Positions 1 to 15,947 of a stretch of 15,947 nt of DNA are shown one piece after another (position 1 is the first letter of the stretch; each line of letters opens with the position of its first letter). Source of the stretch: a virus; the IMG/VR virus record IMGVR_UViG_3300045988_112536, positions 1 through 15,947 of that record. One strand, written 5' to 3'. The translations under genes were made by a program, and so were the position numbers. The notes beneath the pieces were generated by a model. The model worked only from the letters and a program-made list of their open reading frames with translations. It was not told where the DNA came from and made no database searches.

Positions 1-291
1 AAAGTTACATAGTCCGTGTAGCGCGGACACTGTTTTCCCCAAAAAGACAAACATACGTTCGATAAATCAGATGTTAAATTCGCTACCTAAAAGTTGATCT
101 ATTCCAATTTGTCAATAACAAAAATGCACAAAGATCGACTAAATCTTTGTGCATAATGCATATTGATTTTTAAGTTTTCAGACAATTCAACGAGTTTTCA
201 AAGTTGTTCACACAACACGAAAAAACAGTGTCCGCGGTAGACGGACACCATTAGTCCGTCTAGCACGAACACTTGTTCGATGTGGATAACT
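1..291. repeat. Left inverted terminal repeat (ITR) of a linear protein-primed genome
   Basis: I reverse-complemented 15657-15947 block by block and it matches 1-291 exactly. The match breaks at 292 versus 15656. The terminus begins AAAGT, like the phi29 terminus AAAGTA as I recall it. Confidence 0.95.
115..154 (-). terminator. Rho-independent terminator of the leftward operon, located inside the left ITR
   Basis: 12-bp perfect stem ATGCACAAAGAT (124-135) / ATCTTTGTGCAT (143-154) with a 7-nt loop. On the minus-sense transcript the hairpin is followed directly by UUUUUGUUAUUG. It lies about 137 nt downstream of the last minus-strand stop codon (291-293). Confidence 0.8.
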
Positions 292-920
292 TATTCCGAT
301 AACATGCAAATTGTAGTACCGCAAAAAACGCATCCAGTAGGTTCTTGCGTTTGGTAGTACAGATATTTATTATTGTTTATAATTTGTATATCATTGCTAC
401 GAGTAGCTAAAATGTTATCGTTTTTGTGTATTAAAGATTGCCATATAGTAAAATTGCTTACCTTGTAGCCGCTCTGTATTACTTTTGTCAGATCTAGTTG
501 TGCAGTGTAAGAAATAAAATTGCTTGGAGCATTTCCGGTAAATATAACTCTATGAAACATAATAATAATATCATTTATCTTTAGCGTTGTTATATAAACT
601 TCTACATTTACCGGAGAACCGCTTAACGTGGTAAAATCATTTTTACCAAAATGCAAAAATTTGATACTTGGCGTTATTTTATAGATTTCTGATTCCAACG
701 ACTGGTCAGCGTTTTCTCTGTTTTTGGTTTCATCATCAATTTTTTTGTTTAGTTTTGTATCTTCGTTTAACCTTACTTTTGCTTCGTCGTATAGCGCTTC
801 GTCGATTTTTACAGTTCTTGCAAGATCGGGGTCTTCCGTGGTACTCTTGGACACCGGAAACTTATAGTGTTCTGTTTCGTAAATTAAATTTTCGTCTGGG
901 TGGTAATCTTTTTTATACAT
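291..920 (-). CDS. Hypothetical virion protein, possibly a distal fibre or receptor-binding protein (209 aa)
   Basis: ATG at 920 is preceded by GGGAGGAG. It is the last gene of the structural operon, directly after the fibre gene. The N-terminal third is charged and helical-looking, and the C-terminal half looks beta-rich. I recognise no family by eye. The stop codon abuts the ITR boundary. Confidence 0.6.
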   Translation of the reverse strand: MYKKDYHPDENLIYETEHYKFPVSKSTTEDPDLARTVKIDEALYDEAKVRLNEDTKLNKKIDDETKNRENADQSLESEIYKITPSIKFLHFGKNDFTTLSGSPVNVEVYITTLKINDIIIMFHRVIFTGNAPSNFISYTAQLDLTKVIQSGYKVSNFTIWQSLIHKNDNILATRSNDIQIINNNKYLYYQTQEPTGCVFCGTTICMLSE

Positions 921-933
921 GTTATACTCCTCC

Positions 934-1758
934 CTATTGACTTAATACGCCAAACTCTCCAAGTGCATACACTTGTAAGTTTGGGTTTCTTCTTTGCGCG
1001 CTTGCGTTGTAAGCCACGACCGTCCAATTATCTACATTAACAATGATTCCCTCACAGTCAATGCTTGCGTTTGCAAGAAAATACAATCCAGCTTTCTGCA
1101 TACTTTCCGGTAGTAAAATTCTTGTACTTGCTCCCGCCTCTAACGTTACAACTTGTTCCCAGATACCGCCATAAGTTACAACATGTTCCAAAATTCCTAC
1201 CGTTACAAAATCTTTGATTTTTTCATTTACTTCATTTTCAAAGTTTGTTATAATATTGTTAATTTCGTTTTTGTACGAGTTGAACTGATTTGTAATATCC
1301 GTCTGAAATTGGTTGTTATTTTGAACCATATTGTTAAAAGTTTCTGTCCACTGTGCAAAAGTAGACACCCACTGTGCCCAAGTAGCCGACCATTGCGACC
1401 ATGTGGTTTTCATGGTATTCCATTCTGTTACAATGTTATTCCACTGATCGACAATACTATTCCATTCTGTTACAATGTTATTCCACTGATCGACAATACT
1501 ATTCCATTCGTTAATAATTTGATTTAAAAGATTTGTAGCATCTTCTATAAATTTTTTTTGTGCATCAGTAAGATCGTTTACTTGTTTAATAAGCTGATTA
1601 AGAATAGCACTTGTGCGGCACAATACCTCATAATATGATAGTGCATCATCGTAAACAAGTGGTTGAGTTTTTTGTAACCAAAACGCAAAGTCTGGAAAAT
1701 GTACGTTATACAGTCCAGAATTTACGTTAGGGTCAAATGGGTTAATTTTGTTCGCCAT
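934..1758 (-). CDS. Tail fibre / appendage protein with Trp-rich heptad coiled-coil shaft (274 aa from ATG 1758)
   Basis: ATG at 1758 is preceded by GAGAGGAG; the ORF-track start at 1785 is upstream of the SD. It occupies the position of phi29 gp12 after the lower collar. The N-terminus has a YDDALSYYEVL-type motif seen in fibre N-termini. About 9 heptads of xWNxIVx / xWxQWxx follow, then an N/Q-rich coiled coil and a beta-rich C-terminus. Confidence 0.7.
   Translation of the reverse strand: MANKINPFDPNVNSGLYNVHFPDFAFWLQKTQPLVYDDALSYYEVLCRTSAILNQLIKQVNDLTDAQKKFIEDATNLLNQIINEWNSIVDQWNNIVTEWNSIVDQWNNIVTEWNTMKTTWSQWSATWAQWVSTFAQWTETFNNMVQNNNQFQTDITNQFNSYKNEINNIITNFENEVNEKIKDFVTVGILEHVVTYGGIWEQVVTLEAGASTRILLPESMQKAGLYFLANASIDCEGIIVNVDNWTVVAYNASAQRRNPNLQVYALGEFGVLSQ
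1417..1500. repeat. Perfect 42-bp tandem duplication (2 copies plus 9 nt of a third) inside the fibre gene
   Basis: ATTCCATTCTGTTACAATGTTATTCCACTGATCGACAATACT occurs at 1417-1458 and again identically at 1459-1500, and ATTCCATTC continues at 1501-1509. It encodes the duplicated WNSIVDQWNNIVTE. Confidence 0.95.
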
Positions 1759-1772
1759 TTTTATTCTCCTCT

Positions 1773-2552
1773 CTATCTCATCCAATCAATAGATAAGCCT
1801 AAGTTTCCGCGGTTTCCGTATGCCGCCATATTAAAATCATTGCCATGCTCGGAAAAATCATCAAAAATTGACATAAACAATTCCTCACAATCTGCAATAA
1901 TCGCATTATTAACGTTTACAATGTGCTCGCGGTACATAATAAGTTCGTTCATTTTACTGCCACGCCATCCTTTTTCTGTCCGATGGCTAGTGTCTACAAC
2001 TGATGTATTACTCTTACCTGTGTTTTTCTCATTAACTGTGCGGCTGTCCTCTCCTGTGCTTTGACCTCTAGTCATGCCGGACGCATAGTCCGCACCGGAA
2101 AAATTAACTTGTGGGTTATCACTGTTAATTCTTTGGTCGTTAGCACTACTACTGTTAGTATCGTTCATAGTTCGATCTGCTTGTGATGTATTGCTTCCAT
2201 CGCTCGTGTCTGTGTCGTCAAACGTAATATTTGTATTTTCTAAAATTTGCGCCACGCTTAAATTACTGTCATACATTGCTTTGTATCTAGGCATGTTGCG
2301 CCGTAATGTATCATTAAGTTTAAGCTTAAAAAGACCAATCGTTTCAAAACCAATCTCACACATGTAAAAGTGTATGATAAACATACGTTCAAATTCTGTC
2401 CGGCTTGATTCATCCCCATTGTACCACGGGAAAGTAAAATCAAAAAGCTTCGGTATACCCTTTTCAATTTTGTCATATGTATTCGCGTTTATCTCTTTCC
2501 AATCCGTAAAGCTTTCGATATAGTCTCTAAGTCTGGTCGTATATGTCGCCAT
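1773..2552 (-). CDS. Lower collar protein (phi29 gp11-like), about 259 aa from ATG 2552
   Basis: It sits immediately after the connector gene, as in phi29. ATG 2552 is preceded by GGGGGTGG and overlaps the connector 3' end by 26 nt. The N-terminal pattern FDFTFPWY...FERMFIIHFYMCEIGFETIGLF is typical of podovirus lower collar proteins, from memory. An S/T/N/D-rich central segment follows. Confidence 0.7.
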   Translation of the reverse strand: MATYTTRLRDYIESFTDWKEINANTYDKIEKGIPKLFDFTFPWYNGDESSRTEFERMFIIHFYMCEIGFETIGLFKLKLNDTLRRNMPRYKAMYDSNLSVAQILENTNITFDDTDTSDGSNTSQADRTMNDTNSSSANDQRINSDNPQVNFSGADYASGMTRGQSTGEDSRTVNEKNTGKSNTSVVDTSHRTEKGWRGSKMNELIMYREHIVNVNNAIIADCEELFMSIFDDFSEHGNDFNMAAYGNRGNLGLSIDWMR

Positions 2553-3417
2553 TTTCGCCACCCCCATTTGCAAGGTTTTCTTTTCGCTCTACACCTAAGC
2601 CGTTACCAATGTATTGTACATCAACCTCAAGTCCAAACAAACGGTTAATCTGTTCACAAGCACGTTTTCGCACACCTAAAAAAGATTGTCGGTTAATTAA
2701 CGTGAGGTCAGCATCTTGTTCGACTTCGCTCGTAATTAAACGTTCTTTTTTTGTACCGTCAATATTACTAATACCGAACTGGACGCAAAAGTCCGCAATT
2801 TCTTGCCGCATTGCTGTTGTTATGTCGCCGAAAACGTTCGGTGGGTTTAGGTTAAGTACTTTAATATTGTCAACGTTGCTTACACCGTCTCTGACAGAAA
2901 TAAAAGGCACAAAGTCATTATACTGTTTAAAAAGGTTTTTTGTGCTTAATCTCTGGTTATCACTGCCTGCAATAATAACAGGTGTTCTTTGCGCGTAAAT
3001 GTTTAAATTTCTTGTCATCCTCATGTTAGCCAAACTCTCCGCGTACATCTGCACATAATCTACGCTTGGGTATCCTACGCTACTATCCCAGATAATAACG
3101 CTATTATTTTTTCCTAAGCTTTTAAAATACTGTTGTGCGTAAGCAAATCGCATGTTCGGCACTCCGTAGATGTCCACAGTGCCGCCAAGGTTGGTTTTCA
3201 TAGCGGCATATTTTTCTAATACATCATCTTTAAAAAAGACAGCCTGTCCCCACCAAAAAAGATAATCTTCTAACACTCGCGGTGGAATTTCTTCCGGCAG
3301 TCCTAACCACTCAAAGCGGTTCACAATCATTTCGTGTAGCATATTAAAATATCGTATATAATAATTGCGATACTGCGGCACGCTGAAATATTCTGCGTCT
3401 TTTGATTGATTTTTCAT
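2527..3417 (-). CDS. Head-tail connector / portal (upper collar, phi29 gp10-like), 296 aa
   Basis: ATG 3417 is preceded by AAGAGGTGG. Remembered phi29 gp10 motifs are present: FEW.GLP, YAQRTPVIIAGSDNQRLS (phi29 NAQKTPVLIRANDNNQLS), TKKERLITSEVE (phi29 KKERMVTDEV) and RKRACEQINRLFGLEV (phi29 REEACEKINELYGLNV). Confidence 0.9.
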   Translation of the reverse strand: MKNQSKDAEYFSVPQYRNYYIRYFNMLHEMIVNRFEWLGLPEEIPPRVLEDYLFWWGQAVFFKDDVLEKYAAMKTNLGGTVDIYGVPNMRFAYAQQYFKSLGKNNSVIIWDSSVGYPSVDYVQMYAESLANMRMTRNLNIYAQRTPVIIAGSDNQRLSTKNLFKQYNDFVPFISVRDGVSNVDNIKVLNLNPPNVFGDITTAMRQEIADFCVQFGISNIDGTKKERLITSEVEQDADLTLINRQSFLGVRKRACEQINRLFGLEVDVQYIGNGLGVERKENLANGGGENGDIYDQT

Positions 3418-3435
3418 TTTCCACCTCTTTTTCCA

Positions 3436-5121
3436 CTAATTATTTGCAAGTCCATAATTACCAATGTCATTAGTGTGCCATATTGTTACGCCACGATCAA
3501 AAATCGAGCGTAAAATGACAAGGTAATCAAGATCTATGTTACCGCTGATTGTGCAATTACGCGTTTTTACAAAATCCCACGCGCTCCGGTTATTGATTGA
3601 TGGTGTACCAATTTCGCCAATCTTATAGCCAAACATTGTAAAATAATCATCAATCTTGCGTGCATACTCTGCACGAATCTGCATCGGGTAATAGCTGATG
3701 TGATCGTTACCGATAATTTTACTAGCATTGCCACTAGAAGTAGTTACGTTTCCGCTCGGTTGTAAATAATGATTAACTACGGCTTTAATACCGTCTCCGA
3801 TAACTTCCGACCAATCAGTGCTACTAAGTGTCGCAAGTGGGCTAGACTTAAAAGCATTACTCGCGGCTTGCCTTCCTGTTGCTATGGCGCTTCCCGCTCC
3901 ACTTGCCGCCGCACCTAAAAATCCAAAACCCGCACCAGATAATGTCTTTCCAACTCCACTAAAAACTCCGGCGGCTGTGTCAACTCCTTGTGATACTATA
4001 CCCCCAGCACTCATTAAAGCACTAGCCCCCGCTGTACTTGTCATCTGTGCAACATATGCTTTGTATGCGTCAGTCATAATTGCACATTTCGGATAATCCG
4101 AAAAAGTAAGCATATCAGTATAATCCTGTGCAAAACCTTTATACTGGATTGGATAAGATACTAATAACGGGTTAGGTGTCATGGCTACTGTGTAGGTAAA
4201 ACTGCAACCATCACTGGAAAAGTATTCATATTTGTATTCAATTCCCGTACCATTATTGTTATTTCCGTATAAAAAATTATACGGATAACAAAATAACTTT
4301 TTGTTTTTTGGAACATAACCATCAATATTATCGTATTTTTTAGGCAAAATTAATTGCTTAAATTGCGTTTCCTCTGCAATAAAGCTTGTAGGCATCATAA
4401 ACGCGTTTAAAATTCCGTCGATCGTACCGTTTGCGTTAGCGGCAATTAAAAATTCGTTTACGCCCTCACCATTATCAAAAACGTTAAAAGTGATAGCAGT
4501 ATACACACCATCTCTAAATTCTCCGCCGTTAAAATTTCCGCTCTCGTCAAACGCACTCGGAATAACAACACTCATAATGTTTCGGTCACTTAGTTCCGGC
4601 GCATCATAATTCTGTTCCGTTTCTTGCTTAACGATATACTCTCCTGTCTCTAATCCCTCAGGAAAAGTATACTTGCCTATAACATCATCAGACTTTTTTA
4701 CAATTTGACGCTCGATATAGCACTTATTTAATACTATATCAAACTGGCAATTTGTCCAAACGTCCATAATAAAATGCACACGGCAAGAATTAACAGACAA
4801 TGGTTCTACGTTTGTAATAAAACCATACATCCAATTATCCATATATCCTACATTTTTAAAAGCAATATAGTTTGCGCTGTCAGCGTATAATTCGCTTACG
4901 GGTGCGGCAAAGTCTGCATAACCACGCTTGACTGGTGCGGCGTTGTCAGTAGCATAGATCGCTTTGCTATCAACATATGTAAAAAGTTCTTCTCGGCTAT
5001 TGAAAAGCCTTACATGGTTATACGACGAATCCCAAGGAATCCCGCGGCAGATTCTTACTTGCGCAACAGGTGCTATCCCGTCTACGTTTTTTTGTGTTGG
5101 CATAGGTATCATGCTATCCAT
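3436..5121 (-). CDS. Tail knob / distal tube protein (phi29 gp9-like), 561 aa from ATG 5121
   Basis: ATG 5121 is preceded by GAGGGA; the ORF-track start at 5160 lies inside an upstream hairpin. The C-terminus FGYKIGEIG...FVKTRNCTISGNID...IFDRGVTIWHTNDIGNY parallels phi29 gp9 YGYKINRVK...YVQTKDCFISGDIN...IFDNGITLWHTDNIGNY. An internal Gly/Ala-rich hydrophobic segment matches the phi29 gp9 pore-forming loop. Confidence 0.9.
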   Translation of the reverse strand: MDSMIPMPTQKNVDGIAPVAQVRICRGIPWDSSYNHVRLFNSREELFTYVDSKAIYATDNAAPVKRGYADFAAPVSELYADSANYIAFKNVGYMDNWMYGFITNVEPLSVNSCRVHFIMDVWTNCQFDIVLNKCYIERQIVKKSDDVIGKYTFPEGLETGEYIVKQETEQNYDAPELSDRNIMSVVIPSAFDESGNFNGGEFRDGVYTAITFNVFDNGEGVNEFLIAANANGTIDGILNAFMMPTSFIAEETQFKQLILPKKYDNIDGYVPKNKKLFCYPYNFLYGNNNNGTGIEYKYEYFSSDGCSFTYTVAMTPNPLLVSYPIQYKGFAQDYTDMLTFSDYPKCAIMTDAYKAYVAQMTSTAGASALMSAGGIVSQGVDTAAGVFSGVGKTLSGAGFGFLGAAASGAGSAIATGRQAASNAFKSSPLATLSSTDWSEVIGDGIKAVVNHYLQPSGNVTTSSGNASKIIGNDHISYYPMQIRAEYARKIDDYFTMFGYKIGEIGTPSINNRSAWDFVKTRNCTISGNIDLDYLVILRSIFDRGVTIWHTNDIGNYGLANN

Positions 5122-5136
5122 GTTTCCCTCATTTCT

Positions 5137-5157
5137 AGGGGAGCATTGCACTCCCCT
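5137..5157 (-). other. GC-rich stem-loop between capsid and tail-knob genes
   Basis: AGGGGAG (5137-5143) pairs with CTCCCCT (5151-5157) around a 7-nt loop. It lies between the palindrome copy at 5166-5185 and the tail-knob SD. No U-tract follows it. Confidence 0.4.
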
Positions 5158-5165
5158 CAAAAATC

Positions 5166-5185
5166 AATGTTTCACGCGAAACATT
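5166..5185. repeat. Palindrome copy 1 (AATGTTTCACGCGAAACATT; one central substitution relative to the other copies)
   Basis: It lies directly 3' of the major capsid stop codon (5186-5188). In the minus-sense transcript it is followed by UGAUUUUUG. Confidence 0.9.
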
Positions 5186-6463
5186 TTACTGGTTGACTGT
5201 GACAGTACCTGTTCCGCTGATCGTGCTATCATATCTTGACGTTGCTTTGACCGTAAGTGTTGCAGCTTTCTCATCATTTGCAATATGCAAGATATTCGAC
5301 CCCGGAATAAAACCTGTATACTGGCTTGTCGCGCCCTCTACGTCAAAATCGAGCATTTGCGGCGTGTACTGGCTGTCTCCGGTCACTAACGCTGTAATCT
5401 CCACATCAGTTCCCGCATTTCCGGCGGTATCTGTAACGCTTACGGTTGTAAGACCGACCGTATCTGTCGTAAAAACAATGCACGGGAAAAAAGGAGAGTA
5501 GGAAAACATTTCACTCATAGTGTAAAAGTAGTTCCATGTCAGCGCCGCGCCGTTTCTCGAATCGGTCAGTGTCCGGAAATTCTCACGTACATTAAAAAAT
5601 CTCATATCAAACAGCGCAAGCTTGATATTGGGGTCGTCAAACTTGTCAATGATAATTTTGCGGACATTGATGTCAACTTTATCCATATTAAAGGCTGTTG
5701 CAAGCACTTCAACATCTAACTCCGCGTCAATTTCCGGCGTTGTGATATAAAAGATTGTCTGATCGTTTGCGCAACTGTCTGCTCCGGCAATGTTGTACTC
5801 GGGATGGGGAAATTTCATCTGACCGATGTAAGCCTTTACAAGCTTTGTCAGCTTCTTCGCGTTTTCTGCGCTCGCTGTAGGGTCTGCAACATTGACCGCA
5901 TAGAGCTGATCTGCCGCGCTCGCGCTCTCAATCAGACGTTTCATACACAGATATTCATCCCAATTTGCCGCCGCAAAAAGACTCTGTACTTTTGCATTTA
6001 TTAAATCGCGCACGCCATATTCCGACTGGAACGCTGTACGCAAGTTGTCAAAAGTGACTGTAACCGCGTACTGGATAGCGGGTGTGATCTTGTGATACGC
6101 CGCCATGACACTTGACTGATAGTAGGCATACAGTTCTGCAACGGTTGCGAACTGATTAAACTGCTTACCTTTTGCCATGTTGATAAAAATTTCTTCCTCC
6201 GTGCCGCCGTAACGCATCGGATCTCTCTTAAGTACTCCAAGGGGATTTTCAAAAAAGACTGTCTCGATTCTCTGCTCCATAATCTGTTCTACTAATGCAT
6301 TAGCGAACGCATTTCGCAACGGAACGATGTTCAGCAAACTTTCGTAGATACTCGAGATATTCTCTGCTGTTGCTTCCGGTATTCTGTTCTGATACTCCAA
6401 ACTCTGCATAGATCTTATTGCGTTTAAAATGGCTACGTTCGTAGCCGGAACTTTGTTACCCAT
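5186..6463 (-). CDS. Major capsid protein (phi29 gp8-like) with C-terminal Ig-like (BIG2-type) domain, 425 aa from ATG 6463
   Basis: ATG 6463 is preceded by GAGAGGAG just after the scaffold stop codon. DAELDVEVLATAFNMDK matches phi29 gp8 EAELDVDVLAKAFNMNR. The C-terminal ~90 aa are beta-rich (VTDTAGNAGTDVEITALVTGDS...TLTVKATS...GTGTVTV), like the gp8 Ig-like domain. Confidence 0.9.
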   Translation of the reverse strand: MGNKVPATNVAILNAIRSMQSLEYQNRIPEATAENISSIYESLLNIVPLRNAFANALVEQIMEQRIETVFFENPLGVLKRDPMRYGGTEEEIFINMAKGKQFNQFATVAELYAYYQSSVMAAYHKITPAIQYAVTVTFDNLRTAFQSEYGVRDLINAKVQSLFAAANWDEYLCMKRLIESASAADQLYAVNVADPTASAENAKKLTKLVKAYIGQMKFPHPEYNIAGADSCANDQTIFYITTPEIDAELDVEVLATAFNMDKVDINVRKIIIDKFDDPNIKLALFDMRFFNVRENFRTLTDSRNGAALTWNYFYTMSEMFSYSPFFPCIVFTTDTVGLTTVSVTDTAGNAGTDVEITALVTGDSQYTPQMLDFDVEGATSQYTGFIPGSNILHIANDEKAATLTVKATSRYDSTISGTGTVTVNQ

Positions 6464-6476
6464 TTTTTCTCCTCTC

Positions 6477-6767
6477 TTACTCTGTACTGCCGTCAAAGTC
6501 AAGCATTTCCGGCGTTACATCTTCTACCACGCCAACATCTGCTTTTGGCTCTTCGATGTCTGCTTTCGGTGTTTCCTGTCCCGCCAACATTTCGCCAAAT
6601 CGCGCAATGTACTTTTCGCGCAAGCCCTCATAGCGTTCTTTGTAGCCGTCGTCTGTTACATTTGCGCCGCTTCTGATAGATTCTGTAATCACATTGATTT
6701 CTTCGTCCAATTCTTCCGGCGCTTCGATCTTTCCCAAGATCGCTTTTAAAGCTTCGTCTGCTGTCAT
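6477..6767 (-). CDS. Scaffolding protein (phi29 gp7-like), 96 aa
   Basis: It is small, very acidic, predicted helical and sits immediately upstream of the major capsid gene. Size is similar to phi29 gp7. ATG 6767 is preceded by AGGTAGG. Confidence 0.7.
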   Translation of the reverse strand: MTADEALKAILGKIEAPEELDEEINVITESIRSGANVTDDGYKERYEGLREKYIARFGEMLAGQETPKADIEEPKADVGVVEDVTPEMLDFDGSTE

Positions 6768-6771
6768 TCTT

Positions 6772-7920
6772 CTACCTACCTTTCCCTAAAAATGATTTTA
6801 AATAATATATAAAAGGTGTTTTTCTAGCGCTTGGAATAGGCGCTACACCAGATATATTGATTGTACATTCTTGGTAAATATTTGTATCACTTAATACAAA
6901 AAAACGAATAATTACACGTCGCAATGCTGTAGCGTTTACTTTGATATAGCAATAACCTCTTTCTTTTTTAACAAGTTCCACACCGTTCGGCACATCAACA
7001 CCCCAATCATAAGTAGATCTTACATTAAACCTAACTACAGTCCCAACATTTGCTTGCTGACTGTAGGGTGTAACGTTAATTTCCGGTGCGGGTGGCGCGG
7101 GTCTGTTTATGCCAATCTGGCATTGTGCTGTAACGCTCTGGCTATCAAGCAACCAAAAGTTTACAACGCTTGTAACTTGCGCACCGTTTGCATTTCCGCT
7201 AACAATCAACGCATTATCTTCTTTTGTTGCTGTTAAATACTGACCGATGTTATAAGTCCATTCCGAGTTAGCATTAACAGTAATTCTAATGTTTTCCCCA
7301 TCTACTATACTAGCACTAATAGGGTCTATTGTCAGCACTTTTATTTCCGGCGGTAGATTACCATGCATATCATCATAGACAGACATACTGCAATTATAGC
7401 GGTACTCTTGCACGTCTTCTCCTTGTAAAGTTGGGTTTTCAAAATTTTTTAGAACGTAAGTACTTGCCGCCCGCATATCTGTAGCATTTTGCAAAACTTC
7501 GAGCGTATTTGCGAATGAAGTTTGTAACTCATAACTCAAGTAATAGACGGCTAACTCAACGCTACCGATACTACCATAACCACCGTTTTTCCAAGCATCA
7601 TAATATCCGGCTTTTCGCGTGTACCAAGTCCATTGTGCTAAACCGTAACCTTTGTGATCTCTGTCTCCATCAAGTCCGCTGTTAATAAATTGATCTCTGG
7701 TTATAATACCACTATCGACATTATTAGTATAAATACGACTCCTGTTAAAAAAATTTGTACTGTTGTTATCATTTTCACATCTGTATGGTACAATTCCACT
7801 TTCCGCCCACAAGTTACCAAGCAAAGCCGCCAACCCTATTTCGTTGTTAATTAAATTATACAACCCGTTCCAAACTGCTCTTGTATAACCGTAGTTTACA
7901 TAATCTGATTCCGTATTCAT
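6772..7920 (-). CDS. Peptidoglycan hydrolase with phage tail-lysozyme-type N-terminal domain and two beta-rich (Ig/cell-wall-binding-like) C-terminal repeats
   Basis: LLGNLWAESG ... GYGLAQWTWYTRK matches the phage tail lysozyme pattern (catalytic E in the ESG context, GLAQWT). ATG 7920 overlaps the ATPase TGA stop (TGATG coupling). Two ~80-aa beta-rich repeats are separated by RPAPPAPE. It could be the tail-associated lysin (phi29 gp13 role) or the endolysin. Confidence 0.75.
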   Translation of the reverse strand: MNTESDYVNYGYTRAVWNGLYNLINNEIGLAALLGNLWAESGIVPYRCENDNNSTNFFNRSRIYTNNVDSGIITRDQFINSGLDGDRDHKGYGLAQWTWYTRKAGYYDAWKNGGYGSIGSVELAVYYLSYELQTSFANTLEVLQNATDMRAASTYVLKNFENPTLQGEDVQEYRYNCSMSVYDDMHGNLPPEIKVLTIDPISASIVDGENIRITVNANSEWTYNIGQYLTATKEDNALIVSGNANGAQVTSVVNFWLLDSQSVTAQCQIGINRPAPPAPEINVTPYSQQANVGTVVRFNVRSTYDWGVDVPNGVELVKKERGYCYIKVNATALRRVIIRFFVLSDTNIYQECTINISGVAPIPSARKTPFIYYLKSFLGKGR

Positions 7921-8972
7921 CACATTAACCTCACACTAAGTATATCAAGTACAATATCCTTACACTTTAAATCCTTAAATCTTAACAATCCTAAGTCATA
8001 AGACCGTTTAAGATAGTCGTAGATAAAAGTCTGACTACTCAACATCAAAGTATCGGCGTCATGACTGCTCGCGTCAAACGTAAAGCGATATTTACAACTA
8101 TTGTCAACAGTTCTGTCAATATACACAATACCTTTTTCTGGGTATTCTCTGACCGCATAATTATCTTTTCCACAAACTAGCGTAAATATATAACGGCTGT
8201 TTCCGCTAATACTTTCCACAAAAGCGCTTGCATCACATAGATATACACCATCGGCGCTACTCTTCTGATACTGGCTATTTTTAAACACTTTTGCAAATTT
8301 GCTTTCATTCATAGCATTTTGTGCGTCTTTGTTAATAACAAATTGTGCAACCCATCCATGCCCACGCAAAAAATTAGTGTTATCCCTTAACCTTTTGTGT
8401 ATTCCAAAATATATAAAATACGGATTTAAAAGTGTTACATAATTTGCCATTAAATAAGTTGGTACTTCTCGTACCTGTTTCCCTTTACCTCTACAGATCG
8501 TTCTCAACGTACTTTCAAACTTTGTTATCTCATTTTTTAAATATCCATTATTTTCAAGCACAAATTCATCAAAAACGATCAAACTAACGTCTTTAAACAT
8601 TGGGCTGTACTTTTTGAGTTTATCGGTATTATTAAAATATACCGCGTATCCAAGTAGCACAACGTTATCATCTTTATCATGTAGCATCATTGCACTGATT
8701 AGTCCTTTTACAATGCTTTTATTAGTCACAACTTTTCCATACTCGGGGTAAATGTCCAGTACATCTTCATACATTTTTCCACTGCTCGATATTTCATCCT
8801 GTGTTCTGTATAAAAAAACAACTTGCTTATCATTCTGCACATTTTTTAAAGATTCAATCAAAAGCGCTGTAGTCTTTCCGGCGCTACGATTTCCGATAAT
8901 CATTCTTAAAATCGGTTCTTCGTTATCCAAGTCTTTTACATTTTTTATACTATCAAGATTGTAATAAGACAT
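7920..8972 (-). CDS. DNA encapsidation (packaging) ATPase, phi29 gp16-like, 350 aa
   Basis: Walker A is IIGNRSAGKTT and Walker B is LIVFDEF. LLNPYFIYFGI parallels phi29 VVNPYFLFFNL, GIVYIDRT parallels GLMYIDTA, and C-terminal LLRFKD parallels YLRFDN. ATG 8972 is preceded by GGGGGAAA. Confidence 0.9.
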   Translation of the reverse strand: MSYYNLDSIKNVKDLDNEEPILRMIIGNRSAGKTTALLIESLKNVQNDKQVVFLYRTQDEISSSGKMYEDVLDIYPEYGKVVTNKSIVKGLISAMMLHDKDDNVVLLGYAVYFNNTDKLKKYSPMFKDVSLIVFDEFVLENNGYLKNEITKFESTLRTICRGKGKQVREVPTYLMANYVTLLNPYFIYFGIHKRLRDNTNFLRGHGWVAQFVINKDAQNAMNESKFAKVFKNSQYQKSSADGVYLCDASAFVESISGNSRYIFTLVCGKDNYAVREYPEKGIVYIDRTVDNSCKYRFTFDASSHDADTLMLSSQTFIYDYLKRSYDLGLLRFKDLKCKDIVLDILSVRLM

Positions 8973-8987
8973 TACGTTTCCCCCAAA

Positions 8988-9056
8988 CTAGCACGGCGGG
9001 AATCGAACCGCGCTATAAAGTCAAAATCTACTGTTCTCCCTCTGAACTACGCGCCA
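8988..9056 (-). tRNA. tRNA-Gln(UUG)-like gene with a non-canonical variable/T region
   Basis: Manual fold of the minus-strand sequence. Acceptor stem is UGGCGCG / CGUGCUA (7 bp, 2 G-U). U8A9 follows, then D stem GUUC/GAAC with loop AGAGGGA. Anticodon stem is GUAGA/UUUAU with loop UU-UUG-AC. T loop is UUCGAUU and the discriminator is G. U1-A72 plus G73 fits bacterial tRNA-Gln identity. Only 19 nt lie between the anticodon stem and the acceptor 3' strand, so the T stem needs a bulged C or a 4-bp/8-nt-loop form. No CCA is encoded. Confidence 0.55.
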
Positions 9057-9060
9057 ATAA

Positions 9061-9076
9061 TGTTTCACGTGAAACA
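9061..9076. repeat. Palindrome copy 2 (TGTTTCACGTGAAACA, perfect 16-mer)
   Basis: It lies between the holin stop codon (9081-9083) and the tRNA 5' end (9056). Confidence 0.9.
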
Positions 9077-9080
9077 CTTC

Positions 9081-9410
9081 TTATTTTTTCGGTGCTTTCT
9101 CCAAGATTTCTCTAATCTTTTCCGGCACTAAGCTTTTATTTATCCGGCTTACATTTTCCAAAATACTGCCGATTTCCATTAAAATAATATAAACGCAAAT
9201 ACTCTCGAGCACCGGAACGCTAAAGCCCATATCAAGAAAACTCTGCCCGTAGTCAATCAAAAACCCAACAGCCACAATGACGATTTCGCCGAACTTGTTA
9301 AAAAGTCCGTCACGCATCACACTGCTGTTAAAATTACTTTTTTTAACTGCCATAACAATTCCGGTAATAAAATCAAGCGCAATAAACAACATTACAATTA
9401 CAATAGTCAT
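9081..9410 (-). CDS. Holin (phage_holin_4_1 / TcdE-like family), 109 aa from ATG 9410
   Basis: ATG 9410 is preceded by AAAGAGGAG; the ORF-track start at 9440 is a non-ATG extension. There are three hydrophobic helices. DFITGIVMAVKK ... ILMEIGSILENV resembles the family pattern D.iTGi..A ... nE.lSIlEN. The C-terminal tail is charged. Confidence 0.85.
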   Translation of the reverse strand: MTIVIVMLFIALDFITGIVMAVKKSNFNSSVMRDGLFNKFGEIVIVAVGFLIDYGQSFLDMGFSVPVLESICVYIILMEIGSILENVSRINKSLVPEKIREILEKAPKK

Positions 9411-9749
9411 TTTTTCTCCTCTTTTCTGCAGCGGTAGCAATTAACAGAATTACCGCCGCATTGATAGTTTTTTAGAGTTTCGCGGTATCGGCTCGCACCA
9501 ACCACGGCGCGGGGCACGGTTTTCCCCGTCGGTTTACGCCCACAAAAACCAATCCGGTACTACTCCACACACTCCAATTACTCGGACATAGGACATTTCG
9601 TAAGGAATTTAGTAATTGAAGTGTGTGCAATAGTACCATATAAATTATGTTTTATGCCATGTACGGCAAGCCATGCCGCTCCATGCCGTACATGCCATAA
9701 ATGCCATTTCTACGCCGTACAATGCCGTGAATGGCATTGCACGGAGATC
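9411..9749 (-). ncRNA. Long structured, locally GC-rich noncoding region; candidate ncRNA (pRNA-like?) and/or late regulatory region
   Basis: No SD-led ORF is present. Hairpins lie at 9428-9459 (9 bp), around 9500-9545 (CGGGG/CCCCG and GGCG/CGCC), 9556-9637 (7 bp + 3x3 internal loop + 17 bp), 9654-9698 (11+3 bp) and 9715-9744 (12 bp). Three stems each contain one position that is G-U on the minus-sense RNA but A-C on the plus-sense RNA. Confidence 0.4.
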
Positions 9750-10148
9750 TTACCGATTAAACGGATTGTACGGCTCTGCCGGAACAAGCTTTGAAATGTC
9801 AATGCCCTTGAGGTATGCGCTCTGGTACTTCTTGCCCTTGTACTTACCCTCAACAACCTTGAACGCAATTTCTACTTCGGAATCAGCACCGATCTCTTCC
9901 GCCTTAATTGCTGTCTCGTCGTCCGGTTTCTGTTCAACGCCGTCAAGATAAATGGGAAAGTCGAACTGGGTGTGTGCCTTTACAAGCTTTGTGCCGTCAT
10001 CGGAAATCTTTACCGGACAGTCAATCTCTGTGTTAAGACCAGCTTTTTCGATCAGCGCCGCCGCGGCGTCGTCTGTGATCGCTACCATAATGGAAAACTT
10101 TCCGTCGTTGGAAAATGCGGAATATACTTTACCTGTTGCGTATAACAT
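9750..10148 (-). CDS. Early protein, possibly an ssDNA-binding (OB-fold, DUF2815-like) protein, 132 aa from ATG 10148
   Basis: ATG 10148 is preceded by AAAGGAG. The N-terminal ATGKVYSAFSNDGKFSIMV pattern, its size and its place in the replication module are compatible with a phage SSB (phi29 p5 is of similar size). The functional call is weak. Confidence 0.5.
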   Translation of the reverse strand: MLYATGKVYSAFSNDGKFSIMVAITDDAAAALIEKAGLNTEIDCPVKISDDGTKLVKAHTQFDFPIYLDGVEQKPDDETAIKAEEIGADSEVEIAFKVVEGKYKGKKYQSAYLKGIDISKLVPAEPYNPFNR

Positions 10149-10201
10149 AATTTTTTTCTCCTTTTCTGATTTGAATTTGATTGATGTGTAATAACGCAAG
10201 C

Positions 10202-10219
10202 ATGTTTCACGTGAAACAT
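10202..10219. repeat. Palindrome copy 3 (ATGTTTCACGTGAAACAT, perfect 18-mer)
   Basis: It is intergenic, 25 nt after the stop codon of the 93-aa gene and 53 nt before ATG 10148. Confidence 0.9.
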
Positions 10220-10244
10220 TTTAAAGTGTTGCTTGCTGTGATCT

Positions 10245-10526
10245 CTACTTCTTTGACGCTTTGTAGGCATCATACTCTTCTGCTGTCATTGAATTCTCAA
10301 TGAACGTAGACAACGGCATAAAGCGGGTTTCCTCTTTACGGGCAACCTCAATCAGATTACCCTTTGCAATACCGAAAGACGCTAAAATCTCGTCTCTCTC
10401 CGCCGCTGTAGTAATTTCATGATCCCATTCTACATGGTCTCCCATTTTAATACCATCTTCTGGCGATACCGTCATAATCTGGTATAATACTTTTGTTGGG
10501 ATAGTTCTGGAAATTACCTTTTCCAT
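10245..10526 (-). CDS. Hypothetical early protein, 93 aa
   Basis: ATG 10526 is preceded by AAGAGAGGAAA. I recognise no motif. Confidence 0.75.
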   Translation of the reverse strand: MEKVISRTIPTKVLYQIMTVSPEDGIKMGDHVEWDHEITTAAERDEILASFGIAKGNLIEVARKEETRFMPLSTFIENSMTAEEYDAYKASKK

Positions 10527-10621
10527 TTTTTGTTTCCTCTCTTTCTTTAAATAATGTAGCGAAACTGAGTAGCTTATTATAGCTTGCCATCGTCAGACTG
10601 TAAGTTGCTATCTTTTCAGTG

Positions 10622-10642
10622 ACGGGAGAGTGTTTCTCCCGT
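10622..10642 (-). other. 8-bp GC-rich stem-loop after the 87-aa gene
   Basis: ACGGGAGA / TCTCCCGT with a 5-nt loop, starting 8 nt after the stop codon at 10650. No U-tract follows on the minus-sense RNA. A weak promoter-like TTACAG-16-TATAAT lies downstream of it. Confidence 0.3.
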
Positions 10643-10649
10643 TTCGGCT

Positions 10650-10913
10650 TTATCTGAAAAATTCTGTTTTATGAAATTCCCTGTCTACATAGAAATTAAT
10701 ATAACCAACTTCTTCCGCTTCTACTAAACGTCCAAGATCTTTGTTCGCTCTTCTTGTAACTCTGATAACATCGTATACTTCTGTATTCGGTTCTTCAAAC
10801 GATGAGTAAATACGGTCTAAGTAATATGTGTGAGTTGAATTTCTATAACACGTTTCGCTTTTTTCAACTGCTTGCGTAAGCTTGTACTGGGTATCTGTTG
10901 ATATTCTTACCAT
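10650..10913 (-). CDS. Hypothetical early protein, 87 aa
   Basis: ATG 10913 is preceded by AAGTGAGGAAA and sits downstream of the promoter at 10966-10994. Confidence 0.75.
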   Translation of the reverse strand: MVRISTDTQYKLTQAVEKSETCYRNSTHTYYLDRIYSSFEEPNTEVYDVIRVTRRANKDLGRLVEAEEVGYINFYVDREFHKTEFFR

Positions 10914-10965
10914 TGCGCTTTCCTCACTTTCTTGTGCTTTGTTATTTGTTTTTTCTTACATGATT

Positions 10966-10994
10966 ATAATATCATGTTTGGTCTATTTTGTCAA
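10966..10994 (-). promoter_or_regulatory. Sigma-A-type promoter (TTGACA-17-TATTAT with TG extension)
   Basis: On the minus strand, -35 TTGACA is at 10994-10989, the spacer is 17 nt, and -10 TATTAT is at 10971-10966 preceded by TGa. It overlaps the stop codon of the 58-aa ORF. Confidence 0.75.
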
Positions 10995-11167
10995 GCTAAA
11001 ATTATATAATTACTAGCAAAATGTTTCACTTCTGATTTTGCGTATTTTACTACTAATGTTATAAGCTCTTTGCTTAATTCAATGCATTTTCCGTGTGCAT
11101 TAAATATACAGATTTTTTCATCCCCTATCCACGTGTCATTGGCGTCGTAAAGTTCTGATACTGTCAT
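10991..11167 (-). CDS. Small hypothetical early protein, 58 aa (not in the ORF track)
   Basis: ATG 11167 is preceded by AAGAGGGGAAA directly after the stop codon of the 69-aa gene. My translation is MTVSELYDANDTWIGDEKICIFNAHGKCIELSKELITLVVKYAKSEVKHFASNYIILA. Confidence 0.6.
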   Translation of the reverse strand: MTVSELYDANDTWIGDEKICIFNAHGKCIELSKELITLVVKYAKSEVKHFASNYIILA

Positions 11168-11184
11168 GTTGTTTCCCCTCTTTC

Positions 11185-11394
11185 TTAAAATTCCATGAAG
11201 CTTGCTAATCTCGATTTATTCAGTGCAATACTATCATCTATTAACTGATTAACAACATTCAATACATTTTCCATTTTAGCGTAAGGAAATGCACCGCCAA
11301 TATAGAAAAATATTGACCCACCAAAAGGGCTTAAATTATTTTCTTTCATGTGTCTTTTTGTAAAATCGTAAATTTCTTTTTCTTTCTTTGTCAT
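11185..11394 (-). CDS. Hypothetical early protein, 69 aa
   Basis: ATG 11394 is preceded by AAGTGAGGAAA and sits downstream of the promoter at 11450-11477. Confidence 0.75.
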   Translation of the reverse strand: MTKKEKEIYDFTKRHMKENNLSPFGGSIFFYIGGAFPYAKMENVLNVVNQLIDDSIALNKSRLASFMEF

Positions 11395-11449
11395 TGTGTT
11401 TCCTCACTTTCTGCTTGTTTTATTGTTTTGTAACTTCCTTACATTATCT

Positions 11450-11477
11450 ATTATACGCTTATTGCCGGAAATGTCAA
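11450..11477 (-). promoter_or_regulatory. Sigma-A-type promoter (TTGACA-16-TATAAT)
   Basis: On the minus strand, -35 is at 11477-11472 and -10 at 11455-11450. It is followed by the conserved leader AGATAATGTAAGGAA...CAGAAAGTGAGGAAA. Confidence 0.75.
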
Positions 11478-11537
11478 GAAGTTTTTTCTAAAATTTTAAA
11501 CAATTTAAAATTGTTTCTTTTATCTCAAGGTTAGCAT

Positions 11538-11678
11538 CTATAACTTCTGGGTTGATAATCCAAGTCCTTCTAATAAATTACATAACCATAGTCCGTTATA
11601 AATCATGTGCAAACTAATTTTATCATCAACCACCATTTTCAGCACTGCATACACAGCTTCTTCTTTGCTTATTTTCAT
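11538..11678 (-). CDS. Small hypothetical early protein, 46 aa (not in the ORF track)
   Basis: ATG 11678 is preceded by TGGAGGT 9 nt upstream. My translation is MKISKEEAVYAVLKMVVDDKISLHMIYNGLWLCNLLEGLGLSTQKL. Confidence 0.5.
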   Translation of the reverse strand: MKISKEEAVYAVLKMVVDDKISLHMIYNGLWLCNLLEGLGLSTQKL

Positions 11679-11693
11679 ACTATTGTACCTCCA

Positions 11694-11868
11694 TTATTTC
11701 CACTCAACTGGAATTTTAATAATTTTCCATCCGCCGTATGCTTTTGTTGTGTCCAGATATTTAATAGGCAATCGCGCCACATTTCCAAAATCTTCTAATA
11801 CATATCTGTAGTTTTTGGTGTCAACTGTACCATTCTTTTTTTACCTTTTCATAAAACGATCTTCTCAT
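11694..11868 (-). CDS. Small ORF interrupted at an A7 tract (possible +1 frameshift, homopolymer error or pseudogene)
   Basis: ATG 11868 has an excellent SD (AAGTGAGGAAA) and promoter but stops after 15 codons at 11821. The +1 frame stays open from the A7 tract (11836-11842) to TAA at 11694-11696 and has no ATG of its own. Confidence 0.3.
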
Positions 11869-11912
11869 GTTTATTTCCTCACTTTCTTGTACTTTGTTTC
11901 CTTACATTATGT

Positions 11913-11941
11913 ATTATACCTATGGTAGTTATATATGTCAA
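11913..11941 (-). promoter_or_regulatory. Sigma-A-type promoter (TTGACA-17-TATAAT)
   Basis: On the minus strand, -35 is at 11941-11936 and -10 at 11918-11913, immediately after the polymerase stop codon. It is followed by the leader ACATAATGTAAGGAA...CAAGAAAGTGAGGAAA. Confidence 0.8.
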
Positions 11942-11945
11942 GCAT

Positions 11946-14093
11946 TTATTCGCAATTATCTATAAAATTTTTTCCTATGATTTCTGAATACTCGTCTGTA
12001 ATGCCTAAAGTGTAAGTTGTATCTACTATAGCTATATTTGACGCTGTTGTAAATGTTGATTCTTTACCTAGATAATCTGTTATTGTTATCGAATGTATGT
12101 TCGATTCATTAAAATAAGACACGGTGCGTCCAGAATCAGTAAATAACTTTCCAATTTTAAAATCATAAATACCATTTCCGCGCTCTAACTCTGCCGCACC
12201 TTTTTGCTTTGATAAGCCGGACACAGTAACATGTAACTTGTTATCTTTGCTATCTATGTATGCGTACTTTTTTGCACCTAGCGTCTTAAATTTTTTATAA
12301 TTACCGTCGTCATCCCATATCCCTAAATAAAAACGCGTTGCAGTGCCATCCTCATTTTGACGGTCTGCATAATTGCGATAACGTTGTTTTTTTGCTAATA
12401 AGTAATCATTGCGGTCTTTAAAGATTTGTAAATGCTGTTTGCCTATAAATTTTACACTATCAGTATCTGCATAAACAAAATCCCACCCAACAGCATCTAT
12501 CATCTTTTGCAACTCCCACCGTGCATTAGCAGTAATATATACCCCCCATTGATAAAGCAAAAATGAATTTTTTGATGTAGAATACTGTGCTATTGATTCT
12601 ATTAAATCCGGTGTAACTTTAGACCATTCGCCATTATCGTAAACTATTTCATCGTGACATATGTCTGTAACCATTGTACCAAAAACAGAATTTAAGCTGT
12701 TTTTACTTTTCATATACTCATATTCTTTTCCTTTTATGTCCTTAAGCTGTGTTTTTTTGTCGTAAAACTCTAACATAGTGCTTACTATTGGCGCGGGCAA
12801 ATAATCTTTTTTCGCCATGTAACCGCATATCCACTCTATACCATCAAAATGATATTGATTGCATATAATGATAAAGTCTAGTTCCGTGCAAGCATAGGTT
12901 ACCCATTCAGCAGATAACACGCGCCCGTTGTCGTTTATATACTCTTTACTAAATGATACACAATGCGCAAAGTCTATATATGGCACTGTAACATCGTCAT
13001 GTACTGTTATAGACTTGAGTGTTACTTGCATAATGATAGCGTTTTGTTTTTTGTTACAATCAGATAATAGTTGTGTAAAGTTTTTTGGTATATACTCTAT
13101 AAACGGTGTCATAGGGTATAAATCTGAACATATACATGATGGATAACTTGACACTCTATCCATACTGTAAACGTTGTCTATGATTGCGTCTGCATAATAT
13201 CTGCTAGCATGTGTATTTCCTCCGCGAAAAGCTTTTCGCAATAGTGTATATACTTCAGGCGTAGGCATTAGACTTTCGAATAATTCTCTGTAATTTCCGT
13301 CCGCTCTGCAAGCTTTGCGCATTTCACGACGAACATATCCGGTCGATGTTAGCGGTATTGTTGCTAATGTGTCATTATAATCATCCATTTTTGACAGTAT
13401 GCATTCTTCAAGTCCTTTTACATCGTTATAATCATATGCTAACTCTGTTCCTGTTTGTGGTGTGTCTGGTGTCCGTACTTTTTTATAATCATATGTGTCT
13501 ACTAATTTTCGATGAATACAAAATTTTGAATTTTCGCAAAACTTTGATAAACTCATATTCGATAAAAAATATGAACATCTAAACTCAAAATGAGGGAATG
13601 TTTCACGTGAAACATCTAGCCTATTTACTGTTTTTAGATAATCAGATTTTAAACAAGCATTGAATTTTATGACCTTATGGGATTCTCGTGCAAAAAGTGA
13701 TACTATATAAAAAAAATCCTTTACAAACATAAATTCATAAGCTAAATTATGGACATAAATGACTAATTGTTTTGATGCTGATAATTCCAAGTATTCTCCT
13801 AGTTTACGTAGAAACTTAGTAAATTCTTCCCACCGTGTTCCAAAACAAACATTTCCTTTGTAACAAAACTGCCAATGGTACATAAATGCATAAGGTTTTT
13901 CGCTGTTTATTGTTGTAGTTTCTATATCAAATGTTGCAGGGCTATCTATATAAGCAATAGCCCTTTTTCCTTTTTTTCTGACTGTAGTATAATTCCAATT
14001 TATTGCGTTATATGGATAATCGTATACTGTGTAAACTGTTTCATTTTTTGTATATTCTTTCCCTTTTTCCGTGTAAAATGTTTGTACTACCAT
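11946..14093 (-). CDS. Protein-primed family-B DNA polymerase, 715 aa
   Basis: Exo I is FDIETTT, Exo II is HNLAYEF and Exo III is YDYNDVKG. Motif A is MDRVSSYPS (DxxSLYPS), motif B is KSKNSLNSVFG (Kx3NSxYG), motif C is YADTDS and KxY is GAKKYAY. Genome ITRs fit protein priming. Confidence 0.95.
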   Translation of the reverse strand: MVVQTFYTEKGKEYTKNETVYTVYDYPYNAINWNYTTVRKKGKRAIAYIDSPATFDIETTTINSEKPYAFMYHWQFCYKGNVCFGTRWEEFTKFLRKLGEYLELSASKQLVIYVHNLAYEFMFVKDFFYIVSLFARESHKVIKFNACLKSDYLKTVNRLDVSRETFPHFEFRCSYFLSNMSLSKFCENSKFCIHRKLVDTYDYKKVRTPDTPQTGTELAYDYNDVKGLEECILSKMDDYNDTLATIPLTSTGYVRREMRKACRADGNYRELFESLMPTPEVYTLLRKAFRGGNTHASRYYADAIIDNVYSMDRVSSYPSCICSDLYPMTPFIEYIPKNFTQLLSDCNKKQNAIIMQVTLKSITVHDDVTVPYIDFAHCVSFSKEYINDNGRVLSAEWVTYACTELDFIIICNQYHFDGIEWICGYMAKKDYLPAPIVSTMLEFYDKKTQLKDIKGKEYEYMKSKNSLNSVFGTMVTDICHDEIVYDNGEWSKVTPDLIESIAQYSTSKNSFLLYQWGVYITANARWELQKMIDAVGWDFVYADTDSVKFIGKQHLQIFKDRNDYLLAKKQRYRNYADRQNEDGTATRFYLGIWDDDGNYKKFKTLGAKKYAYIDSKDNKLHVTVSGLSKQKGAAELERGNGIYDFKIGKLFTDSGRTVSYFNESNIHSITITDYLGKESTFTTASNIAIVDTTYTLGITDEYSEIIGKNFIDNCE
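13598..13615. repeat. Palindrome copy 4 (ATGTTTCACGTGAAACAT, perfect 18-mer) inside the polymerase ORF
   Basis: It is identical to copy 3. It lies in-frame within the polymerase, encoding DVSRETF, between the Exo II and Exo III motifs. Confidence 0.9.
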
Positions 14094-14584
14094 AGGCTTC
14101 TACCTTTTATATATGTATGCATTGCAGAGCTATATTCTTGCAGTTCTAACTTTATTTCGTTTGCTGACTTTCCCTCTTTATATAGTAAATCATATATTTC
14201 TATTATATCTTCTGACGGATTGCGCATTTTTAAGCTTTTGTACTCTTGAGAGTGTAAAAAAGCGTAAAAATCTTGATCGTTTAACAATTCTTCTGATACT
14301 CCTAAGTTTCTAAGCGCTTGTGTTCGCTCTTGCCTTATCTCTCTTATCCCTGTCAATGTGTGACTTCTTGCCGTTACAAATCGTACAAGCTTCAAGTAAG
14401 CGCGCTGATTGTACTTATCTGAATTCCATTCATCCCTTTTACCTAAGACATTCAGTACACTTTCTTTCTTATATCCAGCTTTTATGATGCGATCTCTTTG
14501 TTTGTTAGCAAGCGGCGCTAACTTTTTGTACATGTTGCGCCGCTCTTTTCCGCGCAAGGATAAAAGATAATCTTTATTATACAT
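14087..14584 (-). CDS. Candidate terminal protein (basic protein translationally coupled to the polymerase), 165 aa from ATG 14584
   Basis: It sits immediately upstream of the polymerase, as phi29 gene 3 does. Its stop codon overlaps the polymerase ATG (ATGGTAG, 7-nt overlap), and its ATG overlaps the upstream stop codon (ATGTATAA). It is K/R-rich. I see no sequence similarity to phi29 TP. The ORF-track start at 14605 is a TTG. Confidence 0.4.
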   Translation of the reverse strand: MYNKDYLLSLRGKERRNMYKKLAPLANKQRDRIIKAGYKKESVLNVLGKRDEWNSDKYNQRAYLKLVRFVTARSHTLTGIREIRQERTQALRNLGVSEELLNDQDFYAFLHSQEYKSLKMRNPSEDIIEIYDLLYKEGKSANEIKLELQEYSSAMHTYIKGRSLW

Positions 14585-14837
14585 TACGTAAATGCTCGGA
14601 AGCAAACGCCCAAGCTATGCGTTCATCAATAATTTTTAAAACCCCGTCTAAGTCAAAATCGTAACACTCAATAACTACGGTCACTAATTTTACCGTTTTG
14701 TAATTAACGCAAACGGCAAATGTTAAACCTATAGACCCGTCATCATAAGGGCAAGCACTGTCTAGCAATACATTTTCCCATTTCGTGCGCACTCTATAAG
14801 CAATAGCTTTTTCCTTATACTCTTGTAATTTTGTCAT
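14577..14837 (-). CDS. Hypothetical early protein, 86 aa
   Basis: ATG 14837 is preceded by GGAGGG directly after the amidase stop codon. Confidence 0.75.
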   Translation of the reverse strand: MTKLQEYKEKAIAYRVRTKWENVLLDSACPYDDGSIGLTFAVCVNYKTVKLVTVVIECYDFDLDGVLKIIDERIAWAFASEHLRNV

Positions 14838-14839
14838 GA

Positions 14840-15562
14840 TTATCCCTCCGTTATAATAGCTTTAAATCCGGCACTTTCAAGCGCTATTAACAAATTATGT
14901 GCATTTTCGATATTGTGAAAAGCTCCTTTTTGATCTAGCACAGATACACGATAGATCTTAGATTCATCAATCTTTTCGCTTGACACGTCCAATTCATCAT
15001 TCTTAGCTTCCGCATCTGCTGGCGGTTCGCATATGCACCTTGTTCCTGTGATGCCGTAAACGATTGCCGCCGCCATTTCATGCGGATTGTAAAAAGCAAT
15101 GTCTTTCTTCGAATTGACAAAACAACATTCAATTAACATTGCGGGCGCTTTTGTCCGGCGTAAAAATCCTAGCTTCTTGTTGGTTTTTATGCCCCTGTTC
15201 TTAAACCCCAACGAACAAATCGCATTAAGCACATTGTCAGCGTAAACACTTGCTTTCGAGTCCTTGTCATAAATATATACCTCTGTTCCATTAGCCTCTG
15301 AATTTGCGGCAGAATTAAAGTGGATTGAAATATCTAAATCAACTTTGTGTTCGTTGCATTTATTGATAATACGGGTTAAAACATTAGTTTGAGATGTTCC
15401 GTCTTCCACCGTGCAATCATAGACTGTGTGTCCCATTCTGTTCAACTCGTCAACCACAAGTTCTTTTACACGCCTATTCTCAAGAGATTCAGAGATAAGC
15501 CCTACAGCACCGCAAGCTACTTTTCCGTGCGGGTTATGACCCGCGTGTACATTGATTACCAT
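14840..15562 (-). CDS. N-acetylmuramoyl-L-alanine amidase (Amidase_3 type) with a short SPOR-like C-terminal segment, 240 aa
   Basis: The Amidase_3 pattern is present: VHAGHNP..GAVG..E, DLDISIHFNS, GTEVYIY, NRGIK and PAMLIECCFVNSKKD. The C-terminus YRVSVLDQKGAFHNIENAHNLLIALESAGFKAIIT resembles one half of a SPOR repeat. ATG 15562 is preceded by AAGAGAGGAAA. Confidence 0.85.
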   Translation of the reverse strand: MVINVHAGHNPHGKVACGAVGLISESLENRRVKELVVDELNRMGHTVYDCTVEDGTSQTNVLTRIINKCNEHKVDLDISIHFNSAANSEANGTEVYIYDKDSKASVYADNVLNAICSLGFKNRGIKTNKKLGFLRRTKAPAMLIECCFVNSKKDIAFYNPHEMAAAIVYGITGTRCICEPPADAEAKNDELDVSSEKIDESKIYRVSVLDQKGAFHNIENAHNLLIALESAGFKAIITEG

Positions 15563-15605
15563 TTTATTTCCTCTCTTTCTGATAAACTATTCCTATCTAT
15601 AATCC

Positions 15606-15634
15606 ATTTTAAACCTACTATATAAAATTGTCAA
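15606..15634 (-). promoter_or_regulatory. Sigma-A-type promoter (TTGACA-17-TAAAAT), the rightmost promoter of the genome
   Basis: On the minus strand, -35 is at 15634-15629 and -10 at 15611-15606, 22 nt inside the right ITR boundary and 44 nt upstream of the amidase ATG. Confidence 0.75.
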
Positions 15635-15656
15635 CCAGAACTTTTGTTCATGTATG

Positions 15657-15947
15657 AGTTATCCACATCGAACAAGTGTTCGTGCTAGACGGACTAATGG
15701 TGTCCGTCTACCGCGGACACTGTTTTTTCGTGTTGTGTGAACAACTTTGAAAACTCGTTGAATTGTCTGAAAACTTAAAAATCAATATGCATTATGCACA
15801 AAGATTTAGTCGATCTTTGTGCATTTTTGTTATTGACAAATTGGAATAGATCAACTTTTAGGTAGCGAATTTAACATCTGATTTATCGAACGTATGTTTG
15901 TCTTTTTGGGGAAAACAGTGTCCGCGCTACACGGACTATGTAACTTT
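15657..15947. repeat. Right inverted terminal repeat
   Basis: It is the exact reverse complement of 1-291. It carries mirror copies of the terminator hairpin (15794-15833, facing outward) and of the ITR repeat motifs. Confidence 0.95.

Follow-up and report, generated by a model that had tools for sequence, protein, structure and literature searches.

The four copies of a short palindrome in the genome of a phi29-like phage are, judged by their sequence, host chromosomal-type parS, the nucleation site of ParB/Spo0J, and we consider it probable that they hijack host ParB for genome segregation or spore entrapment. The sites are identical in sequence to parS, are under purifying selection and recur in many lineages, and no binder was found among the phage's own proteins. 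By analogy with phi29, we infer the same process in this phage and its gut host.

The window (the whole 15,947-nt stretch of DNA that was analysed) is a complete 15.9-kb genome of a protein-primed phi29-like phage with 294-bp inverted terminal repeats. All genes lie on a single coding strand, so every site is transcribed. No lysogeny genes were found in this phage, several small open reading frames (ORFs) have no assigned function, and searches against PHROGs, Pfam, NCBIfam and PDB sequences gave no ParA, ParB, SopB or helix-turn-helix (HTH) match in any ORF and no other DNA-binding family match among the small ORFs. The exact capsid product is present on human-gut metagenome contigs, among cultured phages Clostridium phage HM2 has the most similar polymerase, and the nearest cellular homologues of the endolysin are in Lachnospiraceae and Roseburia at approximately 53% identity. 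The host is probably a clostridial Firmicute of the human gut, with hints of Lachnospiraceae; that it can sporulate is a guess. Gut Clostridia have ParABS with 1–10 consensus parS sites at the origin.

A pattern scan of the whole window found the 16-mer TGTTTCACGTGAAACA in perfect copies at 9061–9076, 10203–10218 and 13599–13614 and a degenerate copy, TGTTTCACGCGAAACA, at 5168–5183, in which the single mismatch falls on a specificity position; beyond these four the window holds no site at up to 3 mismatches. Hence the repeat coordinates in the original prediction are upheld, as three perfect copies and one with one mismatch, and so is its statement that the repeat is not due to chance, given that 0.14 sites are expected and four were reached in none of 200 dinucleotide shuffles. 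The longer 18-mer ATGTTTCACGTGAAACAT is perfect at 10202–10219 and 13598–13615 and matches at 17 of 18 positions at 9060–9077. The half-site TGTTTCAC has a sole additional copy in the window, at 11022–11029 (0.86 expected), which is consistent with chance.

The genomic contexts, for palindromes to which no strand is assigned, are also as first described. The site at 13599 lies inside the gene for a protein-primed family-B DNA polymerase (11946–14093, minus strand; PHROG 1907, E = 6.5e-52; Pfam DNA_pol_B_2), where it reads DVSRETF (codons 160–166), with the 16-mer itself on codons 160–165 (VSRET). The other three are intergenic, 2–26 nt past a stop codon. The site at 10203 lies between a 93-aa gene (stop at 10245) and an ORF of 149 aa (132 aa if counted from the ATG called at 10148). 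The holin stop codon ends 4 nt before the site at 9061, and the 5' end (9057) of a tRNA-Gln(UUG) gene (8987–9057, minus strand; ARAGORN; Rfam tRNA, 42.8 bits) follows directly, 3 nt downstream. The degenerate site at 5168 is 2 nt past the stop of the phi29-type major capsid protein gene directly upstream of it (5186–6463, minus strand; Pfam Phi29_MCP, E = 1.1e-75) and ahead of the tail-knob gene. The position of sites near stop codons and a tRNA 5' end may hint at an extra role at the RNA level, although stop-codon proximity is also explained by the scarcity of non-coding space and by a TGA in one parS reading frame.

The 16-mer is, letter for letter, the consensus parS TGTTTCAC-GTGAAACA that is used in ParB structural work. 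Compared with TGTTNCACGTGAAACA, the form that parS takes in most bacterial phyla, three sites match at 16 of 16 positions and the fourth at 15 of 16, and the published texts carrying the 16-mer that were sampled all concern ParB/parS. The original prediction had compared the motif with the CRP/FNR, Rex, cre, TnrA and LexA consensus sequences only, and missed this match. Natural parS sites tolerate changes at positions 1 and 5 of the half-site. Among the distinct one-mismatch variants in related phages, 30 of 47 have the change at half-site position 1, 5 or 8, with TGTTCCACGTGAAACA the commonest variant, and the mismatch tolerance of the phage sites is thus that of chromosomal parS (the outer base and position 5 of each half-site). 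Identity as a Noc-binding site (NBS) was dropped, since TATTTCCCGGGAAATA has no match in the window even at 3 mismatches.

Conservation was assessed in 33 relatives with polymerases 67–99% identical. The sites at 13599, 10203 and 9061 are syntenic in all 33, with column identities of 98–100% compared with 58–88% in the flanks, and these alignments show strong purifying selection on the parS sites. At 13599, column identity is 98% vs 74–78% in the flanks; the site is kept in 33/33 relatives even though it falls within a variable part of the polymerase alignment, and is still perfect in a clade with 71% polymerase identity despite unrelated flanks. Conservation there extends to synonymous positions of the gene. 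Together with the unrelated flanks, this bears out the earlier suggestion that selection acts on the nucleic acid and not on the polymerase peptide. The site at 10203 has 100% column identity (flanks 68–69%) and is intact in three genomes in which both flanks are unrelated. At 9061, column identity is approximately 100%, with one single-base variant (in relative L126), and the site is kept in relatives in which the downstream tRNA gene has been swapped. The site at 5168 is retained at ≤2 mismatches in only 9/33 relatives, the others having a 1-nt insertion or no site, and is decaying inside the window's own clade.

The motif is also found well beyond these relatives. In clades with 40–45% polymerase identity, perfect parS sites occur at different places, including polymerase codons 18 and 640, the regions past capsid and tail genes, and the terminal repeats; Clostridium phage HM2, like distant clades, has parS past the capsid gene. 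Related loci totalling 0.95 Mb contain approximately 130 perfect sites, whereas approximately 4e-4 are expected from composition. The identical 16-mer is present in phages of 27–72% G+C and in both transcription contexts, and the only proteins common to the parS-bearing phages are the polymerase, the packaging ATPase and structural proteins. This pattern suggests convergence, in which parS would have evolved repeatedly at different places in unrelated phages. In a small and phylogenetically non-independent survey of cultured phi29-like phages, parS (≤1 mismatch) was found in 8/12 phages of endospore-forming hosts and in 0/6 phages of non-sporeformers. Since it is absent from 4/12 phages of spore formers and from approximately one-quarter of the related metagenomic loci, the parS device is optional.

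As no ParA or ParB is encoded by the phage itself, it would have to borrow those of the host. After injection, host ParB would load onto the three perfect sites and, probably more weakly, onto the site at 5168. It would then form a CTP-dependent clamp and spread across the 16-kb linear genome, over a large part or its whole length, and the phage DNA would come to resemble an origin-proximal partition complex. The phage genome would then travel with the host origin region, moved by the ParA/Soj–SMC segregation machinery and, during sporulation, by the apparatus for origin capture. Because the segregation machinery would handle the phage genome together with that region, a genome whose lysis is delayed could be delivered to the forespore or to daughter cells and persist there until growth resumes. 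We favour segregation or entrapment because phi29 has five parS sites and its genome is trapped in spores with the aid of Spo0J.

The sites could be real parS and still serve another purpose. Hundreds of replicating genomes with 3–4 sites each might titrate ParB/Spo0J away from the host origin, with the possible effects that Soj/ParA, DnaA and Sda are de-regulated and sporulation is blocked or delayed, that host segregation is perturbed, or that SMC is recruited to compact or resolve phage DNA. Such host manipulation draws on the same sequence evidence as segregation, and sequence cannot tell titration from partition. Its attractions are that ParB/parS loads SMC and that B. subtilis parB mutants are described in PMC7022226 as sporulation-defective and over-replicating. 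The absence of Spo0A boxes also leaves this phage with no visible device for suspending the lytic cycle, which fits a purely lytic use: TGTCGAA occurs 0 times in the window (1.9 expected), and the relaxed TGNCGAA occurs 8 times (8.5 expected), in no case close to a predicted promoter. However, phi29, the sole precedent from experiment, speaks for segregation into the prespore, and 1–4 sites per genome are a weak sink unless the copy number is high. We regard manipulation as improbable. We give an equally small chance to its stronger form, in which parS would be, instead of or besides a passive route into spores, an active weapon, with ParB–CTP clamps and SMC on the linear genome, the origin drained, and segregation and the Soj/Spo0J checkpoint reprogrammed. 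If this were true, the cell would stay vegetative until lysis, or a compartment for phage replication and packaging would be organised, and the sites past the capsid gene and before the tRNA would reflect a coupling between ParB occupancy and read-through.

The remaining explanations make no use of parS. As RNA hairpins the palindromes could be weak attenuators, processing sites (which might, for example, help to free the 5' end of the tRNA) or stabilisers of 3' ends, and the single-strand gene layout, an 8-bp hairpin predicted at each site, as any palindrome would give, and the placement of three sites shortly past stop codons and of one just ahead of a tRNA would all suit such a role. After the site at 5168 come UUGAUUUUUG and a G+C-rich hairpin that is conserved, and where an insertion has broken this site in relatives its ATGTTT/AAACAT arms are still present. 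However, a terminator scan called none of the four sites; with just 2–3 G–C pairs in the stems and a U-rich tail at 5168 only, they do not have the make-up of intrinsic terminators. The 3' tails differ between sites, single-base variants break the pairing with no compensation, and termination within an essential ORF would be harmful. The ACGU loop is as invariant as the stem, and the same 16-mer is found from 27 to 72% G+C, neither of which is needed for structure. The hairpin or attenuator role in the original prediction is thus very unlikely. Much the same small probability attaches to the recombination or module-exchange site that it had also listed, in which the 16–18-mers would be short homology patches at exchange boundaries. 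At the site at 9061, two left-flank types and two downstream tRNA types occur in each of their four pairings, and one flank is ≥93% and the other ≤80% identical in 21% of genome pairs at this site and in 8% at 10203. However, control conserved 16-mers from the same variable region give 12–19% and the polymerase site gives 0% mosaic pairs, so that junctions are seen at two sites but no more commonly than at other conserved islands, where recombination is an expected by-product. Exchange also leaves both the exact parS identity and the convergence of unrelated phages unexplained. The least credible option, with barely any probability, is an operator at which a dimeric regulator encoded by the phage would set the timing of early and late transcription. 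Dimeric regulators typically have palindromic sites of 16–18 bp, the copies here mark functional-module junctions, and among the small ORFs without assigned function a regulator might be sought. However, none of these ORFs matches an HTH or other DNA-binding family, phages with the same motif share no non-structural protein beyond the polymerase and packaging ATPase, and exactly this motif belongs to a host protein that is ubiquitous. The strong sigma-70-like promoters form clusters at 10.5–12 kb and 15.6 kb and overlap none of the sites, and nothing supports the temporal switch that had been proposed. What stands of that proposal, and comes closest among those made, is binding by a dimeric host protein, as parS is bound by ParB; a phage regulator is not supported.

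The proposed use of host ParB for segregation or spore entrapment has its nearest parallel in phi29. It is established that ParB binds parS and spreads, and that spore entrapment of phi29 is Spo0J-dependent. For phi29, five parS sites, the involvement of Spo0J in carrying the genome into the prespore and Spo0A boxes at the main promoters are described in a summary of Meijer et al. 2005 (PMC2731898). Our scan of phi29 recovered four TGTTTCACGTGGAACA sites and one with 3 mismatches. Like phi29 and Nf, the present phage is a small protein-primed phi29-type podovirus with no par genes of its own. Copy numbers are also alike (four and one weak in phi29, two in Nf, three and one weak here), and in both phi29 and this phage host-type parS lies partly within genes and partly just past stop codons, as at the phi29 site 17243, directly past gene 16. 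The two differ in that this phage has the perfect palindromic consensus and phi29 the B. subtilis variant TGTTCCACGTGAAACA, in that site positions are non-homologous, and in that only this phage has a one-strand gene layout. With no Spo0A boxes, in contrast to phi29, this phage shows only the first half of the phi29 strategy.

The chromosomal parS/ParB(Spo0J)–ParA(Soj)–SMC system uses the same 16-bp sequence, and the phage sites resemble its sites in being several and clustered within reach of ParB spreading. However, chromosomal sites lie by oriC with parAB next door, whereas the phage sites are on a virus with no parAB operon, in a 16-kb linear replicon with protein-capped ends; origin-proximal, parAB-adjacent placement is found neither here nor for the phi29 sites. 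Among phages, P1 (ParAB–parS) and N15 (SopAB) are temperate plasmid-prophages with their own ParA/ParB and their own, unrelated centromeres, and the sopC-like centromeres dispersed through the N15 genome serve inheritance by daughter cells. This phage likewise carries centromere sites on its genome but, unlike P1 and N15, it has the host's site and no par genes of its own; no partition cassette of the P1/N15 type was found, as ParA, ParB and SopB matches are absent. A mobile element that lacks a full partition system of its own and leans on machinery encoded elsewhere is also exemplified by SGI1, which is described in PMC10954446 as using the parABS of IncC plasmids. SGI1 is an integrative element on a helper-plasmid system, whereas here a lytic phage would use the system of the chromosome. 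By these comparisons, the phage is a further case of the parS-bearing phi29-like phages, for which use of host ParB is already known from phi29.

The palindrome TGTTTCACGTGAAACA has exactly four matches in the window at up to three mismatches, with perfect copies in the DNA polymerase gene (site 1, 13599-13614) and at 10203-10218 (site 2) and 9061-9076 (site 3), and a fourth copy at 5168-5183 (site 4) that carries one central change and reads TGTTTCACGCGAAACA. Dinucleotide shuffling gives an expectation of 0.14 sites, and four or more were reached in 0 of 200 shuffles, which bears out the original prediction that the copies are non-random. Its account of their contexts was also correct: three sites lie 2-26 nt 3' of stop codons, at the junctions of capsid and tail knob, of holin and tRNA, and of a 93-aa gene and the next gene, and the remaining one, site 1, is inside the polymerase gene and reads NRLDVSRETFPHFE. 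The longer 18-mer form, ATGTTTCACGTGAAACAT, has two perfect copies, and a third site matches it at 17/18. An isolated half-site at 11020-11029 had been listed beside the copies. It is the sole additional TGTTTCAC in the window (11022-11029) against 0.86 expected, a count at chance level that needs no explanation, and we rejected it as a meaningful element.

Judged by its bases, the motif is the consensus chromosomal parS, the nucleation site of the host protein ParB (Spo0J). Work on ParB/Noc specificity gives the same 16-mer verbatim as the 'consensus parS site (TGTTTCAC-GTGAAACA)', it matches in full TGTTNCACGTGAAACA, which PMC7022226 describes as the 'highly conserved palindromic parS' found on most bacterial chromosomes, and the papers inspected that contain the 16-mer concern ParB/parS. 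Noc sites are absent from the window, and a Noc identity was rejected. What had been overlooked is a host-type parS on a lytic phi29-like gut phage. ParABS is present in gut Clostridia, among them Blautia, Enterocloster, Flavonifractor and C. innocuum, and their origins bear clusters of one to ten of these sites (PMC10197239), so the number on this phage of 16 kb is close to that on an entire bacterial chromosome. When IMG/VR was scanned for exact matches, at least 120 viral contigs, their G+C ranging over 30-72%, proved to hold the 16-mer, many of them in several copies. Of 166 perfect sites in these contigs, 61% have A as the preceding base and T as the following one; the 18-mer therefore reflects a general flank preference. 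Three to five perfect sites lie within ~1 kb on each of four unrelated viral contigs with 50-72% G+C (L021 2657-3444, L061 10535-11462, L073 240-961 and L088 276-910); these are probably plasmid-like prophage centromere arrays or origin-proximal chromosomal fragments mis-called as viral.

By gene content the window is a phi29-like, protein-primed podovirus, and its perfect 294-bp inverted terminal repeats (1-294 and 15654-15947) show that this linear, presumably protein-primed genome is complete. Each repeat has internal hairpins (for example 12-36/222-246 and 112-135/143-166) and greatly exceeds in length the 6-bp repeats of phi29. Every gene lies on the minus strand: an endolysin (Amidase_3), two small ORFs, a family B DNA polymerase, a run of small ORFs, a holin, a tRNA-Gln, a gp16-type encapsidation ATPase, a tail lysozyme, a capsid protein (Phi29_MCP), a gp9-type tail knob, a connector, a lower collar and two tail or unknown proteins. 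A 283-aa gene with weak matches to tape-measure-type tail-protein families contains a 42-bp tandem repeat (1416-1524; two perfect copies and a diverged third), and an Rfam search of the window returned the tRNA only and no pRNA. Strong sigma-70-like promoters are found at ~15.6 kb and, clustered, at 10.5-12 kb, which suggests two early transcription starts. They lie on the minus strand within 15606-15634 and 10570-11945 and are at or near consensus (TTGACA-17-TATAAT at 11941-11913; others at 11477, 10994, 10604 and 15634). No promoter was predicted upstream of the late structural genes in the window, and these may be expressed by read-through. Megablast found no near-identical cultured phage; judged by polymerase identity, the nearest ones are Clostridium phage HM2 (45%), then Amedibacillus phages AD70P2 and AD70P3 (41%). 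Contigs of ~15.8 kb from a human gut metagenome (ERZ918182 / PRJEB9576) carry the exact capsid protein, and a close relative is also present on an NCBI contig whose assembly is probably a metagenome.

An IMG/VR scan with the polymerase yielded 73 related loci, of which 33 genomes with polymerases 67-99% identical form the window's own clade. All 33 carry parS at three common places, namely polymerase codon ~160 (site 1), upstream of the 149-aa ORF, which is 132 aa long when counted from the called ATG (site 2), and between holin and tRNA (site 3). When distinct sequences were aligned with the sites as anchors, the identity of the parS columns was 0.98 at site 1, 1.00 at site 2 and 1.00 at site 3, with left and right flanks at 0.74 and 0.78, 0.69 and 0.68, and 0.88 and 0.58, respectively. 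In a sub-clade at 71% polymerase identity the flanks of site 1 cannot be aligned and the 16-mer is still perfect. The part of the polymerase alignment around site 1 is not conserved, so it is not the peptide that is being kept, in agreement with the earlier view that selection acts on the nucleic acid. Site 2 is kept in three genomes with unrelated sequence at both flanks, and site 3 is retained in many genomes although the downstream tRNA gene has been replaced. The element is real and strongly selected. Its persistence at homologous places does not extend to site 4, which is present at up to two mismatches in only 9/33 genomes, absent in four and broken in many by a one-base insertion (ATGTTTTCACGCGAAACAT). 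A comparison of the two consensus sequences places the window's site 4 mismatch at a position that separates parS from the Noc site. Binding of ParB at site 4 is doubtful.

Some neighbouring elements vary or persist in their own right. A 7-bp inverted repeat, GCAAGCA ... TGCTTGC (10196-10202 and 10230-10236), flanks site 2 asymmetrically, with one arm abutting the site and the other 11 nt off; it forms an outer stem in the site 2 RNA fold and is kept in most relatives. Between site 4 and the tail-knob ribosome-binding site lies a G+C-rich hairpin, GGGGAGCATTGCACTCCCC (5138-5156), conserved in relatives even where the site 4 parS has decayed or gone; it lacks a U tract and so may serve to stabilise RNA or act in translation. 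The tRNA slot 3' of site 3 (8987-9057) is variable, holding tRNA-Gln(UUG) in several relatives as in the window, a UUA-anticodon suppressor tRNA that reads the stop codon UAA in one relative (L148 6164-6236), and a tRNA-like gene that ARAGORN could not assign in two others (L121 5956-6025 and L143 6718-6787). This variation may have to do with how the host or phage uses stop codons, or with recoding in either.

The sites recur beyond the window's clade at other positions. A clade at ~44% polymerase identity has two perfect sites, at polymerase codon 18 and directly before a 379-aa ORF, a clade at ~41% has three or four right after stop codons, including those of capsid and tail genes, and a further relative (L165) has parS at polymerase codon 640. 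Other relatives, such as L154, L169 and L176, have no parS. A GTDB scan with a polymerase profile recovered distant relatives only (<=43% identity), nearly all in gut MAG bins, the taxonomy of which is unreliable for phage contigs; across the 0.80 Mb of these GTDB-assembly relatives (n = 80, mostly gut MAG bins) there are 12 perfect sites and another 12 with one mismatch. One contig, L233, has parS in both termini (22-37 and 13931-13946), and L231 (38/11249) and L251 (8) likewise have it within the terminal repeats, ~20-40 bp from the genome ends; in these distant MAG-bin contigs it adjoins the start of protein-primed replication. Roughly 130 perfect sites occur in 0.95 Mb of related loci against ~4e-4 expected from base composition (~4e-10 per position, our own estimate). 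Perfect parS at varied positions across many uncultured phi29-like lineages shows that the phi29 trick, as far as it can be read from the sites, is not confined to Bacillus.

Every site is transcribed and foldable, as expected if the palindromes were RNA hairpins acting as terminators or attenuators, an option raised in the original prediction. However, a terminator scan called 0/4 sites, the folds are unremarkable for palindromes, the 3' tails are unlike between sites, loop and stem are equally invariant, and the identical 16-mer occurs across unrelated phages. Sequence variants are also uncompensated: 30/47 one-mismatch variants fall at half-site positions 1, 5 and 8, with no matching change on the other arm, and positions 1 and 5 are the known degeneracy of natural parS (PMC7022226). 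We reject the terminator or attenuator reading and consider RNA hairpins in any other role very unlikely. That the sites lie so near stop codons follows from the scarcity of non-coding space and from the parS sequence itself, one frame of which contains TGA and the other two of which force VSRET or FHVK. A recombination or module-exchange site would fit the mosaic junctions that coincide with sites 2 and 3 (L121-L151 and L174), where all four left-flank/tRNA combinations occur, and the discordant flanks seen at site 3 in 21% and at site 2 in 8% of genome pairs. Yet no pairs (0%) are discordant at site 1, and control conserved 16-mers in the same variable early region reach 12-19% (16 control anchors only), so the junctions are not exceptional and recombination is a by-product at most; a hotspot at parS was rejected.

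The suggestion of an operator divides in two. The operator of a phage-encoded regulator is not supported, as no site overlaps or adjoins a promoter and no regulator is common to the parS-bearing phages; a site for a dimeric host protein stands, and the sequence itself names ParB as the candidate. Searches of all window ORFs against PHROGs, Pfam, NCBIfam and PDB sequences found no ParA, ParB, HTH or recognisable DNA-binding protein, and matched no families beyond the expected ones for replication, lysis and structure. The window and the parS-bearing phages compared (phi29, Nf, MG-B1, HM2, CS229P2, phiCPV4 and distant metagenomic clades) have in common only the polymerase, packaging ATPase and virion proteins and no small early protein, which leaves a host protein as the common denominator. 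We consider it very probable that the window palindromes are functional ParB sites.

ParB nucleation and CTP-gated clamp spreading are established for chromosomal ParB. On the phage, host ParB would nucleate on the three perfect sites and spread from them as a clamp, and the coated DNA would act like an origin-proximal partition complex. Were lytic development delayed, the infecting genome could accompany the origin of the host chromosome to the forespore or to daughter cells, as is shown for phi29; the summary in PMC2731898 gives phi29 five parS sites and Spo0J a part in bringing its genome into the prespore. We lean, with a little better than even confidence, towards spore or daughter-cell entrapment as the pay-off. 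The window has 0 Spo0A boxes against 1.9 expected, with a relaxed pattern at chance, and thus no visible means of suspending lytic growth. That lack fits a manipulation of the host through the same sites, by ParB titration or SMC recruitment, as does the sporulation defect of parB mutants (PMC7022226). We regard this as the most interesting of the remaining alternatives and as an unlikely one.

Among 18 cultured phi29-like phages, parS (at <=1 mismatch) is present in 8/12 with endospore-forming hosts, namely phi29 (4), Nf (2), MG-B1 (2), HM2 (1), CS229P2 (1), CI461P2 (1), CI644P6 (1) and phiCPV4 (7), and absent in GA-1, PumA1, KonjoTrouble and CPS1. It is found in 0/6 with non-sporeforming hosts (S. 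pneumoniae, S. aureus, Curtobacterium, Arthrobacter, Rhizobium and Salmonella). The hypergeometric probability of zero positives among six is 210/18564 = 0.011, for genomes that are few and related, and the association is indicative only. S. aureus and actinobacteria also have ParB and parS. The same is true of S. pneumoniae (PMC7022226), so the contrast is not simply one of host-system presence. For the window itself, the endolysin gives a weak hint of a clostridial host, its nearest cellular homologues being in Lachnospiraceae and Roseburia (~53% identity) and its nearest phage homologues in Anaerostipes, Dorea and C. difficile phages.

Many abundant human-gut Firmicutes pass between people as spores. 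If phages enter these spores by means of a host centromere sequence, this would account for the way in which strictly lytic phages last and spread alongside their hosts, and would affect the interpretation of gut viromes, given phage DNA sitting inside ethanol-resistant spores. A parS on a phage without par genes would then be a simple sequence marker that predicts a spore-riding lifestyle and narrows the host range to ParB-bearing, probably sporulating, hosts.

Host-type parS on a phi29-type phage has been known since phi29 in 2005, and our scan of that genome turned up TGTTTCACGTGGAACA four times, along with a fifth site at three mismatches; the window adds another member. In the Clostridium perfringens phage phiCPV4, which encodes a SpoVG-like protein and whose genome paper nowhere mentions parS, Spo0J or Spo0A, three perfect and four one-mismatch sites lie in four intergenic gaps (starts 4812/4838, 7846/7871, 9949 and 11824/11849), six of them as tandem pairs 25-26 bp start to start. 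Added here are the perfect conservation of the sites across a large uncultured human-gut clade, the appearance of parS at different positions in many lineages, and its abundance in phiCPV4.

Follow-up and report, generated by a model that had tools for sequence, protein, structure and literature searches.

A conserved structured RNA in the early–late gap of a phi29-like phage genome, with a candidate miniature packaging RNA at its core

We analyzed a 15,947-bp viral sequence (the window, meaning the whole stretch at its full length), which is a complete phi29-like podovirus genome with perfect inverted terminal repeats of 291 bp starting AAAGT. The minus strand carries all of its genes, which run in the direction of transcription from amidase, type-B DNA polymerase, small ORFs and a 149-aa ORF through a gap at 9411-9749 to holin, tRNA-Gln, gp16-type ATPase, lysozyme, phi29-type capsid protein (matched to PF25622), tail knob, gp10-type connector, and lower collar; PHROG matches agree with the Pfam calls for the motor and capsid proteins. 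The gap is bounded by the stop codon of the 149-aa ORF (9750-10199, unannotated), whose product matched no family in Pfam, PHROGs, or PDB sequences, and by the holin start at 9410. The original prediction had named a connector and a gp16 ATPase among the gene products, and PF05352 and PF05894 confirm both; the ATPase is full length, and its gene lies ~0.5 kb downstream of the RNA described below. By its ATPase, the closest cultured relative is Clostridium phage HM2 (43.7% identity), with Bacillus phages at 25-29%. A blastn search of positions 9000-10200 against 50,697 phage records matched nothing. The protein and translation features that matter here are as follows.

2527..3417, minus strand: gp10-type head-tail connector (PF05352 Phage_connector, E = 5e-48)
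7920..8972, minus strand: gp16-type DNA-encapsidation ATPase (PF05894 Podovirus_Gp16, residues 11-344 of 350, E = 8e-25)
9416..9421, minus strand: Shine-Dalgarno sequence GAGGAG of the holin gene (direct sequence reading; ATG at 9410-9408; holin, PF05105)

The gap is non-coding, as had been predicted. An internal ORF (55 aa, 9472-9639, minus strand) has no Shine-Dalgarno sequence and is not conserved, because relatives carry frame-breaking indels of 1 and 11 nt, and it was rejected as a coding sequence. Across >30 related contigs the gap is 85-95% identical. Its minus-sense fold reaches -140.7 kcal/mol (z = -7.1; equaled by 0 of 100 shuffles) and its plus-sense fold -111.6 kcal/mol (z = -5.2), the sense fold being 29 kcal/mol more stable. 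The wobble positions in the stems had been described as G-U on the minus strand and A-C on the plus strand; this reading is correct, and the pattern extends to 30 related sequences, in which one-sided stem changes are mostly G-U in the minus sense (e.g., AU:18 / GU:10) and several G-U pairs do not vary at all. The target of selection is therefore the RNA as transcribed, a proposal of the original prediction that is further supported by compensatory changes: RNAalifold on the relatives, which had been suggested as a check, found double changes. It is nearly certain that 9411-9749 specifies a conserved structured RNA. The claim that the gap is GC-richer than its surroundings holds against the downstream late genes (0.485 vs. 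0.35-0.39) but not against the upstream ORF (0.475-0.50).

The gap had also been said to have no recognizable consensus promoter, and we found no sigma-70-like promoter on its minus strand. Nor was an intrinsic terminator (GC-rich stem plus U run) found on the minus strand in 9000-10300; since neither kind of site is seen on the minus strand of 9411-9749, the window copy has no promoter or terminator of its own. A search of Rfam 15 (4227 curated families) with the whole window and with the slice 9440-9600 turned up no ribozyme, riboswitch, or leader; the long hairpin drew microRNA-precursor matches at chance level (E no better than 0.03, well short of the gathering scores), and the only other match was the tRNA. 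A hammerhead or other ribozyme, a riboswitch, and a tRNA-like element were rejected on the lack of Rfam support in the window and at the sister-clade loci.

Folding, inverted repeats, and RNAalifold place all five of the predicted minus-strand hairpins where they had been described. The fourth, previously characterized as a GC-rich element around 9500-9545, was resolved by comparing two clades and is a 74-nt three-way junction. The second of these clades, hereafter the divergent clade, has proteins that differ appreciably from those of the window (identity ~80% for the ATPase, 68% for the holin, and 35% for the 149-aa ORF), and a gap of 334-359 nt at the same place with no blastn similarity there and the same succession of structures. 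From 5′ to 3′ on the transcribed strand, the elements in the window are the following.

9717..9742, minus strand: hairpin 1 of the 5′ domain (10 bp, loop AUUCAC)
9651..9701, minus strand: hairpin 2 of the 5′ domain (folding, inverted repeats, RNAalifold)
9658..9726, minus strand: six sense-strand GGCAU motifs, of 14 genome-wide on this strand
9556..9637, minus strand: long hairpin, arms 9556-9582 and 9611-9637, 89% complementary (inverted repeat I1)
9483..9556, minus strand: core, a 74-nt three-way junction and pRNA-like element (RNAalifold, alignment A4, model R1)
9468..9482, minus strand: single-stranded tail CGAAACUCUAAAAAA, conserved, directly 3′ of helix A
9427..9460, minus strand: GC-rich hairpin 5, arms 9427-9436 and 9451-9460 (10 bp), 14-nt loop, just 5′ of the holin Shine-Dalgarno sequence

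To judge from the aligned relatives, the two GGCAU-rich 5′ hairpins are conserved RNA structures. Pair types in hairpin 1 (GC:23 / GU:6 / AU:1 and CG:27 / UG:3) indicate selection at the RNA level, and the apical part of hairpin 2 gains and loses CGGCAU-containing units among relatives, with indels of 10 and 20 nt; the spacing of the GGCAU motifs is 9-21 nt, five being at 9-10 nt. In the long hairpin, stems of 7 and 17 bp are separated by a G.G mismatch / UUG-GAG internal loop, which is conserved, and the terminal loop of 28-40 nt is variable. Within the window clade, four pairs of this hairpin have changed on both sides in a compensatory manner (columns 138/208, 140/206, 151/195, and 153/194), and the divergent clade has at the same place a hairpin of other sequence with the same UAUUGCA...GGAGUA internal motif and further double changes; on this covariation the long hairpin is under selection. 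It abuts the 5′ strand of helix A of the core, exactly where other clades have a promoter-like site. Hairpin 5 is found in the window clade only, is absent from the divergent clade, and is not followed by a U run. RNAalifold also suggested, in the divergent clade, a helix closing the whole region between its 5′ and 3′ ends; this was rejected, as it has no counterpart in the window clade and its positions vary freely.

The core, with a GC content of 64%, is made up as follows (positions in the window, minus-sense RNA, 5′ to 3′).

9556-9549: 5′ strand of helix A, CGGAUUGG
9548-9542: junction strand between A and C, UUUUUGU (7 nt)
9541-9538: 5′ strand of helix C, GGGC
9537-9530: 8-nt bulge GUAAACCG on the 5′ strand of the C/E arm
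9529-9526, 9525-9520, and 9519-9516: hairpin E, stem ACGG, loop GGAAAA, stem CCGU
9515-9512: 3′ strand of helix C, GCCC, contiguous with hairpin E
9511: single linker base C between the 3′ strand of C and the D stem
9510-9506, 9505-9500, and 9499-9495: hairpin D, stem GCGCC, loop GUGGUU, stem GGUGC
9494-9492: GAG, between hairpin D and the 3′ strand of helix A
9491-9483: 3′ strand of helix A, CCGAU(A)CCG

RNAalifold predicts helices A, C, E, and D unprompted, both from 30 window-clade relatives and from five divergent-clade sequences. The UUUUUGU run that follows the long hairpin is the A/C junction strand and not the U run of a terminator. Helix A of the window has 8 bp and one bulged base; GGAG and CUCU could form a distal segment of it, and neither varies. 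With only window-clade sequences as its basis, model R1 recovers the copies of the divergent clade in syntenic position (E ~1e-6 to 1e-7). MAFFT misaligned the covarying helices across the two clades, and a model-based alignment (A4) was used in its place. Pairing holds in 99.6% of A4 cells, compared with 35-37% once partners are slid. Double changes occur at 18 of the 25 pairs, one of which joins the bulge to the D loop, and no shuffle reaches the observed scores. A4 was fitted to the model, with invariant loops anchoring its register unambiguously and RNAalifold concurring. Since a model-based alignment leans towards structure, the independent RNAalifold prediction and the plain MAFFT count for the HM2-type clade (below) are given alongside.

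The bulge and the D loop of the core are complementary to each other, at the following positions.

9530..9534, minus strand: bulge nucleotides AACC(G), the proposed partner of the D loop and equivalent of the ‘right-hand’ or CE loop
9500..9504, minus strand: D-loop nucleotides (U)GGUU, complementary to the bulge, equivalent of the ‘left-hand’ or D loop

Loop-loop complementarity that would allow ring formation had been put forward as something to look for, and it is both present and covarying. The window has AACC/GGUU and the divergent clade CACC/GGUG, the pairing being kept by a double change (AU:5, CG:5); in one sequence a C-G pair has turned into U-G, position 9530 (G or A) pairs with U at 9504, and in A4 the bulge/D-loop (pseudoknot) helix is 100% paired. 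Other clades have ACCA/UGGU, UGACU/AGUCA and AGACA/UGUCU, and UGCA/UGCA, and phage HM2 has a perfect complementarity of 7 bp (GUAGUCU/AGACUAC). Seven distinct loop types, of modest significance singly (P = 0.003-0.1), gave a combined P ~1e-5 in a composition-preserving shuffle test. Bulge and D loop might instead pair within one molecule, in a tertiary contact of the kind that other compact three-way junctions have.

Relatives of the core were found in more distant clades. In the L089/L091 clade (ATPase 38-39% identical to that of the window) the same junction lies immediately downstream of gp16; R1 matches L089 weakly, and model R2, whose training set includes L089, finds the untrained L091 (E = 4e-5) and L160 (E = 9e-4). 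In the HM2-type and L157/L160 clades (ATPase ~41-44% identical), the gp16 stop codon is directly followed by an RNA of ~90 nt that shares this architecture. Model R3, trained solely on five members of the HM2-type clade, finds L159 (E = 3e-6), L160 (E = 2e-5), and Clostridium phage HM2 (E = 1e-3). L160, found by both R2 and R3, thus forms a bridge between these models. In a plain MAFFT alignment of the five HM2-type members, 96.6% of cells pair (37-45% when slid) and 11 of 29 pairs show double changes, two of them in the bulge/D-loop helix (UGACU/AGUCA to AGACA/UGUCU). Here the 5′ and 3′ ends of the RNA pair in a two-part A helix whose distal and proximal parts both covary, the distal part (5′ GAAG with CUUC of the 3′ tail) having two double changes and covarying to GGAA/UUCC. 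A tail like (A)CCU(U)CUAAAA follows helix A in most clades, the window included.

In the sister clades, the 5′ end of the RNA is preceded, at a distance of 6-7 nt, by a promoter-like -35/-10 site, and a terminator-like long stem with a U run lies 3′ of the RNA, which suggests that these are stand-alone small RNA genes; in HM2, where the RNA is predicted at about 6106-6200 of LT600745.1, the next gene has a near-consensus promoter of its own (TTGATA-17-TATAAT). In all five clades the RNA gene is near gp16, within ~0.5 kb. The window copy is embedded between an ORF and the holin Shine-Dalgarno sequence without a promoter or terminator, and a discrete small RNA is therefore only putative there. 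Neither R1 nor R2 matched any of about 55 more distant phi29-like loci. A generic three-way-junction descriptor (kissing run of at least 4 bp) recovered most true loci at scores of 24-29 and missed L091 and L159; it was dropped as a survey tool because AT-rich DNA gave background matches of 24-26.

We compared the core with the packaging RNA (pRNA) of phi29, read from the phi29 genome, and with that of GA-1, taken from its annotated record. A search with the Rfam phi29 pRNA covariance model (RF00044, ‘3WJ core of Phi29 Bacteriophage pRNA’), named in the original prediction as a check, found nothing at a threshold as loose as E ≤ 10, whether in the whole window, in the 161-nt slice 9440-9600, or at the sister-clade loci; phi29 itself, the positive control, scored 145.4 bits against a gathering threshold of 100. 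R2 gave no significant match on phi29 and Cp-1, and its alignment with the annotated pRNA of GA-1 is in register but scores only 11.8 bits, E = 0.06, equal to a chance match. The architectures are nevertheless alike. Like the window core, phi29 pRNA (GGGG, AUUAAACC, CUGA-UUGAGU-UCAG, CCC..., and D hairpin UUGAU-UGGUUG-UCAA) has the helix order 5′-A-C-[bulge]-E-C′-D-A′-3′ around a three-way junction. The two have in common an 8-nt bulge on the 5′ strand that ends in AAACC (AUUAAACC in phi29, GUAAACCG in the window), 3′ strands of E and C that are contiguous, and identical bulge/D-loop letters AACC/GGUU. The D loop contains UGGU in phi29 (UGGUUG), GA-1 (GUGGUA), and the window (GUGGUU), and the E hexaloops of GA-1 (GUAAAA) and the window (GGAAAA) are both A-rich. 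Bacillus pRNAs follow a loop-complementarity rule with a CC/GG core (PMC12670572), and the loops of the window lineage likewise covary around a CC/GG core. A phi29 fragment of ~75 nt (nt 23-97) suffices for self-association and connector binding (PMC4201828), a size that the 74-nt window core matches. In both cases the encoding phage has a gp10 connector and a gp16 ATPase, and the paired ends in helix A, promoter-like site, and terminal hairpin with U run of the sister-clade RNAs parallel phi29 domain I and terminal hairpin.

There are also differences. The helices of the window core are shorter than those of phi29 pRNA (C, 4 bp vs. ~9; D, 5 vs. ~8; A, 8-9 vs. ~25 with bulges), and there is no evident equivalent of the long, bulged helix by which phi29 pRNA binds gp16. 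The window has its unpaired junction strand (7 nt) between A and C, phi29 between C and D, and the gene is placed mid-genome beside gp16 instead of at the left genome end. Unlike phi29 pRNA, the window copy is without a promoter and terminator of its own, and additional conserved hairpins flank it; the remaining ~265 nt (two GGCAU-rich 5′ hairpins, the long hairpin, and the pre-holin hairpin) have no counterpart in pRNA and call for a separate explanation. We did not file the RNA as a member of RF00044 because of the lack of a model match, the short helices, the place of the junction strand and of the gene, and the missing promoter and terminator. The original proposal of a candidate packaging RNA thus stands for the 74-nt core (9483-9556), with its pRNA-like architecture and covarying loops, but not for the whole 339 nt, and not as a match to RF00044.

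The original prediction had held that pRNA equivalents are not established outside the Bacillus group, and the literature that we searched agrees (PMC11476376, PMC5066667, PMC12670572). Three papers, one of which (PMC11476376) lists roughly 2,100 phi29-related genomes, present pRNA as a feature that only phi29 and its Bacillus relatives have (PMC11476376, PMC5066667, PMC6266182). Reviews as late as 2024-2025 keep to this view, and a 2025 survey that added 12 pRNAs names only Bacillus phages as their source (PMC12670572). A pRNA of the Streptococcus phage Cp-1 was merely proposed, by prediction (PMC6266182); like the window RNA, it is from a non-Bacillus phi29-like phage and is not recovered by Bacillus-derived covariance models, while the Cp-1 record carries no pRNA annotation and nothing ties the Cp-1 proposal to the RNA described here. 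The hosts differ as well: HM2 grows on Clostridium saccharoperbutylacetonicum and the contigs are of human-gut origin, whereas the known pRNA phages infect Bacillus. No description of the gap RNA was found in the literature searched.

Based on architecture, covariation, and genomic association, the 74-nt core is probably a miniature packaging RNA, and three other readings have to be set against this one. The RNA might be a cis-acting leader of the late operon that stays in the polycistronic mRNA and controls the early-to-late transition through processing or stability, translational control of the holin, or processive antitermination, the junction being a compact tertiary fold with an intramolecular contact between bulge and loop. 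The window clade by itself would fit such a leader, with an element that lies between an early ORF and the holin Shine-Dalgarno sequence and has no promoter or terminator of its own, a clade-specific hairpin immediately before that Shine-Dalgarno sequence, a long hairpin that may resemble a processing site, and read-through that must be managed because all genes are on one strand. It does not fit the three sister clades, where the homologous RNA is downstream of gp16 with a promoter-like site before it and a terminator-like stem and U run after it; there, the next gene is equipped with a near-consensus promoter, so the RNA cannot be that gene's leader. The sister-clade sequences show no alternative antiterminator pairing, and Rfam holds no riboswitch or leader family that matches. 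We consider a leader unlikely. That same stand-alone arrangement in the sister clades would suit a trans-acting small RNA with no part in packaging (one that might regulate mRNAs of the host or the phage, or act as a protein sponge or decoy) that shares the junction shape of pRNA, as would the lack of a significant sequence or model match to Bacillus pRNAs and the conserved single-stranded tail CUCUAAAA, a possible seed or protein-binding site. Such an RNA would leave unexplained why two clade-variable loops are complementary to each other, why the gene stays beside gp16 in five clades, and why it is restricted to phages with a phi29-type motor, and we regard this explanation, too, as improbable.

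A third reading places the function in the DNA: the region might serve as a late promoter whose repeats bind an activator, or else as an origin or a cruciform. The position of the region at the early/late boundary is compatible with this, and the six spaced GGCAU motifs and the palindromes in 9651-9742 are possible protein-binding sites. However, one-sided changes are mostly G-U in the sense strand (A.C on the other strand) and invariant G-U pairs are common, the sense fold is the more stable by the margin given above, the palindrome spacers vary by 10-20 nt, the three-way junction has no palindromic symmetry, and the minus strand of the gap has no sigma-70-like promoter. For the region as a whole a DNA-level element is very improbable, and such a role is possible for the 5′ GGCAU part alone.

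Under the packaging-RNA reading, the gap would be transcribed along with the other minus-strand genes and would fold into a multi-domain RNA with the 74-nt junction as its functional core. By analogy with phi29, copies of this core would dock on the procapsid at the connector vertex. Pairing between the bulge AACC(G) of each copy and the (U)GGUU of its neighbor's D loop would link them into a ring, and helix A would point outward as a platform for the gp16 ATPase; this ATPase is the presumed protein partner of the RNA and the connector its presumed docking site. The long hairpin may be an RNase III-type processing site that frees a 5′ end near GGAG, or alternatively an extension of helix A. 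RNase III processing hairpins occur in phage polycistronic mRNAs, e.g., in T7 early mRNA. Like them, the long hairpin has ~25 bp with a conserved internal mismatch or loop and lies between genes of a polycistronic transcript; this is a resemblance only. We infer prohead binding, ring formation, a role in packaging, and the making of the RNA ends in the window clade. A GGAG 5′ end freed in this way would be a counterpart of the 5′ GAAG/GGAG in other clades.

To our knowledge, no viral DNA-packaging motor has an RNA component other than pRNA, a molecule that also serves as a workhorse in RNA nanotechnology. A covarying, lineage-specific RNA with the architecture of the pRNA core beside gp16, in human-gut phages and the cultured Clostridium phage HM2, makes it directly testable how the gp16 ATPases of the many other phi29-like phages dock on the connector. 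If the packaging-RNA reading is true, the core is a natural minimal pRNA with diverse kissing-loop pairs, and it bears on whether pRNA is ancestral to this type of motor. We offer tentatively, as possible rather than probable, a wider view: packaging RNAs may be an ancestral and widespread part of phi29-type motors, with a minimal form of ~74-95 nt in gut and Clostridium phages that current models miss, and the window lineage may have lost the promoter, so that the RNA is cut at the long hairpin from an early-late polycistronic transcript and motor assembly is thereby coupled to the late switch. If the core is not a packaging RNA, the gap still holds a new and strongly supported structured RNA family that is missing from Rfam 15. 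The element occurs in one copy per genome, and its loop pattern matches just 35 IMG/VR contigs and 24 metagenome contigs, all of phi29-like size and of the same lineage; several of the contigs bearing the element are labeled human gut metagenome.

The candidate pRNA-like RNA, a three-way junction of 74 nt in the window, has a counterpart in Clostridium phage HM2 (locus L161), a cultured phage whose record carries no annotation for the stretch concerned. The features considered here, in the window and in HM2 and other related phages (loci L086, L152, and L160), are as follows.

1-291 and 15657-15947: perfect inverted terminal repeats, 291 bp, first bases AAAGT
8987-9057, minus strand: tRNA-Gln (anticodon UUG), scoring 42.8 bits with Rfam's tRNA model
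9468-9482, minus strand: (A)CCU(U)CUAAAA-like motif; also L152 about 2637-2646 and L160 about 2711-2721
9572-9575 and 9618-9621, minus strand: G.G mismatch between U-G and U-A pairs (UAUUGCA ... GGAGUA) in the long hairpin beside the junction
9658-9726, minus (sense) strand: six GGCAU motifs, spacing 9-21 nt, five at 9-10 nt
9750-10199, minus strand: 149-aa ORF, immediately upstream of the gap that holds the RNA
L161 2557-2651 (LT600745.1 about 6106-6200): HM2 candidate RNA, ~95 nt, directly 3′ of the ATPase gene
L161 2701-2729, and L086 / L152 about 2690-2730: near-consensus promoter 3′ of the RNA's terminator

The HM2 candidate RNA forms a three-way junction as in the window, and its bulge and D loop are perfectly complementary over 7 bp. 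A promoter-like site (TTGACC-17-TAAGAT, with TG) lies upstream of it, and a 9-bp stem followed by a U run lies downstream. Given the near-consensus promoter beyond this terminator (TTGATA-17-TATAAT in HM2), the RNA of the HM2-type clade would be transcribed as a separate unit, set between gp16 and the gene that follows. The short motif 3′ of helix A is found in most clades, whether a terminator or a ribosome-binding site comes next; the CUUC within it pairs, in HM2-type phages, with GAAG at the 5′ end of the RNA.

In the long hairpin, the G.G mismatch motif is kept in both the window clade and the divergent sister clade while the surrounding stems covary, which suggests a candidate recognition site for a protein or nuclease. 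The GGCAU cluster, holding 6 of the 14 sense-strand copies in the genome, may provide a series of binding sites for a protein that recognizes RNA or DNA; indels of 10 and 20 nt among relatives correspond to gain or loss of CGGCAU units.

The window is the entire linear genome; its repeats begin with AAAGT, compared with AAAGTA at the phi29 termini, and all its genes lie on a single strand, unlike those of phi29. The tRNA-Gln sits within the late operon, between the holin and gp16 ATPase genes, and must be excised from a polycistronic transcript, so RNA processing is already active on this stretch.

Searches of Pfam, PHROGs, and PDB sequences gave no hit for the 149-aa ORF, and its identity to the sister clade is only ~35%, against 72% for the flanking polymerase and 82% for the ATPase. 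Its divergence goes along with that of the 5′ RNA domain.
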